From an uncultured Solirubrobacterales bacterium (GTDB lineage: Bacteria > Actinomycetota > Thermoleophilia > Solirubrobacterales > 70-9): a stretch of DNA of 64,000 bases. A program made the position numbers and the translations under genes. Under the pieces are notes generated by a model, which ran no database searches, had not been told where the DNA came from, and saw nothing but the letters and a program-made list of their open reading frames with translations. This document shows, piece by piece, positions 1-64,000 of the stretch (positions are counted from its first letter, which is position 1; the number at the start of each line of letters is the position of its first letter). The stretch is taken from positions 14,622-78,621 of the forward strand of contig CAVUZA010000001.1 of assembly GCA_963745915.1 (NCBI GenBank), read 5' to 3'.

Positions 1-1728
1 CATCTCCGAGGAGTCGACGTCGTGGTGCTTGCCGTCCACCAGCCGCACCAGCACGTCCTTGACCGGGTAGCCGGCCACCGTGCCGTGCGCCATCGCCTCC
101 TGCACCCCCTTCTCGACCCCGGGGATGTAGCCGCCGGGGATCGACGCCCCCTTGATCCGGTTGACGAACTCGAGCCCCGTCCCGTCCGCCGCCGGCTCGA
201 TCTCGATCGCGCAGTCGGCGAACTGGCCGCGCCCGCCGGACTGCTTCTTGTAGCGGGCGCGGGCGCTTGCCGGGCGGCGGATCGACTCGCGGTAGGGGAC
301 GCGCGGCGGGTGCAGCTCGACCTCGACCCCGAAGCGCCGGCGCAGCCGCGCCACGATCACCTCGACGTGGACCTGGGTCAGGCCGGCGATGATCTGCTCG
401 CCGGTCTGCGCGTCGCGGTGCACGTCGAGCGTCGGGTCTTCCTCGCACAGCCGCCGCACCGCCGCCGCGGCCTTCTCCTCGTCGCCGGCCGAGCGCGGCT
501 CGTAGGCGAAGGCCATCACCGGCGCCGGCAGCTCGAGCGGCGCGAAGGCGATCTCCGCCGGCTCGGCGCAGAGCACGTCGCCGGCGTGGGTGCGCTTCAG
601 CTTCGCCACCGCGCCGACATCCCCGGCCCCCAGCTCCGCCGCCGGCCGCAGCTCGCCGCCCAGCGGCTGGGAGAGCTGGCCGACCCGCTCCTTGCCGCCC
701 GCGGTGACGTTGACCGCCTGGCTGTCGGAGCGCAGCGTGCCGCGGTAGACGCGGAAGAGGTTGACCCGGCCGGTGTAGGGGTCGGCGAGCGTCTTGAACA
801 CGTAGGCGACCAGCGGCCCCTGCTCGTCGGGCTCGATCTCGATCGCCTCGCCGCCGGCGCCGCTCGCCGCCACCGCGCCGCGCATCGCCGGCGAGGGCAG
901 GTCCTCGACCAGCGCCTCGAGCAGCCGGCCGGTGCCGAGGTTGCGGGTCGCCACCCCGCAGGTGACCGGGAACAGCCGCCCCGCCGTCACCCCCCGCTTC
1001 AGCGCCCGCACCACCTCCTCGTGGCCGATCTCCTCCCCCTCCAGGTAGCGCTCCATCAGCTCGTCGGAGTTCTCCGCCACCTCGTCCATCAGCTTCTCGC
1101 GGTACTCCTCGGCCCGCTCGCGCAGCTCCGCGGGGACCTCCGCCTCGCGCGCCGCGCCCGGCCCCACCCCCTCGTACTCGAAGGCGCGCATGTCGATCAG
1201 GTCGACGACGCCGCGCACCTCCCGCTCGGCGCCGATCGGGATCTCGGTGGCGACCACGTGCGGCCCGAAGGCGCTCTTCAGCGAGTCGAGCGCGGCGAAG
1301 AAGTCGGCCCGCTCGCGGTCGAGCATGTTTACGAAGACCAGCCGCGCCAGGCCCTCGGCGTCGGCCCGCCGCCAGAGCCGCTCGGTGTGGACCTCGACCC
1401 CGGCCACCGCGCTGACGACGACCACCGCCGAGTCGGCGACCCGCAGCGAGGCGACCGCGTCGGCGACGAAGCTCGGCTCGCCCGGGGTGTCGATCAGGTT
1501 GATCTCGCGGCCGTCGTGCTCGAAGCAGGCGAGCGCCGCGTCGATCGACATCTGCCGCTCCTGCTCGTCGGGCTCGTGGTCGGAGACGGTGGTCCCCTCG
1601 GCGACCGTGCCGAGCCGGCTCACGGCGCCGGCCTCGAACAGCATCGCCTCGTGCAGGCTCGTCTTCCCGCTCCCCCTATGGCCGATCAGAGCGACGTTCC
1701 GAATCCGGTCTGCAGCCTTGTGCGACAC
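1..1728 (-). CDS. Elongation factor G family GTPase (N-terminal 576 codons; C-terminus runs off the left edge)
   Basis: Minus frame is open from GTG at 1726-1728 to base 1. It is absent from the ORF track because there is no stop in the window. My translation: VSHKAADRIRNVALIGHRGSGKTSLHEAMLFEAG (G1 P-loop) ... INLIDTPGEPSF ... HDVDSSEM, typical of EF-G domains I-IV. Confidence 0.85.
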   Translation of the reverse strand, partial: MSHKAADRIRNVALIGHRGSGKTSLHEAMLFEAGAVSRLGTVAEGTTVSDHEPDEQERQMSIDAALACFEHDGREINLIDTPGEPSFVADAVASLRVADSAVVVVSAVAGVEVHTERLWRRADAEGLARLVFVNMLDRERADFFAALDSLKSAFGPHVVATEIPIGAEREVRGVVDLIDMRAFEYEGVGPGAAREAEVPAELRERAEEYREKLMDEVAENSDELMERYLEGEEIGHEEVVRALKRGVTAGRLFPVTCGVATRNLGTGRLLEALVEDLPSPAMRGAVAASGAGGEAIEIEPDEQGPLVAYVFKTLADPYTGRVNLFRVYRGTLRSDSQAVNVTAGGKERVGQLSQPLGGELRPAAELGAGDVGAVAKLKRTHAGDVLCAEPAEIAFAPLELPAPVMAFAYEPRSAGDEEKAAAAVRRLCEEDPTLDVHRDAQTGEQIIAGLTQVHVEVIVARLRRRFGVEVELHPPRVPYRESIRRPASARARYKKQSGGRGQFADCAIEIEPAADGTGLEFVNRIKGASIPGGYIPGVEKGVQEAMAHGTVAGYPVKDVLVRLVDGKHHDVDSSEM

Positions 1729-1775
1729 GCACCGAAGGTACACCCCGCTCTGCGCATTTCAAGCGGGTTGAGAGT

Positions 1776-1855
1776 GGGAGCGGCGGGCGCCCCTCCCCAA
1801 ACACTCAAGCGCGGCTCCTGCCGCGCGTTTGGGGAGGGGCGACCGCCGCTCCCCC
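1776..1855. repeat. Copy A of an ~80-nt palindromic intergenic repeat (family 1)
   Basis: GGGAGCGGCGGGCGCCCCTCCCCAAAC / 24-nt centre ACTCAAGCGCGGCTCCTGCCGCGC / GTTTGGGGAGGGGCGACCGCCGCTCCC. The ~27-nt arms pair with one mismatch. It lies directly after the sigma-factor stop (1868) and before the EF-G start (1728). Confidence 0.85.
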
Positions 1856-1867
1856 ACGCAGCTGCTG

Positions 1868-2644
1868 CTATGCCGCCTGGGCCATACCCGACTTGAGCCG
1901 CATCACGGCCTTGGTGTGCAGCTGGGAGACGCGCGACTCGGTCACCCCGAGCACCTCGCCGATCTCGCGCAGGGTGAGGTTCTCGTAGTAGTAGAGGGCG
2001 ATCACCAGCTGCTCGCGCTCGGGCAGGGTGGCGATCGCGTCGGTCAGCCGGTCCTTGACCTCGCTCGAGGCCAGCGACTCCTGCGGGTCCTCGGCGCGCG
2101 GGTCGGAGATCGTGTCGAGCAGGGAGACCTGGTCGCCGGAGGAGTCCGAGACTGTCCACAGCTCGTCGAGGGCGTAGACCGAGGAGTTGGCGATCTCCAG
2201 CAGCGAGGTCTGCAGTTCGTCCTCGGAGAGCCCCAGCCGCGCGGCCAGCTCGGCCTCGGTCGGCGCCCGCTGCAGCTCGTGCTCGAGCTTGGCCTGGGCG
2301 GCCTCGATCTCGCGCGCCCGCGAGCGCACCGAGCGCGGCACCCAGTCGAGCGAGCGCAGCTCGTCGATGATCGCGCCGCGGATCCGGGTCATGGCGAAGG
2401 TCTCGAACTTGATCCCGCGCTCGGGCTCGAAGCGCTCGATCGCCCCGATCAGCCCCATCAGCCCGTAGGAGATCAGGTCGGCGTCGTCGACGTGCGAGGG
2501 CAGCCCGGCGCCGAGCCGCCCGGCGACGAACTTGACCATCGGCGAGTAGGCGACGACCAGGCGCTCGCGGGCGCCGGCGTCGCCGTCCTGCTTGTAGCGG
2601 CGCCACAGGTCGCGCAGCTCCACCTCTTTTACGCCCGTTTCCAT
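1868..2644 (-). CDS. RNA polymerase sigma factor, FliA/WhiG (sigma-28) family
   Basis: 258-aa ORF with regions 2, 3 and 4: LVVAYSPMVKFVAGRL, DLISYGLMGLIGAIERFEP, FETFAMTRIRGAIIDELR, YYENLTLREIGEVLGVTESRVSQLHTKA. Confidence 0.9.
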   Translation of the reverse strand: METGVKEVELRDLWRRYKQDGDAGARERLVVAYSPMVKFVAGRLGAGLPSHVDDADLISYGLMGLIGAIERFEPERGIKFETFAMTRIRGAIIDELRSLDWVPRSVRSRAREIEAAQAKLEHELQRAPTEAELAARLGLSEDELQTSLLEIANSSVYALDELWTVSDSSGDQVSLLDTISDPRAEDPQESLASSEVKDRLTDAIATLPEREQLVIALYYYENLTLREIGEVLGVTESRVSQLHTKAVMRLKSGMAQAA

Positions 2645-2686
2645 GCCCTCCGTTGAATCCTAAGGTCGCTGACCGTCATCGCACGC

Positions 2687-3593
2687 TCACGCCCGCGGGT
2701 GGGTGGCAGCGTACGCGTCGCGGAGGCGAGCCGCATCGACCCGAGTGTAGACCTGCGTGGTCGAGATCGACGCGTGGCCGAGCAGCTCCTGGATCGTGCG
2801 CAGGTCGGCGCCGCCCTCGAGCAGGTGGGTGGCGAAGCTGTGGCGCAGCGAGTGCGGCGAGATCGCAGCCGCCAGCGCCGCCTGGCGCACCCAGAATCCC
2901 CAGCCGCCGGGTGACGTCGGAGCTCGACAGCCGCCGGCCGCTCTTGGAGAGGAAGAGCGCCTGCTCGCGCGGGTCGCCGGCGAGCGCCCGGCGGCCGCGC
3001 TCGGCGTAGGCGCGCAGCGCCCGCTGGGCCGGCTCGCCGACCGGCAGCAGCCGCTCCTTGGAGCCCTTGCCGAGCACCCGCAGCTGCTCGGTCTCGTGGT
3101 CGAGCGCGCCGCAGTCGAGGTTGACGATCTCCTCGCAGCGCAGCCCGCACGAGTAGGCCAGCTCCAGCATCGCCCGGTCGCGCAGCTCCAGCGGCGTGCG
3201 GGCCGGGATCCGCTCCAGCAGCGTGCGCATCTGCTCGGCGGAGAGCACCTGCGGCAGCTTCTCCTCGCGCTTCGGGCTGGAGACCAGGTCGGCCGGGTTC
3301 TGGCCGACGCGCTCGGTGCGGACCAGGAAGTCGTAGAGGCCGCGGACCGCGGCCAGCTTGCGGGCCACGGTCGCCGGCGCCGCGCCCTCGCGGGAGAGCC
3401 CGGCGGCGTAGCGGCGCACCTCGCGGTGGCGCACCTCGCCCGGCTCCCGCTCCCCCGCCCACTCGACGAACTGGCCGAGGTCGACGGCGTAGGCCCGCCG
3501 CGTGCGCTCCGCCGCGCCGCGCCCGCGCAGGTCCCTGTCGTAGGCGGCGAGCGCCTCATCCCAACTCACCCGACCACCTTCGCCGCCGGCCAC
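2687..3593 (-). pseudogene. xerC: Tyrosine site-specific recombinase XerC/XerD, split by an apparent +1 insertion at about 2895-2896
   Basis: The N-terminal frame (ORF 2676..3593) is Xer-like up to ...[10 protein letters not shown]. The catalytic C-terminus ([41 protein letters not shown]) is in ORF 2687..3559. The 907-nt length is 1 mod 3. Confidence 0.85.
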
Positions 3594-3602
3594 GGCGTGC
3601 CT

Positions 3603-4652
3603 TCAGCCGATGTAGATCGGGGTGCCGACTTCGACCCGGTCGTAGAGATCTTCGACGTCGGGGATCGCCATCCGCACGCAGCCGTGCGAGGCGGCGGTGC
3701 CCAGCGAGGAGGTCTCTTCGGTGCCGTGGATGCCGGCGCCTTCGAAGATCCCCATCCAGCGCGCCTTCAGCGGGTTCGACGGCCCGGGCGGGATCGACTG
3801 CCCGGCGAGGCTGCCGGCCCAGTCGGAGTTGGGCACGTGCCAGGTGGGTTCCACCTGCTTGTCCTGGATGTGGTACAGCCCTTCCGGCGTTTCCAGCCCT
3901 TCCTGGCCGACCGCGACGGTGTAGGTCTTGACCAGCTTCAGGTCCTTCCAGAAGCGCAGGGTGAAGTTGGCGCGGTCGAGGGTGAGGTAGGTCGGGTAGG
4001 AGCCGGCGACTTCCGCGGTCGTTACCTCGGGCGGCACCGAGTGGGTGCGGGCGGCGATCGTGTGGTCGGCTTCGGCGTTGAGCACGGCGGCGCGCAGCTC
4101 GCGGGTGAGCAGCACGTCGCGCAGCTTGCGGCCGTTCTCGGCCTTGACCACGTGCAGCGAGTCGCCGCTCGCTTCGACCGAGGCGTCCTGCGGGTCGCGC
4201 CCGACTTCCTCGGCGACCCTGCGCACGAAGCGGTTGATCGCCTGGCGCGAGTAGGTGACGTCGGCGGCGACCTGCTCGTCGACTTCGCCGCCGGTCACGT
4301 AGCGGACCAGCCGCCCGGGCAGGCCGCCGGCGCGGCTTTCGGCCAGCGCCCGGTCGACCGCGGCGTCGAGGTCGGCGTGCACCTTCAGCGTCCGCCCCGG
4401 CAGCTCCCAGCTCTCGCCGTCGTAGCCGACCCGGACCGAGTGGCGCAGCGGCCGCAGCAGCTTGCCGCGCACCGCCCGCTTGGCTTCCGCCGCGTCCATG
4501 CCGCCGACGTCGACGCCGGCGATCGTCACCCCGGCGGCGATCGTGTCCTTCTGCGAGGAGTCGTAGACGTAGCCGATCCCGGCGGCGATCAGGATCACGC
4601 CGGCCAGCGACAGCAGAGCGATTTGCGTCTTGCGCCCCATCACCTTCACCAA
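3603..4652 (-). CDS. L,D-transpeptidase (YkuD domain) with an N-terminal membrane anchor
   Basis: 349 aa. TM segment IALLSLAGVILIAAGIGYV. C-terminal YkuD catalytic motif GIHGT...SHGCVRM. Confidence 0.9.
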   Translation of the reverse strand: MVKVMGRKTQIALLSLAGVILIAAGIGYVYDSSQKDTIAAGVTIAGVDVGGMDAAEAKRAVRGKLLRPLRHSVRVGYDGESWELPGRTLKVHADLDAAVDRALAESRAGGLPGRLVRYVTGGEVDEQVAADVTYSRQAINRFVRRVAEEVGRDPQDASVEASGDSLHVVKAENGRKLRDVLLTRELRAAVLNAEADHTIAARTHSVPPEVTTAEVAGSYPTYLTLDRANFTLRFWKDLKLVKTYTVAVGQEGLETPEGLYHIQDKQVEPTWHVPNSDWAGSLAGQSIPPGPSNPLKARWMGIFEGAGIHGTEETSSLGTAASHGCVRMAIPDVEDLYDRVEVGTPIYIG

Positions 4653-4757
4653 GAGTCAACGAAAAGTTTAAGCATGCGGTTCATTCGCTCAGATCGGCAG
4701 CGACACCTGCAAGCCTGAGATCAGCAGCCTGACGGCCGCTGCGGATATCGTTAGGGC

Positions 4758-5471
4758 GTGCGCTCCAAGGACGACGTGCGCAAGGACGTCTGGAAGGCGA
4801 TGGACCGGGCAGGCGTCTCGCGCTTCCCGGGCGCCGAGGGACGGATCCCCAACTTCGCCGGGGCCAAGCTGGCGGCCGAGAAGCTGGCCGGCCACCGGCT
4901 CTGGAAGCGGGCGCGGGCGATCAAGGCCAACCCCGACTCGCCGCAGACCCACGCCCGCCGCATGGCGCTGGAGGAGGGCAAGGTCGTGATCATGGCCGTG
5001 CCCCGCCTGCGCGACCCCCACCCGTTTCGCGTGCTCGACCCGAAGAAGCTCTCCAAGCGGGCGATCAAAGAGGCCTCGACGATCAAGGGCGCGCTCAAAC
5101 ACGGCCGCGTCACCGCCCTCGACGAGCTGCCCGAGATCGACTTCGTCCTCTGCGGCTCGGTCGCCGTCAACCTCAGCGGCGCCCGGGTCGGCAAGGGCGG
5201 CGGTTACTCCGACCTCGAGTACGGGGTGCTGATCGACGCCGGCAAGATCGACGACCACACCACGGTGGCGACCACCGTGCACCCGACCCAGGTGCTGCGC
5301 CGCCACCTGATGATGACCTCCCACGACCTGCCGGTCGACGTGATTGCCACGCCGCGCGCGGTGATCGAGGTCGAGCGCCAGTACGAGCGCCCGCGCGGCA
5401 TCCTCTGGGACCACCTGCAACCGCCCCAGATCCGGGAGATACCCATACTCGAACGTATGGGCTATGCCTGA
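4758..5471 (+). CDS. 5-formyltetrahydrofolate cyclo-ligase family protein
   Basis: 237 aa. RIPNFAGA, LCGSVAVNLSGARVGKGGGYSDLEY and the overall length fit the 5-FCL-like fold. Confidence 0.75.
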   Translation: MRSKDDVRKDVWKAMDRAGVSRFPGAEGRIPNFAGAKLAAEKLAGHRLWKRARAIKANPDSPQTHARRMALEEGKVVIMAVPRLRDPHPFRVLDPKKLSKRAIKEASTIKGALKHGRVTALDELPEIDFVLCGSVAVNLSGARVGKGGGYSDLEYGVLIDAGKIDDHTTVATTVHPTQVLRRHLMMTSHDLPVDVIATPRAVIEVERQYERPRGILWDHLQPPQIREIPILERMGYA

Positions 5472-6336
5472 CGACTACGGCAACCCCGACCCCGAGTGGC
5501 TGCGGATCGACTGGCGCCCGCACCTGCACCGGGTCGAGCTGCCGGGCGCCACCGTCAACTACGCCGAGATCGGCGAAGGCGAGCCGCTGGTCTTCGTCCA
5601 CGGCCTCTCCGGCTCCTGGCAGAACTGGCTCGAGAACCTGCCCCACTTCGGCCGCGCCCACCGCGCGGTGGCCGTCGACCTGCCCGGCTTCGGCGCCAGC
5701 CCGATGCCCTCCTGGACGATCGACATGTACGCCTACGGCCGCCTCCTGCACGACTTCTGCGCCAAGCTCGGGCTCGAGGGGGCGACCCTGGTCGGCAACT
5801 CGATGGGCGGCCTGGTCGCCGCCGAGGCGGTGCTAACCGCGCCCGAGCGCTACCGCCGCCTGGTCCTCGTCTCGGCCGCCGGCTTCCTCAACACCTGGCT
5901 GCCGCACGAGCGCGGGCGGGCGACGGCCGGCGCCTGGGACGCCTTCGGCGCGCGGGTCGGCGCCCTCGCCCGCTTCACCGTCACCCACCGGCGGGCCCGC
6001 TGGCTCAACCTCCGCTTCGCGATCCGCCACCCGGGCCGCCTGCGCAGGGAGCTGCTCTGGGAGCAGGTCGATTCCGGCGTCCCCTGCCCCGGCTTCGCCG
6101 ACGCCCTCGACGCGGTGCTCGAATACGACGCCCGCGACCGCCTCGGCGAGATCGAGCTCCCGACCCTGATCGTCTGGGGCGCCGCCGACTGGATCATCCC
6201 CTCGCTCGCCGCCCACAGCTACCACCGCCGCATCCCCCACTCCCAGCTGGCGATCTTCGACGACACCGGCCACGTCCCCCAGCTCGAGCGCCCCGCCCGC
6301 TTCAACCGCCTGCTGGAGGAGTTCCTGGCGGGCTGA
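5464..6336 (+). CDS. Alpha/beta-fold hydrolase
   Basis: 290 aa. HGLSGS oxyanion region, nucleophile elbow GNSMGG, and a C-terminal ...DTGHVPQLE His. It overlaps the previous gene by 8 nt. Confidence 0.85.
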   Translation: MPDDYGNPDPEWLRIDWRPHLHRVELPGATVNYAEIGEGEPLVFVHGLSGSWQNWLENLPHFGRAHRAVAVDLPGFGASPMPSWTIDMYAYGRLLHDFCAKLGLEGATLVGNSMGGLVAAEAVLTAPERYRRLVLVSAAGFLNTWLPHERGRATAGAWDAFGARVGALARFTVTHRRARWLNLRFAIRHPGRLRRELLWEQVDSGVPCPGFADALDAVLEYDARDRLGEIELPTLIVWGAADWIIPSLAAHSYHRRIPHSQLAIFDDTGHVPQLERPARFNRLLEEFLAG

Positions 6337-6343
6337 GAGCCCG

Positions 6344-7198
6344 ATGCACGACCCCGGCGCCGATACATTCTCGACCTTGCTCGCGATTTCCGACATCCTC
6401 AGCGGCGCGGAAAATGTCGGCTACAACGTGGTCTCGGCGCCGATCGTCGTCGCCCTCGTCTGGTTTCGCAGGGCGATCTCGCTCAGGGCAAAGGCTGCGT
6501 GGCGGTGGGTCTACTCGGTGCTGAGCGGCAGGCGCTTCGTGCTCATCTGGATCGATGACCGGGGACACGCGAAAAAGCTCATTCCCCACCTCGAAAAGCA
6601 AAGCAGCGACAGGCTCAGCTTCAAGGCGGTCGGACTCCCCCGCGAGATACTGAACTTCCCGCGAAGCAAGAAGCGGACCGCAGCGATCGTCCTGCTGGAC
6701 ACCGATGTCAGCAAGCTCGCCGACGAGCCGAAGACTGCCGAGCAGGTCGAGTCCCGCCTGCACGACTTCGTCGACGCGGGCGGCGGGCTGATCGGCGGCC
6801 ACGACCTGATCTACCGGCGCGCCCGAGCCAAGGTGTTGCAGCGAATGTTCGGCTGCCAGCTCGTGCGCTTCGACGACAACAAGGGACAACCGGTCCCCTA
6901 CCGCATCAACCGCGATCAGGCGGACCACCCGCTCGCCGCCGATCTGCCGGAGTCCTACACCCTCGCGGACGGAGAGTTCTGCTGGGGCGACTGGGCGCCG
7001 GACGCCCAGGTCGTGTTCAGGACCGATGATCGTGAGCAACGACCCCTGGTCGTCTGCCGCGAGTACTCGAAGGGGCGGGTCGTGTGGTTGAACAGCGGCG
7101 ACAAGGGAGACTGGCTCTGCCCCAGCATCGCCCAACCCGAACCGCCGTTCATCACCCTTCTCGGCAATGCCCTGAGCTGGGTACAGGGGGGCGCGTGA
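6344..7198 (+). CDS. Membrane-anchored protein with a ThuA-like / class-I glutamine-amidotransferase-like domain (tentative)
   Basis: 284 aa. N-terminal TM VVSAPIVVALVWF. FVDAGGGLIGGHD ... HPLAADLP ... GRVVWLNSGDKG ... LLGNALSWV resembles the ThuA-like motif layout. G+C is lower than the flanks. The family call is from memory of motifs, not from a search. Confidence 0.55.
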   Translation: MHDPGADTFSTLLAISDILSGAENVGYNVVSAPIVVALVWFRRAISLRAKAAWRWVYSVLSGRRFVLIWIDDRGHAKKLIPHLEKQSSDRLSFKAVGLPREILNFPRSKKRTAAIVLLDTDVSKLADEPKTAEQVESRLHDFVDAGGGLIGGHDLIYRRARAKVLQRMFGCQLVRFDDNKGQPVPYRINRDQADHPLAADLPESYTLADGEFCWGDWAPDAQVVFRTDDREQRPLVVCREYSKGRVVWLNSGDKGDWLCPSIAQPEPPFITLLGNALSWVQGGA

Positions 7199-7911
7199 AC
7201 GACTCGCCGCTCGTCGTGGCCCATCGCGGCGCATCCGCTGGGATGACCGACAACAGCCTCGAGTCCTTCGACCGGGCGATCGAGGTGGGGGCGGACATGA
7301 TCGAGTTCGATGTCCGGCAGACGGCCGACGAGCGACTGATCGTCCTCCACGATGCCGAGGTCGGCGGCTCGCCCGTCCCGTCGCTCACCCGCGGGGCAAT
7401 CTCCCAGCATCTGGGCTATGAGCCCCCCCTGCTCGACGAGGTGCTGGAGTTGGCGCAGGGGCGGATCGGCCTCGACGTAGAGCTCAAGGAAGACGGCTAC
7501 GTGGAGCGAGTGATGGCCGCCGTTGCCGCGCGCTCCGACTCCCAGGAGGTGGTCTTCACCTCCTTTCTCGATGACGTCGTCGCCCTCGTCAAGCGGCTCG
7601 ACCCGGGCACGAGGACTGGCCTGCTGATCGGGCTCGAGCGCCCGAGGCCCTACCTGCAGACCAGGGTCTCAGAGACCTTCCCCGCCCGCAGGGCTCGCAC
7701 CTGCGGCGCGGACTTCGTCGCCATGCATCACCGACTTGCCGACCTCGGCGCCATACAGAGAGCGCACTCCGCCGGCTACCCGGTGGTCATCTGGACCGTC
7801 AACTCCGACGAGGCCCTACGGCGGTTCCTCGCCGACCGGCGCGTGTATGCGGTGATCACCGACGTACCCGAGCGGGCGCTCGCGTTGCGCGCCGACGTGC
7901 GCGGCGAATAG
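7195..7911 (+). CDS. Glycerophosphodiester phosphodiesterase (GDPD)
   Basis: The GTG at 7195 overlaps the upstream TGA (GTGA). VVAHRGAS...ENSL-type motif (HRGASAGMTDNSLESF) and IEFDVRQTADERLIVLHD. Confidence 0.85.
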   Translation: MNDSPLVVAHRGASAGMTDNSLESFDRAIEVGADMIEFDVRQTADERLIVLHDAEVGGSPVPSLTRGAISQHLGYEPPLLDEVLELAQGRIGLDVELKEDGYVERVMAAVAARSDSQEVVFTSFLDDVVALVKRLDPGTRTGLLIGLERPRPYLQTRVSETFPARRARTCGADFVAMHHRLADLGAIQRAHSAGYPVVIWTVNSDEALRRFLADRRVYAVITDVPERALALRADVRGE

Positions 7912-7954
7912 CGGCCGCCCAGCCTGGACCGCGGCGCCGGCCGCTCCCCCCTCC

Positions 7955-9652
7955 TCACCGCCTGCTGATCAACCCCAGGACAACGACGGCAACGGCGATC
8001 GCGCCGAACACCGCGTCAGCCGTGATCACATCCCCGCTGAAGCCCTCCGTCCCGTGCACCCCCACACCGAGGCCGACCACCATGCCCGCACCCCCAGCCA
8101 TCCCCAGCACGGCTGGCACGTCGGAGTCCTCGCGCTGCAGCTGGGAGGCCAGCACGCCAACCCAGAAGAGGCAGCCCGAAGCCACCATCAGCGCGACCCC
8201 GATGCCCGCGAGCTGAGGATGGGCGGCGTTCGCCTGGATGCTGCCCGAGTGAGCGATCCGGTCGGCGACGAAGGCGAAGCCGAGCAGACCGAGGCAAATC
8301 ACGACGGTCAGCAGAGCGATCCTCCCAACCCGCCCCGCCATCGGCCACCGTCGACCCGGCAGCTCCGTGCCCATGCTGTCCAGGCTGCGCCTGGCGTCCT
8401 CGTATCCCAGCCTCATCAGCCACCTCGCCCGGCGCGGCGAGAAACGCAGCGTGCCGCGCAGGAGCCCTCCCAACCGCCGCGAGGGGACGATGTGCACCAG
8501 CTTCGGCAGCGGGCGGCGGGGCAGGGGCTCGTCGGCGTAGAGGTCCGGCCAGTCGGAGAGCTCCACCTTCGAGCCGTGAAGGGCGATGAATTTCCTCAGG
8601 TTCTCCTTTGATTCGCCCTCGATCGCGAGCTTGTGCTCGAGTTCTGCGACCCTGGTGCCGACCACGTCGTCGACGTGAGACGAGTCGCCGCGTCTACCCA
8701 GGCGGTGATCGAGGTGCACCACGACGATCGTCTCGCAGCCGCGATCGACGAGCGGCAGGACCGGTGTGTTGTCCGCCAGGCCGCCGTCGAGCCAGCCCTC
8801 ATCGTTCAGCTTGCGGTTGGGGAAAATGCCGAACGGCAGGCTGGCCGAACCCAGGAGCAGGTCGACGATGGCGTCCGAATCCTTGCCGTTGAGACGCGAG
8901 TAGGCCGGCAGGTACTCCCGGGACATGTGCGGGAAGTAGTAGTAGTTACCGCCAGCCTCGACCATCTCGTAGGCGGGGTGCTCGGGGTCGAAGAGCTCGG
9001 CCCCCCTGGCCGCGGTCACGATCGTGGTGACGTCGCTCTCGCGAACCGCCACCGGGTCCAGGTGGTGCACGATCGTCTCCTTCAGGGGCCGATTGTCGAG
9101 GACAAAGAGGTTCAGCCTTTCGATCAGGAACCAGCCGCCGACCGGAACCCCCACGACGAGCACCATGATCAGGTAGTAGACGAGCAGGCCGCGAACGTCG
9201 CTCCAGTCGGCGCTGCCGGAGGCCAGGGCGATCACGATCGTCGGCCCGCCGACCACCACGAGGACGAAAAGCATCCCGCGGAGCAGGAGCCAGTCGATGC
9301 CGCGCTTGCCGGCAGTGGAGCGGCGGTAGTAGAAGAGGCCTGGGAGGAGGACGAGGCGCAGGAGCAGGGCGGGAAGACGCCGAAGCGTCAGCTTGAAGAC
9401 GTCCTTGGCCGTTATCTGGGACCACAGCCGTTCCGCCCGCTCCAGATCGCCCTGGGCCACCAGGGCGGCGTTGAGAGCGCCAACCGAGGTGCCAGCCACC
9501 GCGTCGACTGCGATGCCTCGCTCGCGGAGGGCGCGCCAGCAGCCGACCTCATAGGCCCCCTTGCCGCCTCCACCCGAGAGCACGAGGCCCACGGTTCCCA
9601 ACCGCGAGTGCCGCCCGCCTTCCCTTCCAGCGGCGGAGCCGGCGTCGTTCAT
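7955..9652 (-). CDS. Patatin-like phospholipase, polytopic membrane form
   Basis: The ATG at 9650-9652 gives 566 codons. SGGGGKGAY (oxyanion), GTSVG (GxSxG) and DGGLADNTP (catalytic Asp). Hydrophobic helices lie between the Ser and Asp motifs, and four more at the C-terminus. The track ORF 7955..11362 is a run-on from frameshifted ilvD. Confidence 0.8.
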   Translation of the reverse strand: MNDAGSAAGREGGRHSRLGTVGLVLSGGGGKGAYEVGCWRALRERGIAVDAVAGTSVGALNAALVAQGDLERAERLWSQITAKDVFKLTLRRLPALLLRLVLLPGLFYYRRSTAGKRGIDWLLLRGMLFVLVVVGGPTIVIALASGSADWSDVRGLLVYYLIMVLVVGVPVGGWFLIERLNLFVLDNRPLKETIVHHLDPVAVRESDVTTIVTAARGAELFDPEHPAYEMVEAGGNYYYFPHMSREYLPAYSRLNGKDSDAIVDLLLGSASLPFGIFPNRKLNDEGWLDGGLADNTPVLPLVDRGCETIVVVHLDHRLGRRGDSSHVDDVVGTRVAELEHKLAIEGESKENLRKFIALHGSKVELSDWPDLYADEPLPRRPLPKLVHIVPSRRLGGLLRGTLRFSPRRARWLMRLGYEDARRSLDSMGTELPGRRWPMAGRVGRIALLTVVICLGLLGFAFVADRIAHSGSIQANAAHPQLAGIGVALMVASGCLFWVGVLASQLQREDSDVPAVLGMAGGAGMVVGLGVGVHGTEGFSGDVITADAVFGAIAVAVVVLGLISRR

Positions 9653-9672
9653 GCTCAGGAAGGCTAAAACAT

Positions 9673-11362
9673 TCAGCCGGTGACTGCGCCGAGCGAGGCC
9701 GAGGAGACCGTGTCCGCGTACTTGGACATCACGCCGGCGCCGAAGGGGGATGGCGGGGACTCGTAGGCGGCCACCCGCTCGGCGATCTGCTCGTCGGTGA
9801 GGGCGACGTCGAGCCGGCGGCCCTCGATGTCGACGGTGACCTCGTCGCCCTCGCGGATCGCGGCGATCGGGCCGCCGCGGGCCGCCTCGGGGGCGACGTG
9901 GCCGATCATCAGGCCGCGGGTGGCGCCGGAGAAGCGGCCGTCGGTGACCATCGCAACCGTCTCCCCCAGGCCCTCGCCGACGATCGCCGCGGTGACCTGG
10001 AGCATCTCGCGCATGCCGGGCCCGCCGACCGGGCCCTCGTTGCGGATCACGACCACGTCGCCGGGGTCGATCTTGCCGTCCTTGACCGCCCGGAAGCATT
10101 CTTCTTCGGACTCGAAGACCCGCGCCGGGCCGGTCTGCCTGGTGCGCTCGGTGCCGGCCAGCTTGACCACGGCGCCGTCGGGCGCCAGGTTGCCGCGCAG
10201 GATCGCCAGGCCGCCTTCGGACTTCTTCGGGTCCTGCAGCGGGCGCACGACTTCCTGGCCCGGCTTCTCGGTCGCCTCGGCGGCGACCTCGCCGATCGTC
10301 TTGCCGGTGACCGTCAGCGCCCCCTCGTGCAGGCTGCCCGCTTCGGCGAGGCGTTTGAGGATCACCGGCACGCCGCCGGCCGCGTAGAGGTCGGTGGCGA
10401 CGAAGCGGCCGCCCGGCTTGAGGTCGGCGAGCAGCGGCGTCGCCCGCGAGAATCCGCTCGAAGTCGTCGATCCCGAGCTCGATCCCGACCTCGCGGGCGA
10501 GCGCGATCAGGTGCAGGACGGCGTTGGTCGAGCCGCCCGATGCGCAGACGCAGGCGATCGCGTTCTCCAGCGCCTCGCGGGTGACCACCCTGCTCGGCCG
10601 GATGTCCTCAGCGAGGACCTTGACAACCAGCTCGCCGATCCGCTCGGCGACCGTGCCCTTGTCCTCGTCTTCGGCCGGCACCATCGCCGAGCCGCCGGCG
10701 CTGATCCCCAGCGCCTCGAAGGCGCAGGCCATCGTGTTGGCGGTGAACTGGCCACCGCAGGCGCCGGCGCCGGGGCTGGCCGCGCCCTCCAGATCGTGCA
10801 ACTCCTCGTCGCTCATGTCGCCGGCGGCGTGGGCGCCGATTGCCTCGAAGACGTCGAGGATCGTCACGTCGCGCCCGTGCCAGTGGCCGGGGGCGATCGA
10901 GCCGCCGTAGAGGACGACCGAGGGCACGTCGAGGCGGGCCAGGGCCATCGCGCAGCCGGGGATCGTCTTGTCGCAGGCGCAGAGGGCGACGATCGCGTCG
11001 AACTGGTAGCCGCGCGCCATCAGCTCGATCGAGTCGGCAATCACCTCGCGGCTGACCAGCGAGGCCTTCATCCCCTGGGTGCCCATCGTCACCCCGTCGG
11101 AGACGGCGACGGTGTTGAACTCCATCGGCGTGCCGCCGGCGGCACGCACCCCCTCCTTGACGTGCTCGGCGAGGCCACGCAGGTGGAAGTTGCAGGGCAT
11201 CGCCTCGGTCCAGGTGTTGGCGATCCCGATCGTCGGCCGGCTCAGCGCCTCGTCGTCGAAGCCGATCCCCTTCATGTAGGCGCGGGCGTGGGCGCGGTCA
11301 GGCCCATCGAAGACGGTGGCGGAACGCGGGCGGGGCAGTCTGGTGGTGGTGTCAGAGTTCAT
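9673..11362 (-). pseudogene. ilvD: Dihydroxy-acid dehydratase IlvD, split by an apparent +1 insertion at about 10451-10452
   Basis: The N-terminal frame runs from 11362 (…CDKTIPGCAMA…GIDDFERI). The C-terminal frame is ORF 9673..10371 plus upstream TPLLADLKPGGRFVATDLYAAGG (…TDGRFSGATRGLMIGHVAPEA). The 1690-nt length is 1 mod 3. Confidence 0.9.
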
Positions 11363-11371
11363 GACCGAAAT

Positions 11372-12226
11372 CTACTCACCAGTGGATGAAGGATTGTGCG
11401 CGCCATGCGCGGACAATCCTTCATCGAGGCCGAAGACGTCGACGGGTCCCGCCCCCTCTCCAATGGAGCTGAGGCCGTTGGCCACCGCGTCGCTCGCGAT
11501 CCGGTTGGCTTGGCGGGCGGCCTCCAGGGGCGTGAGGCCGAGGGCGAGGTGGGCGGCGAGGGCGGAGGAGTGGGTGCAGCCGGAGCCGTGGGCGGCGCCG
11601 TTCTCGTGACGCTGGCCGGCGATCTCCTCCGCCTCGCGCCCGTCGAAGAAGAGGTCGACCAGGCGCTCGCTGTGGCCGCCGGTGACGACCACCGCGCGCG
11701 GACCGAGCGCCAGCACCTCGCGCGCCAGATCCTCCTGGGAGTGCGGCTCCTCGGAGCCGGTCAGGGCGATCGCCTCGGGGATGTTGGGGGTGACGACGGT
11801 GGCCAGCGGCAGCAGGCGCTCGACCAGGGCGGCGCGGGCGTCCTCGGCCAGCAGCACGGCGCCGCTCTCGGCGACCATCACCGGATCGACGACGACCGGC
11901 GCCTCGCCGAGCATGCTCAGCGCCTCGACCACCGCCTCGACCGTCTCCGCCGTGCCCAGCATCCCGACCTTGACCGCGTCGACGCCGATGTCGTCGGCGA
12001 CCGCTCCCACCTGGGCCAGGATCGTCTCCGGCGAGACCGCCTCGACCGCCTCGACCCCGACCGTGCTCTGCGCCGTGATCGCGGTCACCGCCGTCATCCC
12101 GTGCACGCCGCAGCGCGCGAACGCCTTCAGGTCCGCCTGTATCCCCGCCCCACCGCCGGAGTCCGAGCCGGCGATCGAGAGCACCGCTGGAACGCGCTCC
12201 TGGCTCATGCCCCGCACCCTAGACAC
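11372..12226 (-). CDS. thiD: Hydroxymethylpyrimidine/phosphomethylpyrimidine kinase
   Basis: 284 aa. [31 protein letters not shown], ...[15 protein letters not shown]. Alternative start MSQE at 12208. Confidence 0.9.
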
Positions 12227-13334
12227 CCGGAACCGCCAGCATCGTGCGCGTGTAGGTGCCGAGCAGGGAGCAGGTCAGGTAGCCGGCGGCCTCGAGGGTG
12301 GCGAGGGCGGCGGCGGCCTCGGCGCCGGAGAGGTCGAGGCGGGCGGCGAGGGCGTCGCTGGTCTCGACGCCGGCCTCGACCGCGGCCAGCGCCGCGGCCA
12401 GCTGCGGCTCGAGCGGCGGGCCGCTGCGCTGCGCCTTGCGCTTGCCGGGGCCGAGCATCGCGTCGAGCACGTCCTGGGCGTCGCGGACCAGGCAGGCGCC
12501 GCCGGCGAGCAGCTCGTTGGTCCCGGCCGAGGCGCGCGAGGTGACCGGGCCCGGCACCGCGCCGAGGTCGCGGCCGAGGTCGGCCGCCAGGTCGGCGGTG
12601 ATCAGCGAGCCGGAGCGGCCGGCGGCCTCGACCACCACCGTCATCCCGGCCAGCGCCGCCATGATCCGGTTGCGCGCCGGGAAAGACCAGCGCCAGGCGC
12701 CGGTGCCCGGCGGCAGCTCGGAGAGGACCAGGCCGGCCTCGGCGATCCGCCGCCAGAGCGAGCGGTGCGCGGCCGGGTAGGGGACGTCGGCGCCGCAGCC
12801 CAGCACCGCCACCGTGAGGCCGGCCTCAAGCGCCCCCTTGTGGACGCAGGAGTCGATCCCGAAGGCCATGCCGCTGACCACGACGAGCCCGGCCGACGCC
12901 AGCTCCTGCCCGAGCTCGCGGGCGACGCCGCGGCCGTAGGCGCTGGCCCGCCGCGAGCCGACCACGGTCACCGATTCCTCCGGCAGCACATGGGCGAGCA
13001 GGTCCGGATCGCCGCGGCCGAAGAGCGCCCAGGGCGCGTCGGCGGCGTCGCCGAGGCCGGCCGGGAAGCCGGGGTGGTGGCGGCAGATCGCCCAGCAGCC
13101 GCTCGCCCGCAGCTCCTCGCGCAGCCGGTCCTCGGGCGTGGCGGCGACCTGGGCGACGATCTGGGCGGCGATCTTCGGCGCGACGGCCGCGGCCAGGTCC
13201 TCGTTGGAGAGGCGCAGCAGCTCCGGCGAGCGCGAGCCGGGCGCCCCGGTCGCGACCTTCTCGACGTAGGGGGCGAGGTGGGCGAGCAGCCGCGCCCGGC
13301 GGCGGCACTGGGGACAGGCGCTGGGCAGGCTCAT
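12219..13334 (-). CDS. dprA: DNA-processing protein DprA
   Basis: The ATG at 13332-13334 overlaps the comM-like stop (ATGA). [42 protein letters not shown]. The upstream part of track ORF 12219..13862 is an Arg/Pro-rich artefact. Confidence 0.9.
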
Positions 13335-14824
13335 CCGCGGTCCCTCCGGCGCAGCTGCAGCGCCTGGGCCACCTGGTCGCGCCCGATCGAGTCGAGGCCG
13401 GCGAGGTCGGCGACCGTCCGCGCCAGGCGCAGCACCCGGTCGTGGGCGCGACCGCTCAGCCGCCGGCTCGAGTAGGACTCGGCGAGCAGGGCGGCGGCGT
13501 CCTCGGCGAGCGCGCAGCGGCGCAGCTCGGTCGACGACATCTCGGCGTTGCAGCGGCCGGCGCCGAGCCGCGCTTCCTGCCGCTCGCGGGCGGCGACCAC
13601 CCGCTCGCGCACCGCCGCCGAGGGCTCGCCGGGCGGGCCGCCGATCTCCTCGGCGCTGGGCTGGCGGATCGCCGCCAGCAGGTCGATGCGGTCGGCCAGC
13701 GCCCCGCTCAGCTTCGCCTGGTAGCGCTGCACGGCGAGCGGCGCACAGCTGCAGTCGGGGTCGGCCTCGCCGCGCCCGCAGGGGCAGGGGTTGGCGGCGG
13801 CGACGAGCATGAAGCGACAGGGCAGCTGGCGCCAGGACCCGGCCCGCGCGATCGAGACCCATCCCGTCTCCAGCGGCGCCCGCAGCGCCTCGAGGCTGTC
13901 GCGGTGGAACTCGCCGAGCTCGTCGAGGAAGAGCACGCCGCGGTGGGCCAGCGTCACCTCGCCTGGGCCGGGCGGGTTGCCGCCGCCGATCAGCCCGGCG
14001 GCGCTGATCGAGTGGTGGGGCGCGCGGAAGGGGCGTCCGCCGGACCCCTCCCCCAGCCGCCCGCAGGCGCTGGCGATGCGCGCCACCTGCAGTCCCTCCT
14101 CGGCGGAGAGCGGCGGCAGGATCGAGGGCAGCCGGCCCGCCGCCAGCGACTTGCCGGCGCCGGGCGGGCCGATCATCAGCAGGCTGTGGCCGCCGGCGGC
14201 GGCGACCTCGAGCGCGTAGCGCAGGTGGCGCTGTCCGCGCAGGTCGGCGAGATCGGGAGCGCCCTCGCCCGGCGCCAGCCCGAGCCGCATCGGCGCCGGC
14301 CGCTGCGGAGCCAGATCGCCCTCCGCCAGCGCCGCCAGCTGGCCCAGCCCCTCGAGGGCGATCACCTCGATGCCCTCGACCAGGGCCGCCTCTGGCCCGT
14401 TGGCGGCGGGGACGACGATCGCCTCGCGCCCCGCGGCGCGCGCCGCCTCGGCGATCGCCAGCACGCCGGGGACCGGGCGCACGCCGCCGTCGAGGGCGAG
14501 CTCGCCGACCAGGGCGATGCCGGGCAGGCGGGCGAGGCTGAGCTGCCCCGACGCGGTCAGCAGCGCCGTCGCCAGCGCCAGGTCGAGGCCGGGCCCGGCC
14601 TTGCGCAGGCTGGCCGGCGCCAGGTTGGCGACGATCCGCCGCAGGGGGAAGTCGAAGCCGCAGTTGGAGATCGCCGCCCGCACCCGCTCGCGCGCCTCGC
14701 GCACCGCGGCGTCGGGCAGGCCGACGACGGCGAAGGCGGGCAGGCCGCGGTGGACGTCGACCTCGACCCGGACCGGGCGGGCGGCGATGCCGTCGAGGGT
14801 GAAGGTCTGCGCGGTGGCGAGCAC
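13331..14824 (-). CDS. YifB/ComM family Mg-chelatase-like ATPase
   Basis: [26 protein letters not shown], Walker A GPPGAGKS, Walker [11 protein letters not shown]. The maximal ORF reaches ATG 14896. The GTG at 14824 (VLATAQTF...) matches the usual family N-terminus. Confidence 0.85.
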
Positions 14825-14949
14825 GGAGACGACGCTAGGGAGGGAAATCCGACGTGTGGGACGCACAAGCGCGCGGCTCTGGAATTCCTTCCGCACGAAA
14901 GGCGCGCAGCGGCCCTCGCCGCCCCGATCCGCCCCTAGATTGGGCCGCG

Positions 14950-15327
14950 ATGACCGTGCGCAGGCAGCAGATCGGGCGGGCCGCCGAGGGCTTGGTCGCC
15001 GCCCGCCTGCAGGACGCCGGCTGGCGCCTGCTCGAGCGCAACGCCCGCACCCGCCACGGCGAGCTCGACCTCGTCGCCCTCGACGGCCGCGCCCTGGTCT
15101 TCGTCGAGGTCAAGGCCGGCCGCGCCGGCTCCGCCTTCGGCCCCGAGCGCCCGGTGCTCGCCGTCGACCGCCGCAAGCAGCTCCGCGTCCGCAAGCTCGC
15201 CACCGCCTGGATGGCCGAGCACCGCGGACCCCTCCGCTACGCCTCCATCCGCTTCGACGCGATCGGCGTCACATTCGACCGCAATGGCCAAGTCGTCGAC
15301 GTAGAGCACCTGCGCGGCGCCTTCTAG
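14950..15327 (+). CDS. yraN: YraN family (UPF0102) endonuclease-like protein
   Basis: ATG at 14950. GRAAEGLVAARL...GELDLVALDG..LVFVEVK... It is on the opposite strand to all its usual neighbours. Confidence 0.85.
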   Translation: MTVRRQQIGRAAEGLVAARLQDAGWRLLERNARTRHGELDLVALDGRALVFVEVKAGRAGSAFGPERPVLAVDRRKQLRVRKLATAWMAEHRGPLRYASIRFDAIGVTFDRNGQVVDVEHLRGAF

Positions 15328-16002
15328 CTAGCCGGCCAGCTCGAGCTGCGAGTACGCCACCGACTGAAACGACCGTCGGTGCAGGGGTGAGATGCCGATC
15401 CGCTCGATCGCCTCGCGGTGCTCGGGGGTCGAGTAGCCGACGTGCTCCTCGAAGCCCCAGCCGGGATGCCGGTCGGCGGCGCGGTGCATGTAGCGGTCGC
15501 GGGTGACCTTGGCGATCACCGAGGCGGCGGCGATCGCGGCGCTGGTGCCGTCGCCCTCGACCACCGCCCGGTGCGCCACCGCGCAGCGGCGCAGCGAGAA
15601 GCCGTCGACCAGGCAGGTCGCCTCGCCCGGCGCCAGGCGCTCCAGCGCCACCGAGAGCGCTTCGATGTTGGTCACGTGCAGGCCGCGGCCGTCGATCCCG
15701 CGGGCGCAGCGGACGACGACGCTGACCCGCTCGGCGGCGCGCAGCACGGCGGGGAACATCTCGGCCCGCTGCTCGGCCTTCATCTGCTTGGAGTCGTGCA
15801 GGCCGCCGAGCGCCCGCCGGTCGGCGGCGGAGAGGTTCTCGTAGTCGAAGAGCACGGCGGCGGCGACCAGCGGCCCGGCGAGGCAGCCGCGCCCGGCCTC
15901 GTCGGCGCCGGCGACCAGGCGTGAGCCGAGGCCGCGGTCGAAGCTGAACAGGCGCTGGGTGCGGGCCAGGCGACGTCGGTGCGCCTTGCCGCCCTTCGCC
16001 AC
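15328..16002 (-). CDS. rnhB: Ribonuclease HII
   Basis: GADEAGRGCLAGPLVAAAV, DSKQM, ...ASVIAKVTRD. The GTG at 16000-16002 lies just after the lepB stop. The maximal ORF to 16113 would overlap lepB. Confidence 0.88.
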   Translation of the reverse strand: MAKGGKAHRRRLARTQRLFSFDRGLGSRLVAGADEAGRGCLAGPLVAAAVLFDYENLSAADRRALGGLHDSKQMKAEQRAEMFPAVLRAAERVSVVVRCARGIDGRGLHVTNIEALSVALERLAPGEATCLVDGFSLRRCAVAHRAVVEGDGTSAAIAAASVIAKVTRDRYMHRAADRHPGWGFEEHVGYSTPEHREAIERIGISPLHRRSFQSVAYSQLELAG

Positions 16003-16006
16003 CGGC

Positions 16007-16591
16007 TTAGAAGATCCCGACCCGGTCGGGGGGCCAGTAGGTGGCGAAGGTCTTGCCGATGATCCACTCGCGCGGGACGGGTCCCCAGAAGCGGCTGTCG
16101 TCGCTTTCGCCACGGTTGTCGCCCATCATGAAGTAGTGATCAGCCGGAATCTTGATCTTCTTCGGCAGGTTGCAGGCGGGCAGCGTGCCGCAGGGCCGGA
16201 TGAAGGACTCGTCGGCCTTTTCGACCCCGTTGACCACCGGGTGGCCGTTGCGGACGCTGAGCGTGTCGCCGGGGCCGGCGACGATCCGCTTGATGAAGTT
16301 CTGGCTCGACTCGCCCTTGGTCGGCAGCGGGCAGGACATGCCGATGTCGATCGGCTGGCGGCCCTGGACGAGCTTGCCGCAGATCGCCGGCTGCGAGTCG
16401 GCGCCGACCGGCGGGTGGAAGACGACGATGTCGCCGATCCCGGGGTCGCCGAAGTGGTACTGGAAGCGGTTGACGAGGACGCGCTGGCCGACGTCGAGGG
16501 TCGGCTCCATCGACTGCGAGGGGATCTGGTAGGGCTTGACCAGCCAGGCCTGGATCGCGAGCGCCAGGGCGATCGCGAGGGCGACGATCAC
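16007..16591 (-). CDS. lepB: Signal peptidase I
   Basis: 194 aa. TM IVALAIALALAIQAWLV, Ser box SQSMEPTL, GDIVVF, box E GDNRGESDDSRFWG. Confidence 0.92.
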   Translation of the reverse strand: MIVALAIALALAIQAWLVKPYQIPSQSMEPTLDVGQRVLVNRFQYHFGDPGIGDIVVFHPPVGADSQPAICGKLVQGRQPIDIGMSCPLPTKGESSQNFIKRIVAGPGDTLSVRNGHPVVNGVEKADESFIRPCGTLPACNLPKKIKIPADHYFMMGDNRGESDDSRFWGPVPREWIIGKTFATYWPPDRVGIF

Positions 16592-16644
16592 GGCGACCTC
16601 GACCAGGCCGCCGCCGCGCGTCTGCGGCTTCGGGAGCGAGGGGT

Positions 16645-17268
16645 TCAGGCCGAGTCCTCGCCGGAGTCGCCGGAGCCCTCGGCCTCGGCCTCACCCTCGG
16701 CGACAGTCTCCCCAGCATCCGCCTCGTCCGACTCCTCTTCAGCCTCAGCCGGCTCAGGCGCCGACGCGTCCGGCTGATCCGCCTCTGCCTCCGGCGCCTC
16801 GGCCTCGGGTGCCGCCTCATCCTGCACCGCGGCGTCTTCCTCGGCCTGGCTGTGACCCTCGGCGTCGACCGCTTCGGGCTCCTCGGCCGCGGCCGGGGCC
16901 GCGATCAGCTCCTCGTCGATGCCCCAGCGCCGCTCGGCGACGCGGGCGGCCTTGCCGATCCGGCCGCGCAGGTAGTAGAGCTTGGCCCGGCGCACGGCGC
17001 CGCGCGCCGCCACCTCGAGCTGCTCGATCTTCGGCGAGTGCAGCGGGAAGGTCCGCTCGACGCCGACCCCGAAGGACTGCTTGCGCACGGTGAAGGTCTC
17101 ACGCGCGCCGGAGCCCTGCCGCCGCAGGACGATCCCCTCGAACACCTGGGTGCGGCGGCGGCTGCCCTCGACGACCTGGAAGTGGACGCGCACACGGTCC
17201 CCCGGGTCGAAGCCGGGGATCCCCTTGCGCAGCTGGCTGCGCTCGATGTCCTGGATAACGCTGCTCAT
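16645..17268 (-). CDS. rplS: 50S ribosomal protein L19 with a ~90-aa acidic C-terminal extension
   Basis: The L19 core is [44 protein letters not shown]...YYLRGR. It is followed by an Ala/Glu/Asp/Pro-rich tail to 207 aa. Confidence 0.92.
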
Positions 17269-17326
17269 CGGCCGAAAAAAGACCGCCGGGCCCGGGCCGG
17301 GCGCCGCGCGGTGCGCGCAATCGTAC

Positions 17327-18004
17327 CTACTCGGCGCCTTCTTCGAGCTCTTCGGCCCGAACCCGGCTCTGCTCGGCGCGCCAGAGCCGCACCTTCTCGT
17401 GGTCGCCGGAGAGCAGCACCTCGGGAACCGGCCAGCCGCGGTACTCGGCCGGCCGGGTGAAATGCGGGTACTCGGGCATGCCCTCGAGCGTCTGGCTGAA
17501 GGACTCCTCGACCGCGCTGCGCTCGTCGCCGAGCGCCCCCGGCAGCTTGCGCATCAGGACGTCGGCGAGGACCATCGCCGGCAGCTCGCCGCCGGCCAGC
17601 ACGTAGCGGCCGATCGAGACCTCGTCGTCGGCGAGGTGCTGGTGGACGCGGTCGTCGAAGCCCTCGTAGCGGCCGCAGAGGAGCGCCAGGTGCGGCTCGC
17701 CGGTCAGCTCGTCGGCCAGCTCGTCGTCGAGCAGCCGCCCGCTCGGCGAGAGCAGCACCCGCCGCGGCCGCTCCCCCGCCGGGTAGGCGGCCTGCAGCGC
17801 CGCGTCGACCACGTCGACGCGCAGCACCATCCCGGCGCCGCCCCCGTAGGGCGCGTCGTCGACCTGGCCGGCGCCCAGCGGCGTCGTCTCGCGGTAGTCG
17901 AAGAAGCGCAGCTCGTTGCCTTCGCGCAGCGCGTTCTGCACCGAGCGCTGCGACTGGAACCAGTCGAAGGCCCCGGGGAAGAGGGTGAAGATGTCGAGCT
18001 TCAA
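17327..18004 (-). CDS. trmD: tRNA (guanine37-N1)-methyltransferase
   Basis: 225 aa. [11 protein letters not shown]..., [42 protein letters not shown]. The TTG start overlaps the KH-gene stop (TTGA). Confidence 0.93.
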
Positions 18005-18231
18005 TCGAGGATGTCGACTATGACGCGGCGGTCGAGGCGCACCGCCGCGGCCTTGGCGATCGTGCGGATCGCGTTGGCGATCCGGCCGCCTTTGCCGATC
18101 ACCCGGCCGAGGTCGTCCTCGGCGACGCTGATCTCGTAGACCAGGTCGCCTTCCTCTTCGAGCTCCTCGACGACGACCGCGGAGGGGTCCTCGACGAGCG
18201 CCTTGACGAGGAACTCGAGCAGCTCGGTCAC
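18001..18231 (-). CDS. KH-domain RNA-binding protein (YlqC-like)
   Basis: The GTG at 18231 gives 76 aa: LVKALVEDP...VAEDDLGRVIGKGGRIANAIRTI (GxxG KH motif). The upstream part of the track ORF is Arg/Ser-rich noise. Confidence 0.85.
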   Translation of the reverse strand: MTELLEFLVKALVEDPSAVVVEELEEEGDLVYEISVAEDDLGRVIGKGGRIANAIRTIAKAAAVRLDRRVIVDILD

Positions 18232-18238
18232 GGCCCGC

Positions 18239-18493
18239 TCAGCTGCCCGAGGCGGCGATGCCCTTGGTCCGCAGCAGGGTGGCGACCGTCTCCGACGGCT
18301 GCGCCCCGTGCTCGAGCCAGTGCTTGGCGCGCGCCTCGTCGAGCTCGATCGTCGAGGGCTCGGTCTGCGGGTTGTACTGGCCGATCGTCTCGATCGTGCG
18401 ACCGTCACGCGGCGAGCGCTTGTCGGCGACGACGATCCGCCAGATCGGGTTCTTCTTCGACCCGACGCGTCTTAGTCTGATTCGTACGGCCAT
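18239..18493 (-). CDS. rpsP: 30S ribosomal protein S16
   Basis: [40 protein letters not shown]. Confidence 0.95.
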
Positions 18494-18509
18494 CTGGGAC
18501 TGCGGCAGG

Positions 18510-19877
18510 TTAGCGCCTCTTGAACTTCGGGCGCGGCGCTCCTCCCGCCATCTGGGCCAGCTGCTGCGGGTCGGGCATCTTGCCGGCCGTCATCTGGCGC
18601 ATCATCTTGCGCATCTGGTCGAATTGCTTGACCAGCTGGTTGACCTGCTGCACCTTGGTCCCCGAGCCGTTGGCGATCCGTTTGCGCCGCGAGCCCTTGA
18701 TCAGCGCCGGGTTGGCGCGCTCGGCGGGCGTCATCGAGAGGATGATCGCCTCGACCCGGTCCAGCTCGCCCTCGTCGACGTCAGCGTTCTTCAGCTGCTT
18801 CATCGCCCCCATCCCGGGCAGCATCCCGATCAGGCCGCTGAGCGGGCCCATCTTGCGCACCTGGCGCATCTGCTGCAGGAAGTCCTCGAGCGTGAACTGG
18901 TTGCTGCGCAGTTTCGCCTCGAGGTCCTCGGCCTGCTTGGCGTCGATCCGCTCCTCGGCCGTCTCGATCAGGCTGAGCACGTCGCCCATGCCGAGGATGC
19001 GCGATGCCATCCGCTCGGGGTGGAAGCGGTCGAAGGCCTCCAGCTTCTCGCCGGTCGAGGCGAAGAGGATCGGCTTGCCGGTCACCGCCTTGACCGAGAG
19101 CGCCGCGCCGCCGCGGGCGTCGCCGTCGAGCTTGGTCATCACCACGCCGTCGAACTCGGCGGTCTCGGCGAAGGATTCGGCGACGCCGACCGCGTCCTGG
19201 CCGGTCATCGCGTCGACGACGAGCAGCACGTCGTGGGGCTTGACCCGCTTGCGGATCCGGGCCAGCTCGTCCATCAGGTCGCCGTCGATGTGCAGGCGGC
19301 CGGCGGTGTCGACGATCAGCACGTCGCGGCGCTCTTCGCGGGCGCGGTCGAGGGCCCAGCCGGCGATCTCGACCGGGTCGGCCTCGGTGCCCTGCTCGTA
19401 GACCGTCGCCCCCGCTCGCTCGCCGACGGTGACCAGCTGCTCGACCGCCGCCGGCCGGTACACGTCGCAGGCGGCCAGCGCCACGTCCTGTTTCTCTTTG
19501 GTGCCCAGGTGGCGGGCCAGCTTGGCGCAGGCGGTCGTCTTGCCCGAGCCCTGCAGGCCGGCCATCAGGATCACGGTCGGGCCGCTGGAGGCCATCGCCA
19601 GCTCGCTGCCGGTGCCGCCCATCAGCCCGGTCAGCTCCTCGTTGACGATCTTCACCACCTGCTGGCCGGGATCGAGGCTGTCGAGCACCTCCTCCCCGAG
19701 GCAGCGCTCCTTGAGCGTCTTGGTGAACGACTTGACGACCTTGAAGTTGACGTCGGCCTCGAGCAGCGCCAGCCGGATCTCGCGCATCGCCGCGTCGACG
19801 TCGGCCTCGCTCAGCTTGCCCCGCGAGCGCACCTCGGAGAGCGTCGCCTGCAGCCGGTCTGAGAGCTGGTCGAACAT
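18510..19877 (-). CDS. ffh: Signal recognition particle protein Ffh
   Basis: 455 aa. [26 protein letters not shown], and a Met-rich M domain ([17 protein letters not shown]). Confidence 0.95.
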
Positions 19878-19898
19878 CCGAACGCCGACTCTACGGGA

Positions 19899-19946
19899 CT
19901 GACTTCCCGGTTTGGGACGAAATTGCGCCCCAAACCAGGAAGTCAG
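19899..19946. repeat. 48-nt hairpin-forming inverted repeat between the ftsY stop and the ffh start
   Basis: CTGACTTCCCGGTTTGGG / 12-nt loop / CCCAAACCAGGAAGTCAG. The 18-nt arms have one mismatch. It is AT-richer than its surroundings. Confidence 0.8.
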
Positions 19947-19949
19947 CCC

Positions 19950-20949
19950 TCAGGGGGTGAGCAGGGCGCGGGCGAAGTCGGCGGGGTCGAAGGGGCGCAG
20001 GTCCTCGAGCGTCTCGCCGGTGCCGATCAGCTTCACCGGGATGCCCAGCTCGTCGGCGATCGCCAGGCAGATGCCGCCCTTGGCGGTGCCGTCGAGCTTG
20101 GTCAGGACGACGCCGTCGACCTCGACCGCCTCGGCGAAGACGCGCGCCTGGCGCAGCCCGTTCTGGCCGGTGGTGGCGTCGACCGAGAGCAGCGTCTCGT
20201 GCGGGGCGCCGGGCAGCTGCTTGCCGATCACGCGGCGCACCTTGGCCAGCTCGTCCATCAGGTTGCCCTGGGTGTGGAGGCGGCCGGCGGTGTCGACGAT
20301 CACCACGTCGGCGCCGCGGGCGCGGGCGGCGGCGATCGCGTCGAAGGCGACCGCGCCCGGGTCGCCGCCCTCCGCGGAGCGGACCAGCTGGGCGCCGGCG
20401 CGCTCGGCCCACTCGGCCAGTCTGCTCGGCGGCGGCGGCGCGGTAGGTGTCGGCGGCGCCGAGCACCACCGAGAGGCCGAACTCGCGCGATAGGTGCCAG
20501 GCGATCTTGCCGATCGTCGTCGTCTTGCCGGTGCCGTTGACGCCGACCATCAGCAGCACCGCGGGCTCGCCGCTGAGGTCGATCGGCGCCCGGCCGCTGC
20601 CGGCCACCTCGGCGAGGATCTCGACCAGGCGCTCCTGCACGGCGTCGCCGTCGGCGGCGACCGCCCCGGACTCGACCTCGCGCTCGAGCCGCTCGACCAC
20701 CTTGGCCGTGGTCGGCGCCCCGGCGTCGGCGAGGATCAGCGCCTCCTCGAGACGCTCCCAGGTCTGCTCGTCGATGCGGTCGAAGAAGCTGGCCGAGAGC
20801 TCCTCGCTCAGAGCCTGGCGGCTCTTGGAGAGGCTCTCGCGCAGGCGGCGGAAGACGCCGCGCCGCTGCTCGCCGGGCTCAGCCTCGGCCGAGGCGTTCG
20901 CGCTCGCGCGCGAACCGAGGTCGAGTATCTCCTGCCAGGTCGTCGCCAT
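19950..20949 (-). pseudogene. ftsY: SRP receptor FtsY, split by an apparent 1-nt insertion at about 20421
   Basis: The N frame (ORF 19891..20949) is good to ...[13 protein letters not shown]...[13 protein letters not shown]. The rest ([12 protein letters not shown]...DTAGRLHTQ...[10 protein letters not shown]) is in ORF 19950..20306 and its upstream extension. Confidence 0.9.
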
Positions 20950-22396
20950 CGGACTCGGCCGGGGAGGCTACCCGGGCGGCGGCGATCAGCTCCTCGACGG
21001 CCTCCTCGAGGTAGCCCGGCAGGCGGTCGGCGTCGGGCAGCGCGGCGCGGTCGCCGAGAATGCCGAAGTTGACCCGGCCGTTGTAGCTGATGATCGCGAT
21101 CGCCAGCCCGTGGCGGCGGGCGAGGAAGCCGATCGGGTAGACGCCGGTCAGCTCGCGGCCGCGGATGTAGAAGGGGATCTGCGGCCCAGGGAAGTTGGTG
21201 ACCAGCAGGTTGAAGAGCCGGGTCGAGAAGTTGATCGCCGCCGTCGGCCCGAGCAGCAGCGGCGGGGCGAAGTCACGGAACCAGTCGTTGAGGCCCCAGA
21301 TCGCTTCCGCCCCGAGCGGCTGCTTGGAGTCCTTCAGCCCCTCCATCTCCTCGTGCACGGCGCGCAGCCGCTCGACCGGGTCGGCGATGCCGACCGGCAG
21401 CGGCCCGCGCATCGCCGTCAGTTTGTTGCCCAGCTCGCCCTGCTCGTCGATCGTGCGGATCGAGACCGGGACCAGCGCCTTCAACTCCATCCCCTCGGTG
21501 TCGACCTCGCGATCGTGCAGCCAGCGGCGCAGGGCGCCGGCGGTGGCGGTGAGGATCACGTCGTTGACGGTCGCGCCGAGCGCGTTCTTGACCTGCTTGA
21601 ACTCGGCCAGGTCGAAGCCGGCCCAGGTGAAGCAGCGCTGCGGGCCGATCTCGACGTTGAGCGGCACCTGCGGCGCCGGGCGCGCCAGGTTCCAGGTCAC
21701 CTCCCAGAGGCCGGCGATGCCGTCGGCGGCGCGGCGGCGGGCGCGGCCGGGCTGGCGCAGGGCGCGGCCCAGCCAGCGCCCCATGCGGCGCACGGTGTCC
21801 CAGACGCCGCCGAAGGCGCGGCCGAGCAGGCCGAAGCCGTTCGGCGTCGGCTGCGGCTGCCAGGGCTCCTCCTCGCCGATCGGGCCGGCCTCGGGCCCGG
21901 CGTCGAAGAGCAGGGTGCCGATGTCGACCGCGGAGAAGCCGTCGGCCATCGCGTGGTGGGTCTTGTAGACGACGGCGAAGCGGTCCTCGGCGAAGCCCTC
22001 GACCAGGACCAGCTCCCAGAGCGGCCGGCTGCGGTCCAGCGGCGGCGAGAGCACCTCGCCGACGACGTCGTGGAACTGCTCCTCGCTGCCCGGCTCCGGC
22101 AGCCTCACCCGGCGCACGTGGTTGTCGAGGTCGAAATCGTGGTCGTCGACCCAGAACGGCGTGCCCAGGCGCAGCGGCGGGAAGGCGAGGCGCTGGCGCA
22201 GGCGCGGCAGCAGGTGGACGCGGCTGCGCACGTGGGCGAGGAACTCCTCGGGGGCGGGCGGCTCGCCCTCGCAGACCAGCACCGCGCCGATCGCCATGTG
22301 CCCGTTGGACCTCTCGTTGGTCAGGAACGACGTGTCGAACGACGTCAGCCTGTCCATGTGGCGCTGGGCCATCGCGGCCCTCCTTTCGCTCCCCAC
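20879..22396 (-). CDS. Wax ester synthase/diacylglycerol acyltransferase (WS/DGAT) family
   Basis: 505 aa with the active-site motif HHAMADG. Alternative starts at 22372 and 22357. The 3' end overlaps the ftsY start by 71 nt. Confidence 0.85.
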
Positions 22397-22507
22397 CGAG
22401 AGCGTAGCGCAGGGGTCAGGCTGAAAACGTGTGGGTTTCTTTAACCGTCGAAGAAAGGCGCGCTCCGTTTCGACGCGTATGGACGCGCAACGGAGCGCGC
22501 TTCGCCG

Positions 22508-24966
22508 CTAGGCCGCTTCGGCCGAGCCGGGCCGCGGCTGGGCCTCGCCGAGCGCGCTCTGAGCCTCGGGCGCCTGGGCCTCGCCCTGCTCGGCGAGGCC
22601 GGCGAATGGCGGCGGGCCCGCGGCCTCGTCCCCGGCGCCGGCGTCGCCGCCCTCCTCGGCGACTTCGCGCGGGAGCTTGCGGGAGACGACCTTGGTGATC
22701 CCGTCGCCGCCCATGCTCACCCCGTAGAGCACGTCGGCGGCGTCCATCGTCCGTTTCTGGTGGGTGACGATGACGAACTGGGCGCGGTCGGAGAAGCGCC
22801 GGATCAGCTGCAGGAAGCGGTCGATGTTGGCGTCGTCGAGGGCGGCCTCGACCTCGTCGAGGATGTAGAAGGGGCAGGGCCGGGCGAGGAAGACGGCGAA
22901 GACGAAGGCGATCGCGACCAGCGACTTCTCGCCGCCGGAGAGCAGCGAGAGCTTGCGCGTCGACTTGCCCGCCGGGGTCACCTCGATCTCGACCCCGAAC
23001 TCCTCGCGGGCCTCTTCCTCCTCCTCGTCGTCGACCTCGCCCTCGGCCGCCTCGCCCTCGGCCTCGGCCTCGGCGGCGCGCACGGCGCGCAGCGCCACCC
23101 GGCGCAGGCGGCCGCGACCACCGGGGAAGAGGTGCTCGACCATCTCCTCGAAGTTCTTCGCCGTCGCCTCGAAGGTCTGCTCGAAGGCGCGCTCGATCTC
23201 GTTGTCGATGTCGCGGATCAGCGCCTCCAGCTCGCGCATGCCGCGCTCGGTGTCCTCGCGCTGGGCCTGCAGCGCCTCGACGTGCTCGCGCGCCTCCTCG
23301 TACTCCTGCTCGGCCAGCGGGTTGACCGGGCCGATCTGGGCGCGGCGCCGCTCTAGCCGCCCGAGCCGGCGGTCGATCTCGGCCCGCTCCTCCTCGCCCA
23401 GCGCCTGCTCGGCGGGCGGGATCTCCTCGCCCAGCCGCTCGGCGATCGCCGCCAGCTCCTTGGCCGCCTCGGCGCGGCGGTCGCCGAGGTGGGCGGCCTC
23501 GACCTCGACCTCGGTGAGCCGGTCGGCGGCGGCGTTCATCGCGCTCTGCAGCTCGGCCTCGCGCTGCGAGCAGGAGCGCATCTCCTCGGCGATCTCGTCG
23601 CCGTCGTCCTCGCCGCCGACGACGCGCTGCTCGATCCGCTCGACCCGGGCCCGGATCGCGGCCTCGGCGGCGCTCGCCGCGGCCGCCGCCGAGCGCACGT
23701 CGTCGAGCAGCTCCTCGCCGGCCGCCAGGCGCTCGAGCAGCGCCTCGCGGTGGCGCTCGCCGAGCAGGCCCTCGGCCCGGCGGGCGTGGCGGGTGGCGCG
23801 CTCGGCGCCGCTGCGCACCGCGCCCAGGGCGGCCTCGCGGGCCGCCTCGGATGCCGCGGCGGAGCGGGCCTTGGCCAGCCCCTCGCCGGCGCCGGCGAGG
23901 CCGGCCTCGATCTCGCCCAGCTCCTCCTCCAGCTTGCGCGCCCGCTCGCCGGGCGCCGCCTCGCTGCCGACGTCGAGCGTCAGCGGCCCGAGCTCGGTGC
24001 GCAGCGCCTCGAGCCGCGGTGCCGATCTCGGCCTCGCGGTCGGCCAGGCCGGAGGCGCGGATCGCGACCCGCTGCTGGTCGCCGCGCAGCTTGGTCAGCA
24101 CCCCCCAGGCCTCGGTGCGCTGGCGGTCGCGGGCGGCGAAGCGCTCCTCGGCGGAGCGGCGCTGCTCGCTGACCTCGGCCAGCTGCTTCTCCAGCCGCTC
24201 GCGCTCGGCCCGGGCCTCGGCGGCCGCCTTCTCCGCCGCCGCGGCGCGGTCGGCGCCGAAGCGCAGTTCCTCGGCGACCAGCCGGCCGCGCAGGCCGAGC
24301 TCCTCGCGCTCGATCCGCGCCCCCAGCTCGGCCGCCTGGGCCTGGCGCTTGAGCGGCCGCAGCCGGGCGCGCGCCTCGCGCTCGAGGTCGAGCGCGCGGT
24401 CGAGGTTGTCGCCGGCGGCGCGCAGCTTCAGCTCCGCCCGGCGGCGGCGCTTGCGGTGCTTGCCGAGCCCGGCGGCCTCCTCGATCAGCAGGCGGCGCTC
24501 GCGCGGCTTTGAGTGGACGATCGACTCGACCCGGCCCTGGCTGATCACCGAGTGCATCTCGCGGCCGAGGTTGGTGTCGGAGAGCACCTCGGTGACGTCG
24601 ACCAGGCGGCAGCGGGCGCCGTTGAGCCGGTAGCCGCCGTCGCCGGAGCGGTCGAGCGTGCGCTGGACGGCGATCTCGGAGAGCTCGGTGGCGGCGCGCC
24701 CTTCGGAGTTGTCGATCGTCACCTCGACCTCGGCCTGGCGGCGCTGGCCGACGCCCTTGCCGCCGGCCGAGATCACGTCCTGCATCGAGGCGCCGCGGAT
24801 CGCCCCGGGGCTCTGCTCGCCGAGCGCCCAGAGCACCGCGTCGGTGATGTTCGACTTGCCCGAGCCGTTGGGGCCGACGATCACGCTGACGCCAGGGCGA
24901 GAACTCGAGCCGCTGCCGCTCGGGGAACGACTTGAACCCCTTCATCTCGATCGATCTCAGGTACAT
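22508..24966 (-). pseudogene. smc: SMC-type chromosome partition ATPase, ~818 aa when repaired; two apparent 1-nt insertions (about 24894 and about 24011-24023); no recognisable hinge
   Basis: MYLRSIEMKGFKSF..(shift)..VIVGPNGSGKSNITDA (Walker A), coiled coil, (shift), ...LSGGEKSLVAIAFVFA (signature), FYILDEVEAALD (Walker B), VIVTHQKRTM. The 2459-nt length is 2 mod 3. Confidence 0.85.
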
Positions 24967-25043
24967 GCGCTCGCTACGCCCTCGCCTTCCTCAGCCCGTA
25001 GCTTGGCAAGGCTCGCGATCGGGTCGGACGCGACCGCAGCCGC

Positions 25044-25722
25044 TCAGCCGTCCAGCCGCTTCATCGCCTGCTCCGCCGCGGCCTGCTCGGCCGCCTTCTT
25101 GCTGCGGCCCGCGCCCTCGCCGACGCGCTCGGCGTCGACCACGGCGGCGACCTCGAAGTGGCGCTGGTGGGCGGGGCCGGATTCGCTCGGTCACTTCGTA
25201 GCTGACCCGCGCCCGGCGCCGGGCGAGCATCTCCTGCAGGGCCGACTTGAAGTCGATCGTCGCTTCGGAGGCGTGCTCGATGCGCTCGGCGAAAGCGGCG
25301 GCGACCGCCGGCGCCAGCCGCTCGAAGCCGAAGGCGAGGAAGCAGGCGCCGATCAGCGCCTCGGTCGCCTCCGGCACCGGGCGCTCGCCGTCGAGCAGGA
25401 TCTGGGCCGGGATCGCGGTCTCCAGGTCGGCGGGCTCGCCGGCGCGCAGCATCTCCGGCACCCCCAGCGCGTCGCCGACCTCGGTGCAGGCGACGCCGCT
25501 GACCGCCTGGTTGTGGATCTTGGTCAGACCGCCGGCGGCGATCTCGGGGAAGCGCTCGACCAGGTCGGCGGCGACAGCCAGGGCGAGCACGCTGTCGCCG
25601 AGGTAGGCGAGGCGCTCGTAGGACTCGGCCCGGTCCTCGGTCCAGGAGGCGTGGGTGAGCGCCTGGCGGCGCAGGTCCTCGGGCAACTCCGCGATCAGCT
25701 CGGCGAGGGCGTCGACGCTCAC
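25044..25722 (-). pseudogene. rnc: Ribonuclease III, with an apparent 1-nt insertion at about 25182-25183
   Basis: Candidate GTG at 25720-25722. ALTHASW, ERLAYLGDSVLALAVA (RNase III signature), ALIGACFL. The dsRBD (SGPAHQRHFEV...GRSKKAAEQAAAEQAMKRL) continues in another frame to the TGA at 25044. The 679-nt length is 1 mod 3. Confidence 0.88.
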
Positions 25723-25968
25723 GTCGGCCGGGGCGTGCTCGAGCACGAACTCGACCGCGTCGCCGACGGTGGCGATCTTCGCCGCCTGCTCCTCGGAGAC
25801 CTTGACGCCGTAGGTGTCCTCGAGCTCCATCACCAGCTCGTAGAGGTCGAGCGAGTCGGCGTCGAGGTCCTCCTTGAAGCGGGTGCCCTCCTCGATCCGC
25901 CCGGCGTCGACCTCGAGCTCCTCGGCGAGGTGCTCGCGGACCAGGGTGAGGACTTCCTCGCGGCTCAT
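25723..25968 (-). CDS. acpP: Acyl carrier protein module with no stop codon of its own; it reads in frame into rnc
   Basis: ATG at 25968, preceded by AGGAA. MSREEVLTLVREHLAEELEVD...FKEDLDADSLDLYELVMELED (DSL phosphopantetheine Ser) ...VGDAVEFVLEH. Confidence 0.85.
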
Positions 25969-25981
25969 CGCCGGGTTCCTA

Positions 25982-27016
25982 TCACGCCGCGCCGCCGCCG
26001 TCACGCGCCTCGGCGAGCGCGCCGCGGCCGGCGCCGCCCTCGCGCAGCAGCGCCGCGGTGCGACCGACGGCGTCGACCTCGGCGCAGCGCGCGGCGAGGC
26101 GGACGGCGTTGGCGATCCCCTCGGCGCCGGAGCTGCCGTGGCCGACGACGGCGATCCCGCGCAGGCCGAGCAGGATCGCGCCGCCGGTGGAGTCCGGGTG
26201 CAGCTCGCGGCGCAGGCCGCCGAGCGCCGGGCGCAGCAGCAGGCCGCCGAGCGCGGCCAGCGGGTTGGAGCGGGCGGCGTCGCGGATCGCCCCGGTCACG
26301 CGTCTTCGCCGTGCCCTCCATCAGCTTCAGGGCGACGTTGCCGGTGAAGCCGTCGGTGACGACCACGTCGGCGGCACCGCCGGGCAGGTCGCGGCCCTCG
26401 ACGTTGCCGGCGAACTCGATGCCGGTCGCGGCGGCCAGCGCGCGTGCGCGGCGACCACCTCCTCGCGGCCCTTGCCCGCCTCCTCGCCAACCGAGAGCAG
26501 GCCGACCCGCGGGCGCTCGACCCCGAGCACCGCCTCGCTGAAGGCGGCGCCGAGGAAGGCGAACTGGACCAGGTGCTGGGCCCGCGCCTCGACGTTGGCG
26601 CCGACGTCGAGGAAGAGCACCGCCTTGCCGGGCAGCGGCAGCTGCACCGCCAGCGCCGGGCGCTGCACGCCCTTCAGCCGCCGCAGGCCGAAGGTGGCGG
26701 CGGCCATCGTCGCCCCGGTCGAGCCGGGGCTGGCCAGCGCCCGCGAGCGCCCCGCGGCGACGTCGGCAGCGGCGCGCACGACCGACGCCTCCGGCTTCGC
26801 CCGCACCGCCGCGACCGGCTCCTCCTCGTTGGCGATCCACTCCTCGGTGGGAACGACCTCGACTCCGGCAGCCCCGTCCAGGCGCAGTTCATCCGGCGGC
26901 CCGAAGACCCGCACCCCGATCCCGTCGGCCGCGGCCATCCGCGCGCCCTCGGCCAGCACACCGAACCCCTGCTCCGCCCCGAATCCGTCCAGGGCGACCG
27001 TGACGCCCTCCGGCAT
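25982..27016 (-). pseudogene. plsX: Phosphate acyltransferase PlsX, carried in three frames (apparent -1 at about 26437-26446 and +1 at about 26300)
   Basis: Frame 1 (26327..27016): MPEGVTVALDGFG...LDVGANV...[19 protein letters not shown]. Frame 2: [18 protein letters not shown]...[20 protein letters not shown]. Frame 3 (25982..26299): VTGAIRD...[19 protein letters not shown]. The total of 1035 nt is 0 mod 3. Confidence 0.88.
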
Positions 27017-27018
27017 CG

Positions 27019-27237
27019 CTACTCGTCGTCAGGCGTGGGCGCCGGCGCCGTCGGCTCGAGCGCCGGCAGCTCGACCACCTGGCGCCCGGCGTACGTCCCG
27101 CACTCGGGGCAGACCCGGTGGGGCCGCCGCGGGCTGTGGCATTTCGGGCAGCGATTGAGCGTCGCCTTCCCGGCCTTGTGCTGCGCCCGCCGCTTGTCCC
27201 GCCGCGCACGCGATGTTCTCTTCTTGGGGACCGCCAT
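27019..27237 (-). CDS. rpmF: 50S ribosomal protein L32 (Zn-ribbon form)
   Basis: MAVPKKRTSRARRDKRRAQ...CPKC...CPECG. The track ORF extends 4 codons further, to 27249. Confidence 0.93.
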   Translation of the reverse strand: MAVPKKRTSRARRDKRRAQHKAGKATLNRCPKCHSPRRPHRVCPECGTYAGRQVVELPALEPTAPAPTPDDE

Positions 27238-27262
27238 TGAGCGGAGCATGGTAGCGGGTCGA

Positions 27263-27339
27263 GAGAGCGCCGGGCGCCCCTGTCAAAACGCTCGGCAGGA
27301 GCCTCGCTTGAGTGTTTTGACAGGGGCGCCCGGCGCTCT
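27263..27339. repeat. Copy B (inverted orientation) of the family-1 palindromic repeat
   Basis: AGAGCGCCGGGCGCCCCTGTCAAAAC / centre GCTCGGCAGGAGCCTCGCTTGAGT / GTTTTGACAGGGGCGCCCGGCGCTCT. The arms pair perfectly. It lies between the yceD stop (27352) and the rpmF start. Confidence 0.85.
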
Positions 27340-27351
27340 TCCGTCCTCTGC

Positions 27352-27873
27352 CTACTCCAGCTTCAGATTGCGTAGGGCGGCCCAGCGGGGGTCCGGAGCG
27401 GACTGGTGTTCGTGAGCTCGAGGGTCGGCGTCGTTGAGCGACTCGCCGCAGTCCGGGCAGAGGCCGGCGCAGTCGGGGCGGCAGAGGAGCTGGGTCGGGA
27501 GGGCGAGGACGGCGGCGTCGTGGGCCCAGCGGCCGAGGTCTAGCTCGTCGTCGGCGACGTAGGGGCTGAGCAGCTCCTCGTCGTCGGTGTCGTCCTGGGA
27601 GATCTCGCGGGCGTCGACCTCGGTCTCCAGCGCGGCGCCTTCGAGGCAGCGCATGCAGGGACCCTCGACCCGCAGCGGGAAGCGCAGGCGGAAGGCGTGG
27701 CCGCCGCTGGGGCGGGAGACGTCGATCCGCACCTGCACGGTCGCCGGCGCGACCTCGTAGCACTGGCCGCCCAGCTCGAGCGGCGCCAGCCGCACGGGGA
27801 GGTCGAGGCGCTTCCCTTCGCCGTGGGACAGCGACAGCCGGGCTAGGTCGATGATCGTTGTCGCATCAGCCAT
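27352..27873 (-). CDS. yceD: YceD/DUF177 family protein
   Basis: 173 aa, in the conserved position upstream of rpmF. CMRCLE ... CRPDCAGLCPDCG. Confidence 0.88.
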   Translation of the reverse strand: MADATTIIDLARLSLSHGEGKRLDLPVRLAPLELGGQCYEVAPATVQVRIDVSRPSGGHAFRLRFPLRVEGPCMRCLEGAALETEVDAREISQDDTDDEELLSPYVADDELDLGRWAHDAAVLALPTQLLCRPDCAGLCPDCGESLNDADPRAHEHQSAPDPRWAALRNLKLE

Positions 27874-27903
27874 TGGCGCTCCTCCGCTTCGGCCGGGCTT
27901 ACG

Positions 27904-28422
27904 ATGGGTTGCCGCCGAGATTACGGAATGAGCCGATTCGACTGGACACCGGAGGTCTACCTGGAGCGCATCCGCGCCCAGCTGCCGCGCTACGACGAGC
28001 TGCAGGAGCAGGCGATCGCCGCGATCCCCTTCCCGCCCGCCCGCGTGCTCGAGCTGGGGATGGGCACCGGGGAGACGACCCGGCGCCTGATCGAGGCCTA
28101 TCCCGAGGCCTGGGTGATCGGCCTCGACTCGAGCCCCGACATGGTCTTCCGCGCCCGCCAGACCTACGACGACGTGCAGCTGGCCCGCATGGAGGACCCG
28201 CTCCCCGACGGCCCCTGGGACCTGGTCATCTCAGTCCTCTCGGTCGCCGACCTGACCGACGACCAGCTCCAACCCCTCTGCCGCCGCATCAAGGAGCACT
28301 CCAAGTCCCTCGTAGTGGCAGACACCTTCGAGGAGGAAAAGCTAAAAGCCCTCCTAACCTGGTCAGACGCCAAAATCTCCTGGCAAGCCGACGACCTGGC
28401 CGTAGCAGTAGCGACGTATTGA
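27904..28422 (+). CDS. Class I SAM-dependent methyltransferase
   Basis: 172 aa with motif I VLELGMGTGETT. Alternative start MSRFDW at 27928. Confidence 0.75.
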   Translation: MGCRRDYGMSRFDWTPEVYLERIRAQLPRYDELQEQAIAAIPFPPARVLELGMGTGETTRRLIEAYPEAWVIGLDSSPDMVFRARQTYDDVQLARMEDPLPDGPWDLVISVLSVADLTDDQLQPLCRRIKEHSKSLVVADTFEEEKLKALLTWSDAKISWQADDLAVAVATY

Positions 28423-28500
28423 GAGAGGCCGGGCGCCCCTCCCAAAACACTCCAGCGAGGCTCCTGCCGAGCGTTTTGGGAGGGGCGCCCGGCCTCTCCC
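28421..28500. repeat. Copy C of the family-1 palindromic repeat
   Basis: GAGAGGCCGGGCGCCCCTCCCAAAAC / centre ACTCCAGCGAGGCTCCTGCCGAGC / GTTTTGGGAGGGGCGCCCGGCCTCTC. The 26-nt arms are perfect. It sits between convergent stops at 28422 and 28510. Confidence 0.85.
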
Positions 28501-28509
28501 GCTAAGACG

Positions 28510-29001
28510 CTATTCCTGCTGATCCAGGTCGACGACGGGCTGCTGCTGCTCGTCCTCGTCCCGCCCAGCCAACCGGTCCCGCCCCCGCTGCACCGCAGCG
28601 AGGAACTTCTGCAGATTCACCTCGAGCGTGTTGAGGATCTCGTCGGCGTAGTCCTCGGCGCCGAGCCGGATCTCGCGCTCGCGGGTGCGGGCGTCCTCGA
28701 CGATCTCGTCGGCGGCCCGCTCGGCCTGCTTGGTTACCTCCTCGTCGGAGATCAGGCGGGCCTGCTGCTCGCGCGCCTCGCGCACGATGCGCTCGGCCTC
28801 GCGCTTGGCCTCGGCCAGCATCTCCTGGCGCTCCTTGACGATCCAGCGCGCCTGCTTGATCTCCTCGGGGATCGTCGCCCGCATCTGGTCGAGCAGGTCG
28901 TAGATCTCCTCGCGATCGACGCGCACCTGGTCCGTGAGCGGCACCGGCCGCGCGTTGTGGACCACGTCGTCGAGCTTGTCTATTAGAACGAGAACGTCCA
29001 T
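28510..29001 (-). CDS. Conserved coiled-coil protein of unknown function
   Basis: 163 aa. MDVLVLIDKLDDVVHNARPVPLTDQVRVDREEIYDLLDQMRATIPEEIKQARWI, then a charged coiled coil. Relatives are often auto-annotated as ATP-synthase-subunit-like. No function can be supported from the sequence. Confidence 0.6.
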   Translation of the reverse strand: MDVLVLIDKLDDVVHNARPVPLTDQVRVDREEIYDLLDQMRATIPEEIKQARWIVKERQEMLAEAKREAERIVREAREQQARLISDEEVTKQAERAADEIVEDARTREREIRLGAEDYADEILNTLEVNLQKFLAAVQRGRDRLAGRDEDEQQQPVVDLDQQE

Positions 29002-29104
29002 CAGCAGGTCGTAAGCCTACGTGTCAGCGGCACTTTCGGTGAAGAAGCGGTGATTTCCTCGGGTTTTTGCAAGCTCTCGCCCAGACCGCTTCGCTGGCGC
29101 AACC

Positions 29105-29605
29105 CTACCTGTCGCCCAGGCGGTCCGTCATCGCGGCCGCCACCGGCCCGGGGACGAGGTCGGAGACGTCGGCGCCGAAGGTCGCCATTTCCTTGACCCC
29201 GGTCGAGGAGAGGAAGCTGTACTGGGGCGAGGCGATCATGTAGACGCTCTCGATCCCGGGGTCGAGCTTGCGGTTCAGCTGCGCCATCTCGAACTCGTAC
29301 TCGAAGTCGGAGATCGCCCGCAGGCCCTTGACGATCGCCTTCGCCCCCAGTTCGCGGGCGAACTCGACCAGCAGGTTGGAGAAGATCTGGGCCTCGACGT
29401 TGCCGAGGTCGGCGGTCGCCTCTTCGATCATCCCCTTGCGCTCCTCGGCGGTGAACAGGGTCTTGTCCTTGCGCATCGGGTTGTTGACGATGCCGACCAC
29501 GACCCGCTCGAAGATCTGCGAGCTGCGGGTGATGATGTCGATGTGGCCGTTGGTGACCGGGTCGTAGCTGCCCGGGCAGACGACGGCGCCGTCGCGCTCA
29601 GCCAC
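29105..29605 (-). CDS. coaD: Phosphopantetheine adenylyltransferase
   Basis: GTG at 29603-29605. CPGSYDPVTNGHIDII (HxGH-type), KGLRAISDFEYE, SSTGVKE. The upstream part of the track ORF overlaps rsmD and is artefactual. Confidence 0.9.
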   Translation of the reverse strand: MAERDGAVVCPGSYDPVTNGHIDIITRSSQIFERVVVGIVNNPMRKDKTLFTAEERKGMIEEATADLGNVEAQIFSNLLVEFARELGAKAIVKGLRAISDFEYEFEMAQLNRKLDPGIESVYMIASPQYSFLSSTGVKEMATFGADVSDLVPGPVAAAMTDRLGDR

Positions 29606-30146
29606 CGGCGGCCTCGCCGTAGAAGCTGACCTCGGTGCCGCCGTAGCGGCGCTGGCGCAGGCGCGCGAGCGACTGCAGCCGCAGCGGCCGGCCGGCGCCA
29701 CTCTCGATCACGGCCCGCCCCCCCGCGGCGAGGAGGCGAGGCAGATGGGTGTCCAGATCCTGCCCCACGCGGTCGGCGAGTCTATACGGGGCGTCGACGA
29801 AGACGAGGTCGAAGCGCGGCGGCTCGGGCTCCTCGGCGCGGCGGGCGAGCCAGCGCGGCACGTCGCTGCGGACCAGCTCGACCCGCTCGCCGAGGTCGAG
29901 CAGCTCGACGTTGCCGAGCGCCGCCCGGGTGTCGCGGTCGACCAGCGTGGCGCCGGCGGCGCCGCGCGAGAGCGCCTCGATCGCCAGCGCCCCGGTGCCG
30001 CAGAAGAGGTCGAGCACGGTGGCGCCGCCGACCTCGCCGAGCGCCGAGAAGACCGCCTCGCGCACGCGGTCGGAGGTCGGCCTCACCTTCCAGCCGCGCG
30101 GCGCCACCAGCCGCCGCCCTCCCAGCTCTCCCGCGATCACCCGCAC
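29598..30146 (-). CDS. rsmD: 16S rRNA (guanine966-N2)-methyltransferase RsmD
   Basis: 182 aa. RPTSDRVREAVFS, LDLFCGTGALAIEALSRGA, VFVDAPY. Confidence 0.9.
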   Translation of the reverse strand: MRVIAGELGGRRLVAPRGWKVRPTSDRVREAVFSALGEVGGATVLDLFCGTGALAIEALSRGAAGATLVDRDTRAALGNVELLDLGERVELVRSDVPRWLARRAEEPEPPRFDLVFVDAPYRLADRVGQDLDTHLPRLLAAGGRAVIESGAGRPLRLQSLARLRQRRYGGTEVSFYGEAAGG

Positions 30147-30147
30147 G

Positions 30148-32274
30148 TCACAGTGGTATCGGGTCGGCGGCGCCGGCGCCGAAGCGGCGACGGGCGGCCT
30201 CGAGCAGGGGGCCGAGCGCGGGGGCCTCGAGCGAGCCGTGCTCGCGCAGCAGGGCGAGCACCTCCTCGCGGGCGGCCTCCAGGGTCGCTTCGTCCTCGGG
30301 CAGCTCGGCGACGCGGAAGCGGGGCAGGCCGTGCTGGCGGGTGCCGAGCACCTCGCCCTCGCCGCGCAGCAGCAGGTCGACCTCGGCGAGGCGGAAGCCG
30401 TCGCTCTCCCCCGCCACCGCCGCCAGCCGCCGGCGCGCCAGCTCGCCCGCCTCTTCGGGGAAGAGCAGGCAGACCGACTCGTGCTCGCCGCGGCCGACCC
30501 GGCCGCGCAGCTGGTGCAGCTGGGAGACGCCGTAGCGCTCCGCCCCCTCGATCACCATCACGGTCGCGTTGGCGACGTCGATGCCGACCTCGATCACCGT
30601 CGTCGCCACCAGCACGTCGGTCTCGCCGGCGGCGAAGGCCTCCATCGCCGCCGCCTTCTCGGCCGAGCGCATCTGGCCGTGGATGACGCCGACCCGGAAC
30701 TCGCGCAGCTCGCCGGCGGCGAGGCGCTCGGCCTCGGCCTCGGCCGCCCGTCCGAGGATCTTCTCCGACTCGGAGACCAGCGGGCAGACGACGTAGGCCT
30801 GGCGGCCGGCGCGCAGCTGGTCGCGGATGAAGCCGTAGGCGCCCTGGCGCTCGTCCTCGGCGACGATCCGGGTCGCCACCGGCTTGCGCCCGGAGGGCAG
30901 CTGGTGCAGGGCGGTGGTGTCGAGGTCGCCGTAGGCGGTCAGCGAGAGCGTGCGCGGGATCGGCGTCGCGGTCATGTGCAGGACGTGGGGCGCCATCCCC
31001 TCGACCCCCTTGGCGTCGAGCTTGCGGCGCTGCTCGACGCCGAAGCGGTGCTGCTCGTCGACCACGCAGAGGGCGAGGCGGGCGAAGCGCACGTCGGGCT
31101 CGATCAGGGCGTGGGTGCCGACCAGCAGGCCGAGCTCGCCGCTGGCCAGGCGCTCCAGGTGTTCGCGGCGGCGCGCCGCTTTGGTCGCCCCGGTGAGCAG
31201 CGCGAAGGGGGTCGCGTCGTGGGCCAGCAGCCGTTCCAGGGTCAGCGCGTGCTGCTCGGCGAGGGTCTCGGTCGGCGCCATCAGCACCGCCTGGTAGCCG
31301 GCTTCCAGCGCCCGCAGCATCGAGTAGAGGGCGACGACGGTCTTGCCGCTGCCGACCTCGCCCATCAGCAGACGCTGCATCGGCTCGCCCGAGTCGAGGT
31401 CGGCGTCGATCTCGTCGAAGGCGCGCAGCTGGTCGCGGGTCGGCTCGAAGGGCAGCGACTCGACCCAGAGCCCGACCCGCTCGCCGGGCCGGCCCAGCTT
31501 CGGCGCCGGCCGCGCCGTGCGGTGGGCGCGCTTGCGGGTGGTGAGGATCGCCTGGTAGAGGAAGAGCTCTTCGAAGCGCAGCCGCTCGCGCGCCGCCTCG
31601 ACCTCGTCCGCCGCCTCGGGCAGGTGCATCGCGGCGACCGCGTCGGCCACCCCGGCCAGCCCGCGGCGGGCGCGCAGGGCGGCCGGCAGGCCCTCGACCA
31701 GGTTCGGCGCCAGGCCGACCGCCTGCTCGATCCAGCGGCGCACGTCCTGCGCCCGCAGCCCCTCGCTGAGGGCGTGGACGGGGACCAGGCCGCCCTCGGC
31801 GCTGGGCGCCTCGGCGAACTCGTATTCGCCGACGACGAAGCCGCGCGTGCCCTTGCTGCCGGTGAGCAGCAGCCGCGTGCCGGGGGTCAGCTTGGCGGCG
31901 ACCCAGGGCTGGTTGAACCAGGTCGCCCGGATCGTGCCCGACTCGTCGCCGACCTTGACCCCGACGATGCTCAGCCCGCGGCGGCGGAAGGGGCGCGGGG
32001 CGCTGCCCAGCACCTCGACCGCGACCGTCGCCTGCCGTTTGGGCTCGAGGCCGGCGACCGGGACCACGCTGCGGTCGCGGTGGCGGCGCGGGAAGCGCAG
32101 CAGCAGGTCGCCGACGCTGGCGATCCCGGCCTCGGCGGCGGCCGCGGCGGTCTTCGGGCCGACTCCGTCGAGCGCCTGCAGCGAGGCGTCGAGCGCCGCC
32201 GGCCGCGGCCAGTGCAGCGGCGCCGCCCGCAGCTGGGCCGGGCTAAGCCTGCGCCCATGCCCGAAACCGCGCAT
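30148..32274 (-). CDS. recG: ATP-dependent DNA helicase RecG
   Basis: 708 aa. Wedge/OB N-terminus, LLMGEVGSGKTVVAL (motif I), VVDEQHRFGV (motif II), MTATPIPRTL, QLHQLRGRVGRG. Confidence 0.95.
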   Translation of the reverse strand: MRGFGHGRRLSPAQLRAAPLHWPRPAALDASLQALDGVGPKTAAAAAEAGIASVGDLLLRFPRRHRDRSVVPVAGLEPKRQATVAVEVLGSAPRPFRRRGLSIVGVKVGDESGTIRATWFNQPWVAAKLTPGTRLLLTGSKGTRGFVVGEYEFAEAPSAEGGLVPVHALSEGLRAQDVRRWIEQAVGLAPNLVEGLPAALRARRGLAGVADAVAAMHLPEAADEVEAARERLRFEELFLYQAILTTRKRAHRTARPAPKLGRPGERVGLWVESLPFEPTRDQLRAFDEIDADLDSGEPMQRLLMGEVGSGKTVVALYSMLRALEAGYQAVLMAPTETLAEQHALTLERLLAHDATPFALLTGATKAARRREHLERLASGELGLLVGTHALIEPDVRFARLALCVVDEQHRFGVEQRRKLDAKGVEGMAPHVLHMTATPIPRTLSLTAYGDLDTTALHQLPSGRKPVATRIVAEDERQGAYGFIRDQLRAGRQAYVVCPLVSESEKILGRAAEAEAERLAAGELREFRVGVIHGQMRSAEKAAAMEAFAAGETDVLVATTVIEVGIDVANATVMVIEGAERYGVSQLHQLRGRVGRGEHESVCLLFPEEAGELARRRLAAVAGESDGFRLAEVDLLLRGEGEVLGTRQHGLPRFRVAELPEDEATLEAAREEVLALLREHGSLEAPALGPLLEAARRRFGAGAADPIPL

Positions 32275-32397
32275 TACGGCCCCGCTGCGGGCGACGACGC
32301 GAGCGAACCTCGCGACGCCGCCCGCCCGTTCCCGCGACCAACGAGGCGGTTTCCGCTCCCAGTTACCGCCCAGGGGACGACGGCGGCACGTCCCAGC

Positions 32398-35300
32398 TCA
32401 CAGCATCCATCCCTGAAGTGGCATCCACTTCTGCACTCGCGAATTGCCCGAGTCGAGGACCCAGAAGTCACCATTTTTCGCCAGGGCGATCCGGAGCCAG
32501 GAGCGAGTATCGAACTGCCCTTCGCCGGAGCCGGCCTGCCCGAACTTGGTGATGAATTCGCCAGATTCATTGAATACCTGAATTCGATTGGCTTCTGCAT
32601 CGGCTGCCCAAACGTAGCCCCGATCGTCAACCGCGATATCGGTGATCTCGGTGAACTGGCCGTCGCCGGTGCCCTGAGAGCCGAATCGTTGTAGCACGTT
32701 GCCTTCCTGATCCACGAGCGCAATTCGGCGCCGCCAATGTTCGGCGACCCAGAAGTTGCCGTTCGGCGCCAAGTCGATGGCCCATGGCTTACCCAGGAAG
32801 CCCAGCGAAAGCGATTTGACGTATTCGTCGGCCGGGTTGAACTTATCAATGCGGTCCGCTTCGTAGTCGGCGACCCAGATGTTGTCGCTGGAGTCGACCA
32901 ACACGTCGACCGGGAACGCGACCTGACCGGGTTCCCGCCCGTAGGTCGCCAGGGTGGCGAGCAGCTGCCCGGTGCGGCTGTACTTGACCAGCCGATTTCC
33001 CATCCCACAGACCACGTAGATATCTCCGTTGGAGTTGACCGAGGAGGCAAGCGGGTCGTTGCAAGTCGCGAACTGGCTTAGGTATTCGCCCGATTTCGAG
33101 AAGTTCTGCAAACGGTCGTTACCCCCATCCGCGACCCAGAGCGTCCCATCGGTGGAATCGACCGATACGCCCGCAGCGTATTCGAACTGACCGTCACCGT
33201 GCCCTTCGCTGCCGAATGTGGAGTCATAGGTAGGCGAAAAGCTTCGCCCACTCCACTTCTGCACTCGCGAATTGCCCGAGTCGAGGACCCAGAAGTCACC
33301 ATTTTTCGCCAGGGCGATCCGGAGCCAGGAGCGAGTATCGAACTGCCCTTCGCCGGAGCCGGCCTGCCCGAACTTGGTGATGAATTCGCCAGATTCATTG
33401 AATACCTGAATTCGATTGGCTTCTGCATCGGCTGCCCAAACGTAGCCCCGATCGTCAACCGCGATATCGGTGATCTCGGTGAACTGGCCGTCGCCGGTGC
33501 CCTGAGAGCCGAATCGTTGTAGCACGTTGCCTTCCTGATCCACGAGCGCAATTCGGCGCCGCCAATGTTCGGCGACCCAGAAGTTGCCGTTCGGCGCCAA
33601 GTCGATGGCCCATGGCTTACCCAGGAAGCCCAGCGAAAGCGATTTGACGTATTCGTCGGCCGGGTTGAACTTATCAATGCGGTCCGCTTCGTAGTCGGCG
33701 ACCCAGATGTTGTCGCTGGAGTCGACCAACACGTCGACCGGGAACGCGACCTGACCGGGTTCCCGCCCGTAGGTCGCCAGGGTGGCGAGCAGCTGCCCGG
33801 TGCGGCTGTACTTGACCAGCCGATTTCCCATCCCACAGACCACGTAGATATCTCCGTTGGAGTTGACCGAGGAGGCAAGCGGGTCGTTGCAAGTCGCGAA
33901 CTGGCTTAGGTATTCGCCCGATTTCGAGAAGTTCTGCAAACGGTCGTTACCCCCATCCGCGACCCAGAGCGTCCCATCGGTGGAATCGACCGATACGCCC
34001 GCAGCGTATTCGAACTGACCGTCACCGTGCCCTTCGCTGCCGAATGTGGAGTCATAGGTAGGCGCGCCTATCGTTGTAAACGATTCCGCTTCTCCGACCG
34101 AAACGCCTTCCGGACTCGAGGCCGTAGCCCGATAGTAGTAAGTCGTCTCCGGTTCCAGGCCAGAGACGAAGGTTTGAACATCGATCGGCTGGTCCCCGTC
34201 GCCGATGCCTTCAGGACTACCTGGGGTTGTCACGGCGTGATCGAAGCCGTGCTCGTCACCAAGTGTTTTGATGTCTTCAAAATACGTATCGGCATCGACA
34301 TACTGCGCCTGCCAGGCCGTTTCGTACCCTTGCGGGTTGATCTTCGCCGGAAGCCACGCAGATTCCTCAGCCGGCGCGACTACCGGCGCCGGGTCGATCG
34401 TGGGCTCTTTTCGTTCGGTCCCTGTGACATAGATCGCGCCAGGCGACGTGACCGTCAACGCAGGCGACATGCGAATCGGCGTATCCGTATTCAACCATGG
34501 GCATTCAGAACCAGCCGCCTCGCCAAGATTCGTCGAGCCCCTGACCAGTGCTGGGTTTCCGCCAGCCAGGTTGGTCGATTCCCCGTCCCACTCAATGCTG
34601 CAGTCGACCGGGACCGCCGCCGTCGGACAGGAGACATCAAAACCTGTTTCCCCTGCAGGCCTTAGCCGACCTTCGCTTCCGAAACGCCAGCTCAATGTCG
34701 CCGCAACCGGCAGCCCGCTCATGGTGACTGTGCATTCAGCTCCACCGAGCTCGCTGCACCCGCCAAATGCCCAAGAGGAAATCGACATCGACAGCGGGTG
34801 GCCCGCCGTCGCGCTATTTGAGAACTCGAGCGTCGATTCCGAGCAGGACACTCTGTCCAATTCAGCGTAAATAGTGAATTCATCGCCGCTGGCGGAGATC
34901 GTCGTCCCCGAGTCGAACCGATCCGGCAGACTGCACGTGAGCTGGGACGTTTTGCACAGAGTGGTTCCCCATTCCGGTGTCTGAACCAACTCTGGCCCGA
35001 AGGCACGCCCAGCACTCGATGTTTTGTAGCCGTTGGATGGAATCCTTGCCACAAGTCGATAGCGGTCTGCGAGCGTCGCCGCGCCTTCCGTAGCTTCTTG
35101 TGTCACATGCACAAGCGACGTCCCGCTCGTCGACACCGACCCCGTCGCCTTAGACCATCCAGTCGATCTGTGATATTCGAAATAATATTCGACTTCCGGA
35201 TAAGGCGACGGTTCCACATCGCCCTCCAGGATGACGGTCCCCGTCGATCCGAGTTCCATCGTCGCGGGACCGATGATATTGAGGGTCGGCGGTTCGGGGT

Positions 35301-36435
35301 CGGAAACTTCACAGAAGTTCGAGGTTTCCCCTTCCCCCGTCAAGGTTCGGTAGTTGTCCTTCAGGGGCTCAACAAGCGCTCCGTTGGGAAGCTGTTTCAG
35401 CGGCATGGCGTCGCAATAGTCGGCGATCTCGACGAGACTGAGGAATTTCCCACTTTCGCTCATCACCGGTATTGCCCACCCTCCGCCTGGATACGGATCG
35501 GTAACGCTCTCGGCGTACTCATGCGATGTGCTGTGCGCCAACGATTCCGAAAGAGTTTTGCCGCATCCGGGCTGGTAGCCATACTGAAGGAAGAAGCTGT
35601 AGGCCACGCCGCTTCCATATTCGTGATACGCGCAGAAGCTTCCGGTGAAACCTTCTTCGTAGGTGGTCCCCGGAGGGGCATATATGAGTATCTGCGTATT
35701 CGGGGTCATCTCCCAACCGGTCTTTTCCGCAATGGAAGAGACCTCATGCTGCACATCGAGATGGCCCACGTTGGTTGGAGTGGTGACCGATTTGTCAACG
35801 AAGATGTCGGTTGAAGGATCGAAATGCACGACGTTTGTCGGCTTTTCGGGGTACCTGACCGGGGTATATGAGTTCCAAAAATACTGAGTGAGGATTCCCT
35901 GATAATCGGAGCCCGAAAGGCCTTCGAAGAGAAGGGAGAGGGCCGAACGCACCTGCGAGTAGCTTTCAGCTTTTTCCCAGTCGCTCCCCCAGAACACGAT
36001 GTGGGGTTCAGGTTCCTTCTGCACCCCACCGCCGAAGTAGGTCAGCGTGCTTTCGCTTGACAGACCCGATATGTAATCGTCCCCAAACGTCGGAAGATCG
36101 CTTTTACCCCCGCGCCGACCGGGGCGTAGTTCGGCAGCGGTACCGCGCCCACGTCGAGGCTGAAAATGCACTGCCCTGTTCTCCGCCCAGGACGGCATGG
36201 GAGTACTGTGCCCCAGACCCTTGTGGAAATAGTCGTGCTCGAGGCCCGGCGCCCGCAGCCCGCGGACGTGGGGGTTGACGTTTCGCCGGGTGTGGGGATT
36301 TGCCGAGGCGCCTACGGCAAAGAGCAAAAGGCCGATTGCCGCGGCTCCTATGAAACTCGCAAGTCTTCCTGCGTGCAAATCGATCCGTGCGAAGCTATCG
36401 GGTCTCCCGTGAGCCATCTTCCCCCAACCTTTCAT
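32398..36435 (-). CDS. Large (1345 aa) membrane-anchored/secreted multidomain protein: N-terminal domain of unknown family (SHEYAESVTDP), two FN3-like modules, a Cys-rich region, and two identical six-bladed NHL beta-propellers
   Basis: Intact ORF. N-terminal hydrophobic anchor FIGAAAIGLLLFAVGA. YYFEY and TTYYYRA FN3-like signatures. 12 NHL-type blades (…GQF..P.GVAVD..G.lWVAD..N.RIQ.F…). G+C is lower than the flanks. Confidence 0.8.
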   Translation of the reverse strand: MKGWGKMAHGRPDSFARIDLHAGRLASFIGAAAIGLLLFAVGASANPHTRRNVNPHVRGLRAPGLEHDYFHKGLGHSTPMPSWAENRAVHFQPRRGRGTAAELRPGRRGGKSDLPTFGDDYISGLSSESTLTYFGGGVQKEPEPHIVFWGSDWEKAESYSQVRSALSLLFEGLSGSDYQGILTQYFWNSYTPVRYPEKPTNVVHFDPSTDIFVDKSVTTPTNVGHLDVQHEVSSIAEKTGWEMTPNTQILIYAPPGTTYEEGFTGSFCAYHEYGSGVAYSFFLQYGYQPGCGKTLSESLAHSTSHEYAESVTDPYPGGGWAIPVMSESGKFLSLVEIADYCDAMPLKQLPNGALVEPLKDNYRTLTGEGETSNFCEVSDPEPPTLNIIGPATMELGSTGTVILEGDVEPSPYPEVEYYFEYHRSTGWSKATGSVSTSGTSLVHVTQEATEGAATLADRYRLVARIPSNGYKTSSAGRAFGPELVQTPEWGTTLCKTSQLTCSLPDRFDSGTTISASGDEFTIYAELDRVSCSESTLEFSNSATAGHPLSMSISSWAFGGCSELGGAECTVTMSGLPVAATLSWRFGSEGRLRPAGETGFDVSCPTAAVPVDCSIEWDGESTNLAGGNPALVRGSTNLGEAAGSECPWLNTDTPIRMSPALTVTSPGAIYVTGTERKEPTIDPAPVVAPAEESAWLPAKINPQGYETAWQAQYVDADTYFEDIKTLGDEHGFDHAVTTPGSPEGIGDGDQPIDVQTFVSGLEPETTYYYRATASSPEGVSVGEAESFTTIGAPTYDSTFGSEGHGDGQFEYAAGVSVDSTDGTLWVADGGNDRLQNFSKSGEYLSQFATCNDPLASSVNSNGDIYVVCGMGNRLVKYSRTGQLLATLATYGREPGQVAFPVDVLVDSSDNIWVADYEADRIDKFNPADEYVKSLSLGFLGKPWAIDLAPNGNFWVAEHWRRRIALVDQEGNVLQRFGSQGTGDGQFTEITDIAVDDRGYVWAADAEANRIQVFNESGEFITKFGQAGSGEGQFDTRSWLRIALAKNGDFWVLDSGNSRVQKWSGRSFSPTYDSTFGSEGHGDGQFEYAAGVSVDSTDGTLWVADGGNDRLQNFSKSGEYLSQFATCNDPLASSVNSNGDIYVVCGMGNRLVKYSRTGQLLATLATYGREPGQVAFPVDVLVDSSDNIWVADYEADRIDKFNPADEYVKSLSLGFLGKPWAIDLAPNGNFWVAEHWRRRIALVDQEGNVLQRFGSQGTGDGQFTEITDIAVDDRGYVWAADAEANRIQVFNESGEFITKFGQAGSGEGQFDTRSWLRIALAKNGDFWVLDSGNSRVQKWMPLQGWML
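32424..34064. repeat. Perfect tandem duplication: two identical 813-bp units (32424-33236 and 33252-34064) with a period of 828 bp, inside the NHL gene
   Basis: Raw lines and all overlapping ORF translations are identical at an offset of 828 (for example ORFs 32737..33081 = 33565..33909, and 33199 vs 34027). The units are separated by a 15-nt junction. 828 = 276 codons. Confidence 0.95.
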
Positions 36436-36603
36436 GTGTTCCCTGCTCGGCTCGAAAGCCGACTCTGAACGAACCGGTCCGACCCTAGACCGCCAGGTCA
36501 GCGTCGACTACACCTATATGGGGGACTTGACGATTGCCACTGCGCCATTTGGGGCGCGAGTTTGCAGAGGAGCGGCCGCAGCGGATACCGAGCATGACCG
36601 CTG

Positions 36604-38235
36604 CTACTGGGCGGCGAGCAGCCACCACCAGCTCGGCTGGCCGCCCTCGTGGGTCTCGATCTCGACCCCGTCGGGGACGTGGGTGTCGAGCTCCCCGAGC
36701 CCGATCGGGGCGCCCTCGCCGGCGATCACGGTGACGATCTCCGCCCCCTCGGCAAGCCGCTCGACGGTGGCGGCGAAGGTCGTCCCCGCCCCGCCCCAGG
36801 CGACGATCTCGCCTTCGGCGAAGCCGACCGCGTCGCCCTTGCGGAAGCGGCCCTGGGCGTCGTCGCGGGCGGCCGGGGCGACGCCGCCGTTGGCGATCGA
36901 GCCGAGCGCCTGCTCGAGCCGCTCGGCGTTCTCGGCGGCCGGCGCGTCGGGGTCGAGCTCGACCAGGGTCAGCAGGCTTTTCTGCAGCGAGGTGGCGGCG
37001 AGGACGCGGGCCGGCTTCTCGGAGAGCTCGCAGGCGCGCTCGGCGGCCATCACCACGTTCTTGGAGCTGGGGAAGACGAGGACTTCGTCGGCCGGCACCT
37101 CGTGGATCCCGGCCAGCAGCTCGTAAGTCGAGGGGTTGAGCGTCTCGCCGCCGGGGACGACGTGGGCGCCGAGCTCGGCGAAGAGCCGCTCCAGGCCCTC
37201 CCCCGCCGCCACCGCGACGGCGCCGGTGCGGGCCGACTCGAGCCGGGCGCTGCGTTCGGCGATCTGCTCGCGCATGTCGGCGACGTCGAGGTTGGTCACC
37301 TCGCCGGCGCCCTCGAAGAGCGCCACCGCGGCCTCGGGCTCGTCGGTGTGGACGTGGACCTTGAGCGTCGCCTCGTCGCCGACGACGAGCACCGAGTCGC
37401 CCAGCCCCTCGAGCCGCGGCAGGTAGTCGCGGCTGTTGAGGCCGGCGCCGGCGACGATGAAGTTGGTGCAGTAGCGGAAGCGGCTGTCGGCGTGCTGGGG
37501 CTGGCTCAGCTGCGGCGCCTGCTGGTGGTCGACCGCGGGCGCCTCGGCGCCGTCGCCGCGCAGGCCGGCGACGACCCCGGCGAGGATCAGGACCAGGCCG
37601 TAGCCGCCGGCGTCGACCACGCCCGACTCGCGCAGCACGTCGAGCTGCTCGGGGGTGCGCTCGACCGCCCGCTGGCCGTCCTCGATCGCCCGCTCCAGCA
37701 CCTCGGCGAGGACCGCGTCCTGCTCGGCCTCGTCAACGCCCTTGTCGAGCCGCTGCTTGCCGGCCTCGAGGTGGGCGAGCTGGCGGGCGATCGAGTGGGC
37801 CATCTCGCGGAAGACGGTCAGCATCGTGCCCTCGGCCGGCTCGCGCACCGAGTCGTAGGCGGCGTCGGCGGCGCTGGCGAAGGCCGAGGCGACCAGCACC
37901 GGGTCGATCAGCTCGCCCGGGCGGCTGGCCAGCTCCTCGGCGGCGCCGCGCACGATCTGGCTGAGGATCACGCCCGAGTTGCCGCGCGCGCCCATCAGCG
38001 CCGCCCGGGCCAGGGCCTGGACCAGCTGGGTGCGGCCGACCTCGTCGACCTCGAGCCCGTCGAGCCGGTCGAGCTCCTCCATCACCGCCTTCATCGTCAT
38101 CGCCATGTTGTCGCCCGTGTCGCCGTCGGCGACCGGGAAGACGTTGAGGTCGTTGACCTCCTGGCGACGCGCCTCCAGGTATGCGTAGGCAGAACTGACT
38201 ACGCGCCGGAAGCGCACGATCGAGGGATCGGGCAT
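36604..38235 (-). CDS. DAK2 domain-containing protein (YloV-like)
   Basis: 543 aa. VFPVADGDTGDNMAMT, ARGNSGVILSQ. It occupies the conserved position between rpmB and recG. Confidence 0.88.
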   Translation of the reverse strand: MPDPSIVRFRRVVSSAYAYLEARRQEVNDLNVFPVADGDTGDNMAMTMKAVMEELDRLDGLEVDEVGRTQLVQALARAALMGARGNSGVILSQIVRGAAEELASRPGELIDPVLVASAFASAADAAYDSVREPAEGTMLTVFREMAHSIARQLAHLEAGKQRLDKGVDEAEQDAVLAEVLERAIEDGQRAVERTPEQLDVLRESGVVDAGGYGLVLILAGVVAGLRGDGAEAPAVDHQQAPQLSQPQHADSRFRYCTNFIVAGAGLNSRDYLPRLEGLGDSVLVVGDEATLKVHVHTDEPEAAVALFEGAGEVTNLDVADMREQIAERSARLESARTGAVAVAAGEGLERLFAELGAHVVPGGETLNPSTYELLAGIHEVPADEVLVFPSSKNVVMAAERACELSEKPARVLAATSLQKSLLTLVELDPDAPAAENAERLEQALGSIANGGVAPAARDDAQGRFRKGDAVGFAEGEIVAWGGAGTTFAATVERLAEGAEIVTVIAGEGAPIGLGELDTHVPDGVEIETHEGGQPSWWWLLAAQ

Positions 38236-38258
38236 CAGCGCGAAATCTAACTCCCACG

Positions 38259-40478
38259 GTGGCCGCCGCGTCCGCTACGGTGCTGCGCTCGATGCGACGC
38301 TTCGCGACATGGACCACCGGGCACCGCAAGACGGTGATCTTCGGCTGGATCGCGGCGCTGATCGTGGTCGGGATGGTCAGCGGCTCGGTCGGCTCCAACT
38401 TCACCGAAGAATTCAAGCTGCCCTCCTCCGACTCCCAGGAAGCCTTCGAGCTGCTCGAAGACCGCTTCCCGCAGCAGTCGGGCGTCACCGCTGAAATCGT
38501 CTACAAGGCCGAAGCGGGGGCCGAGGCGCCGGCCGTGCGGCGGCGGATGGAGCGCGTCTTCGCCGAGGCCGAAGCGCTGCCCCACGTCAGCGAAGTCGCC
38601 AGCCCCTACGTCGAGGGCGGCGCCGCCGCGGTCAGCGACGACGGCGAGATCGCCTACGCCACCGTCCAGTACGACGTCAGCACCGACAAGCTCGAGAAGG
38701 ACGACGTCAAGCGGCTGGTCGCGATCGCCCAGGGCGCCGGCGGCGAGGGGCTGCAGGTCGACGTCGGCGGCGCCCCGGTCGAGGAAGTGCGCGGCGAAGA
38801 AGAAGGCGACTCGTCGTTCGCGATCGGGCTGCTCGCTGCGGTCGTGATCCTGCTGATCACCTTCGGCTCGGCGGTGGCGATGGGCCTGCCGCTGCTCACC
38901 GCGCTCTTCGCGCTCGGCGTCGGCCTCAGCCTGGTCACGCTCGGCACCCACGTCTTCGACACCGCCGAGTTCGCCCCGCAGCTGGCGGCGATGATCGGCC
39001 TCGGCGTCGGCATCGACTACGCGCTGTTCATCCTCACCCGCTTCCGCAACGGCCTCGACGAGGGGATGGCGCCGCGCGACGCGGCGATCGCCGCGGTCGA
39101 CACCGCCGGCCGCGCCGTGCTCTTCGCCGGGATCACCGTGATCATCTCGCTGATGGGGATGCTGCTGCTCGGCATCAGCTTCCTCTACGGGGTGGCGATG
39201 GCGGCGGCGACGGCGGTGCTGTTCACGATGATCGCGGCGCTGACCCTGCTGCCGGCGCTGCTGACGATCGCCGGGCGGCGGGTCGACAAGCTGCGCATCC
39301 CCGGCCTCGGCAAGCGCCGACCCTCGACCGCCGAAGACACCCGCTGGTTCCGCTGGAGCCGCGAGATCCAGCGCCGCCCGGTCGCCTCCGCCCTGCTCTC
39401 CGGCGGCCTGCTGATCCTGCTCTGCGTGCCCACCCTCTCGCTGCGGCTCGGCTCCAACGACGCCGGCACCGACCCCGCCGGATCGACCACCCGCGAGGCC
39501 TACGAACTGCTCGCCGAGGGCTTCGGCCCCGGCTTCAACGGCCCCTTCTCGATGGTCGCGGCACTGCCCGGCAAGGGCGAGGACGGGGCCCTGGTCACCC
39601 TGCGCCGCCAGCTCGCCGACGAAGAAGGGGTGGCGAAAGTCACCTCGATCGTGCTCAACCCGGCCAAGAACACCGGTGTCTTCCAGCTCTACCCGACGAC
39701 CTCGCCACAGAGCGAGGCGACGACGGAACTGCTCGACCGCATCCGCGGCGACGTGCTGCCGCCGATCGAGGCGAAGACCGGGGCGCAGCTGCACGTCGGC
39801 GGCATCACCGCGATCTTCGAGGACTTCGGCGACGCGATCGCCGAGAAGCTGCCGCTCTTCATCGGCGTCGTCGTCCTGCTCTCGGCGCTGCTGCTGATGG
39901 CCGTCTTCCGCTCGGTGCTGGTGCCGCTGAAGGCGGTGGTGATGAACCTGCTCAGCATCGGCGCCGCCTTCGGCCTGATCGTCGCCGTCTTCCAGTGGGG
40001 CTGGGGCGCGAGCCTGATCGGCGTCGACGGCACCGGGCCGATCATCTCCTTCTTCCCGATCTTCCTCTTCGCGATCATCTTCGGGCTCTCGATGGACTAC
40101 GAGGTCTTCCTCATGTCGCGGATCCACGAGGAGTGGGAGCACAGCCGCGACGCCACCCTCTCGGTCACCCGCGGCCTGGCCCTGACCGGGCGGGTGATCA
40201 CCGCGGCGGCGGCGATCATGATCACCGTCTTCGCCTCCTTCATGATCGGCGACGACCGGATCATCAAACTCTTCGGCCTCGGCCTCGCCGCCGCCGTCTT
40301 CATCGACGCGGTGATCATCCGCTCGGTGCTGGTGCCGGCGATCATGCAGCTGCTCGGCAGGCGCGCCTGGTGGCTGCCCGACTGGCTCGACCGCATCCTC
40401 CCCCGCCTGCACGTCGAGCCCGCCGAGGGCGACCCCGCCCCAACCGGCGAGCACCCGGTAGTCCCCGCCGCCGACTAG
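38259..40478 (+). CDS. MMPL family (RND superfamily) membrane transporter
   Basis: 739 aa. Two 6-TM bundles with GVGIDYALFILTRFR and GLSMDYEVFLMSRIHEE motifs. Confidence 0.9.
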   Translation: MAAASATVLRSMRRFATWTTGHRKTVIFGWIAALIVVGMVSGSVGSNFTEEFKLPSSDSQEAFELLEDRFPQQSGVTAEIVYKAEAGAEAPAVRRRMERVFAEAEALPHVSEVASPYVEGGAAAVSDDGEIAYATVQYDVSTDKLEKDDVKRLVAIAQGAGGEGLQVDVGGAPVEEVRGEEEGDSSFAIGLLAAVVILLITFGSAVAMGLPLLTALFALGVGLSLVTLGTHVFDTAEFAPQLAAMIGLGVGIDYALFILTRFRNGLDEGMAPRDAAIAAVDTAGRAVLFAGITVIISLMGMLLLGISFLYGVAMAAATAVLFTMIAALTLLPALLTIAGRRVDKLRIPGLGKRRPSTAEDTRWFRWSREIQRRPVASALLSGGLLILLCVPTLSLRLGSNDAGTDPAGSTTREAYELLAEGFGPGFNGPFSMVAALPGKGEDGALVTLRRQLADEEGVAKVTSIVLNPAKNTGVFQLYPTTSPQSEATTELLDRIRGDVLPPIEAKTGAQLHVGGITAIFEDFGDAIAEKLPLFIGVVVLLSALLLMAVFRSVLVPLKAVVMNLLSIGAAFGLIVAVFQWGWGASLIGVDGTGPIISFFPIFLFAIIFGLSMDYEVFLMSRIHEEWEHSRDATLSVTRGLALTGRVITAAAAIMITVFASFMIGDDRIIKLFGLGLAAAVFIDAVIIRSVLVPAIMQLLGRRAWWLPDWLDRILPRLHVEPAEGDPAPTGEHPVVPAAD

Positions 40479-40792
40479 CTCGCCGAGGACCCGAGCTCGG
40501 CGATCAGCTCGGCGAACGCCTGGTGTTCGAGGCTCGCCTGGACGTAGTCGTTGGCGTCGTCGACGGCCTCGGCCATCTCGGCGACGTACTCGCGCAGGGC
40601 GCTGTCGTCGGGGAAGGCGCCGCCGTGCAGACCGTCGAGCAGGGCTTCGAAGATCGCCAGCCGCCGGCCGGCGCCGACGCGGTCCGGCCGGCCGCCGGTG
40701 CTGCTGCGGATTTCGGCGACGAGGTCGTCGCGCAACTGGGTGAAGGTCTCGATCAGGAACTCCCGCGAGCGACTGGCGATGCCGCACCGCAC
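40475..40792 (-). CDS. Hypothetical helical protein (105 aa)
   Basis: The GTG start is 1 nt after the stop of the upstream wHTH gene, suggesting translational coupling. No recognisable motif. Confidence 0.5.
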   Translation of the reverse strand: MRCGIASRSREFLIETFTQLRDDLVAEIRSSTGGRPDRVGAGRRLAIFEALLDGLHGGAFPDDSALREYVAEMAEAVDDANDYVQASLEHQAFAELIAELGSSAS

Positions 40793-40793
40793 C

Positions 40794-41048
40794 TCAGGAG
40801 TCCACCGCGGCCGTGAACAAGCGCCCGGAGTCGACCGGGACCACCAACTCCGCGTCCTGGAGCACCTTCAGGTGGTACTCGACCAGGCGCGGGCCCATAT
40901 CGAATGCCTGCGCCAGCTCCCCCGGCTCCGCCGCCGCCCCACCCCGCATCCGCTGCAGGTGCTCGAAGATCTGCATCCGCCCGTCGTGAGCGAGCGCCCG
41001 CTGGACCTCAACTCCCATCTCCGGCTGCTGACCGTCGTTGCCTTCCAT
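40794..41048 (-). CDS. Small ArsR-like winged-helix transcriptional regulator
   Basis: 84 aa. RMQIFEHL...GELAQAFDMGPRLVEYHLKVLQDAELV fits the ArsR/SmtB HTH pattern. Confidence 0.6.
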   Translation of the reverse strand: MEGNDGQQPEMGVEVQRALAHDGRMQIFEHLQRMRGGAAAEPGELAQAFDMGPRLVEYHLKVLQDAELVVPVDSGRLFTAAVDS

Positions 41049-41067
41049 GTTCCGCCCCTCTGCTCCT

Positions 41068-41119
41068 AGTCCCCGGGGCCTGATCGCTGACGACCTGAGG
41101 GGATCGCACCCCGGGGACT
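41068..41119. repeat. Inverted repeat AGTCCCCGGGG / 30 nt / CCCCGGGGACT between two wHTH genes
   Basis: Perfect 11-nt arms, followed on the plus strand by a T-rich tract (CTCTTTGTTTTTGG). Possible terminator or operator. Confidence 0.5.
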
Positions 41120-41229
41120 GGAGACGATGACCAAAGAGCCAGTCACTCTTTGTTTTTGGAGTAGTCGCAGGGTTTCATATGGGAATCAGCTGGTCTATAC
41201 CCAGTTTTAAAACGAATGTCGCCGGAAGT

Positions 41230-41868
41230 TTAGTCCTGGCCAAAGGAGAACTGGGAGGGCGGTGCGTCCTTCGCCCGCTCGAAGCAGTAGACGGCGATGA
41301 CGTATTTCTTGCCCTTCTCCCCGGACTTCGCCCGGCGATTCGCTGCTTCACCAGCGATCTCGTGTTTGCGCTCCCAGGATCTGGCGTCCTCATCGGCCAT
41401 GTCCGCTCGGCCTTGCTCGTCAAGCAAGAGCCAGTTCCAAGCGAGCATCACCCGTGGGTGGTCGTGCAACGTGCCGGCCCACAGCGCGGCCAGCGCCTCG
41501 CTCGTCGCACTCTGGATGATCAGCGCAGCCAGCGCCTTTCGATCGGCGGGATCCATGGCTGCGAGTTCCTCTTCCGAGTATTCGGGCAACTCGGTCACCG
41601 CGTAGAAATGCTGGTTGATCCGGCCGCGTACGCGCCGGGTCCAGGCGATTTCGATCGAGCCGTCCTCGTACAGCGCCTCGACATGGTGCGCGATTGAGCT
41701 CAAGGGCCTCCCCAGCGCCTTCGACAGTTCGTCCAGGCACATCGGACCCTCGTGTAGCGCAGCGCGAATTTCGATCCGGATCCGGTGCCCAAGGCCGTAG
41801 CTGACCGCATCCTCGACGCCGTGTTTGCCCTTGCCCAGCCTGCGAATTGCCGTCAACACGTTCGACAT
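41230..41868 (-). CDS. ArsR-like wHTH protein with a C-terminal extension (212 aa)
   Basis: RIRIEIRAALHEGPMCLDELSKALGRPLSSIAHHVEALYEDGSIE (wHTH) plus a ~120-aa C-terminal domain. Lower G+C. Confidence 0.65.
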   Translation of the reverse strand: MSNVLTAIRRLGKGKHGVEDAVSYGLGHRIRIEIRAALHEGPMCLDELSKALGRPLSSIAHHVEALYEDGSIEIAWTRRVRGRINQHFYAVTELPEYSEEELAAMDPADRKALAALIIQSATSEALAALWAGTLHDHPRVMLAWNWLLLDEQGRADMADEDARSWERKHEIAGEAANRRAKSGEKGKKYVIAVYCFERAKDAPPSQFSFGQD

Positions 41869-42134
41869 CTGCCTTCTCCTTGACCAAAAATAGATCGACG
41901 ATCACGAAGTTTACGGCCGTTATCGAAATACAAAGAAACTTCAGGCGCCTCTCTACCGTCTGGTCCCTGCCGGCGATTCCTCGCCGGCTTGATGGCAAAA
42001 GGGAGGTGAGAGGCGATGAAGATCGCTTCGATCACGCCGGTCATGTCGACCGTGCGCATCATGAAGCACTCCTAGCGAGTGCTCGGCGGGCCGGCCTCCG
42101 GCTACACGCACGTTGGCGGGGGCCGGCCCGTTGC

Positions 42135-42353
42135 TCAGCGCAGGAGATCCGCGGGCGGGATCTCCAGGGCTCGGGCCAGGCGGACGACGGTCGACACGCG
42201 CGGGTCGCGCTTGCCGGACTCGATCCGGGAGACCTCGGTCGGGTGGACGCCGCTGCGGTGCCCAACCTCCTCCTGGCTCATCCCAAGCCGAACGCGCTCG
42301 GCGCGCAGGTTCTTCCCAAGATCGCCCACGCCGTGCATGCTCTGCACCAACAC
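42135..42353 (-). CDS. XRE-family helix-turn-helix transcriptional regulator
   Basis: 72 aa. LRAERVRLGMSQEEVGHRSGVHPTEVSRIESGKRDPRVSTVVRLARALEI. Confidence 0.85.
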   Translation of the reverse strand: MLVQSMHGVGDLGKNLRAERVRLGMSQEEVGHRSGVHPTEVSRIESGKRDPRVSTVVRLARALEIPPADLLR

Positions 42354-42579
42354 ACGACTTCGCCATAGGAAACTTCACAAGTCAGGAAGGCTACAGCAGA
42401 GAGGGGGAGGTGATTGCGATGACCATCGGCAAGGCTCAACCGACTGCTCCGCTCGTGCACATAGTCAAGCAACGCTGACTGAGGTCGTAGGACCAAGCGA
42501 GGGCGTGCCGGCGGCGGAGCCACAGTGCTTCAGCACGGGGCGAAGCCGCCGGTGCGGCATCGCGCCGTGTCCTACGGCC

Positions 42580-42771
42580 TCAGGCCGCCTTGACGACCTT
42601 GTTGGCCTTTAGACAGCGCGTGCAGACGTAGGCGCGCAGCTTGCGGCCGTTCTCGGCGATGCGGACCTTCTGCAGGTTCGGGTCGAAGCGCCGCTTGGTG
42701 GCGACCATCGAGTGGCTGCGGGACTGGCCGAAACCGGGTCCCTTGCCGCAGCTGTGGCATACCTTGGCCAT
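42580..42771 (-). CDS. rpmB: 50S ribosomal protein L28 (Cys-containing form)
   Basis: MAKVCHSCGKGPGFGQSRSHSMVATKRRFDPNLQKVR...CTRCLK. The track ORF starts 4 codons upstream. Confidence 0.93.
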   Translation of the reverse strand: MAKVCHSCGKGPGFGQSRSHSMVATKRRFDPNLQKVRIAENGRKLRAYVCTRCLKANKVVKAA

Positions 42772-42889
42772 CGGGTCGGGCATGGTAGCGGGATCGGTGG
42801 TTAGCTAAGTAGACTAACTGCCAGGAATCGCAAACTTCCGTCCGTCAGGGGGGAGAGAAATGGCCGCTGAAGGCTTGGACAGGGTGAAC

Positions 42890-43160
42890 ATGCACGAGGC
42901 GAAGACGCAGGCTGTCGAAGCTCGTCGCTCGCGTGGAGAAAGGAGAGGAGATCGTGATCACCCGATCTGGGAAGCCGGCGGCGAAGCTGGTGCCGGTGGC
43001 AGAGAAGAAGCCACCACGGCGCAAGCTCGGCGGCTGGGAGGGCAAGGGCTTCTGGATGGCCTCCGAGGAGGAGATGGCGAAGGTCGACCAGGAAATCGCC
43101 GAAGATTTCTACGGCCCCGAAGAGGAGTGGCCGGACGAGTGGAAGCGACCGGCGAAATGA
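42890..43160 (+). pseudogene. Phd/YefM-type antitoxin, with an apparent 1-nt insertion at about 42910-42911
   Basis: ATG 42890: MHEAKTQ in the frame of ORF 42860. The sequence continues LSKLVARVEKGEEIVITRSGKPAAKLVPV... in the frame of ORF 42933..43160. The 271-nt length is 1 mod 3. Confidence 0.8.
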
Positions 43161-43537
43161 GGCTCCTGCTCGACACCAATGCGCTGATCTGGTCGCTGGC
43201 GCACCATGAGCGCCTCTCCCCGGGCGCAAGCAGCGCGATCGAAGACCCTGGGAACGATGTCTTCGTCAGCGTTGTCAGCGCCTGGGAGATCGAGATCAAG
43301 ACAGCCAAGGGGAAGCTCCACCAGCCCACCGACCTGCGAGCCGCCCTCGGCGCCCAGGGCTTCGCGCCCCTGAACCTGGAGATGAAGCACGTGCTCGCGG
43401 TCGAATCGCTGCCCCGTCATCACCGCGACCCCTTCGACCGCATCCTGGTCGCCCAGGCCCAGGTCGAGGGGCTGACCCTGGTCACCTCCGACCGCGAGAT
43501 CCGCCACTACCCGGTTGCCGTCCTGCCGGCGACCTAG
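43157..43537 (+). CDS. vapC: PIN-domain toxin VapC
   Basis: The ATG overlaps the antitoxin stop (ATGA). MRLLLDTNALIW...SVVSAWEIEIK...HRDPFDRILVAQA...LVTSDREI (four acidic PIN residues). Confidence 0.88.
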   Translation: MRLLLDTNALIWSLAHHERLSPGASSAIEDPGNDVFVSVVSAWEIEIKTAKGKLHQPTDLRAALGAQGFAPLNLEMKHVLAVESLPRHHRDPFDRILVAQAQVEGLTLVTSDREIRHYPVAVLPAT

Positions 43538-44052
43538 GTCGCGCCGGCCCGCCAGCGGTACGGGTTGACCTGGCCCTTGAGCGCGGTCATGCGGGCGACG
43601 GTGAGGGCGGCGTTGCGGCCCTGGTCGCGCTTGCCGCCGCCGGCGCGGGCGAGGGCCTGCTCCATCGTGTCGCAGGTGATCACGCCGAAGGCGCAGGGGA
43701 CGCCGGTCTCCAGCTGCACGTCCTGGATGCCGCGCGCCGCCTCGGCGCAGACGAAGTCGTAGTGGTCAGTCTCGCCGCGGATCACGACGCCGAGGCAGGC
43801 GACGCCGGCGACGCGGCCGCTGGTCGCGTGCAGCTTGGCGGCGAAGGGCAGCTCGTAAGCGCCGGGCACCGAGGTCTCGGCGATCGAGGCAGCCGGCACG
43901 CCGGCCAGCTCGAAGCCTTCGCGGGCGCCGCTCAGCAGGCGTTCGGCCAGGTCCTCGTAGAAGCGGCCGACGCAGACCGCGAACTCGAGCCCGGCAAGCG
44001 CCTCGCGCTCCTCCTCGGAGAAGCCCTCGAGGAAGGCGCCCGACTCAGCCAT
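43534..44052 (-). CDS. ribH: 6,7-dimethyl-8-ribityllumazine synthase
   Basis: 172 aa. [38 protein letters not shown]. Confidence 0.93.
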
Positions 44053-45379
44053 CGGCCGGCCCCGGCGCGTCGGCGTCGCGCTCGTCCTCGTCGTGGATCA
44101 TCTCCTCGTCGAAGGCGAGGCCCTGGTGGTGCAGCGAGTGGCCCATCTTGTCGCGCTTGGCCCGCAGGTAGGCCTCGTTGTGGGCGTTGGGCGCCGACTC
44201 GATCGGCACCTGCTCGGCGACCGAGAGCCCGTAGCCCTCGAGGCCGACGATCTTCTTCGGGTTGTTGGTCAGGATGCGGATGCTGGTCAGGCCGAGGTCG
44301 CCGAGGATCTGGGCGCCGATCCCGTAGTCGCGCAGGTCGGCCGGCAGGCCGAGCTTGAGGTTGGCCTCGACCGTGTCGGCCCCCTCCTCCTGCAGCTTGT
44401 AGGCGCGCAGCTTGTTGAGCAGGCCGATGCCGCGCCCCTCCTGGGAGAGGTAGAGCAGCACCCCGCGCCCCTCGCGCTCGATCTGGGTCAGGGCGGCGAC
44501 CAGCTGCTCGCCGCAGTCGCAGCGCATGCTGTGGAAGACGTCGCCGGTCAGGCACTCGCTGTGGACGCGGACGAGCACGTCCGCGGCCCCCTCGACGTCG
44601 CCCTTGACCATCGCCACGTGGTGCTTGTCGTCGACCAGCGAGCGGTAGCCGACCGCGGTGAAGTCGCCGAACTCGGTCGGCAGCGCCGTGTCGACCACCC
44701 GTTCGACCAGCTTCTCGGTGCGCCGCCGGTAGGCGATCAGGTCGGCGACGGTGACCATCTTCAGCCCGTGGCGCTCGCAGTAGGGGACGAGGTCGGGGAC
44801 GCGGGCCATCGTGCCGTCGTCGTTCATCACCTCGCAGATCACCCCGGCCGGAGTGAGCCCGGCGAGCCGGGCGAGGTCGACGCTGGCCTCGGTGTGGCCG
44901 GTGCGCTCGAGCACGCCGCCCTCCTTGGCGCGCAGCGGGAACATGTGGCCGGGGACGACGATGTCGCGCGGCCCGGAGCCGGGGTCGATCGCAACCTGGA
45001 TCGTGTGGGCGCGGTCGTGGGCGGAGATCCCGGTGCTGACCCCGCCGGCGGCCTCGATCGTGACCGTGAAGGCGGTCTGCAGCGGCGCCTCGTTCTTGGC
45101 CGCCATCAGGTTGAGGCCGAGCTTCTCGCAGCGCTCGGCGGTCAGCGCCAGGCAGATCAGGCCGCGCGCCTCCTTGGCCATGAAGTTGACCGCCTCCGGG
45201 GTCGCGAACTGGGCCGCCATCACCAGGTCGCCCTCGTTCTCGCGGTCCTCGCCGTCGCAGACGACGACCATGCGCCCGGCGCGGATCTCCTCGATCGCCT
45301 CCTCGATCGTCGCGAACGGGCTCTCCCCCGCCCCGCCCGGCGCTGCCTCTGTCTTCTCGGTCTCGGTCATCTCGCTCAC
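44045..45379 (-). CDS. ribBA: Bifunctional 3,4-dihydroxy-2-butanone-4-phosphate synthase / GTP cyclohydrolase II
   Basis: 444 aa. [54 protein letters not shown]. Confidence 0.95.
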
Positions 45380-45981
45380 GGCCGCTCCTTCCGGGCGGAT
45401 GGCTCCGCCAGTCGCTCAACATACTTGGCCACCAGATCGCACTCGACGTTGATCCGGTCCCCCGGCTTCAGCGCGCCGAGGCTGGTCCGCTCCAGGGTCT
45501 CGGGGATCAGGGAAACGGCAAGCCAAGAATCGCCCAAATCGGCGATCGTCAGGCTGACCCCGGCGAGCGCGACCGAGCCCTTGTCGATCGCGTAGCGCAG
45601 CAGCCCCGGCTCGAGCCCGACCCGCAGGCGGCGGGCGAAGCCGTCGTCCTCGAGCGCGAGCACCTCGCCCACGCCGTCGACGTGGCCCTGGACGATGTGG
45701 CCGCCGAGCCGGTCGGAGGCGCGCAGCGCCAGCTCCAGGTTGACGCGGGCGCCGGGCTCAAGGCCGTCAAGGGCGGTGACCGCCAGCGTCTGGTTCATCG
45801 CCTCGGTCGCGAAGCCCTCGCCGTCGACCGCGGTCGCGGTCAGGCAGACGCCGTCGACCGCGACCGAGTCGCCCTCGCCGACCTGCGGCGCCAGCGCCGT
45901 CGCGATCCGCAGCCGGGCGCCCTCCTCGCCGCGCTCGAGCGCGGCGACGGTGCCGACGTCCTGGATCAGCCCGGTGAACAT
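45376..45981 (-). CDS. ribE: Riboflavin synthase alpha chain
   Basis: The ATG at 45979-45981 shares one base with the rib[28 protein letters not shown], and a second repeat [10 protein letters not shown]. Confidence 0.92.
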
Positions 45982-47084
45982 CACCACTCCCGGAAGCGGG
46001 TCTCGATCAGCGTGTCCTCCGCCCGCGGGTCGAGCGGCTCGGTGCGGCCGCCGCCGAGCAGGAGCGGGGCGACGAAGACGCGCGCCTCGTCGACCTGGCC
46101 GGCGGCGGCGAAGGCGGCGGCCAGGGTGCGGCCCCCCTCGAGCAAGAGGCTGGTGAGGCCGCGGCGGCCGAGCTCGGCGAGGGCGGCCTCGACCCCGTCG
46201 GCGACCAGCACCTCCGCCCCGGCGTCGCGCAGGGGCGCGGCGTCGGCCTCGGGCGCGACGACGACGAGCAGCGGCGACTCGTCCAGCGTCGCCAGCAGCC
46301 GCGAGTCGAGCGGCGTCCGCGCCCGGCGGTCGAAAACCACCCGCAGCGGCTGCCGCACCCCCGTCCCCCCCGTTCCGGTGCGCTTTTTGCTCTCCATAGG
46401 TACATAAGGCGCACCGGAAGCTTCGGGGCGGGCGGTTAGCAGCGGGTCGTCGGCGAGGACGGTGCCGATGCCGACCGCGATCGCGTCGGATTCGGCGCGC
46501 CAGCGATGGACCAGCTCGCGGCTGGGCTCGCCGGAGATCCAGGGCGAGTCGCCCGGCGCGGTGGCGGTCTCGCCGTCGAGCGAGATCGCCAGCTTCAGCG
46601 TCACCAGCGGCAGGCCGGTGCGGGCGTGCTTGCGGAAGGGCTGGTTGAGCAGCCGCGCGGCGCTCGCCTCCTCGCCCGCGGCCAGCTCGACCGCGACGCC
46701 GCCGTCGCGGAGGATGCCCGGTCCGCGGCCGGACGCCTTCTCGCTGGGGTCGTCGGAGGCGACCACGACGCGGGCGACGCCGGCCTCGAGCAGCGCCTCG
46801 GTGCAGGGCGGCTGGCGGCCGCTGTGGGCGCAGGGCTCGAGCGTCACGTAGATCGTCGCCCCGGCCGGGTCCGCGCCGCGCGCAGCGCAGTCGGCCAGCG
46901 CCGCGCGCTCGGCGTGCAGGCCGCCGAGCTCGGTGTGCCAGCCCTCGCCGATCGTCTCGCCGTCGCGGACGAGGACGGCGCCGACCAGGGGGTTGGGGCT
47001 GACCCGTCCCCGGCCGCGCTCGGCCAGCTCGAGCGCCCGCTGGAGATGCTCCCGATCAGTGCCTGTGAGCTGGGGATTCATCAT
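45981..47084 (-). CDS. ribD: Bifunctional diaminohydroxyphosphoribosylaminopyrimidine deaminase / 5-amino-6-(5-phosphoribosylamino)uracil reductase
   Basis: NPLVGAVLV, HAERAAL, TLEPCAHSGRQPPC, then the reductase half. Tandem ATGs at 47084 and 47081; the track start at 47099 is TTG. The gene contains the 47-nt element at 46373-46419. Confidence 0.92.
   Translation of the reverse strand: MMNPQLTGTDREHLQRALELAERGRGRVSPNPLVGAVLVRDGETIGEGWHTELGGLHAERAALADCAARGADPAGATIYVTLEPCAHSGRQPPCTEALLEAGVARVVVASDDPSEKASGRGPGILRDGGVAVELAAGEEASAARLLNQPFRKHARTGLPLVTLKLAISLDGETATAPGDSPWISGEPSRELVHRWRAESDAIAVGIGTVLADDPLLTARPEASGAPYVPMESKKRTGTGGTGVRQPLRVVFDRRARTPLDSRLLATLDESPLLVVVAPEADAAPLRDAGAEVLVADGVEAALAELGRRGLTSLLLEGGRTLAAAFAAAGQVDEARVFVAPLLLGGGRTEPLDPRAEDTLIETRFREW
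46373..46419. repeat. Family-2 47-nt palindromic element, embedded in frame in ribD
   Basis: TTCCGGTGCGCTTTTTGCTCTCCATAGGTACATAAGGCGCACCGGAA. Its termini match the copy at 54064-54110. It is a local AT-rich patch encoding SGAPYVPMESKKRTGT. Confidence 0.8.
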
Positions 47085-47099
47085 TGACTGACGAGTCAA
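47084..47099. promoter_or_regulatory. Palindrome TTGACT-GACG-AGTCAA abutting the ribD ATG in the ribD / glycosyltransferase divergent spacer
   Basis: Perfect 6+6 inverted repeat read directly from the sequence. The function (operator or promoter element) is not established. Confidence 0.3.
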
Positions 47100-47153
47100 T
47101 CAACAGCAGTCTACTGCCGCGCCGACTTCGGCTCCGGATACTCTGGCCGCGCG

Positions 47154-48140
47154 ATGAAGCTGATCGTCCAGATCCCCTGCCTCGACGAGGAGGCGACGCT
47201 GCCGGCGACGATCGCCGACATCCCGCGCCAGATCGACGGCGTCGAGGAGGTCGAGCTGCTGGTCGTCGACGACGGCTCGACCGACCGCACGGTCGAGGTC
47301 GCCCGCGCCCACGGGGTCGAGCACGTCGTCCGCCTGACCAACAACAAGGGCCTGGCGGCCGGCTTCCAGGCCGGGCTCGACGCCTGCCTGAAGCTGGGCG
47401 CCGACCTGATCGTCAACACCGACGCCGACAACCAGTACCGCGGCGCCGACATCCCCAAGCTGCTGGCGCCGATCCTCGCCGGCGAGGCCGACATGGTCGT
47501 CGGCGACCGCCGGGTCGGGCAGATCGAGCACTTCTCGGGCGCCAAGAAAGGGCTGCAGAAGATCGGCAGCCGGGTGGTCAACCGCCTCGCCGGCACCGCG
47601 GTCGAGGACACGACCTCCGGCTTCCGCGCCTACAACCGCGAGGCCGCCCTCGGGCTGCTCGTCGTCGACAACTTCACCTACACGCTGGAGAGCCTGATCC
47701 AGGCCGGCAAGATGCTGGTCGCCGTCGACCAGGTCGAGGTCGGCACCAACCCGCAGACCCGCGAGTCGCGGCTCTTCGACACGACCGGCGGCTACGTACG
47801 CCGCAACGCGCTCTCGATCGTGCGCATCTACGCCCGCTACGAGCCGCTGCGCGTCTTCGCCAGCGCCGGCCTGCTCGTCGGCCTGCTCGCCCTCGCCGCC
47901 TGGGCCCCCTTCCTGCTCGACTGGGTGCTGAACGGCGACAGCAGCGGCCACCTGCAGTCGCTGATCCTCGGCGCCGTGCTCTTCATCGCCGCGATCCAGC
48001 TCCTCGCCCTGGGAGTGATCGGCGACCTGCTCGCCGGCCAGCGGGTGATGACCCAGCGCGTCTTCGAGCGCGTGCGCCGGGTCGAGCTGGCGCTCGACGT
48101 GCCGCCCTCCCACTACGAGCGCGGCGCCGGCGAGCGGTGA
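47154..48140 (+). CDS. Family 2 glycosyltransferase, polyprenyl-phosphate sugar transferase type (DPM1/GtrB-like) with two C-terminal TM helices
   Basis: 328 aa. VVDDGSTDRT, NTDADNQY (DxD), and a C-terminal hydrophobic pair. Confidence 0.85.
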   Translation: MKLIVQIPCLDEEATLPATIADIPRQIDGVEEVELLVVDDGSTDRTVEVARAHGVEHVVRLTNNKGLAAGFQAGLDACLKLGADLIVNTDADNQYRGADIPKLLAPILAGEADMVVGDRRVGQIEHFSGAKKGLQKIGSRVVNRLAGTAVEDTTSGFRAYNREAALGLLVVDNFTYTLESLIQAGKMLVAVDQVEVGTNPQTRESRLFDTTGGYVRRNALSIVRIYARYEPLRVFASAGLLVGLLALAAWAPFLLDWVLNGDSSGHLQSLILGAVLFIAAIQLLALGVIGDLLAGQRVMTQRVFERVRRVELALDVPPSHYERGAGER

Positions 48141-49546
48141 TCGGGCGGGCGCGCAAGCTGCTGGGCGCCGGCCGCGGCGCCCAGCCCGGCGCTGGCTCGG
48201 CGAGCGCCGAGTACGGGCGCACGGCGAGCTTCCTCGCGGTCGGCGTCGGCCTCACCGGGGCGATCACCTACGTCTACTTCTTCGTCGCCTCGCACGTGCT
48301 CTCCGAAGTCGACTACGGCCAGATCGCGGTGCTCTGGTCGGCGGTCTTCATCACCATCTCGACCCTCTACCGGCCGGTCGAACAGCTGCTCTCCCGCCAC
48401 GTCTCCGAGCACCTGGCGCGGGGCGAGGAGATCGCCGGCACGACCCGCAACGCGGCGACGATCCAGCTCGGCCTGGCGCTGCTCTTCGCGGTCGCCGCCC
48501 TCGCCCTGCGCGGCCCGATCCAGGACGGCCTGCTGGAGGGCAACGAAACCCTCTACTGGGTCTACTTCTCCGCCGTCCTCTTCTACGCCGCCAGCTACTT
48601 CGCCCGCGGCTTCCTCGCCGGGGTCAAGCGCTTCGGCCTGTTCACGGCGCTGATCCTCTCGGAGTCCTGCTTCCGCACCCTGTTCGCGGTGCTGGTCGCG
48701 GTCAGCCTGCTCAGCGGCCAGTCCTGGGTCGCGGTCGGGATCGTCGCCGCCCCCTCGCTGAGCCTGATGGTGGTGCCGCTCGCCTTCGCCCGCCGCGCCC
48801 GCCAGGCGCCGCCGCCGGCCGCGGCGGCCAAGCCGGGCGCCTCGGTCTCGGTCGCCCACGGCAGCGGCTTCGCCGCCGCGGTGCTGGTCGTGATGTTCAG
48901 CGAACAGGCCTTCCTCAACGCCGGGCCGCTGGTCGTCCGCGCCCTCGACGGCGCCGCCGCCGCCGGCTTCATCTTCAACGTGCTGATGCTGGCGCGGGCG
49001 CCGCTGCAGCTCTTCCAGGCGGTCTCGACCAGCATCCTCCCCCACCTCACCAGCCTGCACACCAGCGAGGAGCCCGGCAGCGAGGTCGAGTTCCACCGCT
49101 CGGTGCGCGGCGTGCTGCTCGGCATCGCCGCCTTCACCGCGGTGATGGCGCTGGCGATCCTGCTCGCCGGCCCGCAGCTGATGCAGCTCGCCTTCAGCGA
49201 CAAGTTCGAATACGACCGGGCGGGCCTGCTGATCGTCGCCGCCGGCACCGGCCTCTACCTCTCCTCGGTCACCGTCAACCAGGCCTGCGTCGCCCAGGGC
49301 CAGGTGCGGCGCGCCGCCGCCCGCTGGATCGGCTGCGCGGCGCTGTTCATCGGCTGGAACTTCGTGCCCCTGGTCAGCGACGAGTTCCTCCGGGTCGAGA
49401 TCGGCTTCACCCTCGCCGCCGGGGCGCTGCTCTGCCTGCTCTACCTCGCCTACCGCAACCCCCACGAACGCCCCGAGGACGTGCCCGCCCCCGGCTCGGC
49501 CGAGGAACTCGAGCTGCGCCTCGCCGCGGTCGACGAGAACACGTAG
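48137..49546 (+). CDS. Polysaccharide/lipid-linked-sugar flippase-like polytopic membrane protein (MOP/Wzx-like, tentative)
   Basis: The GTG at 48137 overlaps the upstream TGA (GTGA). About 470 aa with ~12 predicted hydrophobic helices. The upstream part of track ORF 47084..49546 is an off-frame artefact. Confidence 0.7.
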   Translation: MIGRARKLLGAGRGAQPGAGSASAEYGRTASFLAVGVGLTGAITYVYFFVASHVLSEVDYGQIAVLWSAVFITISTLYRPVEQLLSRHVSEHLARGEEIAGTTRNAATIQLGLALLFAVAALALRGPIQDGLLEGNETLYWVYFSAVLFYAASYFARGFLAGVKRFGLFTALILSESCFRTLFAVLVAVSLLSGQSWVAVGIVAAPSLSLMVVPLAFARRARQAPPPAAAAKPGASVSVAHGSGFAAAVLVVMFSEQAFLNAGPLVVRALDGAAAAGFIFNVLMLARAPLQLFQAVSTSILPHLTSLHTSEEPGSEVEFHRSVRGVLLGIAAFTAVMALAILLAGPQLMQLAFSDKFEYDRAGLLIVAAGTGLYLSSVTVNQACVAQGQVRRAAARWIGCAALFIGWNFVPLVSDEFLRVEIGFTLAAGALLCLLYLAYRNPHERPEDVPAPGSAEELELRLAAVDENT

Positions 49547-49555
49547 GTTCGGGCG

Positions 49556-51352
49556 ATGGGCGGCCACGACGCGGAGCTGATCCTCGCCGCCGGCGCCCTG
49601 CTCGCGGCCGGCATCCTCGGCGCCCTGATCGCCGACCGGATGCGGATCCCCGGCCTGCTGCTCTTCCTCGGCCTGGGCATGCTGGCCGGCTCGGAGGCGA
49701 TCGGCGGGATCGAGTTCGACGACGCCGAGCTGGCCCGCACCCTGGGCACGATCGCGCTGGTGCTGATCCTCTTCGAGGGCGGCCTGACCGCGGGCTGGGG
49801 CGAGATCCGCCCGGTGCTCGGCACGGCGGCCTCGATGGCGACCCTCGGCACCGCGATCACCGCCTGCACGGCGGGCCTCGCCGCGCACTTGATCTTCGGC
49901 ATCGGCGTGCTCGAAGGGATGATCGTCGGCTCGGCGATCGCCGCCACCGACTCGGCCGCGATCTTCGCCGTGCTGCGCCGCTCGACCCTGAAGAAGCGCC
50001 TGGCGCGCTCGCTCGAGGGCGAGTCGGGGATGAACGACCCGGTCGCCCTGCTGCTCGTCATCGGCTTCATCGAATGGCTGCAGGACCCGGCCTTCGGCCT
50101 GCCCGAGATGGCCGGGCTGCTGGCGCTGAAACTGGCGCTCGGCGCCGCGGTCGGGGTGGCGATGGGACGGGTCGCGGTCGCCGCCCTGAGCAGGGTGCGG
50201 CTGCCGACCGACGGCATCTACCCGGTGGCGACGATCGCGATCGCCGGCCTCGCCTTCGGCCTCGCCGAGCTCGTCCACGGCTCCGGCTTCCTCGCCGTCT
50301 ACCTGACCGCGCTGGCGCTCGGCACGCCGCCGATCCCGGCCCGGCGGACGATCGTCGCCTTCCACGAGGGGGTCGGCTGGGTCGCCCAGATCGGCCTCTT
50401 CATCCTGCTCGGCCTGCTCGTCTTCCCCAGCGCCCTCGGCGACGTGGTCTGGGAGAGCCTGGCGCTCTCGGCGGTGCTGATCTTCCTCGCCCGCCCGCTC
50501 GCCGCCTTCGCCGCCACCCTGCTCTCGCCGCTCAACCTGCGCGAGCGGGCGATGCTGGGCTGGGCCGGGCTGCGCGGCGCGACGCCGATCTGGCTCGCCA
50601 CCTTCCCGGTCGTCGCCGGGGTCGGCGACGGCGAACTGATCTTCTCGGTCGTCTTCTTCGTCGTCGTCACCTCGACCCTGATCCAGGGCGCCAGCTTCGA
50701 GCCGCTGGCGACGCGGCTGGGGCTGACCACCGACGAGCCGGCGCTGCCGCGGCGGCTGCTCGAGTCGGGCCGCATCCGCCGCCTCGGTGGCGAGGTGATC
50801 GCCTACCGGCTGCGCCCCGGGGCGGCCGCCTCCGGCCACCTGGTGCGCGAGCTGGGGCTGCCGCGCGAGGCGCTGCTCAACGTCATCGTCCGCGACGGCC
50901 GGGCGATCCCGCCGCGCGGCTCGACCGAGGTGCGCGAGGGCGACGAGCTGCACATCCTCGTCCGCGGCGAGCTGCGCGCCGAGGTCGAGGAGTTGACCAA
51001 GCGCTGGCACGAGGGGCCGGTCGGGCGCCCGCCGCGGCCGATGCTGCCGCCGCGCGGCGCGCCACAGGTCTTCTCGGTCGGCCCGGCCGGGGAGATCGCC
51101 GACCCCTCGGCGCCCGAGGAGGTCAAGGGGATCGCCGTGGTCGCCGTGCTGCGCAGCCGCCGCGAGCGGCCCGCCGCCCTGGTCGCCCTCGCCGACGGCC
51201 GCTACGCGGTCACCTCGGAGTCGACCGTGGCGCTCGGCGACCGCCGTGCCCTGGCCCGCTGGTGCGAGCGCCGCGCCGGCCGCGCTGGCGACGACCCCGC
51301 CGAGCGGGCCTGGTGGCAGGAGATAATCGGCGCCCTGGTCGCCCGGGGCTGA
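49556..51352 (+). CDS. Monovalent cation:proton antiporter (CPA1/NhaP2-like) with a C-terminal TrkA-C-like domain and an extra ~100-aa tail
   Basis: 598 aa. TDSAAIFAVL, GESGMNDPVALLL, polytopic N-terminal 400 aa, then ...VREGDELHILVRGE (RCK-C-like). Confidence 0.88.
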   Translation: MGGHDAELILAAGALLAAGILGALIADRMRIPGLLLFLGLGMLAGSEAIGGIEFDDAELARTLGTIALVLILFEGGLTAGWGEIRPVLGTAASMATLGTAITACTAGLAAHLIFGIGVLEGMIVGSAIAATDSAAIFAVLRRSTLKKRLARSLEGESGMNDPVALLLVIGFIEWLQDPAFGLPEMAGLLALKLALGAAVGVAMGRVAVAALSRVRLPTDGIYPVATIAIAGLAFGLAELVHGSGFLAVYLTALALGTPPIPARRTIVAFHEGVGWVAQIGLFILLGLLVFPSALGDVVWESLALSAVLIFLARPLAAFAATLLSPLNLRERAMLGWAGLRGATPIWLATFPVVAGVGDGELIFSVVFFVVVTSTLIQGASFEPLATRLGLTTDEPALPRRLLESGRIRRLGGEVIAYRLRPGAAASGHLVRELGLPREALLNVIVRDGRAIPPRGSTEVREGDELHILVRGELRAEVEELTKRWHEGPVGRPPRPMLPPRGAPQVFSVGPAGEIADPSAPEEVKGIAVVAVLRSRRERPAALVALADGRYAVTSESTVALGDRRALARWCERRAGRAGDDPAERAWWQEIIGALVARG

Positions 51353-51396
51353 GGCAACTCCCGCCCACCGCCGCTGTTCCCCGGCAAGGGGCGGGG

Positions 51397-52485
51397 TCAG
51401 CCCGCTGCCAGCAGATCCTCGAGCCGCTCCAGCGCCGCGGTCTTGCCGATCGCGACCAGCACGTCGCCGTCGCCCAGCACGGTCTCGCCGCCCGGCTGCG
51501 GCTCGACCGTGCCGGGGTCGCGCCGCAGCGCCACCACGGTCGCCTCGCCGCGGACGGCGTCGATCGTCCGGCCGACCGCCTCGCAGCCCGCGGTCACCTC
51601 GATCTCCTCCATGCGGTACGCGGGGGCGACGTCGACGACGCCGGTCACCTGCGGGTGCAGGGCGAGGCGGACCATCTGCGAGCCGCTGGTCTTGTAGGGG
51701 GAAACTATGCGGTCGGCGCCGGCGCGGCGCAGCTTCTTTTCGGAGTCCTCGACGCTGGCGCGGGCGACGATCGTGATGTCGTCGCGCAGCTCGCGGGCGG
51801 TCAGGGTGATGAAGATGTTTTCGGCGTCGGAGTCGACGCAGGCCATCACCCCGGCCGCGCTCATGATCCCGGCCGTGCGCAGCACCTCGTCGTCGGAGGG
51901 CGAGCCCTCGACGAAGGGCGCGCCGACCGCATCGGCGTGCTCGCGGGTCTGCTCGGGGTTGTTGTCGAGGACGACGAACTCGCGCCCGGCGGCGCGAAGG
52001 TCGCGGGCTGCCTGACGGCCGACGCGGCCGAAGCCGCAGATGATCATGTGATCCTTCATCGCGTCGATCTGCTTCAGCGCCCTTCTCTCCTCGAGCAGGC
52101 CCGAGAGGTGGCCGGCGACGAAGAACTCGGTGACGGTGACGAGAGCGTAGAAGAGCGTACCCACCCCGAAGACGATCAGCCCGATCTTCACCACCTGGCC
52201 GGCGCTGTCGTCCGGCTCCCCAATCGAACCCACCGTGGCCACCGTGTCGAGTGCCCAGACGAAGCCGTAGCCGAGCGAGGCGCCCTCGGTGAGAACGAAG
52301 CCGAGCGTGCCGAGCGCGAGCAGGGCGAGGATCGCCAGCCCGAGCAGGGCCAGGCGCTCGATCAGCTCGAGCCGCTGCCGGCGCAGCTTCGCCCGGGCGC
52401 CGCCGAGGCCGGGATGGTCGGCGATCCGGCGCAGCCCGGAGCGGCTCGCCGCGAAGCCGGGGAGCCGATCGCGTTCGGGCGCCAT
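51397..52485 (-). CDS. Two-TM ion channel fused to an RCK (TrkA-N/TrkA-C) domain
   Basis: ATG at 52483-52485. Two TM helices flank the pore-like segment WALDTVATVGSIGEP. NAD-fold motif ICGFGRVGRQ. TrkA-C: ...GDGDVLVAIG. The upstream part of the track ORF is a Pro/Ser-rich artefact overlapping rpe. Confidence 0.85.
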   Translation of the reverse strand: MAPERDRLPGFAASRSGLRRIADHPGLGGARAKLRRQRLELIERLALLGLAILALLALGTLGFVLTEGASLGYGFVWALDTVATVGSIGEPDDSAGQVVKIGLIVFGVGTLFYALVTVTEFFVAGHLSGLLEERRALKQIDAMKDHMIICGFGRVGRQAARDLRAAGREFVVLDNNPEQTREHADAVGAPFVEGSPSDDEVLRTAGIMSAAGVMACVDSDAENIFITLTARELRDDITIVARASVEDSEKKLRRAGADRIVSPYKTSGSQMVRLALHPQVTGVVDVAPAYRMEEIEVTAGCEAVGRTIDAVRGEATVVALRRDPGTVEPQPGGETVLGDGDVLVAIGKTAALERLEDLLAAG

Positions 52486-52495
52486 GCGGTCCGCC

Positions 52496-53182
52496 TCAGA
52501 TGGCGCCGGCCGCTTTGGCGATCTCGGCGTAGGCGGCGGCCGGGTCGGCGGCGCCGAAGATCGCCGAGCCGGCGACGAAGAGGGAGGCGCCGGCGGCGGC
52601 GACCGAGCCGGCGGTGGCGGCGTCGATGCCGCCGTCAACCTCGATCCGGGCGTTGCCGGCCAGCTCGGCGAGGCGGGCGACCTTGTCGGGCGAGCCCTCG
52701 ATGAAGGCCTGGCCGCCCCAGCCCGGGTTGACGGTCATGCAGAGGACGACGTCGGCGAGGCCGCGCAGCTCGGCGACCGCCTCGACCGGCGTCCCCGGGT
52801 TGAGCGCGACCCCGGCCAGGCAGCCGAGCTCGCGGATCGCGGCCAGGGTGCGGTTGGCGTGCGGCGTCGCCTCGGCGTGGAAGGTGATCGAGTCTGCACC
52901 GGCGGCGGCGAAGGCCTCGAACTGGGTCTCGGGCCGGGCGACCATCAGGTGGACGTCGAGCGCCCCGCCGACGGCGTGGACGCGCTCGGCGATCGAGCCG
53001 GCGACCGCCGGCCCGAGCGTGATCGGCGGCACGAAGTGGCCGTCCATCACGTCGACGTGGATCACCCGGGCGCCGGCCGCGAGCACCTCGTCGACCTGCT
53101 CGCCGAGGCGGGCGAAGTCGGCCGAGAGGATCGAGGGCGCGACCCGGGGCGAGGCGAGCAGCTCCAGCATCCGCTCGCTCAT
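52496..53182 (-). CDS. rpe: Ribulose-phosphate 3-epimerase
   Basis: ATG at 53180-53182. SILSADF, HVDVMDGHFVP, MTVNPGWGGQ, VDGGI. Confidence 0.93.
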   Translation of the reverse strand: MSERMLELLASPRVAPSILSADFARLGEQVDEVLAAGARVIHVDVMDGHFVPPITLGPAVAGSIAERVHAVGGALDVHLMVARPETQFEAFAAAGADSITFHAEATPHANRTLAAIRELGCLAGVALNPGTPVEAVAELRGLADVVLCMTVNPGWGGQAFIEGSPDKVARLAELAGNARIEVDGGIDAATAGSVAAAGASLFVAGSAIFGAADPAAAYAEIAKAAGAI

Positions 53183-53430
53183 ACCGGCCTCAGCATCGAG
53201 CCGCCGCAGATCTGGCAGGTCATGTCCTCGGTGGAGCTCATCCGGGCGATGGTTTGGTGCTCGCCGCAGTCGGGGCACTGCGAGACGAGCTCGAAGCGGC
53301 GCAGACAGTACACGCAGCGCAGGCGGCCGGGCAGCTGGGTCGGGCGCAGCCAGGGCTCGCCGCAGCCCGGGCAGGGCGCCCGGCGCATGAAATCCCCCTC
53401 GCTGCCTCCCTCACTCATCGCGACCATCAT
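53179..53430 (-). CDS. Small Cys-rich zinc-ribbon protein
   Basis: CPGC...CVYC...CPDC...CQIC (four CxxC pairs). The stop overlaps the rpe ATG (ATGA). Start is uncertain (53430, 53418 or 53388). Confidence 0.6.
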   Translation of the reverse strand: MMVAMSEGGSEGDFMRRAPCPGCGEPWLRPTQLPGRLRCVYCLRRFELVSQCPDCGEHQTIARMSSTEDMTCQICGGSMLRPV

Positions 53431-54751
53431 CGCGAAGCCGCCAGATGAAGAAGCCGGTGGTCCCGTCCCGGTCCGGGCGCAGCTGCCGCGACTCGCCGCC
53501 CTCCACCTGCGCCTGGTTCTCGCGGCGGCTGATCGTGCAGGTCGAGTAGACCAGCGTGCCGCCGGGCCGCAGCGCGGCGCGGGCGGCGGCGAGCAGCTCG
53601 GCCTGCAGCGCGGCGAGGCGCTCGATCGCGGCCGGCGACTTGCGCCAGCGGGCGTCGGGGCGCGAGGCCAGGGCGCCGAGGTCCGAGCAGGGCGCGTCGA
53701 GCAGGACGCGGTCGAAGACCGGGCCCATCCCGGCGGCGGCGCCGGCGTCCGCCTCGAGCACGGTGACGCTGCGCAGCCCGAGGCGCTCAGCCTGGGCGGC
53801 GACTTCGGCGGCCCGCTCGGCGTCGCTCTCGACCGAGATCAGCTCGCCACGGTCGCCGGTGCGGGCGGCGATCTGGCCGGTCTTGATCCCCGGCCCGGCG
53901 CAGAGGTCGAGCACCCGCTCCCCCGGGCGGGGGTCGAGGGCCTCGACCGCGGCCGCAGAGCCGCGGCTCTGCGGCGTCAGCTCGCCGGCCGCGACCAGCT
54001 CCGGGACCGCGTCGCCGGTGCGCCCCTCGACCACGATCAGCTCGCCGTCCCCGCCCGAGCCGGTTCCGGTGCGCTTTATGCCGGCATCTCCGGCATAAAG
54101 CGCACCGGAAGGGATTTCGGCGGCGCGGGCGTCGACGCCGGCGGCGCGGAGGCGCTCGAGGACGGACTCGCGGCCGCTGCGCAGGGTGTTGACTCGGTAG
54201 GCGTGCTCGGGCGGCTCGTTGCAGGTGGCGAGCAGCGAGCGGGCGTCGTCGGCGCCCAGCTCCTGCCACCACATCCGGGCCAGCCAGAGCGGCGCGGAGT
54301 GGGCGACGGCGGCGGCCTCGGGGGTCGAGTCGTCGCCGAGCAGGGCCTCGGTCAGCGCCGCGCGCTCGCGGGCGGCACGGCGCAGGACGGCGTTGACGAA
54401 GCCGGCCGCGTGGGCGGCGCCGGCGCCCTTGGCCAGCTCGACCGCCTGGCCGACGGCGGCGTGGTCGGGGGTGGCGTCGGCGAAGAGCAGCTCGTAGAGG
54501 CCGAGCCGCAGGGCGGCGAGCACCGGCGGGTCGAGCCGCTCCGGGGGGCGCTCGGCGAGGCGCCCGATCGCCGCGTCGGCGGTGCCGCGCCGTTGCACGG
54601 CGCCGTAGGCGAGGCGCTGCGCCTGGGCGCGCTCGCGGCCGTCGAGGCCGCGCTCGGCGGCGGCGGCGCGGAAGGCGCGCTCGGTGTGGGCGCCGTCCTC
54701 GAAGCTCGCCCGCAGGACGGCGAAGGCGAGCTCGCGCGCCGGCGAGATCAC
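53411..54751 (-). CDS. rsmB: 16S rRNA (cytosine967-C5)-methyltransferase RsmB
   Basis: The GTG at 54749-54751 overlaps the fmt stop (GTGA). NusB-like N-terminus, LDLCAGPGIKT, LLDAPCSDLG, LVYSTCT. The gene contains the 47-nt element at 54064-54110. Confidence 0.9.
   Translation of the reverse strand: MISPARELAFAVLRASFEDGAHTERAFRAAAAERGLDGRERAQAQRLAYGAVQRRGTADAAIGRLAERPPERLDPPVLAALRLGLYELLFADATPDHAAVGQAVELAKGAGAAHAAGFVNAVLRRAARERAALTEALLGDDSTPEAAAVAHSAPLWLARMWWQELGADDARSLLATCNEPPEHAYRVNTLRSGRESVLERLRAAGVDARAAEIPSGALYAGDAGIKRTGTGSGGDGELIVVEGRTGDAVPELVAAGELTPQSRGSAAAVEALDPRPGERVLDLCAGPGIKTGQIAARTGDRGELISVESDAERAAEVAAQAERLGLRSVTVLEADAGAAAGMGPVFDRVLLDAPCSDLGALASRPDARWRKSPAAIERLAALQAELLAAARAALRPGGTLVYSTCTISRRENQAQVEGGESRQLRPDRDGTTGFFIWRLRDDGRDE
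54064..54110. repeat. Family-2 47-nt palindromic element, embedded in frame in rsmB
   Basis: TTCCGGTGCGCTTTATGCCGG-CATCT-CCGGCATAAAGCGCACCGGAA. The 21-nt arms are perfect. It encodes SGALYAGDAGIKRTGT. Confidence 0.85.
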
Positions 54752-55653
54752 AGCTTCGGGACCGGGTGGCCGCGCAGGTAGGCGTCGGCCGCCATCGGCC
54801 GGCCGCCGGGCGGCTGCACGACCTCGAGCCGCAGCGCGCCCTGGCCGCAGCCGAGCAGCAGCGCCCCCCACTCGGCCCGCATCTCCCCGGCGCGGACGCC
54901 GACGTCGACGGCGCGGGCGCGGCGCACCCCGAGCCGCTCGCCGCCACCGACCTCGAGGTAGGCGCCGACGTGCGGGGTCAGGGCGCGGACCTTGCGGGCC
55001 AGCTCGGCGGCCGGCCGGCCGGGGTCGAGGCGGCGCTCGCCGGCGGCGATCTTCTCGGCGTAGGACGCCTCGCCGTCGTCCTGCTCGCTGAGCTCGAGGC
55101 GGGCCTCGGCGAGCAGGTCGAAGGCGCGCACGAGCAACTCCCCGCCCAGCGTCGCCAGCCGCTCGGAGAGGGTGGCGAAGTCGTCCTCGGCGCCGATCGC
55201 GGCCTCCTCGCAGAGGGCGATGGGGCCGGAGTCGAGGCCCTCGGTCAACTGCATCACGCAGACCCCGGTGCGCTGCTCGCCGGACATGATCGCCCGCTCG
55301 ATCGGCGCCGCGCCGCGCCAGCGCGGCAGCAGCGAAGGGTGGACGTTGAGCAGCGGCCAGGCGGAGAGCAGCGGCTCGCGGATCAGCTGGCCGAAGGCGC
55401 AGACGGCGAGCGCCTCGGGGGCGGCGGCGCGGATCGCCGCCAGCGCCTGCTCGTCGTTGACGTCGGCGGCCTGCAGCAGCTCGATGCCGAGCTCGCGGGC
55501 GGCCTCGGCGGCGGGCGGCGACTGGGTGCGCCGGCCGCGGCCGCGGGGGCGGTCGGGCGGGGTGACGACCAGCAGCGGCCGGTGATCCGAGCCGGCGAGG
55601 ACGCGCAGGACGGTCGCCGCGAACTCCGAGGTGCCTAGGTAGACCGTCCTCAC
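54748..55653 (-). CDS. fmt: Methionyl-tRNA formyltransferase
   Basis: 301 aa. VYLGTSEFA, NVHPSLLPRWRGAAPI. Confidence 0.95.
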   Translation of the reverse strand: MRTVYLGTSEFAATVLRVLAGSDHRPLLVVTPPDRPRGRGRRTQSPPAAEAARELGIELLQAADVNDEQALAAIRAAAPEALAVCAFGQLIREPLLSAWPLLNVHPSLLPRWRGAAPIERAIMSGEQRTGVCVMQLTEGLDSGPIALCEEAAIGAEDDFATLSERLATLGGELLVRAFDLLAEARLELSEQDDGEASYAEKIAAGERRLDPGRPAAELARKVRALTPHVGAYLEVGGGERLGVRRARAVDVGVRAGEMRAEWGALLLGCGQGALRLEVVQPPGGRPMAADAYLRGHPVPKL

Positions 55654-55723
55654 GCGTCGCTCTGGGAGTGCGCCAATCGGCGCGGTGATCTCCGGGGGTT
55701 CGAGTCCGTGTCGATTGGCGTGC

Positions 55724-56362
55724 TCACGCTGTGTGCCTTGGCTCGCGATGCTCTTCGGCGCGCTCCTCCTCGCCGTCCTCGGCCGACGGCGGGCTGTAGC
55801 TCTCGCCGGAGCGCAGGGCGCGCAGGGCCGCCTTGCGCTGGGCGCGCGGGGCGCGGTCGAGGATGAGGACGCCGTCGAGGTGGTCGAGCTCGTGCTGCAG
55901 CACCCGCGCCTCCAGGCCCGAGGCCTCGATCCGCACCGGCTCGCCCTCGACGTCGCGGCCGGCGAAGCGGGCGTGCAGCGCGCGCTCGACGTCCATCGAG
56001 ACGCGCGGCAGGCTGAGGCAGCCCTCCTCGGCGACGACCAGCTCGTCGGAGAGCCACTCGATCTCGGGGTTGACCAGCGCCGTCGGCTCGCTGTCGGGGC
56101 CGGCCTGGAAGACGAGCAGGCGGCGCAGCAGGCCGAGCTGGGTCGCGGCCAGGCCGACGCCCATCCCGTCGCGCATGATCGCGATCATCCGCTCGACCTC
56201 GGCGCGCAGCTCGGGGCCGAAATCGCCGACCGGCGAGGCCTTGCTCTTCAGCACCGGGTCGCCGAACTTGACCACCTCGGCGAGCGCCGCTTCGCGACGC
56301 TCGATCAGCTCCGCTTCCAGCGCCTCGCGCTCGGCGGTCTCGGTCTCTGCTCGATCGGCCAC
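55724..56362 (-). CDS. def: Peptide deformylase
   Basis: GVGLAATQ, EGCLSLP, HELDHLDG. GTG start, with a charged C-terminal tail. Confidence 0.93.
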   Translation of the reverse strand: MADRAETETAEREALEAELIERREAALAEVVKFGDPVLKSKASPVGDFGPELRAEVERMIAIMRDGMGVGLAATQLGLLRRLLVFQAGPDSEPTALVNPEIEWLSDELVVAEEGCLSLPRVSMDVERALHARFAGRDVEGEPVRIEASGLEARVLQHELDHLDGVLILDRAPRAQRKAALRALRSGESYSPPSAEDGEEERAEEHREPRHTA

Positions 56363-56395
56363 GGCTCAATTCTATGGAGCCGCCGCGCGCGGGTC

Positions 56396-56438
56396 GCGTT
56401 CGCCTTTTGTCGGGCAGAGGTCGACAAAAGACGAACGC
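56396..56438. repeat. 43-nt hairpin between the priA stop and the def start
   Basis: GCGTTCGCCTTTTGTCG / 9-nt loop / CGACAAAAGACGAACGC. The 17-nt arms have one mismatch. Confidence 0.75.
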
Positions 56439-56448
56439 GGCGGCGGCG

Positions 56449-58635
56449 CTACTGGGGGTCGACGTCGATCGAGATCGCCACCTGGCGCAGGCCGCGGTCG
56501 GCGGCCAGCGCCTCGACCGCGGCGCGGACGACGGCGATCGTCTCCTCGCGCTCCTCGGCCTTGAGCAGCAGGCGGCGACGGTGGCGGTTGCGGACGCGGA
56601 ACATCGGCGCCGGGCCGAGCAGCTCGGTGCCGCCGGGCAGGGCCGGCACCAGCGCCTGCGCCAGCTCGGCGGCGGCGCCTTCGAGCCGCTGCTCGGACTC
56701 CGACTTGAGCACGATCCGGGTCAGGTGCGAGAACGGCGGGTAGCGCAGGGCGCGGCGGCGCTCGACCTCCTCGGCGAGGAAGGCGTCCGCGTCGTGCCCG
56801 GCGGCGTGGACGATGCTGGGCGCGGCGGGCGCCAGGGTCTGGACGATCACCTCTCCCCCGGCGGCGCCGCGGCCGCTGCGGCCGGCGAGCTGGGCGACGA
56901 GGGCGAAGGTGCGCTCGGCGGCGCGGAAGTCGGGGAAGCGCAGGGTCGCGTCGGCGTCGAGGATCGCGCTCAGCGTCACCTCGGGGAAGTCGTGGCCCTT
57001 GGCGACCATCTGGGTGCCGACCAGGACGGCGCTCTCGGCCTCGCCGAAGGCGGCGAGGATGCGGGCGTGGGCGCCGCGGCCGGCGGCGGTGTCGGCGTCG
57101 AGGCGGAAGACCGGCAGCGGCAGGCGCTCGGCGAGCAGCGCCTCGACCTGCTCGGTGCCGACCCCGGCCCGGGCCAGGGTGGTCGAGTCGCAGTCCGGGC
57201 AGGCGCGCGGCAGCGGCTCGGCGTGGGCGCAGTGGTGGCAGACGAGACGCCCGGCCTCGCGGTGGACGATCAGCGAGACGTCGCAGTTGGGGCAGGACCA
57301 GTGGTGCCCGCAGGAGCGGCAGGTGAGCCAGGGGGCGAAGCCGCGCCGGTTGACCATCACGATCGCCTTGCGGCCCTCGCGGCGGACCCGCTCCAGCGCC
57401 TCCCAGGTGCGCGGGTGCAGTGGGCCCGAGCGCGGGTCGGCCTCGCGCATGTCGAGCACCCCGACCGGGGGCAGCGAGCGGCCGTCGACCCGGCGCGGCA
57501 GCTGCAGCCGCGGCAGCTCCAGCCAGGACTCGGGCCGCGGCGTGGCGGTGCCGGCGAGCAGCACGGCGCCGCTCTCGGCGGCGCGCCGGCGGGCGACGGC
57601 GCGGGCGTCGTAGCAGGGGTCGCCCTCCTGCTTGTAAGAGGGGTCGTGCTCCTCGTCGACGACGATCAGGCCGAGGTCGCGCAGCGGCGCGAAGACGGCC
57701 GAGCGCGGGCCGACGCAGACGCTCGCCTCGCCCTCGCGCAGGCGCCGCCACTCGTCGTAGCGCTCGCCGTCGGAGAGCGCCGAGTGGAGGACGGCGAAGC
57801 GGTCGCCGAGGCGGGCGCGGAAGCGGGCCACCGCCTGCGGCGCGAGACCGATCTCGGGGACGAGGACGATCGCGCTGCGGCCGCGGGCCAGGGCCGCCTC
57901 GACCGCTGCAAGGTAGACCTCGGTCTTGCCCGAGCCGGTGACCCCGTGCAGGAGCAGCTCGCGCGCGGCGCCGGCCTCGCCGTCGAGGGCGGCGACGGCG
58001 GCGCGCACCGCCTCCTCCTGCTCGGCGAGCAGCCGCGGGCGGCCGGCGGCGGCGCCGACCTCGGGGTGGGCCGAGCGGCGGCTGACCCGCGAGCTGCGGG
58101 TGGCGAGCAGGCCGCGCTGCTCGAGCCGGCGCAGCACGGCGCGGTCGGCGCCGACCGCGGCCGCCAGCTCGGGCGCCGACATCTCCCCCGCCCGCAGCGC
58201 CTCCAGCGCCGCCCGCTGGCGCACGCCGAGCCGCTCGCCGCCGCTCAGCGCCGCCTCGCCGGCGGCGGTGATCTCGGCCCGCAGCTCGCGCTTGGCCCGC
58301 ACCCGCTGCCCGGCGGCGCCGGTCCCCGGCGGCAGCACCAACTGCAGGCCGCGGGCCGGGGTCGAGCAGTACTCGCGCGCGACCCAGAGCCCGAGCCGCA
58401 CCAGCTCGGCCGGGGTGCCAGCCTCGAGCGCCTCGAGCGGCTCGGCGAGGCGCTCGGGCGGCAGCTCGGAGGCCTCGGCCAGCTCGACCACGACGCCGAG
58501 CAGGCGCTGGCGGCCGAAGGGGACGCGGAGCACGCGGCCGACGCCGACGTCGGCCATCGCCGCGGGCAGGCGGTAGTCGAACGGCCCGCGCAGGGCACGG
58601 GCTGTGGTCAGCGGCTCGACCCGGGCGATCGGCAT
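56449..58635 (-). CDS. priA: Primosomal protein N' (replication restart helicase PriA)
   Basis: 728 aa. LLHGVTGSGKTEVY, VVDEEHD, Zn-binding CRSCGHHWSCPNC...CHHC...CPDC. Confidence 0.95.
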   Translation of the reverse strand: MPIARVEPLTTARALRGPFDYRLPAAMADVGVGRVLRVPFGRQRLLGVVVELAEASELPPERLAEPLEALEAGTPAELVRLGLWVAREYCSTPARGLQLVLPPGTGAAGQRVRAKRELRAEITAAGEAALSGGERLGVRQRAALEALRAGEMSAPELAAAVGADRAVLRRLEQRGLLATRSSRVSRRSAHPEVGAAAGRPRLLAEQEEAVRAAVAALDGEAGAARELLLHGVTGSGKTEVYLAAVEAALARGRSAIVLVPEIGLAPQAVARFRARLGDRFAVLHSALSDGERYDEWRRLREGEASVCVGPRSAVFAPLRDLGLIVVDEEHDPSYKQEGDPCYDARAVARRRAAESGAVLLAGTATPRPESWLELPRLQLPRRVDGRSLPPVGVLDMREADPRSGPLHPRTWEALERVRREGRKAIVMVNRRGFAPWLTCRSCGHHWSCPNCDVSLIVHREAGRLVCHHCAHAEPLPRACPDCDSTTLARAGVGTEQVEALLAERLPLPVFRLDADTAAGRGAHARILAAFGEAESAVLVGTQMVAKGHDFPEVTLSAILDADATLRFPDFRAAERTFALVAQLAGRSGRGAAGGEVIVQTLAPAAPSIVHAAGHDADAFLAEEVERRRALRYPPFSHLTRIVLKSESEQRLEGAAAELAQALVPALPGGTELLGPAPMFRVRNRHRRRLLLKAEEREETIAVVRAAVEALAADRGLRQVAISIDVDPQ

Positions 58636-58684
58636 GCGGCCAAGCTATGGAGGGACGCGGACGGCGCGGGTATGCTCAGCGGCG

Positions 58685-59182
58685 ATGGCGCTCAACCTCA
58701 GCCCGGGCGAGCGGGTGATCTTCCAGGGCCACCCCTCGTGGCGGGCGATCATCGGCTTCTACCTGAAGGGGATCCTGGTCGCGGCGCTGGCCGGGGTCGT
58801 CTTCAAGCTCTTCGGCGCCGGCGCCGGCACGGTCTTCCTCGTCGTCCTCGCGATCGTCGCCGTCACCGTCCTCGCCGGCTTCGTCAAGCGGGTGGCGACG
58901 ACCTACACGATCACCGACCGCCGGCTCAACATCCGCCGCGGGATCGTCTCGCGCGAGGTGCAGGAGACCCGCCTCGAGCGGGTCCAGAACGTCAACTACA
59001 AGCAGTCGATCTACCAGCGCCTGGTCGGGGTCGGCGACGTCGACTTCGACACCGCCGCCGGCGACGACTACAACTTCATCTTCGCCGGGGTCGCCGACCC
59101 GGGCGAAGTCGTCCACCGGGTCGACCAGGCGACCGGCGTCAACACCGCCGGCGAGCACGGCCTGGGCGAGGCCCAGGTCTGA
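58685..59182 (+). CDS. Bacterial PH-domain (YdbS/YdbT-like) membrane protein
   Basis: ATG at 58685. GERVIFQGHPSW, two TM helices, then TYTITDRRLNIRRGIVSRE... Confidence 0.8.
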   Translation: MALNLSPGERVIFQGHPSWRAIIGFYLKGILVAALAGVVFKLFGAGAGTVFLVVLAIVAVTVLAGFVKRVATTYTITDRRLNIRRGIVSREVQETRLERVQNVNYKQSIYQRLVGVGDVDFDTAAGDDYNFIFAGVADPGEVVHRVDQATGVNTAGEHGLGEAQV

Positions 59183-59262
59183 GCGATTCGGTCCGTATCG
59201 AAACCGGGCGGGCCGCTTCAGTTCCTTCGCAGCATCTGAGGAACGAGAAGTCGGCCTTCCAG

Positions 59263-59335
59263 TGGAGCTGGGGGGACTCGAACCCCCGACCTACGCGCTG
59301 CCAGCGCGTCGCTCTTCCAGCTGAGCTACAGCCCC
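59263..59335 (-). tRNA. tRNA-Ala (anticodon GGC), CCA not encoded
   Basis: GGGGCTGTAGCTCAGCTGGAAGAGCGACGCGCTGGCAGCGCGTAGGTCGGGGGTTCGAGTCCCCCCAGCTCCA. Cloverleaf folded by hand. G3:U70 Ala identity pair, 7-nt anticodon loop CTGGCAG, TTCGAGT T-loop. Confidence 0.93.
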
Positions 59336-59389
59336 GGGTCGGTGCAAGTGTAATGGCGCGCGGGCGCTGCGGGCCGGGCGGCGTGGCGG

Positions 59390-60010
59390 TCAGTGGAAGG
59401 GCAGGGTGCCGAGGCGGCCGAGGCCGCCGAGGAAGAGCAGGGTGCCGAAGCCGAGGGCGCCGATCGCGACCCGTTCGCTGCTGAACTTGGTCGCCAGGCC
59501 GGCGAAGAAGAGGACGGCGGCGAAGAAGATCGTGCCGAGGATGTATTCGTCGGAGGTCTGGTTGGCTTCGCGGCCGGCTTCGAAGCGGCGGTTGGCCTTG
59601 TCGGAGAGGTCGTCGGCTTCTTCGAGCTTGGCGATCTTGTACTCGGGCAGCTGGAAGGGGAGCTTGACCGCCTTCGGGTTGGTCAGCGGGTGCTGCTTCA
59701 GCCAGGCCCGGTAGGCGACCTTGAATTCCTTGCGGAAGAAGCGTTCGCGCAGGATCTTCATCAGGCGCTCGTTGTCCTGGGAGAAGGCGACCGCGTACTG
59801 GGTGAAGATGTCGGCGTCGATCGCGACCAGGGTGAAGCCGTCGGACTCGGCCTTGGCCGACTCGGTGCGCGCCGCGCCGGCTTCGGTGAAGCTGGTCGAC
59901 TGCACCCCGCCCCAGCGGGTCGCCTCGTAGGCGCTGTAGGCGGTCGCCACCGTGGCCGCCGCCAGCAGCAGGGTCGACCAGAGCTCGATCCGCTCGCGCA
60001 CGCGGGGCAT
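59390..60010 (-). CDS. Hypothetical membrane protein (206 aa)
   Basis: N-terminal TM (LWSTLLLAAATVATAY) and two C-terminal TMs. Directly downstream of the GT2 synthase on the same strand. Confidence 0.6.
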   Translation of the reverse strand: MPRVRERIELWSTLLLAAATVATAYSAYEATRWGGVQSTSFTEAGAARTESAKAESDGFTLVAIDADIFTQYAVAFSQDNERLMKILRERFFRKEFKVAYRAWLKQHPLTNPKAVKLPFQLPEYKIAKLEEADDLSDKANRRFEAGREANQTSDEYILGTIFFAAVLFFAGLATKFSSERVAIGALGFGTLLFLGGLGRLGTLPFH

Positions 60011-60134
60011 TCTTGCGCAGCCCGCGGCTGCGGGTCGGCCCCCTTACGGCGCGCTCTGGCCCGGCTCGGGGCCGGCCTCGATCGCTGGCGCCGAGACCGG
60101 CAGCGCCAGGTCGATGCGGTCGGCGGCCGAGGGG

Positions 60135-62345
60135 TCAGGCGGCGGCAGCTCGCGGGAGACGCGGCGGCGCTCGGCGAAGCCGAGGTAGAGGACCAGCTGC
60201 CAGTCGTGCGAGCTGGTCGGTGGAGGGGTCGGCGGGCGCCGGCGCGGTCCGCGCCGGGACCGGCTTCGGCGACTGCGGCTTGTAGAGCCAGGAGACGACG
60301 TTGGCCCAGACGTCGACGGCCGAGTCGCGCAGGCCGATGAAGGCGACGATCGCGTAGGCGCCGAGCACCCCGTTGACGGCGGCGAAGACGGCGTTGGACC
60401 AGAGCCCGTCCTCCCAGGCGAGCTTGAAGGTGTAGGCGGAGAAGGCGACCAGCAGGTAGGGCAGGACGACGTAGACGAGTGCCGGGATCGTCCGGTTGCG
60501 GACCTTCGGCGTGCGCTTGAACTTGCCCTTGGCGCCGGTCAGCGCCTGCACGATCGAGCTGCCGCTGCCGGCCAGGTTGACGGGCAGCAGCAGCAGGTTG
60601 AAGCCGTAGATCCGCGCCGCGTCGAGGCCGCGGTAGCCGCAGTAGCGCAGGTCGACCGCCATCGCCAGGAAGTAGGGCAGGGCGATCGCGTAGGTCAGCG
60701 GCGAGATCAGGTGGCCGTTGAAGGGGATCACCATCAGGCAGAGGACGAACAGCGAGCTCCAGAAGATCGAGGCCATGTAGTTGAGGCGCAGCAGCAGCTC
60801 GCCGACTTTGGTGCGCTCCTCGCGCTGCCGCCGGCGGCGCACGGCGCGGACCAGCTTGGGCACGATCAGCAGGCCGCCGTTGGCCCAGCGGTGGCGCTGG
60901 ATGCAGAGCGAGCCGAAGTCCGGCGGGGTGGCGCTGTAGGCGAGCCGCTCGGGGTAGTTGTGCAGGCTCCAGCCGTGGGCGGCGAGGTCGATCGTCGACT
61001 CGGTGTCCTCGATCACGGTGCGGTCGGAGATGTAGCGGCGGACCTCGAACTGGCCCTCGTACTCGACCTCCTCGATGTCTTCCAGCGCGCTCTTGCGCAG
61101 GATCGCGTTGGCCCCCACCCAGAAGGAGGCGGCGTGGTAGGTCATCCCCTGGTGGATGATGTGCTGCAGGTCGGTGGTCGCGCCGGCGATCCGCTCGAGG
61201 CTCGTCGCCGCGCCGGGGAAGGCGCTGTAGGGCGACTGGGCGACGGCGACGCGGCTGTGCTCCTCGCGCTCGAGCAGGTGGACCAGGCGCAGGCAGTACT
61301 CGGGCAGGATGACGCTGTCGGCGTCGATCGTCAGCACGTAGTCGCACTCGGGCACCGCCAGGTCGGGCTCGGCCTCGCCGGCCGGGATCAGGTTGAGCCC
61401 GGAGGGCGTCTGGACCTCGGCGTAGCTGCCGCCCATCAGGCCGATGTAGCTGTTCAGGTTCATCGCCTTGTTGGGCTCGGCCGAGAGCGAGGCGTAGCGC
61501 TTGCGCTGGAAGCTGGAGATCTCGGCGCGGAAGGTCCAGGCGAGGCGGCGGTAGAGCTGCGCCAGGCGCGCGGTCGAGAGCTTGCCGGGGTCGTCGGCGG
61601 CGGCCGCCCGCAGCGCCCGCCCGGTCAGCGCCAGGTCGTTGGCGAGCTGGCCCAGCACGTGGTCGGCGAAGAAGCGCTCGTTGTGGTCGGTGACCTGGTA
61701 CTGGCCGGCGAGGCCGCGCAGCCACTCGGCGGCGAACTCGTACTCGCCGGCCAGCGCCGTCGCCTGCTCGGCGCCGACGGCGGCCTGCGGGTCGACCTCC
61801 GCCTCGAAGCGGCGCAGCGCCTGCTCGAAGCGGCGGCTGGGCTCGGAGAGCAGGCGCTCGACCTCGGCCGGCAGGGCGGCGGCGCTGTCGAGCAGCCGGC
61901 GCGGCTCGCTGTAGCGCGGGCTCGGCGGGTCGTCGATCAGCAGCACGACGCGCAGGTCGGGGTACTCCTGCAGCGCGGTCGAGAGCAGCGTCATCAGGAT
62001 CACGTTCGGCTCCTCCTGGTAGGAGGGGACGAGGGCCGTCATCCGCGGCCGGCGCTCGGCGAAGAACTCGTCGATCGTGGCGCGCGGCACGCGGCGGTGG
62101 CGGCGGGCGCGGTAGTAGAAGCCGAGGCGGCCGAAGAGGTAGGCGGTCGCCGAGGCGGCGAGCAGGCTGACCGCGACCAGGAAGCCGGCCGTCTCGAGCA
62201 GGCTGGCGTCGCCGGCGACGCCTTCGACCACCTGGCCGTTGACGACGGTGACGACGAGCGCCGCCCAGGCGGCGACGGTGAAGACGACCGCGCCGCGGCC
62301 GAAGCCCATCGCCCAGTCGCCGGCCACCCGCGGCACGGCTGGCAT
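60135..62345 (-). CDS. Processive family-2 beta-glycosyltransferase (BcsA/CslA/NodC-type synthase), 736 aa
   Basis: ATG at 62343-62345. LLIDDPP, NKAMNLN (KAGNLN-like), TIDADSV (DxD), VIEDTESTIDLAAHGW (TED), QRHRWANG (QxxRW), N- and C-terminal TM bundles. The 5' 460 codons of track ORF 60135..63728 are an off-frame artefact over the GH18 gene. Confidence 0.85.
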   Translation of the reverse strand: MPAVPRVAGDWAMGFGRGAVVFTVAAWAALVVTVVNGQVVEGVAGDASLLETAGFLVAVSLLAASATAYLFGRLGFYYRARRHRRVPRATIDEFFAERRPRMTALVPSYQEEPNVILMTLLSTALQEYPDLRVVLLIDDPPSPRYSEPRRLLDSAAALPAEVERLLSEPSRRFEQALRRFEAEVDPQAAVGAEQATALAGEYEFAAEWLRGLAGQYQVTDHNERFFADHVLGQLANDLALTGRALRAAAADDPGKLSTARLAQLYRRLAWTFRAEISSFQRKRYASLSAEPNKAMNLNSYIGLMGGSYAEVQTPSGLNLIPAGEAEPDLAVPECDYVLTIDADSVILPEYCLRLVHLLEREEHSRVAVAQSPYSAFPGAATSLERIAGATTDLQHIIHQGMTYHAASFWVGANAILRKSALEDIEEVEYEGQFEVRRYISDRTVIEDTESTIDLAAHGWSLHNYPERLAYSATPPDFGSLCIQRHRWANGGLLIVPKLVRAVRRRRQREERTKVGELLLRLNYMASIFWSSLFVLCLMVIPFNGHLISPLTYAIALPYFLAMAVDLRYCGYRGLDAARIYGFNLLLLPVNLAGSGSSIVQALTGAKGKFKRTPKVRNRTIPALVYVVLPYLLVAFSAYTFKLAWEDGLWSNAVFAAVNGVLGAYAIVAFIGLRDSAVDVWANVVSWLYKPQSPKPVPARTAPAPADPSTDQLARLAAGPLPRLRRAPPRLPRAAAA

Positions 62346-62410
62346 CGGGTTCTGGTGGGAGCCCGCGCTGCGGCGGCGGCGGATCGCGGCGCCCAGCCTG
62401 CCGGCGACGG

Positions 62411-63946
62411 TCACCGGGCGGCCCCCGCTTCGCCGTCGGCTTCGAGCGGCTCGCCCGGGTGCCGGAACAGCGGCCGCCAGGGCGCGCCCGAGTCGACCGG
62501 CAGCTCGGAGAGCGGCTGTTCGCCCTGCGTGTACCAGCGGGCTTCGTAGGGCAGCCCTTCGAACTGGACCCGGTCGCCCTGCCTGTAGACGGCGCTCGGT
62601 GACCAGGATCGGGGGTGGCCCTCGATCAGGCGCACCGGCGACGGCGCCTCGCTGCCGGCCGGCACCGGGCCGATCGGCTGCCAGGGGCCGCTGGGGGCGT
62701 TGCCGCCGGCCGAGCCGGGCGGCGTCGCCTGGTTCCACCAGCTGGCCTCGTAGATCGTCCCCTGCCAGACCACCTCGTAGCCGCTCGGGTAGGCGGCGGT
62801 CGGCCGCCAGACCGGGTAGGGGCTGCGGGCCGGGTCGTCGGCCGCCTCGGCCCCGGCCGGCGCCGGTTCCTTGCTCAGCCGCGCTTCGGGGCGGGCGGTC
62901 CGGGTGCCCTCGAGCTCGCCGAAGATGCGGCTGAACTCGAGCGGCCGCTGCAGCACGCCGCTGCAGTTGGCCGAGAGCGTCCCGGTGCGGGGGAAGGCGC
63001 CGCCGCACTCGGAGTCGCGGTTGAGCGACCAGGCCGAGACGCGGGGGATGCCGTGGCGGCTGGCGAAGCCCGCCAGGCGGCGGGCGTCGGCGACGGTCAG
63101 GCGCTCGCCGGGTAGGTCGTTGACGCCGAGCATCACGGTGGCGCCCAGCCGACCCCAGGAGGAGTCGACGTCGCTGGGCAGGCCGGCCGCCCGCCACAGC
63201 GACTCGACCTGGGCGCGGGTCGATTCGAGCGCCCGTTCGACCGTGCCGGCCATGTCGGTGTCGGCCCCCTGGCCGGGGCCGAAGTCCATCGCCATCGCGT
63301 TGACGCCGGCGAGCTCGACCCCGGCGGCGAGCAGGGCCTGGACCGCGGCCGTCCCCTCGGCGGTGAGGCCGTCGGCGGAGACCGGCAGCGTCGCCCAGAC
63401 CCGCAGCGGCGAGCCGGCCTGCCGGCGGCGCCGCTGCACGGTGGCGATCGCCGCCGCGCGCCGCGTGTTGGCGGCCCGGTCGGCGAGCGCCGCGCCCTCG
63501 AGGTCGAGGTCGACGGCGGTCGCCCGGTAGCGCCGGACCGGCGCCATGTAGGCGGCGGCGAGGCGGTCGGGGTCGGTGCAGGCGAGGGCCAGCTCGGTGT
63601 TGTCGCGGCCGCCGAAGGAGACCATCACGCTGCCGCCCTGGCCGCGCAGCTGGCTGGCGCGGGCGTCGAGGTCGAGCGCCCGGCCGGCCTCGCCGAGCGT
63701 GTAGTAAGAGCCCCAGGAGGGGGTGCACGGCCGGCCCGGGTCGCTGACGACGAAGGCGAGGAAGACGCTGGAGACGGGGCTGGCGGAGGGCAGCTGGAAG
63801 GGGTAGGTCGGCGTCTGGGTGACGTCGACGTAGGGCGCGTACACCGGCTCGGCTCCGGAGCTGGCGCTGCCGGCGGGGGTGCCCTCGGCGAGCAGGCGCC
63901 AGGCGCCGAGGGCGAGCGCGGCGAGGACCGCGAGGAGGACGATCAC
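62411..63946 (-). CDS. GH18 chitinase-like glycoside hydrolase with an N-terminal anchor and two C-terminal CBM5/12-type chitin-binding modules
   Basis: YAPYVDVT..., SFGG, AVDLDLEG (DxDxE catalytic motif), then YPSGYEVVWQGTIYEASWWNQ and YRQGDRVQFEGLPYEARWYTQ. The frame stays open to the right window edge, so the true start may lie beyond 64000. Confidence 0.85.
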   Translation of the reverse strand: MIVLLAVLAALALGAWRLLAEGTPAGSASSGAEPVYAPYVDVTQTPTYPFQLPSASPVSSVFLAFVVSDPGRPCTPSWGSYYTLGEAGRALDLDARASQLRGQGGSVMVSFGGRDNTELALACTDPDRLAAAYMAPVRRYRATAVDLDLEGAALADRAANTRRAAAIATVQRRRRQAGSPLRVWATLPVSADGLTAEGTAAVQALLAAGVELAGVNAMAMDFGPGQGADTDMAGTVERALESTRAQVESLWRAAGLPSDVDSSWGRLGATVMLGVNDLPGERLTVADARRLAGFASRHGIPRVSAWSLNRDSECGGAFPRTGTLSANCSGVLQRPLEFSRIFGELEGTRTARPEARLSKEPAPAGAEAADDPARSPYPVWRPTAAYPSGYEVVWQGTIYEASWWNQATPPGSAGGNAPSGPWQPIGPVPAGSEAPSPVRLIEGHPRSWSPSAVYRQGDRVQFEGLPYEARWYTQGEQPLSELPVDSGAPWRPLFRHPGEPLEADGEAGAAR

Positions 63947-64000
63947 GCGCAGCGGCGAGAGCTCCCGCGGCGGCGGCTCGAGCGCCCGCGAGGACCTCTC

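Follow-up and report, generated by a model that had tools for sequence, protein, structure and literature searches.

The window analysed here, a stretch of 64,000 nucleotides from an uncultured Solirubrobacterales bacterium, contains the genes plsX-acpP-rnc-smc-WS/DGAT-ftsY in this order. The smc gene (22508..24966, minus strand), read over three frames, encodes a bacterial Smc orthologue with short arms and without a hinge. Upstream of it, a single ORF (24991..26004, minus strand) shows matches to the Pfam families PP-binding and Ribonuclease_3 and covers acpP and rnc. This single-frame reading is unique to the window; in 58 of 58 relatives the two genes form separate ORFs. Downstream of smc follow a gene for a wax-ester synthase/acyltransferase of the WS/DGAT type (20879..22396, minus strand; Pfam WS_DGAT_cat, E = 1e-62) and ftsY (19891..20949, minus strand). 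In the latter a +1 insertion near 20421 (CAGACTG; CAG-CT in a relative) interrupts the frame; its hit is split across frames, and the Pfam SRP54 match ends at position 51 of the 196 profile positions. A previous sequence-only reading had described a canonical rnc-smc-ftsY locus. This is correct for the upstream side, where rnc is found, but smc and ftsY are not directly adjacent, as the WS/DGAT gene lies between them.

The smc gene spans 2459 nt. After discounting two single-nucleotide insertions, 819 codons including the stop codon remain, which corresponds to a product of 818 aa. Frame 1 holds codons 1-24 (MYLRSIEMKGF...; start at 24966) and frame 2 the Walker A motif GPNGSGKS (24852..24875, minus strand), which appears as GPNGCGKS in some orthologues. 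Frame 3, between 22508 and about 24015, contains the ABC signature LSGGEKS (22922-22942) and the Walker B/D-loop FYILDEVEAALD (22835-22870), together 22835..22942, as well as VTHQKRTM (22745-22768), all on the minus strand. The N-terminal (Walker A) and the C-terminal (signature, Walker B, D-loop and H-loop) halves of the head are both intact, and Pfam SMC_N matches both halves of the product; the two heads had rightly been called normal. A tblastn search with an intact orthologue recovered three segments in three frames, which match residues 1-24, 9-314 and 318-825 of the query. The encoded protein shares about 85% of its residues with the orthologue in the C-terminal part (508 residues) and 92% in the first 24 residues; at the nucleotide level, about 88% of the positions (2197/2502) are identical.

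For the assignment to an orthologous group we used the NCBIfam model TIGR02168. An intact orthologue (L060:5050-7524) reaches 616.2 bits and exceeds the cut-off (567.35), and the frame-split pieces of the window gene reach 298 and 283 bits separately. The best sequence match in the PDB is the head of Bacillus subtilis Smc (E = 3e-97). Like the canonical B. subtilis protein (TIGR02168; PDB 3zgx, 5xg3, 5nnv), the present Smc combines a head (match with E of about 1e-97) carrying all head motifs with a neck, a joint and a predicted, though shorter, antiparallel coiled-coil arm, and it shares the rnc/ftsY context and the partners ScpA, ScpB and ParB. In the C-terminal arm, the motif of the joint region, IGPVNPLAEQEYEEA (23291..23335, minus strand), is aligned and conserved in short and full-length SMCs; the AlphaFold model has a helix break at this place (residues 545-550). 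No other TIGR02168-like gene is present in the genome, so that smc is a single-copy gene. It had been proposed to look for a second smc, mukB or mksB; neither a second SMC nor a match to the MukB (PF04310) or MksE-type (DUF4194) markers was found in the genome. The genes scpA and scpB are adjacent (G000:C2:2032429-2033635) and ParB is present. In addition, the genome contains separate RecN-, RecF- and SbcC-like genes. An 868-aa frame (C2:1218065-1220017) was considered as a second SMC-like partner and was rejected, being Rad50/SbcC-like with a CPVC hook.

It could be argued that a protein of this architecture has changed its job and acts as a non-ring ATPase in DNA repair or tethering, similar to RecN or Rad50/SbcC, or as a DNA clamp made of the heads alone. 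Constitutive dimerisation and DNA entrapment are held to require the hinge, the NCBI annotation of the short proteins is just "AAA family ATPase", and the authors who described hinge-less SMCs from the ocean speculate likewise (PMC12153180). RecN and Rad50/SbcC also have ABC-type heads and an antiparallel coiled coil which ends in a small tip without a globular hinge. However, they represent other orthologous groups, with NCBIfam scores of 39-71 bits for the present Smc against cut-offs of 400-1000. For membership in RecN (TIGR00634; proteins of about 550 aa with a short coiled coil) 39 bits were obtained against a cut-off of 408, and for Rad50/SbcC 38-71 bits against cut-offs of 700-1087. The zinc hook motif CxxC of Rad50/SbcC is absent from the tip, no cysteine is found near it, and the only conserved cysteine of the arms, C465, also occurs in the hinge-bearing sisters. 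The partners of RecN and Rad50 are Mre11/SbcD or none, as opposed to ScpAB. The short protein is moreover the sole Smc orthologue, and except for the WS/DGAT insertion its gene keeps its place in the order acpP-rnc-smc-ftsY. The neck and joint regions of the protein are conserved, ScpA and ScpB are kept throughout the family (ScpA in 60 of 61 genomes), and the genome has distinct RecN-, RecF- and SbcC-like genes. A changed job is therefore improbable in our view.

The two 1-nt shifts and the repaired length of about 818 aa, both proposed before, were confirmed by a DNA alignment with eight intact orthologues, which located exactly two single-nucleotide insertions in the window gene (at about 24894-24898 and 24016-24026). 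The first one, near codon 24 (24894..24898, minus strand), lies in TCGCCCTGGCG, where relatives have CCC-GGC or CCT-GGC; dropping one base yields CCGG or CCWGG. The second one, near codon 315 (24016..24026, minus strand), lies in the stretch GAGATCGGCACCGCGGCTCGAG, which is one base shorter in 8 of 8 relatives, and is not clearly inside a palindrome. A frameshift census, carried out by tblastn on the 80-kb contig, revealed 5 of about 27 syntenic genes to be split. All six mapped breaks on the contig are +1 insertions, and removal of one base restores GATC, CAGCTG or CCGG in four of them. Because all six are +1 insertions, mostly within GATC/CAGCTG-type palindromes, the breaks look like sequencing artefacts. 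From this pattern, the two breaks in smc are most likely single-base insertion errors of a long-read assembly rather than signs of gene decay. The mid-gene frameshift, which had been taken as a reason for caution about the apex, is one of many such errors on the contig and does not mark a junction of missing sequence.

A genuine pseudogene in this one strain, with two true frameshifts in a gene that is hinge-less in the whole lineage, would also account for two breaks within one gene, and smc is reported to be dispensable in some bacteria at slow growth (PMC3919155). There is only a small chance that this applies here. The gene aligns with its orthologues from end to end at the identities given above, without stops or other frame-disrupting lesions; besides the two insertions it has only three in-frame gaps, all in the variable C-terminal tail. 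Similar +1 insertions in ftsY, plsX and three further conserved genes, mostly in methylation-type palindromes, speak against a defect specific to smc. Genome completeness is 90.8%, versus 92-96% in those near-closed relatives of one or two contigs whose marker completeness shows no bad fragmentation of their own.

The hinge counts as both a hallmark and an indispensable element of SMC proteins, and it is credited with constitutive dimerisation, a site of DNA binding and possibly of DNA entry, and ring closure. Its absence from the window protein had been claimed from the letters alone and was examined here by several approaches. Pfam SMC_hinge (PF06470) is not matched in the smc product, and no match above the cut-off was obtained in the whole genome, so no hinge encoded in trans was found. 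A custom hinge HMM was built from 23 full-length actinobacterial SMCs (controls 136-158 bits) and applied at maximum sensitivity to 113 hinge-less proteins, 97 of them from this Solirubrobacterales family. It gave no match, with a best domain E-value of 8. Together with the two AlphaFold models, which have only helices in the tip region, these searches bear out the absence of a globular hinge. A divergent hinge detected by a profile search had been named beforehand as a possible refutation, and none was found.

The coiled coil comprises about 445 aa (orthologue residues 168-612) and not about 380 as estimated before. It is predicted with high confidence to form a hairpin with strands of about 200 aa (N-terminal) and 240 aa (C-terminal). 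The arms have a pLDDT of about 83-94 in the full-length AlphaFold model; the head domains are poorly predicted there because the alignment is shallow. A model of the tip fragment (mean pLDDT 89, pTM 0.58) agrees with it in the helix boundaries. Both models place the loop at orthologue residues 367-372, in the predicted hairpin tip ARSAAASEAA (23840..23869, minus strand), and in a MAFFT alignment with sister SMCs of 1071-1103 aa the large gap begins after residue 371, so that the tip marks the site from which hinge and distal arms were lost. The tip is therefore located about 40 residues past the apex that had been guessed before. The guessed region belongs to GPLTLDVGSEAAPGE (23945..23989, minus strand; orthologue residues 326-337), which is a helix break of the N-terminal arm with low pLDDT according to the AlphaFold secondary structure, and not the tip. 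Its GPLTLDVG segment is a break in one strand about 35 residues ahead of the tip and is conserved only in the subclade g1/g14/g21/g24. Local alignments to TIGR02168 had suggested a junction at model positions 320/785, which fits the earlier apex but implies very unequal arms. This junction was rejected, since HMM alignment of coiled coils is unreliable and the alignment to close sisters and the two AlphaFold models agree on residues 367-372. The best structural matches of the tip fragment are Smc coiled-coil fragments (5xg2, 5nnv), and beyond Smc arm fragments the fold searches returned generic helical-hairpin matches only.

When the entire clade is compared, no part of the arms is less conserved than the tip region, with an identity of 0.48-0.50 in the three 20-residue blocks over residues 321-380. 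This argues against a specific dimerisation module at the tip. The best-conserved stretch near the tip is an Arg-rich segment just past it, GAERATRHARRAEGLLGERHRE (23744..23809, minus strand), and conservation rises to 0.70 in block 381-400. A highly divergent or miniaturised hinge that was missed by the profiles is very improbable. In its favour, the genus shows good conservation of residues 326-405, which are under purifying selection, and the region has a Gly/Pro break and a conserved Arg-rich strand. However, in both AlphaFold models residues 168-612 consist of helices and short loops only, with neither strands nor a globular insert, and the turn is made of only about 6 residues. The lineage-specific hinge HMM is silent here as well, and the GPLTLDVG motif is missing in most genera of the hinge-less clade.

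The short form is widespread. About 60 species of the genus have an intact orthologue of 770-837 aa in a single frame, so that the length comparison proposed earlier shows the related genomes to share the short form. Among the genus genomes, 59 of 60 have it, with open frames of mostly 800-860 aa. An unbroken single-frame copy of the hinge-less gene is present in 26 of 29 related loci and in 67 of 80 public loci (745-837 aa); the 745-aa case runs into the end of its locus, and the remaining intact loci range from 782 to 837 aa. Their sources are independent assemblies of Illumina (megahit) and Nanopore data, including closed single-contig chromosomes. The proteins form more than 100 distinct clusters at 90% identity (810-839 aa). 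In a genus-balanced sample of the family the Pfam hinge was detected in 13 of 61 genomes, representing 9 of 43 genera. It is absent in 48 genomes (47 of 60 when this genome is excluded), and 34 genera are without a hinge match. An intact gene of 770-835 aa was extracted directly in 12 genera of the family. The distance from Walker A to the signature is 633-685 aa in the hinge-less clade versus 922-965 aa in the hinge-bearing SMCs of the order, with the exception of G145, a hinge-bearing SMC with short arms (692 aa).

In the phylogeny, smc branches within the SMCs of Solirubrobacterales (support 97-100%). The short proteins of the family group together in one clade with good support, and sister genera have an SMC of 1064-1074 aa with a hinge. 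In the ancestor of most genera of the family, a single deletion took away about 280 residues: the hinge with about 135 aa, and about 75 aa from either strand of the coiled coil. The ATPase heads stayed normal, the neck and joint next to the heads were kept, and the arms, now of about 200/240 aa, end in a plain helical hairpin tip. Judged by dN/dS between orthologues (heads 0.03-0.20, arms 0.13-0.32, tip region 0.16-0.25), purifying selection acts on the gene from end to end, with values of 0.13-0.76 for the C-terminal tail (0.40-0.76 in four of five pairs). Intact orthologues, a single clade, more than a hundred clusters and this selection support a natural mini-SMC, one of the two explanations offered at first. 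The other one, an assembly collapse which removed about 1 kb (1.1 kb in the first estimate) of repetitive coiled coil and hinge from a normal smc gene of 1080-1190 aa, is refuted: the region is low-complexity with 80% G+C and has a frame break near the gene middle, but this break is a 1-nt insertion and not a junction, and about 60 species of the genus, as well as 12 sequenced genera, share the length and the junction, in closed single-contig chromosomes and short-read megahit assemblies, and in all those independent protein clusters.

Compared to hinge-bearing Smc proteins (1064-1190 aa), the present Smc is short in total length (770-837 aa) and in its arms, which measure about 200-240 aa; those of sister Solirubrobacterales reach about 285-310 aa and those of B. 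subtilis about 340 aa. A hinge-less SMC cluster of ocean Actinobacteria was reported in 2025 (Environ Microbiome, PMC12153180). Its members likewise combine heads of the SMC type with a coiled coil whose end bears neither a hinge nor a CxxC hook; they are monophyletic in the tree of that paper, were assigned to Actinobacteria and were not detected alongside a regular SMC in its genome screen. The ocean cluster is marine and was annotated to the class Actinomycetes, whereas the present clade consists of soil Thermoleophilia (Solirubrobacterales); the two were compared by their descriptions. Because the present clade is nested among hinge-bearing relatives, its loss is independent of the ocean cluster. 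Genome context, partner genes, a deletion map and sister lineages, which are not part of that report, are available for the present clade. A literature search for SMC proteins of Solirubrobacterales or Thermoleophilia gave no result.

Smc orthologues with intact heads and no Pfam hinge were also identified in Ca. Humimicrobiia (772-885 aa) and in a high-GC actinobacterial family, which keeps full arms (1024 aa). Their origins are independent, and the tip sequences of these other hinge-less lineages are unrelated to the present clade. G145, a protein of 822 aa from another family, was considered as a further hinge loss and rejected, since the lineage HMM matches residues 322-438 with 49 bits and most of the hinge is kept. 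The count of independent losses was lowered accordingly. With this correction, the tree requires at least three independent hinge losses within Actinomycetota. All members of the present hinge-less clade are uncultured, and Smc proteins without a hinge appear to be common among uncultured Actinomycetota. Surveys seeded on the hinge or on annotation miss such proteins, because NCBI lists them under the generic ATPase label only.

Published experiments on B. subtilis Smc are in keeping with a working protein of this kind. The hinge fold can be replaced by the Rad50 zinc hook, the arms remain functional when shortened to certain lengths, and natural prokaryotic SMC arms have a modal length of 238 aa (Burmann et al., 2017, PMC5344682). 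Short arms are thus tolerated in Mini-Smc and Smc(Zh), and the modal length is close to the approximately 220 aa found here. However, these constructs always retain a dimeriser, either hinge or zinc hook, whereas the present Smc has no recognisable replacement; in B. subtilis the hinge could be swapped, but a plain deletion of it is not known to be tolerated. The survey of arm lengths is blind to hinge-less proteins because it was seeded on hinge alignments.

We consider it highly probable that the window encodes the sole orthologous Smc of an Smc-ScpAB complex, shaped by an ancestral deletion of hinge and distal arms and interrupted by artefactual frame breaks. Two Smc hairpins would still pair into a homodimer, joined by one ScpA kleisin and by ScpB; this complex would be loaded at ParB/parS via the retained joint and would go through the usual ATP cycle of head engagement. 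What holds the dimer together may be the kleisin bridge, head contact that depends on ATP, and zipping of the two arms along their sides, and the tips may pack as a four-helix bundle in place of the hinge. It is also conceivable, though we regard it as rather unlikely, that Smc-ScpAB works without any dimeriser at the arm ends. The tips would then be open or weakly packed, and the compartment of kleisin and heads together with arm zipping would suffice. This state would have been reached repeatedly, in at least three losses in Actinomycetota spanning whole families, and the hinge would be an accessory to the SMC motor instead of its core.

The family offers a natural experiment on the need for the hinge, as it holds hinge-bearing (1064-1074 aa) and hinge-less (770-835 aa) genera with equal ScpAB/ParB partners. 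With the mapped deletion and the purifying selection, the need for a tip dimeriser in loading, translocation and DNA entrapment becomes directly testable. The same is true for the question whether the short arms fit the length periodicity of about 100 aa known from experiment.

Canonical Smc lacks the disordered tail of about 60 aa with which the present protein ends at its C-terminus (PPPFAGLAE...AEAA; 22511..22690, minus strand). This tail is poorly conserved, is predicted with low confidence (pLDDT <40) and is missing from the full-length sister SMCs in the alignment.

The hinge-less, short smc gene studied here is a genuine and old feature, under selection and widely distributed in its family. 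In the window, where G+C content is 70-81% across the smc region, one SMC protein is spelled by three reading frames on the minus strand (22508-24966). The first frame provides codons 1-24 from 24966 (MYLRSIEMKGF...). The second includes Walker A (GPNGSGKS, 24852-24875) and continues for about 290 residues more, and the third runs from about 24015 to the stop at 22508 and contains LSGGEKS, FYILDEVEAALD and VTHQKRTM. The Pfam domain SMC_N is split between the two large pieces, with one half on each. A DNA alignment with eight intact orthologues revealed exactly two 1-base insertions in the conserved part of the gene, at about 24894-24898 and at 24016-24026; all other gaps are in-frame and confined to the variable C-terminal tail. 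Discounting the two insertions yields 818 aa, which agrees with the length of about 818 aa assigned in the sequence-only reading.

Errors in sequencing are the most likely cause of both frame breaks. A census of about 27 syntenic genes, comparing the 80-kb contig with the closest closed relative, showed that five (smc, ftsY and three others) are split across frames. All six mapped breaks, at approximately 2897, 5424, 10452, 20421, 24026 and 24898 of the window, are +1 insertions in the window relative to this relative. At four of the six, deletion of one base restores GATC, CAGCTG or CCGG/CCWGG. Nanopore base-calling is expected to produce such insertions at methylated motifs. Taken together, the breaks on the contig suggest a systematic long-read error at sites of this kind, with about one break per 10 kb of coding sequence. 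That they instead make smc a true pseudogene in the window's strain is very improbable.

The gene order at the locus is plsX-acpP-rnc-smc-WS/DGAT-ftsY. The plsX gene also seems to be frame-broken: in the plsX-like ORF (26001-26840, minus strand), the FA_synthesis match covers only profile positions 198-243 of 324. acpP and rnc share one open frame (24991-26004, minus strand). This in-frame reading occurs in none of the 58 relatives in which both motifs could be located; all of them have the two genes as separate ORFs, so the fusion probably reflects a further error of the assembly. The usual smc-ftsY pair is interrupted by a gene for a wax-ester synthase/diacylglycerol acyltransferase (WS/DGAT; 20879-22396, minus strand).

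The source genome assembly comprises 2.64 Mb in three contigs. Using the C-terminal piece as query, an orthologue was found in 59 of 60 other species of the genus, with open frames mostly of 800-860 aa. Of 29 extracted loci, 26 have the gene uninterrupted in one frame, 782-836 aa long and with both head motifs. According to a scan of public genomes, the related organisms are uncultured soil Solirubrobacterales, assembled from short reads with megahit (SMAG) and from long reads, including closed chromosomes (MFD). An intact smc of 745-837 aa was present in 67 of 80 public loci; 66 of these genes encode 782-837 aa, and the exception reaches the end of its locus. The protein database contains thousands of relatives, of which the best 120 are all 810-839 aa long and lack a Pfam hinge. 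The sequence-only reading had considered an assembly collapse of about 1.1 kb, which is rejected because independent short- and long-read assemblies from different technologies cannot all collapse at one identical site. Its other proposal, a natural mini-SMC, is supported by the likewise short orthologues of the relatives.

The window gene is an Smc orthologue. The intact orthologue used for residue numbering (L060:5050-7524) reaches 616 bits against SMC_prok_B, an NCBIfam equivalog model (cut-off 567), and falls far short of the Rad50, RecN and RecF cut-offs. Among solved structures, its best sequence matches are B. subtilis Smc heads (E ~1e-97). A genome search, as suggested earlier, turned up no other SMC_prok_B-like gene, no MukB and no MksE. 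Another SMC_N-positive frame of 868 aa (G000:C2:1218065-1220017, minus strand, in the window's own genome) was rejected as a second SMC. It is a Rad50/SbcC-like ATPase, about 700 aa long, whose coiled coil carries a CPVC zinc hook (CPVCGQEH) in its middle. scpA and scpB adjoin each other in the window's genome, parB was also found there, and 60 of 61 family genomes encode ScpA.

The protein is without a hinge by every test applied, in line with the first impression that none was recognisable. Pfam SMC_hinge matched neither the window smc pieces nor anything else in the genome, so no hinge is encoded elsewhere. In a first sample it was absent from all 18 genomes of the genus and present in 10 of 12 sister-family genomes. 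In addition, the hinge regions of 23 full-length actinobacterial SMCs, among them those of the nearest genera with a hinge, were used to build a lineage hinge HMM. Run without filters, it found no domain better than E = 8 in 113 hinge-less proteins; controls scored 136-158 bits.

Sister families of the order possess SMCs of 1071-1103 aa with a hinge. Within the family itself, two genera (g17 and g20) have SMCs of 1064-1074 aa in which Pfam detects a hinge (E = 4e-10 to 1e-11), and 12 other extracted genera have SMCs of 770-835 aa with no Pfam hinge. A genus-balanced sample of the family gave hinge matches in only 13 of 61 genomes, or 9 of 43 genera. Maximum-likelihood trees unite the short SMCs in one clade (97-100% support), which is sister to the hinge-bearing g17+g20 clade, and both clades are nested in Solirubrobacterales SMCs. 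The distance from Walker A to signature is 633-685 aa in the hinge-less clade versus 922-965 aa in the hinge-bearing SMCs of the order, with G145, a genome of another family, as the sole short-armed hinge-bearing exception (692). Alignment with close full-length sisters shows about 280 missing residues. In the short protein the large gap follows residue 371, equivalent to residue ~378 of the long form; the gaps, 243 and 39 residues in size, extend to about residues 660-696 of the long form. Compared with the hinge of the sisters, at roughly residues 452-585, these bounds suggest a loss of the hinge plus about 75 residues per arm strand, as a roughly register-matched excision.

The intact orthologue was modelled with AlphaFold2 from an alignment of 65 sequences. 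At full length the arms reached pLDDT ~83-94 and the heads were poorly predicted. The model contains a helix (168-325), a break (326-337, the GPLTLDVG... segment), a second helix (338-366), a six-residue turn (367-372) and a further helix (373-449). Later breaks are at 450-456, 512-523 and 545-550, the last of which falls in the joint region, where GPVNPLA is conserved, and the last helix ends at 612. The same boundaries emerged from a second run restricted to residues 250-480 (mean pLDDT 89, pTM 0.58). Its best structural neighbours are the Smc coiled-coil fragment crystals 5xg2 and 5nnv; the remaining matches are generic helical hairpins, e.g., chemoreceptors. As helix boundaries and turn are reproduced in both predictions, the tip is modelled as a plain hairpin. 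The turn lies about 40 residues beyond the apex proposed from sequence alone. The predicted strands of ~199 and ~240 aa are near the mode of 238 aa of natural prokaryotic Smc arms (Burmann et al., PMC5344682).

Within the genus, the heads have pairwise dN/dS values of 0.03-0.20 and the arms of 0.13-0.32. Residues 326-405, which surround the tip, lie at 0.16-0.25, an acidic insert in the C-terminal head at 0.45-1.4 and the C-terminal tail at 0.13-0.76. This tail of about 60 aa (22511-22690, minus strand) has low model confidence; PPPFAG, GLIGEQ and a terminal AEAA recur in it. It is missing from hinge-bearing sister SMCs and mostly lost in some species of the genus. Residues 321-380 show the lowest conservation in the arms across the hinge-less clade (~0.5 identity), and GPLTLDVG is limited to one subclade. 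This low conservation argues against a specific module at the tip. The Arg-rich strand directly past the tip (...ARRAExLLGxRRQDSL) has a conservation of 0.70 across the clade and could be a DNA-contact or arm-arm surface.

Intact ATPase motifs, neck and joint, ScpA, ScpB, ParB, a single copy and purifying selection are all in place. The hinge-less Smc probably still assembles Smc-ScpAB and is loaded at ParB/parS. The two subunits would be joined by the kleisin bridge, ATP-dependent head engagement and side-by-side packing of the arms, and the two hairpin tips may make a four-helix bundle. In B. subtilis an unrelated dimeriser can substitute for the hinge fold, and Smc arms tolerate shortening at certain lengths; these experiments provide no evidence that Smc can do without a dimeriser (PMC5344682).

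This is not the first hinge-less SMC described; the kind was recently recognised. SMC homologues termed "hinge-less", abundant in ocean metagenomes and forming one monophyletic cluster, were assigned to Actinobacteria in 2025 (PMC12153180). These proteins have no CxxC hook, and the genome screen of that study did not detect them alongside a regular SMC (PMC12153180). Genome context, partners and sister lineages are not covered there (PMC12153180); the value of the present case is a clean contrast of hinge-bearing and hinge-less SMCs within one family and a mapped deletion. A phylum-level sample revealed three further families with no hinge match (0/27, 0/30 and 0/3 genomes). The first is a high-GC actinobacterial family, represented by a 1024-aa SMC of genome G257 (L185:1222-4293, plus strand; MDP9068900.1) that lost the hinge alone and kept full-length arms; about 19 residues replace positions 509-691 of TIGR02168. 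The other two belong to Ca. Humimicrobiia; their SMCs, 772 and 885 aa long, likewise lack the hinge, and their loci (L186, L187 and L188) come from Ca. Hydromicrobium/Ca. Humimicrobiia genomes of low-GC subsurface Actinomycetota. Thousands of relatives of the 772-aa protein occur in metagenomes, mostly annotated "AAA family ATPase". In the SMC tree, the proteins of the G257 family and of Ca. Humimicrobiia branch apart from the Solirubrobacterales clade, and no tip motif common to the three groups was found. At least three independent hinge losses within the phylum are needed, G145 not counted. The 822-aa SMC of G145 (L161:2277-4742, minus strand) keeps most of the hinge (49 bits with the lineage HMM, residues 322-438) on arms of only ~155 aa; judged by this one genome, it is a natural short-armed, hinge-bearing SMC.

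Follow-up and report, generated by a model that had tools for sequence, protein, structure and literature searches.

Adjacent domains of identical sequence are usually avoided in proteins, and they can misfold into each other. The Periscope Proteins break the usual rule of divergence between adjacent domains (Whelan et al. 2021, PMC8201768); in them whole domains are arranged head to tail with near-100% DNA identity, which has been ascribed to intragenic recombination. Near-identical repeats are also found inside bacterial propeller proteins, where they are common in Actinobacteria and reflect ongoing amplification and homogenisation (Pereira & Lupas 2022, PMC9218822; Afanasieva et al. 2019, PMC6805158). 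In these recently amplified propellers the repeated unit is one or a few blades, whereas in the locus described here it is a whole six-bladed propeller; neither NHL nor gene conversion is mentioned in the main text of PMC9218822.

The window (the whole stretch of 64,000 nt that was analysed) encodes a protein in which two 270-residue, DNA-identical propellers lie six residues apart, and this arrangement recurs in large secreted proteins of uncultured soil Solirubrobacterales. Like the Periscope Proteins, the window protein is secreted and contains tandem whole domains, with two copies that are 100% identical over 813 nt. The Periscope repeats are small stalk domains that form a length-setting rod, whereas the window unit is a 270-aa globular six-bladed propeller, present in two copies with a unique linker between them, and is likely to be a binding module. 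The stalk and anchor arrangement of the Periscope Proteins is also absent, since the propellers lie at the extreme C-terminus with eight residues after them and no wall-anchor motif was seen in the 1345-aa protein. The twin identical propellers represent a real and known kind of repeat evolution, and the Periscope-type DNA-identical tandem domains are the closest kind. The frequency of exact whole-propeller twins in this lineage is the point of wider interest, and the twins constitute a natural data set for whole-domain homogenisation by recombination and for the folding of tandem identical propellers.

An in-frame doubling of a complete NHL propeller

The gene and the parts of its product, in protein order after the first line, are as follows.

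32398..36435, minus strand: coding sequence of the 1345-aa secreted multidomain protein (P0001), from the ORF list and its translation; stop codon at 32398-32400
36298..36435, minus strand: signal-peptide-like region, recognised by eye in the translation as a hydrophobic stretch ending in GASA and followed by NP
35236..36258, minus strand: conserved N-terminal domain, aa 60-400 (~340 aa), with invariant DYFHKGLGH and SHEYAE motifs
34396..35235, minus strand: Cys-containing middle region, ~aa 401-680, conserved in homologues, with invariant Cys columns in the alignment
34065..34395, minus strand: FN3-like domain, ~aa 681-791, directly upstream of propeller 1, from a weak Pfam Pur_ac_phosph_N match and the homologue alignment
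33252..34064, minus strand: propeller copy 1 (N-proximal), from exact 813-nt identity with copy 2, Pfam NHL, AF2 and Foldseek; its identical run at the protein level is aa 792-1061, PTYDSTFG to SRVQKW
33237..33251, minus strand: junction, 15 nt, in frame; with two partial edge codons it encodes the linker SGRSFS, aa 1062-1067
32424..33236, minus strand: propeller copy 2 (C-proximal), aa 1068-1337, on the same evidence as copy 1
32401..32423, minus strand: C-terminal tail MPLQGWML, 8 aa, with equivalents in single-propeller homologues (RSAGGWTL, CCPGGWTL)

Direct self-comparison at an offset of 828 shows that window positions 32424-33236 and 33252-34064 form one exact run of 813 nt. The period of 828 nt equals 276 codons, and the copies are separated by 15 nt with the frame kept. 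Just beyond the run the identity in the offset comparison is at chance level, with 5-11 matches per 30 nt. The offset comparison bears out the earlier note, which had described an 813-nt tandem identity with a period of 828 and a 15-nt in-frame junction. A repeat search of the window, in which the reported length is capped at 300 nt, recovers the same pair, and the 15-nt junction, AAAAGCTTCGCCCAC on the plus strand, has a single occurrence in the window. Tandem Repeats Finder, run on the window, did not report the 828-nt repeat because its longest period is 500. Whole-genome self-BLAST (2.64 Mb, 3 contigs) finds the propeller unit at only these two sites. An exact-protein look-up did not find the identical protein on record elsewhere, and a 33-nt pattern running from the unit into the tail had no match among metagenome contigs. 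The coding strand of the repeat is the minus strand; the earlier note gave no strand.

Each unit is exactly one closed six-bladed NHL propeller (PF01436). The propeller region matches the Pfam NHL family with an E value of 7e-49, and an AF2 model computed for aa 786-1345 from an alignment of 18 sequences (mean pLDDT 91.5, pTM 0.57) has 24 strands per unit. In this model the first strand of each unit completes the last blade of its own unit, which is a 1+3 closure. Foldseek aligns the unit with the NHL domain of TRIM71 at a TM score of 0.90 and an rmsd of 1.7 Å over 277 alignment columns. That a unit covers a whole six-bladed NHL propeller had been proposed from the letters, and Pfam, the model and Foldseek agree with it; the doubling of an entire NHL beta-propeller by the 813-nt units is real and in frame. 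The fold is common to the units and the NHL domains of TRIM71/Lin41 and Drosophila Thin (8j72, 7qrx, 6xg7; TM 0.89-0.90, rmsd 1.7-1.9 Å, 29-32% identity), but those proteins are eukaryotic and intracellular, with a single propeller that binds RNA or protein, whereas the window protein is bacterial, secreted and doubled.

The blades inside one unit have diverged, and the best similarity between them is ~74% over a 38-nt stretch. In the AF2 model six residues connect the last (c) strand of the first propeller to the first strand of the second, and the equivalent c-d turns within blades span five. The profile of ScyF (scytonemin NHL PEP-CTERM, NCBIfam NF035926) was considered and rejected as a family assignment; it scores 276.7 bits against a curated cut-off of 350, in four partial stretches, and the match appears to be generic NHL similarity only.

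The protein consists of a putative signal peptide, the N-terminal domain, the Cys region, the FN3-like domain, a propeller, the 6-aa linker, a second propeller and the 8-aa tail. Translation may instead begin at 36417, where a second ATG is preceded by a better Shine-Dalgarno sequence. The N-terminal domain has no sequence match in Pfam, NCBIfam or PDB, and its AF2 model, from a 7-sequence alignment, is unusable (pLDDT 41.6). Its relatives are encoded in Solirubrobacterales MAGs, many of which bear the name MFD. The invariant residues of the domain include His, Glu, Asp and Cys, and a catalytic role is possible. In bacteria, extracellular NHL propellers serve as binding modules. Doubling of the propeller would be expected to double the binding valency or reach, and it is possible that this gain is why both propellers have been retained.

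Each of the four closest full-length homologues, P0002-P0005, has one propeller; they share 39-44% identity with the window protein and are 1022-1052 aa long. Their alignment with it runs over the full length, interrupted by a gap the size of exactly one unit, and the short tail is kept. Since all four have a single propeller, the second copy is lineage-specific, and one propeller is the older state for this architecture. A search of 40 related genomes and of the species-representative collection gave no closer orthologue and none with two propellers.

Genomic setting and other tandem duplications

The gene is a horizontally acquired low-GC island of 4.3 kb, bordered by the following genes.

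36604..38235, minus strand: dak2/fakA-like gene, upstream neighbour and left border of the island; Pfam Dak2, FakA-like_M and FakA-like_C
30148..32274, minus strand: recG, downstream neighbour and right border of the island; Pfam RecG_wedge, DEAD and Helicase_C

The twin-propeller gene has 59% GC; the neighbouring genes lie at about 75% (range 70-77%), the genome as a whole averages 71%, and just 1.6% of its 2-kb intervals are below 62% GC. The dak2/fakA-like gene and recG abut or overlap in seven genomes of the same genus, so the whole 4.3 kb is an inserted island; the dak2/fakA-like orthologues in the congeners are 83-89% identical. The island represents the recent acquisition of a surface or binding protein within the conserved dak2-recG pair.

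Genome self-BLAST identified two further near-perfect tandem duplications that have the same anatomy as the propeller pair. The first is 591 nt long with 100% identity, has a period of 612 and a unique 21-nt linker, and lies in the gene for a 1754-aa RTX/TSP3/LamG protein. The second is 431 nt long with one mismatch, has a period of 465 and a unique 34-nt linker, and lies in the gene for a 661-aa GH26 protein. Both are in frame and in low-GC genes of apparently secreted proteins. In all three tandem duplications the identical run is shorter than the period. All three are also in frame, for which the chance is 1 in 27 if the frame is random. As the three were ascertained from DNA alone and are all in frame, they appear to be real, selected events.

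Twin propellers and homogenisation in related genes

A self-identity scan covered 158 proteins retrieved in two homology searches (157 and the window protein), a sample that over-represents two-propeller proteins because the query was the double-propeller region. In 14 of the 157 other proteins, copies spaced by one period match at 100% over a stretch of 200 aa or more; having been found as proteins, these cases are in frame by construction. Their identical blocks begin at (P)TYxSxFG and end at RVQRW, and the linkers are 1-13 aa long, with one case of 53 aa. Across the retrieved proteins the identity of unit pairs is bimodal, with one class at ~98-100% and the rest extending from ~89% down to a median of 62%. 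The same propeller type, at 37-53% identity, occurs in actinobacterial DUF6531/Rhs-type and other large secreted proteins that have at least two NHL propellers in tandem (for example P0042, P0051 and P0139) and come from Solirubrobacterales-type soil MAGs, which have short linkers and DNA-identical twins as in the window protein. Their N- and C-terminal parts carry DUF6531, YD repeats and LamG, whereas the N-terminal domain of the window protein is a rare one of its own and the chain, unlike that of the DUF6531/Rhs-type proteins, ends eight residues past the second propeller.

At the DNA level, exact runs of 667-855 nt and short unique linkers were found in the 11 twin loci compared, although 8 of the 11 belong to one ENA assembly series with contig_N names and a shared pipeline effect is possible. 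Six of the loci have exact runs of 814, 809, 809, 717, 855 and 851 nt with periods of 972, 843, 828, 846, 873 and 867 nt, respectively. In every one of the six the copies are joined in frame by a unique linker (16-158 nt), and a single synonymous mismatch is present at the 717-nt locus. One of the related twin patterns is also present in a genome of the same genus. Twin loci occur in both ENA and JGI assemblies.

These loci bear on whether the pair is an artefact of assembly or polishing, in which case there would truly be one copy, more than two, or two slightly different copies made identical by consensus polishing. The relatives are MFD MAGs with contig_N record names, which we take as a sign of long-read assemblies, and to that extent polishing has to be considered. 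An artefact is nevertheless highly improbable, given the unique in-frame junction within an intact 4-kb ORF, the in-frame position of all three duplications found from DNA and the presence of the twin pattern in JGI assemblies as well. Long reads should also normally span 1.6 kb, so that copy number is usually well determined. Annotators who meet such repeats in long-read MAGs should regard them as probably real.

The copy number in all 14 twin arrays is ~2.0 and never three or more. Perfect direct repeats of 813 nt are established substrates for recombination, and some copy-number variation is a necessary by-product of them. The locus might then resemble a contingency locus, in which RecA-dependent unequal exchange gives one, two or three propellers and the variation in valency is exploited, much as the Periscope Proteins vary in length (PMC8201768). 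It is quite doubtful that this applies here, because all 14 analogous near-identical arrays in the sample hold exactly two copies and the propellers are a terminal globular module with no stalk. The idea of exploited variation finds no support.

Two sister genes, L021 and L045, both have a period of 828 and share a homologous linker, whose core is identical at 15/15 nt. Between the two genes the units differ at 109/694 positions (16%), whereas within each gene there are zero substitutions between the units, L045 having a single 1-nt indel. The shared linker, together with 0% difference within and 16% between the genes, indicates that the doubled architecture is older than the L021/L045 split and that the copies were homogenised later. 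The sequences of at least this one sister-gene pair thus show concerted evolution. The L021 linker is identical at 13/19 nt to the sequence after copy 2, so the segment originally duplicated in L021 was longer than the part that is identical today. The window linker, unlike that of L021, has no detectable flank homology.

Four other pairs, L023-L026, have 98.9-99.8% DNA identity, and every mismatch lies in the outer 3-22% of the block. The mismatches are at positions 41-128 of 795; 803-814 of 825; 166 and 176 of 798; and 3-32 and 767-771 of 783, leaving perfect cores of 621-802 nt. In the mosaic P0079 a core of 227 aa is perfect and the ends have diverged. The edge-only differences in the relatives are mostly non-synonymous. 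The sister-gene, edge-mismatch, mosaic and bimodality patterns are what gene conversion between tandem paralogues is expected to leave.

Origin of the identity at the window locus

By analogy with these relatives, the perfect identity of the window copies is better explained, with moderate confidence, by gene conversion or concerted evolution of a two-propeller module than by a brand-new duplication. Homologous recombination between the copies would be non-reciprocal, with one copy overwriting the whole homologous core of the other. Conversion tracts would not run into the non-homologous linker and flanks, nor could they resolve within the few tens of bases that border such sequence, and the 15-nt linker would be the unconverted part of the two-propeller module. 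Of the three readings that the earlier note gave for zero divergence, gene conversion is the one favoured by L021/L045 and the edge mismatches; a simple recent duplication is disfavoured by the junction, and an artefact is made unlikely by the intact ORF, the three in-frame cases and the occurrence in both ENA and JGI assemblies.

A one-step tandem duplication leaves identity over at least one full period and a junction built from duplicated flank. In the window pair the run of 813 nt is shorter than the period of 828 nt and the junction is unlike both flanks. No homology of the 15-nt junction to either flank was detected, and a simple recent tandem duplication does not fit for this reason. 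The sole similarity between linker and flank, GGCGAAGC versus GGAGAAGC, is out of frame and was taken as chance. A search for a junction template across the genome gave only 14-15-nt matches, at C2:1515174 and C2:1861083 and none near the locus, which are probably chance on a rough, uncomputed estimate. A tie to the 47-nt hairpin repeat at 46373-46419 was rejected, the sequences being unrelated.

A brand-new duplication in this lineage could still have taken another form, with the segment copied once and a 15-nt filler placed at the joint by a process of the end-joining or template-switch type. The absence of any difference over 813 nt, the single propeller in the closest full-length homologues and the recent acquisition of the gene itself all agree with such an event. 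The junction and the first 4 nt of copy 2 also form a near-palindrome with a 6-bp stem (GGCGAA-GCTT-TTCGCC on the coding strand, containing AAGCTT), which could be a snap-back templated filler, but a 6-bp stem may arise by chance. Domain-exact borders and an in-frame filler would be needed independently in at least 14 genes, and the shared linkers of diverged sisters and the edge-only mismatches show that this family contains homogenised older duplicates. A filler-joined duplication is for these reasons rather unlikely, though it deserves to be taken seriously. At the window pair conversion and a brand-new duplication look the same, because there are zero differences between the copies, and an old duplication at this locus is putative, as the closest full-length homologues (39-44%) have one propeller. 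We infer, from the relatives, that conversion rather than fresh duplication would lie behind the identity at the window gene itself. Zero divergence should accordingly not be read as a date for a duplication when such repeats are annotated.

It is also conceivable, if improbable, that the identity of the twins is itself selected, with an exactly matched pair needed for exchange of the closing (velcro) strand or for a symmetric ligand. Strand exchange can be envisaged because the 6-residue linker is about as long as an intra-blade turn. If a matched pair were selected, conversion would be favoured and exactly two copies kept, and the edge-only differences in the relatives would pinpoint the strands that determine the closing partner of each propeller.

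Borders of the island and the N-terminal domain of its protein

The gene for the 1345-aa secreted protein P0001, which ends in two DNA-identical NHL propellers, lies on a low-GC island for which the following features were delimited.

Window 32275-32397 and 36436-36603: the two borders of the low-GC island, 4.3 kb long, which separates the dak2/fakA-like gene from recG
Window 35236-36258, (-) strand: conserved N-terminal domain of P0001, ~340 aa

The dak2 stop is abutted or overlapped by the recG start in seven congeners. The heptamer GCAGCGG is present just inside each of the two island borders. A GTAATG stop/start overlap, which resembles that of the congener locus L038, is retained ahead of the window recG, suggesting that this gene may in fact begin some codons upstream of position 32274.

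The N-terminal domain carries the invariant motifs DYFHKGLGH, FCxxH and SHEYAExVxD and has no sequence matches in Pfam, NCBIfam or PDB. Among the database matches examined, it is nearly restricted to Solirubrobacterales-type MAGs. It may be a metal-dependent hydrolase.

Propeller junctions and twin differences

The junction between the two window propellers and 4 nt from the repeat together give rise to a near-palindrome with a 6-bp stem at 33233-33248, GGCGAAAAGCTTCGCC on the + strand. A HindIII site, expected to be uncommon in DNA of 72% GC, falls within this element. The 47-nt hairpin repeat at 46373-46419 was considered as kin of the near-palindrome and rejected as unrelated.

In three related twin-propeller genes (L023, L025 and L026), the few differences between twins are placed at the unit edges, within the propeller-closing strands, and mostly fall in codon positions 1 and 2. 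Selection favouring divergent closing strands could account for these edge differences, as opposed to a neutral escape from conversion. A fourth gene, L045, has otherwise identical twins with one extra A in copy 2, at about CDS nt 4487, a site corresponding to nt 3659 in copy 1. The resulting frameshift truncates the called protein P0046, with the remainder downstream called as a gene of its own. The extra A is explained either by a homopolymer error in long reads or by a genuine indel that inactivates the gene.

P0044, encoded at L019:4001-8008, has two DNA-identical propellers of 814 nt. On visual inspection of its alignment to the window protein, the first propeller appears to interrupt the last FN3-like domain, separating the N-half from the C-half, which the 158-nt linker encodes. 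The same-genus locus L007 has the same pattern. Either a nested insertion of one domain into another or a precise loss at a later time would explain this layout.

Tandem duplications and repeats elsewhere in the genome

Outside the window, two further near-perfect in-frame tandem domain duplications are found in the same genome (G000).

G000:C2:2506225-2507427 (locus L015): 591 nt, 100% identity, period 612
G000:C2:1141097-1141992 (locus L016): 431 nt, one mismatch, period 465

In both, short unique linkers separate the copies. The host genes encode a 1754-aa RTX/TSP3/LamG protein (L015) and a 661-aa GH26 protein (L016), and their GC contents of 64% and 52%, respectively, are atypically low.

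Other repeats are also present in G000. The block C2:37686-74573 contains 3-5-kb repeats of 91-96% identity, and is either several large paralogous genes or one giant repetitive gene. Three 100% identical 1.39-kb copies, at C2:251650, 1830469 and 1865501, look like an insertion sequence.

Follow-up and report, generated by a model that had tools for sequence, protein, structure and literature searches.

The ribD gene of an uncultured Solirubrobacterales bacterium carries a short palindrome in frame, and this locus raises the question of what kind of element it is and how a protein-coding gene comes to accommodate it. The initial annotation, made on a 64,000-nt stretch of contig CAVUZA010000001.1 (hereafter the window), had described a 47-nt palindromic element with inverted-repeat termini in ribD and a second one with the same termini and total length in rsmB. 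Both were recovered, the first exactly as quoted and the second as another 47-nt copy with identical 11-nt termini (Table 1). The ribD 47-mer and its rsmB twin are probably solo copies of a REP/MITE-like hairpin family that is specific to Solirubrobacterales and has a cognate nuclease unit.

Table 1. Copies of the hairpin element in the window, their host genes and associated features.
Feature	Position	Strand	Description
Hairpin element copy 1	46373..46419	-	Window sequence TTCCGGTGCGCTTTTTGCTCTCCATAGGTACATAAGGCGCACCGGAA; in frame in ribD, phase 2, peptide SGAPYVPMESKKRTG; model score 62 bits, E 4e-12
Hairpin element copy 2	54064..54110	-	Window sequence TTCCGGTGCGCTTTATGCCGGCATCTCCGGCATAAAGCGCACCGGAA; in frame in rsmB, phase 2, peptide SGALYAGDAGIKRTG; 67 bits, E 4e-13
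ribD, host of copy 1	45981..47084	-	367 aa as called in P0001
rsmB, host of copy 2	53411..54751	-	446 aa as in P0121
G-rich stretch CGGGGGGGACGGGGGTG	46356..46372	-	Adjoins copy 1 on the sense-strand 3' side
Weak hairpin upstream of def	56398..56436		Inner CCTTTTGT...ACAAAAGG motif, 14 bits, E 0.34

The two host ORFs were identified by Pfam as RibD (dCMP_cyt_deam_1 and RibD_C) and RsmB (NusB, RsmF-B_ferredox, and Methyltr_RsmB-F). Each copy is on the coding (minus) strand of its host, and, as first proposed, the two genes read the element in one phase, which gives the peptides SGAPYVPMESKKRTGT and SGALYAGDAGIKRTGT. The description of the ribD element as an AT-richer patch also stands, with a G+C content of 53% in the ribD copy and 60% in the rsmB copy vs. 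72–78% in the surroundings. The arms of the rsmB copy pair perfectly over 21 bp around a 5-nt loop (z = -7), and the ribD copy has intact 11-nt termini together with a degenerate apical stem and centre. The RibD insert sits in the reductase domain between LLTAR and RQPLRVVFD, and the RsmB insert in the linker joining the ferredoxin-like and methyltransferase domains.

A search for the terminus pattern with up to three mismatches in 22 specified bases returned two matches in the window against 0.00 expected from 100 shuffles, and at least 119 further loci exist elsewhere, so the likeness of the rsmB copy is beyond chance. Coincidence in DNA of high G+C content, or an artefact of assembly, has next to no probability as the source of the likeness between the window copies, given that no shuffled match is expected and that more than 140 independent copies occur across genomes and metagenomes of different projects. 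An unfiltered covariance-model search of the whole 64-kb window returned no third copy and only the weak hairpin upstream of def, which shares the inner motif of the family, has different outer arms and termini, and may be a degenerate relative. The G-rich stretch next to the ribD copy holds 9 nt (three codons) that are missing from other filled RibD loci and looks like the G-rich tail of the stop-adjacent copies described below.

Other repeats were also noted in the window. A second and longer palindromic family, probably the one that the initial annotation called family 1, occurs at 1769–1860, 27257–27346, and 28404–28517 with 34–49-nt arms sharing CGGGCGCCCCTCCCAAAACACTC, and its copy at 28404–28517 lies between two convergent ORFs. 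An exact 300-nt direct repeat (32424–32723 and 33252–33551, 828 nt apart) is contained in the only low-G+C stretch of the window (58–63%, at 32–36 kb), and this region may have been acquired recently or be mobile. Two strong palindromes lie outside the 47-nt family, one at 19896–19949 (27-nt arms, no spacer) and one at 11385–11425 (19-nt arms, 95% complementary). The sole Rfam match at the gathering threshold in the window is a tRNA gene (59263–59335, minus strand).

The family was described from a scan of one genome per species with the pattern TTCCGGTGCGC-N15-45-GCGCACCGGAA, which returned at least 119 stretches in at least 49 species-level MAGs, so the search of relatives that had been suggested did reveal further copies. 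The carrier MAGs listed are all labelled Solirubrobacterales, except for one Actinomycetota and one Chloroflexota label. Every sequence is different among the 125 copies listed, of which 123 are exactly 47 nt long. Their 11-bp stem base (TTCCGGTGCGC/GCGCACCGGAA) is invariant among these copies, which come from a scan with this terminus pattern; the termini read TTCCGG.../...CCGGAA, and the inverted repeats are exact over 11 nt and extend to 21-nt arms. Inward of the fixed termini there is an A/T-rich segment (YTTWT/AWAAR) followed by a 5–6-bp G/C-rich apical stem, which varies among copies and stays complementary through compensatory substitutions. At stem positions 17–20, 192 double-sided changes were counted vs. 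approximately 90 in shuffles, with none of 500 shuffles reaching the observed number, and 91% of the alignment cells are paired vs. 34–56% when the partner column is slid. Mismatches cluster at positions 12-36 (C.A or T.G) and 15-33 (T.T or A.A), and this concentration makes the element polar; once oriented, its flank consensus is ATGAGC-core-GGGG.

A family-model search of 772 kb added only four slightly diverged copies, and degenerate copies are almost nil. The copies listed are singletons save for a few tandem pairs, with at least eight copies in one 2.99-Mb chromosome and two in the 64-kb window. Rfam searches at gathering and permissive thresholds returned no matching family and only sub-threshold matches to microRNA-like hairpins, and a full-text literature search for the order together with palindromic repeats, the terminus sequence, and DUF559 returned no description of this family.

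The copies occupy a narrow range of positions relative to genes. A gene end lies within 15 nt of about 90 of the 125 copies listed, most commonly at a spacing of 2 nt, and in 40 of the copies, exactly 2 nt separate a stop codon from the 5' side of the core. Of these 40 stop-adjacent copies, 34 have an ATG or GTG that overlaps the stop (xTGA), and in 32, a mini-ORF runs to a TGA that is part of the start (RTGA) of the gene downstream. The bridging mini-ORF is 20–24 codons long and encodes the peptide M-S/T-F-R-C-A-F-x6-H/D-K-A-H-R-K/N-G..., while a G-rich, Shine-Dalgarno-like tail of 9, 12, 15, 18, or 30 nt extends from the core to the next start, lengths that preserve the frame at the junctions. 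The gene pairs bridged in this manner include tpiA-gpmI, truB-ribF, nuoF-nuoG, and one gene together with rubredoxin. GC following RTGA was considered as a target motif and was not convincing, with a frequency of approximately 48% at filled junctions vs. 35% at ordinary overlap junctions.

Another group of copies, approximately 21 of the 125 listed (~17%), lies in frame inside eight unrelated genes, where phases 0, 1, and 2 and both orientations occur. The hosts are RibD (six genomes), RsmB (three genomes), PmbA/TldD, DUF3866, a PHP-glycosyltransferase (PHP-GT4), a P-type ATPase, a membrane protein, and one ORF of no assigned identity; where domains are known, the inserts are interdomain or in a loop. 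Copies persist only at sites where genes are left unbroken, and these are of three kinds: 2 nt past a stop codon; at ATGA stop/start overlaps, where the mini-ORF and the Shine-Dalgarno-like G-rich tail would restore translational coupling; and in frame within protein loops or interdomain linkers.

The history of the ribD and rsmB copies can be followed in their orthologues. Among the 120 closest RibD homologues (69–100% identical), about 100 have the arrangement LLTAR-P-x-[SGA.Y/F-6 aa-K/R-RTG]-T-D/E-x-RQP, 12 are empty (347–348 aa), approximately nine are decayed at a similar length, and two (P0047 and P0056) possess tandem double inserts in one loop, for instance PSPSGAA-RPSPSGALYPPIEEKRRTGT. 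Three of the 120 closest RsmB homologues are empty, being 45 nt (15 aa) shorter, and these empty alleles keep GCTTCCG. The initial annotation had counted about 16 extra residues; the added segment is real, and its size is 15 aa in RsmB and 17 aa (51 nt between filled and empty DNA) in RibD, reaching 20 aa (60 nt) in the present genome with its extra 9-nt G-rich stretch. Sharing of the insert by unrelated taxa was not borne out, and the RibD orthologue alignment revealed filled, empty, decayed, and tandem-double states within the same order, as it did for RsmB. One genome (locus L120) has an empty ribD, yet contains a family copy elsewhere (L061). The ribD and rsmB copies are old enough to be common to most relatives.

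The location of the RibD insert at a variable loop, as had been suggested, was supported by alignments to solved RibD structures, in which the loop at this place varies in length; the copy adds 17–20 residues to it. An AlphaFold model of RibD, built with 69 close homologues, has a mean pLDDT of 62 with the whole reductase half below 50, and is uninformative on the loop. The use of all three phases in different hosts, together with empty or decayed orthologues, fits the RibD and RsmB inserts being tolerated in-frame passengers, which would make them neutral to their hosts. Selection could alternatively act on the encoded peptide SGAxY...KRTGT as an interaction or modification site in RibD and RsmB, and its SGA and KRTG residues are indeed kept in 58 of 120 RibD and 83 of 120 RsmB closest homologues. 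This is very improbable, since other hosts read the other two phases (LPVR...GAPE and FRCA...KAHRK), there is hardly any constraint on the seven residues at the centre, even where two proteins are 95% identical, some alleles are empty or decayed, and most copies are never translated within a protein.

Filled and empty states were also compared at an ABC-transporter junction, where L041 is empty with a plain ATGAGC overlap and L043 reads GTGAGC-core-30 nt-ATGAGC with the hexamer duplicated. L119 (copy at 5334–5380) has a shorter filled form, in which the downstream gene has lost approximately 22 of the N-terminal codons that are present in L041 and L043. Duplications that might mark a target site are the hexamer at one junction and CCGAC in one RibD locus, and in RsmB there is none; neither a transposition event nor an unambiguous target-site duplication was seen among the RibD, RsmB, and ABC-transporter junction alleles. 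The neighbour-joining order of the RibD homologues was not robust enough for counting gains and losses. The family is putatively mobile.

The centres of the copies turn over faster than their ends. Orthologous RibD and RsmB copies retain intact 11-nt termini even where their host genes have diverged by 20–25%, whereas RsmB proteins that are 94–97% identical outside the insert share only one or two of the seven central residues; some central peptides are common to the RibD and RsmB sets. Two rsmB alleles of 93% identity have identical element termini and 25-nt centres that differ at approximately 56% of positions, so replacement or recombination must act, and not point mutation alone. The raised divergence in these alleles reaches tens of bases past the element, which indicates that ordinary allelic recombination may contribute. 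The same extent of the divergent tracts makes it less likely that the centres turn over solely by cassette swapping within a genome.

Conserved termini around changing centres in orthologous copies could also mean selection on the element itself, and the hairpins, those in ribD and rsmB among them, might then be cis-elements with a function for the host and not selfish DNA. Possible roles are those of a binding site (operator or hairpin) for the wHTH nuclease-like protein described below, an mRNA stabiliser, or a translational-coupling module. Such a role would agree with an invariant stem base and position-specific mismatches at more than 100 loci, with the great rarity of degenerate copies, with the reading frame kept at junctions, and with a strict polarity relative to genes, the sense-strand RNA hairpin being the weaker one in 35 of the 40 stop-adjacent copies. 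The destabilising C.A and U.U mismatches are on the mRNA-sense strand, however, and the copies have no terminator-like T run. Empty, decayed, and doubled RibD and RsmB alleles among close relatives, the functionally unrelated host genes and junctions, and the occurrence of three phases and both orientations inside genes also speak against selection for a host function, which is considered unlikely. A REP/MITE-like, putatively mobile hairpin family with a cognate nuclease other than RAYT is preferred.

In four species-level MAGs (L005, L006, L102, and L113), the element bounds a gene of approximately 295–310 aa, which has a copy at either end in L005, L006, and L102; in L113, where the contig end cuts the gene, the 3' copy alone is seen. 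The bounded gene has atypical codon usage and Pfam matches to AbiEi_4 (wHTH) and DUF559/REase_MTES_1575 (Vsr-like, PD-(D/E)xK), and no Pfam match to Y1_Tnp (Y1 HUH transposase) was found in it. Copy pairs spaced by approximately 960 bp were also considered as mere gene-length spacing, which holds for L023 (oxidoreductase); in L005, L006, and L102, they are the nuclease unit. A metagenome scan with the nuclease protein identified 22 loci, 20 of them with a full-length homologue (65–100% identical), and paired element copies surround the gene in all 20. The distance from the end of the 5' copy to the aligned start is a constant 24 nt, a few bases separate the stop from the 3' copy, and the unit is 1005–1015 nt long.

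The true start of the nuclease gene is an ATG or GTG within the loop of the upstream hairpin, whose 3' arm encodes the N-terminus M-x-x-K-R-R-T-G-S. A corresponding N-terminus (M-x-x-K/R-R-R-T-G-S) is present in at least 89 of the 120 closest homologues by pattern and in approximately 105 by eye, and the nuclease motif E.D...IE.DG..TH is kept in at least 95% of homologues. The two ends of a unit evolve in concert: the central 25 positions show a median of four differences within a locus vs. 10 between loci (p = 2.6e-9), the paired copies match sometimes in the direct and sometimes in the inverted version, and rare terminus variants, such as GGTGTGC in L143 and GGTGCGA in L139, appear in both copies of one unit. 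The unit is found in at least three unrelated genomic contexts, and most loci share one common syntenic context, from which it follows that the unit moves rarely if at all.

Several variants of this arrangement were observed. In L132, L134, and L135, tandem copies (2361–2407 and 2431–2477, 70-nt period) lie 5' of the nuclease gene, and the tandem-copy centres of L134 and L135 differ from the centre of the 3' copy. A conserved leader, GGGGGGCGAA-N5, is directly upstream of the 5' copy of the unit (L149:2404–2425, with equivalents in L130-L148 and in all three contexts), and in L149, it belongs to a perfect palindrome, GTTCGCCCCCCGGGGGGCGAAC. In L087, a 40%-identical AbiEi/DUF559 paralogue (415–1320) follows a different perfect hairpin with a 14-bp stem (347–397), a hint that other AbiEi/DUF559 subfamilies may have their own hairpins. 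In another locus, L042, an element copy and, immediately 3' of it, an N-terminal piece of a DUF559-like gene occur at 2584–2861; the C-terminal domain (4935–5402) is 2 kb off, past an inverted H+-pyrophosphatase gene, and the locus is apparently a rearranged second nuclease unit.

The family thus has a unit of ~1.0 kb, made up of a wHTH + DUF559 nuclease gene between paired copies, the upstream one of which holds the start codon of the gene, and this unit may be the master element of the family. By analogy with REP elements and RAYT, the nuclease would service the hairpin repeats, recognising the hairpin and generating, moving, or homogenising its copies. Vsr-type enzymes nick at T:G mismatches, and the conserved T.G of the hairpin suggests, as a speculation, a recognition mode for the nuclease. 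More tentatively still, and with considerable doubt, the hairpins and the wHTH/Vsr-like nuclease could constitute a new REPtron-like class that operates by T.G-guided recognition of the extruded hairpin, nicking, and short-patch resynthesis or copying, through which solo copies would spread and hairpin centres would be homogenised or replaced. This reading would explain the fixed termini, the fast-changing complementary apical stems, and the concerted ends.

Among known repeat systems, REP elements are the closest for comparison; they comprise GTAG- and CGTC-tagged superfamilies of 20–40 nt that form a REPtron with a RAYT transposase (PMC3733652; PMC2817692). Like REPs, the present family is a short, imperfect, dispersed palindrome with conserved mismatches, its copies lie up to 20 nt from the 3' ends of ORFs, where the adjoining genes are unidirectional or convergent, and some are read in frame as part of a gene. 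As in a REPtron, one protein-coding gene lies between two copies that match the dispersed ones, with concerted ends in the present case. Unlike REPs, the copies are 47 nt long with 21-nt arms, lack a GTAG or CGTC tag and instead have the TTCCGG.../...CCGGAA termini with ATGAGC and GGGG flanks, and, among those listed, are mostly singletons rather than REPIN/BIME doublets. REPs exceed 100 copies per genome, whereas the copy number here, for which the count in the 2.99-Mb chromosome is a lower bound, appears low. The flanked gene encodes a wHTH + PD-(D/E)xK (DUF559/Vsr-like) protein in place of a Y1 HUH transposase, and its start codon lies inside the upstream hairpin, in which it also departs from a REPtron.

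The palindromic elements of Rickettsia (RPEs; Alphaproteobacteria) are approximately 100–150 bp long (reviewed in PMC10969869). The initial annotation had likened the ribD copy to these mobile elements that survive inside ORFs, and the comparison is fair as regards palindromic repeats that lie in frame in unrelated housekeeping genes, add a peptide where the protein tolerates it, and have been inherited across related species. It does not extend to the usual habitat, which here is behind stop codons and at operon junctions, with only ~17% of the copies listed being intragenic; the family is further set apart by size and host, with 47 nt and 15–17 residues in Solirubrobacterales. MITEs, such as Chunjie of Geobacter (cited in PMC10969869), also have terminal inverted repeats and can sit in an operon without disrupting it, but they usually measure 70–300 bp and have clear target-site duplications and a recognisable parent IS. 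A search of approximately 1 Mb for a parent IS with the ends of the family found no isolated termini, and the only gene bounded by such ends was the DUF559-type nuclease gene.

The initial annotation had also known of no description of such an element in high-G+C Gram-positive lineages. This holds for the present family, but a partial analogue exists in the MIRUs of mycobacteria, which Supply et al. reportedly described in 1997 as intercistronic in operons. MIRUs are 40–100-bp non-palindromic units in tandem arrays (VNTR), and they contain a small ORF that starts over the stop codon of one neighbouring gene and stops over the start codon of the next, so that translation stays coupled. The two share a high-G+C Gram-positive host and a mini-ORF that overlaps the stop and start of its neighbours, as in the 32 stop-adjacent copies above, and they differ in that the present family consists of single palindromic hairpin units in another bacterial order. 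MIRUs are not known to occur in frame inside proteins or around a nuclease gene. Single features of the family thus have precedents in REPs, RPEs, MIRUs, and operon-neutral MITEs, whereas their combination with a PD-(D/E)xK-type cognate gene has none, as far as found.

The hairpins represent a new repeat family in an abundant and almost unstudied order of soil Actinomycetota, and this one family displays three modes of coexistence with dense coding: behind a stop codon, as a gene-bridging ORF, and as an in-frame protein loop. For genome annotation, the inserts explain lineage-specific loops of 15–20 residues in RibD, RsmB, and other proteins as well as mis-called starts at operon junctions. 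The unit also provides a concrete candidate, open to testing, for an enzyme other than RAYT that would service palindromic repeats, and if the proposed part of the nuclease is true, one or more subfamilies of the AbiEi_4-DUF559 proteins, which are widespread and uncharacterised, would gain a function.

Follow-up and report, generated by a model that had tools for sequence, protein, structure and literature searches.

A dispersed 47-nt hairpin repeat of Solirubrobacterales with long-standing copies in the coding sequences of rsmB and ribD

The hairpin copies in rsmB and ribD

The window, a 64 000 nt (64-kb) stretch of DNA from an uncultured Solirubrobacterales bacterium, contains a minus-strand open reading frame (53411..54871) that encodes RsmB, the 16S rRNA m5C967 methyltransferase. 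The database protein P0001 is the 446-amino-acid form (53411..54751, minus strand), and the gene lies in the order def-fmt-rsmB-Zn-ribbon-rpe. A first-pass annotation of this DNA had described a perfect hairpin with 21-nt arms and a 5-nt loop at 54064-54110, inside rsmB, and the sequence TTCCGGTGCGCTTTATGCCGG-CATCT-CCGGCATAAAGCGCACCGGAA was found at exactly that location. The palindrome is in frame on the minus strand, is preceded by P and is translated as SGALYAGDAGIKRTGT, the surrounding translation reading ...EIPSGALYAGDAGIKRTGTGSGG... across it. It adds ∼15–16 codons to a variable RsmB segment ahead of the methyltransferase core. E. coli RsmB (PDB 1SQF) aligns to residues 35–207 and 256–418 of the query and leaves the insert unaligned, in agreement with the earlier placement of the palindrome between the NusB-like and methyltransferase parts of the protein. 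In the AlphaFold2 model, which is modest (mean pLDDT 64.5), residues 213–236 are coil with a pLDDT below 50; the 16 additional residues would appear to form a disordered loop at the protein surface and to be carried as a passenger peptide.

The 21-nt arm occurs at this single site in the window, once per strand, and none of 100 dinucleotide-preserving shuffles yielded a match to it with up to three mismatches allowed. The predicted fold bore out the hairpin: the 87-nt context reached −61 kcal/mol on either strand (z ∼ −7), a value equalled by none of 200 shuffles, and the 47-mer folded alone gave −41.8 kcal/mol. An imperfect extension of the palindrome runs outward into the flanking codons (54043..54131), with 42-nt arms that are 79% complementary and flanks that pair in the fold. 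Two features distinguish this allele from its orthologues, an additional 6 nt in the left flank (GAAATC), seen in no other orthologue, and a right flank that has diverged from all other filled alleles.

The same annotation had reported a second 47-nt copy with a diverged interior in ribD, and this was located at 46373..46419 on the minus strand, in frame and read as SGAPYVPMESKKRTGT. The host gene (45981..47099, minus strand) matched five other Solirubrobacterales loci with 67–78% identity by tblastn, and orthologous ribD copies of the element were present in L033, L056, L058, L106 and L116, representing at least five other species. The ribD copy shares 11-nt termini with the rsmB copy and, with respect to its host gene, points the same way and is read in the same frame. 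The two copies differ in the centre, and the inner stem of the ribD copy is imperfect; by our reading it pairs through 16 Watson–Crick and two G.T pairs with three mismatches. A covariance model of the family (R1) scored 68.7 bits (E = 5e-15) on the rsmB copy and 64.8 bits on the ribD copy. Elsewhere in the window R1 picked up one further candidate, at 56389-56445, which is only weakly related.

A dispersed family of 47-nt hairpins

A scan for the exact termini, taking one genome per species, recovered at least 119 stretches with at least 125 copies. Among the matches listed, copies came from 49 independent assemblies, both short- and long-read, and the hosts were Solirubrobacterales or unclassified Actinomycetota MAGs with one exception, labelled Chloroflexota. 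The palindrome is therefore a member of a dispersed 47-nt hairpin family that is almost solely confined to Solirubrobacterales among the matches listed. The unit was exactly 47 nt in 123 of the 125 listed copies and was single at every listed site, with a fixed spacing of 25 nt between the arms. The outer 11–15 nt of the arms are near-invariant (TTCCGGTGCGCyTT...AArGCGCACCGGAA), while the inner stem and loop vary in sequence and retain complementarity; the consensus of 122 aligned listed copies is nnGCTTCCGGTGCGCCTTTTGC...GCATAAAGCGCACCGGAAGGG. Thirteen of 123 listed copies were perfect palindromes, the rsmB copy of the window ranking 14th of the 123 in stability, and at least eight strict copies were found on one 3.0-Mb chromosome.

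Several origins were ruled out. Chance or artefact does not account for the element, as shuffles never reproduced the arm and the 49 assemblies are independent. No Rfam 15 family was found at the element, where the hits were miRNA-hairpin models far under the gathering score, a score reached in the window by a tRNA only; a known RNA family was dismissed for this reason. A phage origin was rejected with no matches in viral contigs, and single motifs of the DUS/USS kind with no lone arms in the window and the spacing fixed at 25 nt. Integron attC sites were considered for their conserved ends, variable palindromic centre and post-stop position, and were dropped because the copies are single and scattered in housekeeping operons, without cassette arrays. 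A literature search on Solirubrobacterales repeats returned nothing relevant. The family is apparently new to description, although its kind (REP/RPE/MIRU-like) is already known.

The positions of the copies relative to coding sequence were distinctive. Sixty of 123 listed copies lay 1–15 nt past a single stop codon and six between convergent stops, so that 66 were no more than 15 nt from a stop; 18 were intragenic (∼15%), the call being made for copies within ORFs supported by GC3, and 39 were unclassified. The intragenic copies use all three reading frames, giving SGAPY..KRTG, LPVR..KGAPE and FRCA..KAHRK. A further arrangement, the ATGA class, comprised 34 of 125 listed copies, about a quarter. 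At these ATGA overlaps a relay ORF of 20–24 codons (M-S/T-FRCAF...KAHRKG...) crosses the hairpin, and its terminal TGA overlaps the start codon of the next gene; 29 of the 34 had the ATGA...RTGA arrangement, followed by an ORF of 80 amino acids or more. The relay junctions are non-homologous, their 73 flanking proteins falling into 55 clusters, and homologous junctions without the element are plain ATGAGC overlaps. No U-tract followed the stem in the copies that were read. The listed copies that could be classified persist solely at places that are transparent to translation, which are post-stop positions, ATGA overlaps and in-frame intragenic sites.

These data confirm that the rsmB segment is a real insertion of a repeated palindrome, the same DNA being read in three frames and occurring between genes. 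Ordinary coding sequence, which would have been indicated by conservation of the segment at the protein level in distant RsmB orthologues, was ruled out both on this ground and because those orthologues are without the whole segment.

Age of the rsmB site and maintenance of the stem

The first-pass annotation had taken the perfection of the rsmB palindrome, set against the diverged interior of the ribD copy, to suggest a younger insertion. Comparison of rsmB alleles with and without the insert did not uphold this. The same codon position was filled in 24 of 87 orthologues, the window included, the others being empty, decayed or diverged. The filled alleles fall in one clade, along with a small number of copies at this site that have decayed or diverged, the members of which have RsmB proteins ∼72–78% identical to that of the window. 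Outside this clade the site is empty, except in L202, which carries a variant palindrome, and at least four empty lineages are nested within it. The rsmB copy has been lost or has decayed in several lineages with retention of the gene. In the empty allele of L141 the junction GCT|AGC corresponds to a filled allele minus TCCGG...CCGGA exactly, and comparison with filled alleles gives a net gain of 15 codons (45 nt). Further empty alleles (GCT TCC GAG/GAT and GGC types) are compatible with the ancestral state or with deletions in other registers, and one type of loss leaves a TTCCG footprint.

As the clade is filled, distant orthologues are empty and losses are nested within the clade, the rsmB site is old and a younger insertion is unsupported. 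Judged from these alignments, rsmB is occupied across many species and the copy is no recent arrival; the ribD site, shared by the orthologues in other species, is on the same kind of evidence likewise old. The element also occupies the homologous rsmB junction in L181 and L202, outside the main clade, so that one old gain has a rival in several gains at a hot spot. Conversion or re-insertion may have recently renewed the sequence that the window carries at the old rsmB site.

Complementarity of the stem appears to be renewed. Over the listed family, 210 double-change cells were counted compared with 131 in shuffles, and in 19 orthologous rsmB copies the covariation was 0.189 against 0.077, with none of 500 shuffles as high in either comparison, though related or homogenised palindromes can produce covariation without selection. 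Compensated changes in the arms were present in L124 and L157 (GCGAC/GTCGC) and in L131 (TTGCGG/CCGCAA). The copies of L125, L146 and L202 are diverged yet palindromic, and by our reading the stem of the orthologous rsmB copy of L147 is fully complementary. Across 17 filled alleles of rsmB, identity was 0.95 in the outer arms as a whole and 0.97 at their third codon positions, while flanking conserved codons showed an identity of 0.62 at third and 0.86 at first and second positions; the 17 alleles were chosen by a near-consensus pattern and the figure of 0.95 is inflated because the diverged L125, L146, L155 and L127 were left out. The pattern suggests that conservation acts on the nucleic acid rather than on the protein.

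The centres point to exchange within genomes. Among the listed copies, the identity of the 25-nt centres was 0.683 for copies from one assembly, compared with 0.588 for copies from different assemblies (p = 1e-20), and centre types were genome-specific, the respective genome's ribD copy included. Since copies of one genome share centre types, concerted evolution is indicated, but it is partial, as the difference between orthologous copies (0.66) and copies of the same genome (0.70) was not significant (p = 0.14). With stems renewed by compensatory change and by homogenisation of the centres, and with perfect copies recurring in the listed family, perfection gives no date of insertion. The perfect stem in the window would thus seem to reflect homogenisation or selection and not age.

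Relationship to known repeats and possible roles

The element probably belongs with the small non-coding repeats of which REPs, RPEs and MIRUs are examples, being 47 nt in length and old in rsmB, with a hairpin kept by compensation and exchange. One copy would have entered the variable linker of RsmB in the ancestor of a clade of species and would then have been inherited, with several later losses. The stem may be kept up by compensatory change from arm to arm and by exchange of centres between copies of one genome, the latter perhaps because the identical arms prime template switching or gene conversion, or through a putative enzyme. Selection on the folded strand may add to this upkeep. Recent homogenisation, rather than recent insertion, would account for the perfect stem of the window.

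Searches for a means of mobility were negative. E. coli RayT was compared by tblastn with 1.15 Mb of DNA around the copies, made up of 119 loci centred on an element (49 assemblies) together with the rsmB loci and the window; the best E value was 1.7, in a search that a distant RAYT could escape. Genes bracketed by two copies (L023 and L102) were not transposase-like by reading of their translations alone, which resemble an oxidoreductase and a DUF559-type protein. A REPtron was rejected for the DNA covered on these two results. Flanking direct repeats of at least 6 nt were not in excess over shuffled flank pairs, with the exception of the ATGAGC...RTGAGC pair at the operon junctions, for which an origin within the element is just as likely. 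No general target-site duplication was seen, and transposition is at most a candidate mechanism. Classical MITEs have terminal inverted repeats and a target-site duplication of fixed length; in the present family the whole 47-nt unit is an inverted repeat, and flanking repeats are no more frequent than in shuffled pairs.

REPINs show long vertical persistence with similarity within the genome, and REPs and REPINs resemble the present family as short dispersed hairpins, tens or more per genome, of lineage-specific sequence. Most REPs follow closely on the end of an ORF, where the neighbouring genes are unidirectional or convergent, and occasional ones are intragenic (PMC3733652). The corresponding features here are the 66 of 123 listed copies near stops, the 18 intragenic copies and the eight or more copies on one 3.0-Mb chromosome. 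However, the unit is 47 nt with a 21-bp stem, compared with the 20–40 nt typical of REPs, there are no inverted doublets, the host phylum is Actinomycetota, and the relay ORF found in about a quarter of listed copies is no REP feature. No RAYT gene match was found next to any of the 119 listed loci with E. coli RayT, and the GTAG/CGTC tag by which REPs are defined (PMC3733652) was absent at and beside both ends of the 122-copy consensus.

RPEs are palindromic repeats that lie in frame in unrelated housekeeping genes, with the peptide tolerated by the host (PMC10969869), and in-frame copies in rsmB, ribD and ∼16 other ORFs match this description. RPEs are, in contrast, ∼100–150 bp and give a family-typical peptide in one frame, whereas the 47-nt unit is read in three frames and is mostly extragenic; its host (Solirubrobacterales, not Rickettsia) and sequence are unrelated. 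MIRUs, with units of ∼40–100 bp, share the host phylum Actinomycetota; they lie at operon start codons, where an internal ORF is coupled downstream with a −4 overlap (PMC12548453; PMC3184786). The 29 of 34 junction copies with the ATGA...RTGA relay, and the plain ATGA overlaps at their empty homologues, fit this arrangement. MIRUs differ in occurring in tandem arrays (VNTR) without long perfect hairpins and in the direct repeats of four nucleotides that are reported where a site is filled; the present units are single and strongly palindromic, occur also after terminal stops and within genes, and have hosts in Solirubrobacterales, not Mycobacterium. This comparison was by arrangement and description.

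An unlikely alternative is that the family has been exapted as a cis-acting hairpin in mRNA, a stable stem-loop set where ribosomes have to cross it or come up against it and serving as a shield of the upstream message against 3′-exonucleases, a site of RNA polymerase pausing or termination when translation lags, or a processing site, in which case the rsmB and ribD copies would tune the expression of their operons. All classified copies are in or beside translated RNA (1–15 nt after a stop, in a relay ORF or in frame), compensatory change keeps the hairpin even at an orthologous coding site, the arms are conserved beyond synonymous sites, and REPs, the closest analogues, lie downstream of ORFs and are thought to be active in RNA (PMC3733652). 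The mismatches argue otherwise: in post-stop copies C.A mismatches on the sense strand number 72 and G.U mismatches 23, and the fold of that strand is the weaker in 43 copies compared with 12. This opposes a cis-acting RNA, because selection on the sense RNA predicts the reverse, and avoidance of stop codons, checked by hand, did not explain the asymmetry. The lack of a U-tract in the copies read and of an Rfam 15 family, the dropping or decay of the rsmB copy in several lineages that kept the gene, and the sequence-specific outer stem, which a generic hairpin does not need, also speak against it. The effects on translation or replication, and the action as a nuclease or recombination target, that the first-pass annotation had proposed for the stem are speculative.

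The hairpins could also be the cis half of a Solirubrobacterales-wide system with a putative trans factor, a protein or an RNA-guided enzyme, acting on the invariant arms, though this is rather unlikely. If so, the factor would act on the folded single strand, preferentially the template strand, and copies would be kept homogenised, those in housekeeping proteins included; the centres would record cis–trans co-evolution and the repeated use of the rsmB junction would represent targeting. Quite improbable is the related proposal of a DNA site for a lineage-specific factor, which could be a recombinase, an HUH enzyme or another protein that binds or cuts hairpins or cruciforms, or else a protein of the nucleoid or of replication, with the arms as the putative recognition sequence and the genome-specific centres arising by co-evolution with the factor. 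The near-invariance of the 11-nt arms between species beside genome-specific centres, the fixed length of 47 nt, the better fold of the antisense (template) strand, which fits single-stranded DNA over mRNA, and the filling of the rsmB junction in separate lineages, suggestive of targeting, are consistent with it, but no candidate protein was found near the listed copies, no lone arms in the 64-kb window, and neither a target-site duplication nor a GTAG/CGTC cleavage tag. A recent insertion into rsmB of this genome, with the perfect palindrome marking a young copy, is very improbable: the perfection and stability of the copy would fit, as would GAAATC and the diverged right flank as a scar of re-insertion or conversion, but 23 other orthologues in one clade with the window are filled at the same codon position, 13 of 123 listed copies in the family are perfect, the L147 stem is by our reading fully complementary at the old site, and compensation maintains stems.

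The family provides a clear case in an order of soil actinobacteria that has received little study and is known mainly from MAGs, in which one tiny element uses all three known 'harmless' niches, the post-stop position, the MIRU-like relay and the RPE-like in-frame site. At the rsmB site, alleles that are empty, filled, decayed or excised make up a natural series, with arms conserved far above host synonymous sites, in which the homogenisation of very short palindromes, between arms and between copies, is directly testable. For annotation, inserts of 15–16 residues of the SGAxY...KRTG type (or LPVR.../FRCA...) and 21-codon pseudo-genes are to be expected in Solirubrobacterales genomes.

Palindromes of the window and the extent of their family

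The rsmB element (54064-54110) lies within a minus-strand ORF and consists of TTCCGGTGCGCTTTATGCCGG CATCT CCGGCATAAAGCGCACCGGAA, whose 21-bp stem is perfect and encloses a loop of 5 nt; it is translated as ...AAEIPSGALYAGDAGIKRTGTGSGGDGE... The ORF (53411..54871, minus strand) is RsmB, with the Pfam domains NusB, RsmF-B ferredoxin-like and Methyltr_RsmB-F and the synteny def-fmt-rsmB-Zn-ribbon-rpe. Within the window the palindrome arm is confined to this site, once per strand, and no arm match was found in 100 dinucleotide-preserving shuffles with up to three mismatches allowed. The ribD element (46373-46419, 47 nt) shares identical 11-nt termini with the rsmB copy and has an imperfect interior. 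With respect to its host gene it lies in the orientation and frame of the rsmB copy, and it is read as SGAPYVPMESKKRTGT. The rsmB palindrome was confirmed as written in the first-pass annotation, which had also proposed folding the RNA; the fold of the rsmB element was at about -61 kcal/mol with 20-nt flanks (z about -7, both strands) and -41.8 kcal/mol for the isolated 47-mer. The 3' end of rsmB is overlapped by an 83-aa, Cys-rich, Zn-ribbon-like ORF (53179-53430, minus strand), the position of which is conserved in all related loci examined.

A genome-wide search, also proposed, revealed a dispersed family: the pattern TTCCGGTGCGC-N20-30-GCGCACCGGAA, applied to one genome per species, detected at least 119 stretches and at least 125 copies in 49 assemblies. 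Among the matches listed, 123 of 125 copies were exactly 47 nt, and the hosts were Solirubrobacterales or unclassified Actinomycetota MAGs together with one MAG labelled Chloroflexota. One complete 3.0-Mb chromosome held at least eight strict copies. In the 772 kb surrounding the seeds, R1, a covariance model of the family, added only five copies, all of them slightly divergent. No family match was found in Rfam, no copy in the viral contigs searched, and nothing on such repeats in Solirubrobacterales in a literature search. The elements were filed as a new family within a known kind, the bacterial small dispersed repeats, with no description in the resources searched.

In the window R1 recovered both copies already described and, in the spacer immediately preceding def, a single weak relative (56389-56445, 14.7 bits, E = 0.13). 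This palindrome, CGCGTTCGCCTTTTGTCG-GGCAGAG-GTCGACAAAAGACGAACGCG, has the inner CCTTTTGT/ACAAAAG core in common with the family and different outer arms. Variant elements at L065:4893-4947 and in the rsmB linker of locus L202 have the family length and core (GCGC-TTAT...ATAA-GCGC); their outer arms differ (CGCCCGGGCGC..., CCGAGTGAGCC...) yet are still complementary, which hints at a broader superfamily comprising several types of arm. A second, unrelated palindromic family (1769-1860, 27257-27346 and 28404-28517; core GGGCGCCCCTCCC..AAAAC) comprises three inverted repeats of 90-115 nt, with arms 84-89% complementary and loci 85-92% alike. The inverted repeat at 11385-11425 (GATGAAGGATTGTGCGCGC / GCGCGGACAATCCTTCATC; 19 nt, 3-nt loop, 95% complementary) is likewise unrelated to the 47-nt family. 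A low-GC island (32398-36435, minus strand; 58-63% versus about 73% elsewhere) encodes a 1345-aa protein, putatively secreted and of NHL-repeat type to judge from its translation. In that translation a long segment is repeated once, the two occurrences lying 828 nt (276 aa) apart, with 300 nt 100% identical (32424-32723 and 33252-33551); the protein was possibly acquired horizontally or recently duplicated.

Genomic contexts and relay ORFs

Gene calls around the copies were based on ORFs supported by GC3. Among the matches listed, 60 of 123 copies began at most 15 nt past a single stop codon, while 6 lay between convergent stop codons, 18 inside ORFs and 39 were unclassified. Inside ORFs the element is translated in each of the three frames (SGAPY..KRTG, LPVR..KGAPE and FRCA..KAHRK), so that what is conserved is the DNA rather than a peptide. 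ATGA (or GTGA) directly precedes 34 of the copies listed. In 29 of these, that ATG opens a relay ORF of 20-24 codons, which spans the whole hairpin (M-S/T-FRCAF......KAHRKG..) and ends in a TGA overlapping the RTG with which a downstream ORF of at least 80 aa begins. The junctions are non-homologous to one another, since the 73 proteins flanking them form 55 clusters; at two homologous junctions that lack the element, the genes simply overlap by ATGAGC. No general target-site duplication was detected at the copy flanks. The three contexts, after stop codons, in relay ORFs and in frame inside genes, are compatible with translation. In L021, L030, L078 and L099, from different genomes, the same sequence, GATTATCTGC, directly adjoins the element, and these probably represent one orthologous operon junction.

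Maintenance of the stems and history of the rsmB site

In an alignment of 122 copies (A2), the 10 inner pairs analysed were variable yet complementary, with 210 double-change cells versus 131 in shuffles, none of 500 reaching this value. Pairing was 88.5%, versus 31-52% when partners were slid by 1-3 columns. The stems are kept by compensatory change. The 25-nt centres of different loci were more alike within an assembly (0.683) than between assemblies (0.588; Mann-Whitney p = 1e-20), and some genomes had a single centre type at all sampled loci: CCCAC/GTGGG throughout CAWBLE, ribD copy included, and GTGGCC types in DATMIH and OY970236. Centre pairs 24/25 identical were found at loci >100 kb apart in complete chromosomes. 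The centre of a copy was on average no more similar to its orthologues in other genomes (0.66) than to unrelated copies of the same genome (0.70; p = 0.14).

By protein search and alignment, ASGAPYxxxxxIKRTGSE is present at the corresponding position in the majority of close RsmB orthologues (74-79% identity) and absent from a few. The comparison of alleles with and without the insert, which the first-pass annotation had suggested for sister strains, was made on the DNA of 87 orthologues (86 fetched loci and the window) and yielded filled, empty, diverged and decayed alleles. R1 matched 24 of the 86 fetched loci plus the window, all at the same junction except L181; hence 24 of 87 orthologues, window included, are filled there. 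Filled alleles form one clade in a neighbour-joining tree, outside which all alleles have an ancestral 61-residue segment (..PEAxWPLA..). The clade itself contains at least four nested lineages with an empty site (L122; L152, L130 and L141; L132 and L134; L120).

The filled layout is GCC GCT [TCCGG...45 nt...CCGGA] AGC GAG TGG. L141 equals this allele minus exactly 45 nt (GCT AGC GAG), and L120 and L122 retain TTCCG of the element (GCT TCC GAG/GAT), a remnant that looks like an excision footprint; other empty alleles have GGC, as in the outgroup. At the same site L125, L146 and L202 have diverged yet still palindromic sequence, and the elements of L127 and L155 appear decayed. L181 lies outside the main clade and has an empty sister (L190); its homologous P-A^E junction holds a family copy, and that of L202 the variant palindrome. 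Two readings fit: a hot spot at this site, or an insertion that predates the main clade and was lost many times. The ribD copy, too, is shared with five other species, at an identical codon position.

Outer-arm changes are compensated in L124 and L157 (GCGAC/GTCGC) and L131 (TTGCGG/CCGCAA), and the covariation score of 19 orthologous rsmB copies was 0.189 versus 0.077 in shuffles (0/500 as high). In 17 filled alleles outer-arm identity was 0.95, a value somewhat inflated because alleles were picked by a relaxed consensus pattern, and 0.97 at third codon positions, compared with 0.62 (third) and 0.86 (first and second) in flanking protein-conserved blocks and 0.46 in the inner 15 nt. Arm conservation thus exceeds the synonymous level. 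In the protein, the 16 inserted residues are probably a passenger loop, since they fall in a segment unaligned to E. coli RsmB (1SQF aligned at query 35-207 and 256-418), their central residues are unconserved among orthologues, and AlphaFold2 places residues 213-236 as coil between two strands (pLDDT <50; mean 64.5, indicative only).

Alternative explanations and likeness to known repeats

Under one rival explanation, a lineage-specific factor would recognise the element as its DNA site. A second, an exapted RNA hairpin, is weakened by strand polarity: the sense strand folds less stably than the antisense in 43 copies versus 12 (p = 1.3e-5), and sense-strand mismatches of after-stop copies are more often C.A than G.T (72 versus 23; by copy 39 versus 14, p = 0.0008), a bias absent from intragenic copies. 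The polarity speaks against selection acting simply on the stability of a sense-mRNA stem. A truly recent insertion into rsmB, as the first-pass annotation had read the perfect stem, is not supported, the site being old and filled in one clade with later losses; nor does perfection mark youth, as perfect 21/21 stems are common (13 of 123 copies) and are renewed by compensation and centre homogenisation. Its broader notion of an in-frame mobile palindrome was right in kind.

Genes bracketed by two copies are presumably oxidoreductase-like and DUF559-type, from their translations, and not transposase-like. A search of 1.15 Mb of element-flanking DNA with E. coli RayT gave no match. The family resembles REPs in its after-ORF position and species-specific hairpins, but no RAYT was matched in that flanking DNA, and their GTAG/CGTC tag (PMC3733652) is absent in both forms from the ends of the element and next to them. 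RPEs are also in-frame inserts (PMC10969869), but are 100-150 bp with one peptide frame, neither of which holds here. Mycobacterial MIRUs insert at start codons with an internal ORF coupled by a -4 overlap (PMC12548453; PMC3184786), matching the relay-ORF arrangement of ATGA-class copies, but form tandem arrays, which the 47-nt family does not. The family therefore fails defining sequence or organisation features of REP, RPE and MIRU alike.

Identical arms may provide a route for spread or conversion of the elements, which would persist through neutrality to translation. The sites are old and their resident sequences partly homogenised within genomes. A perfect palindrome at an old site is most economically explained by within-genome homogenisation, which would have produced the perfect rsmB stem in the window, together with compensation from arm to arm. 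The rsmB allele series and the homogenisation of the hairpin within genomes are the aspects most worth following up.
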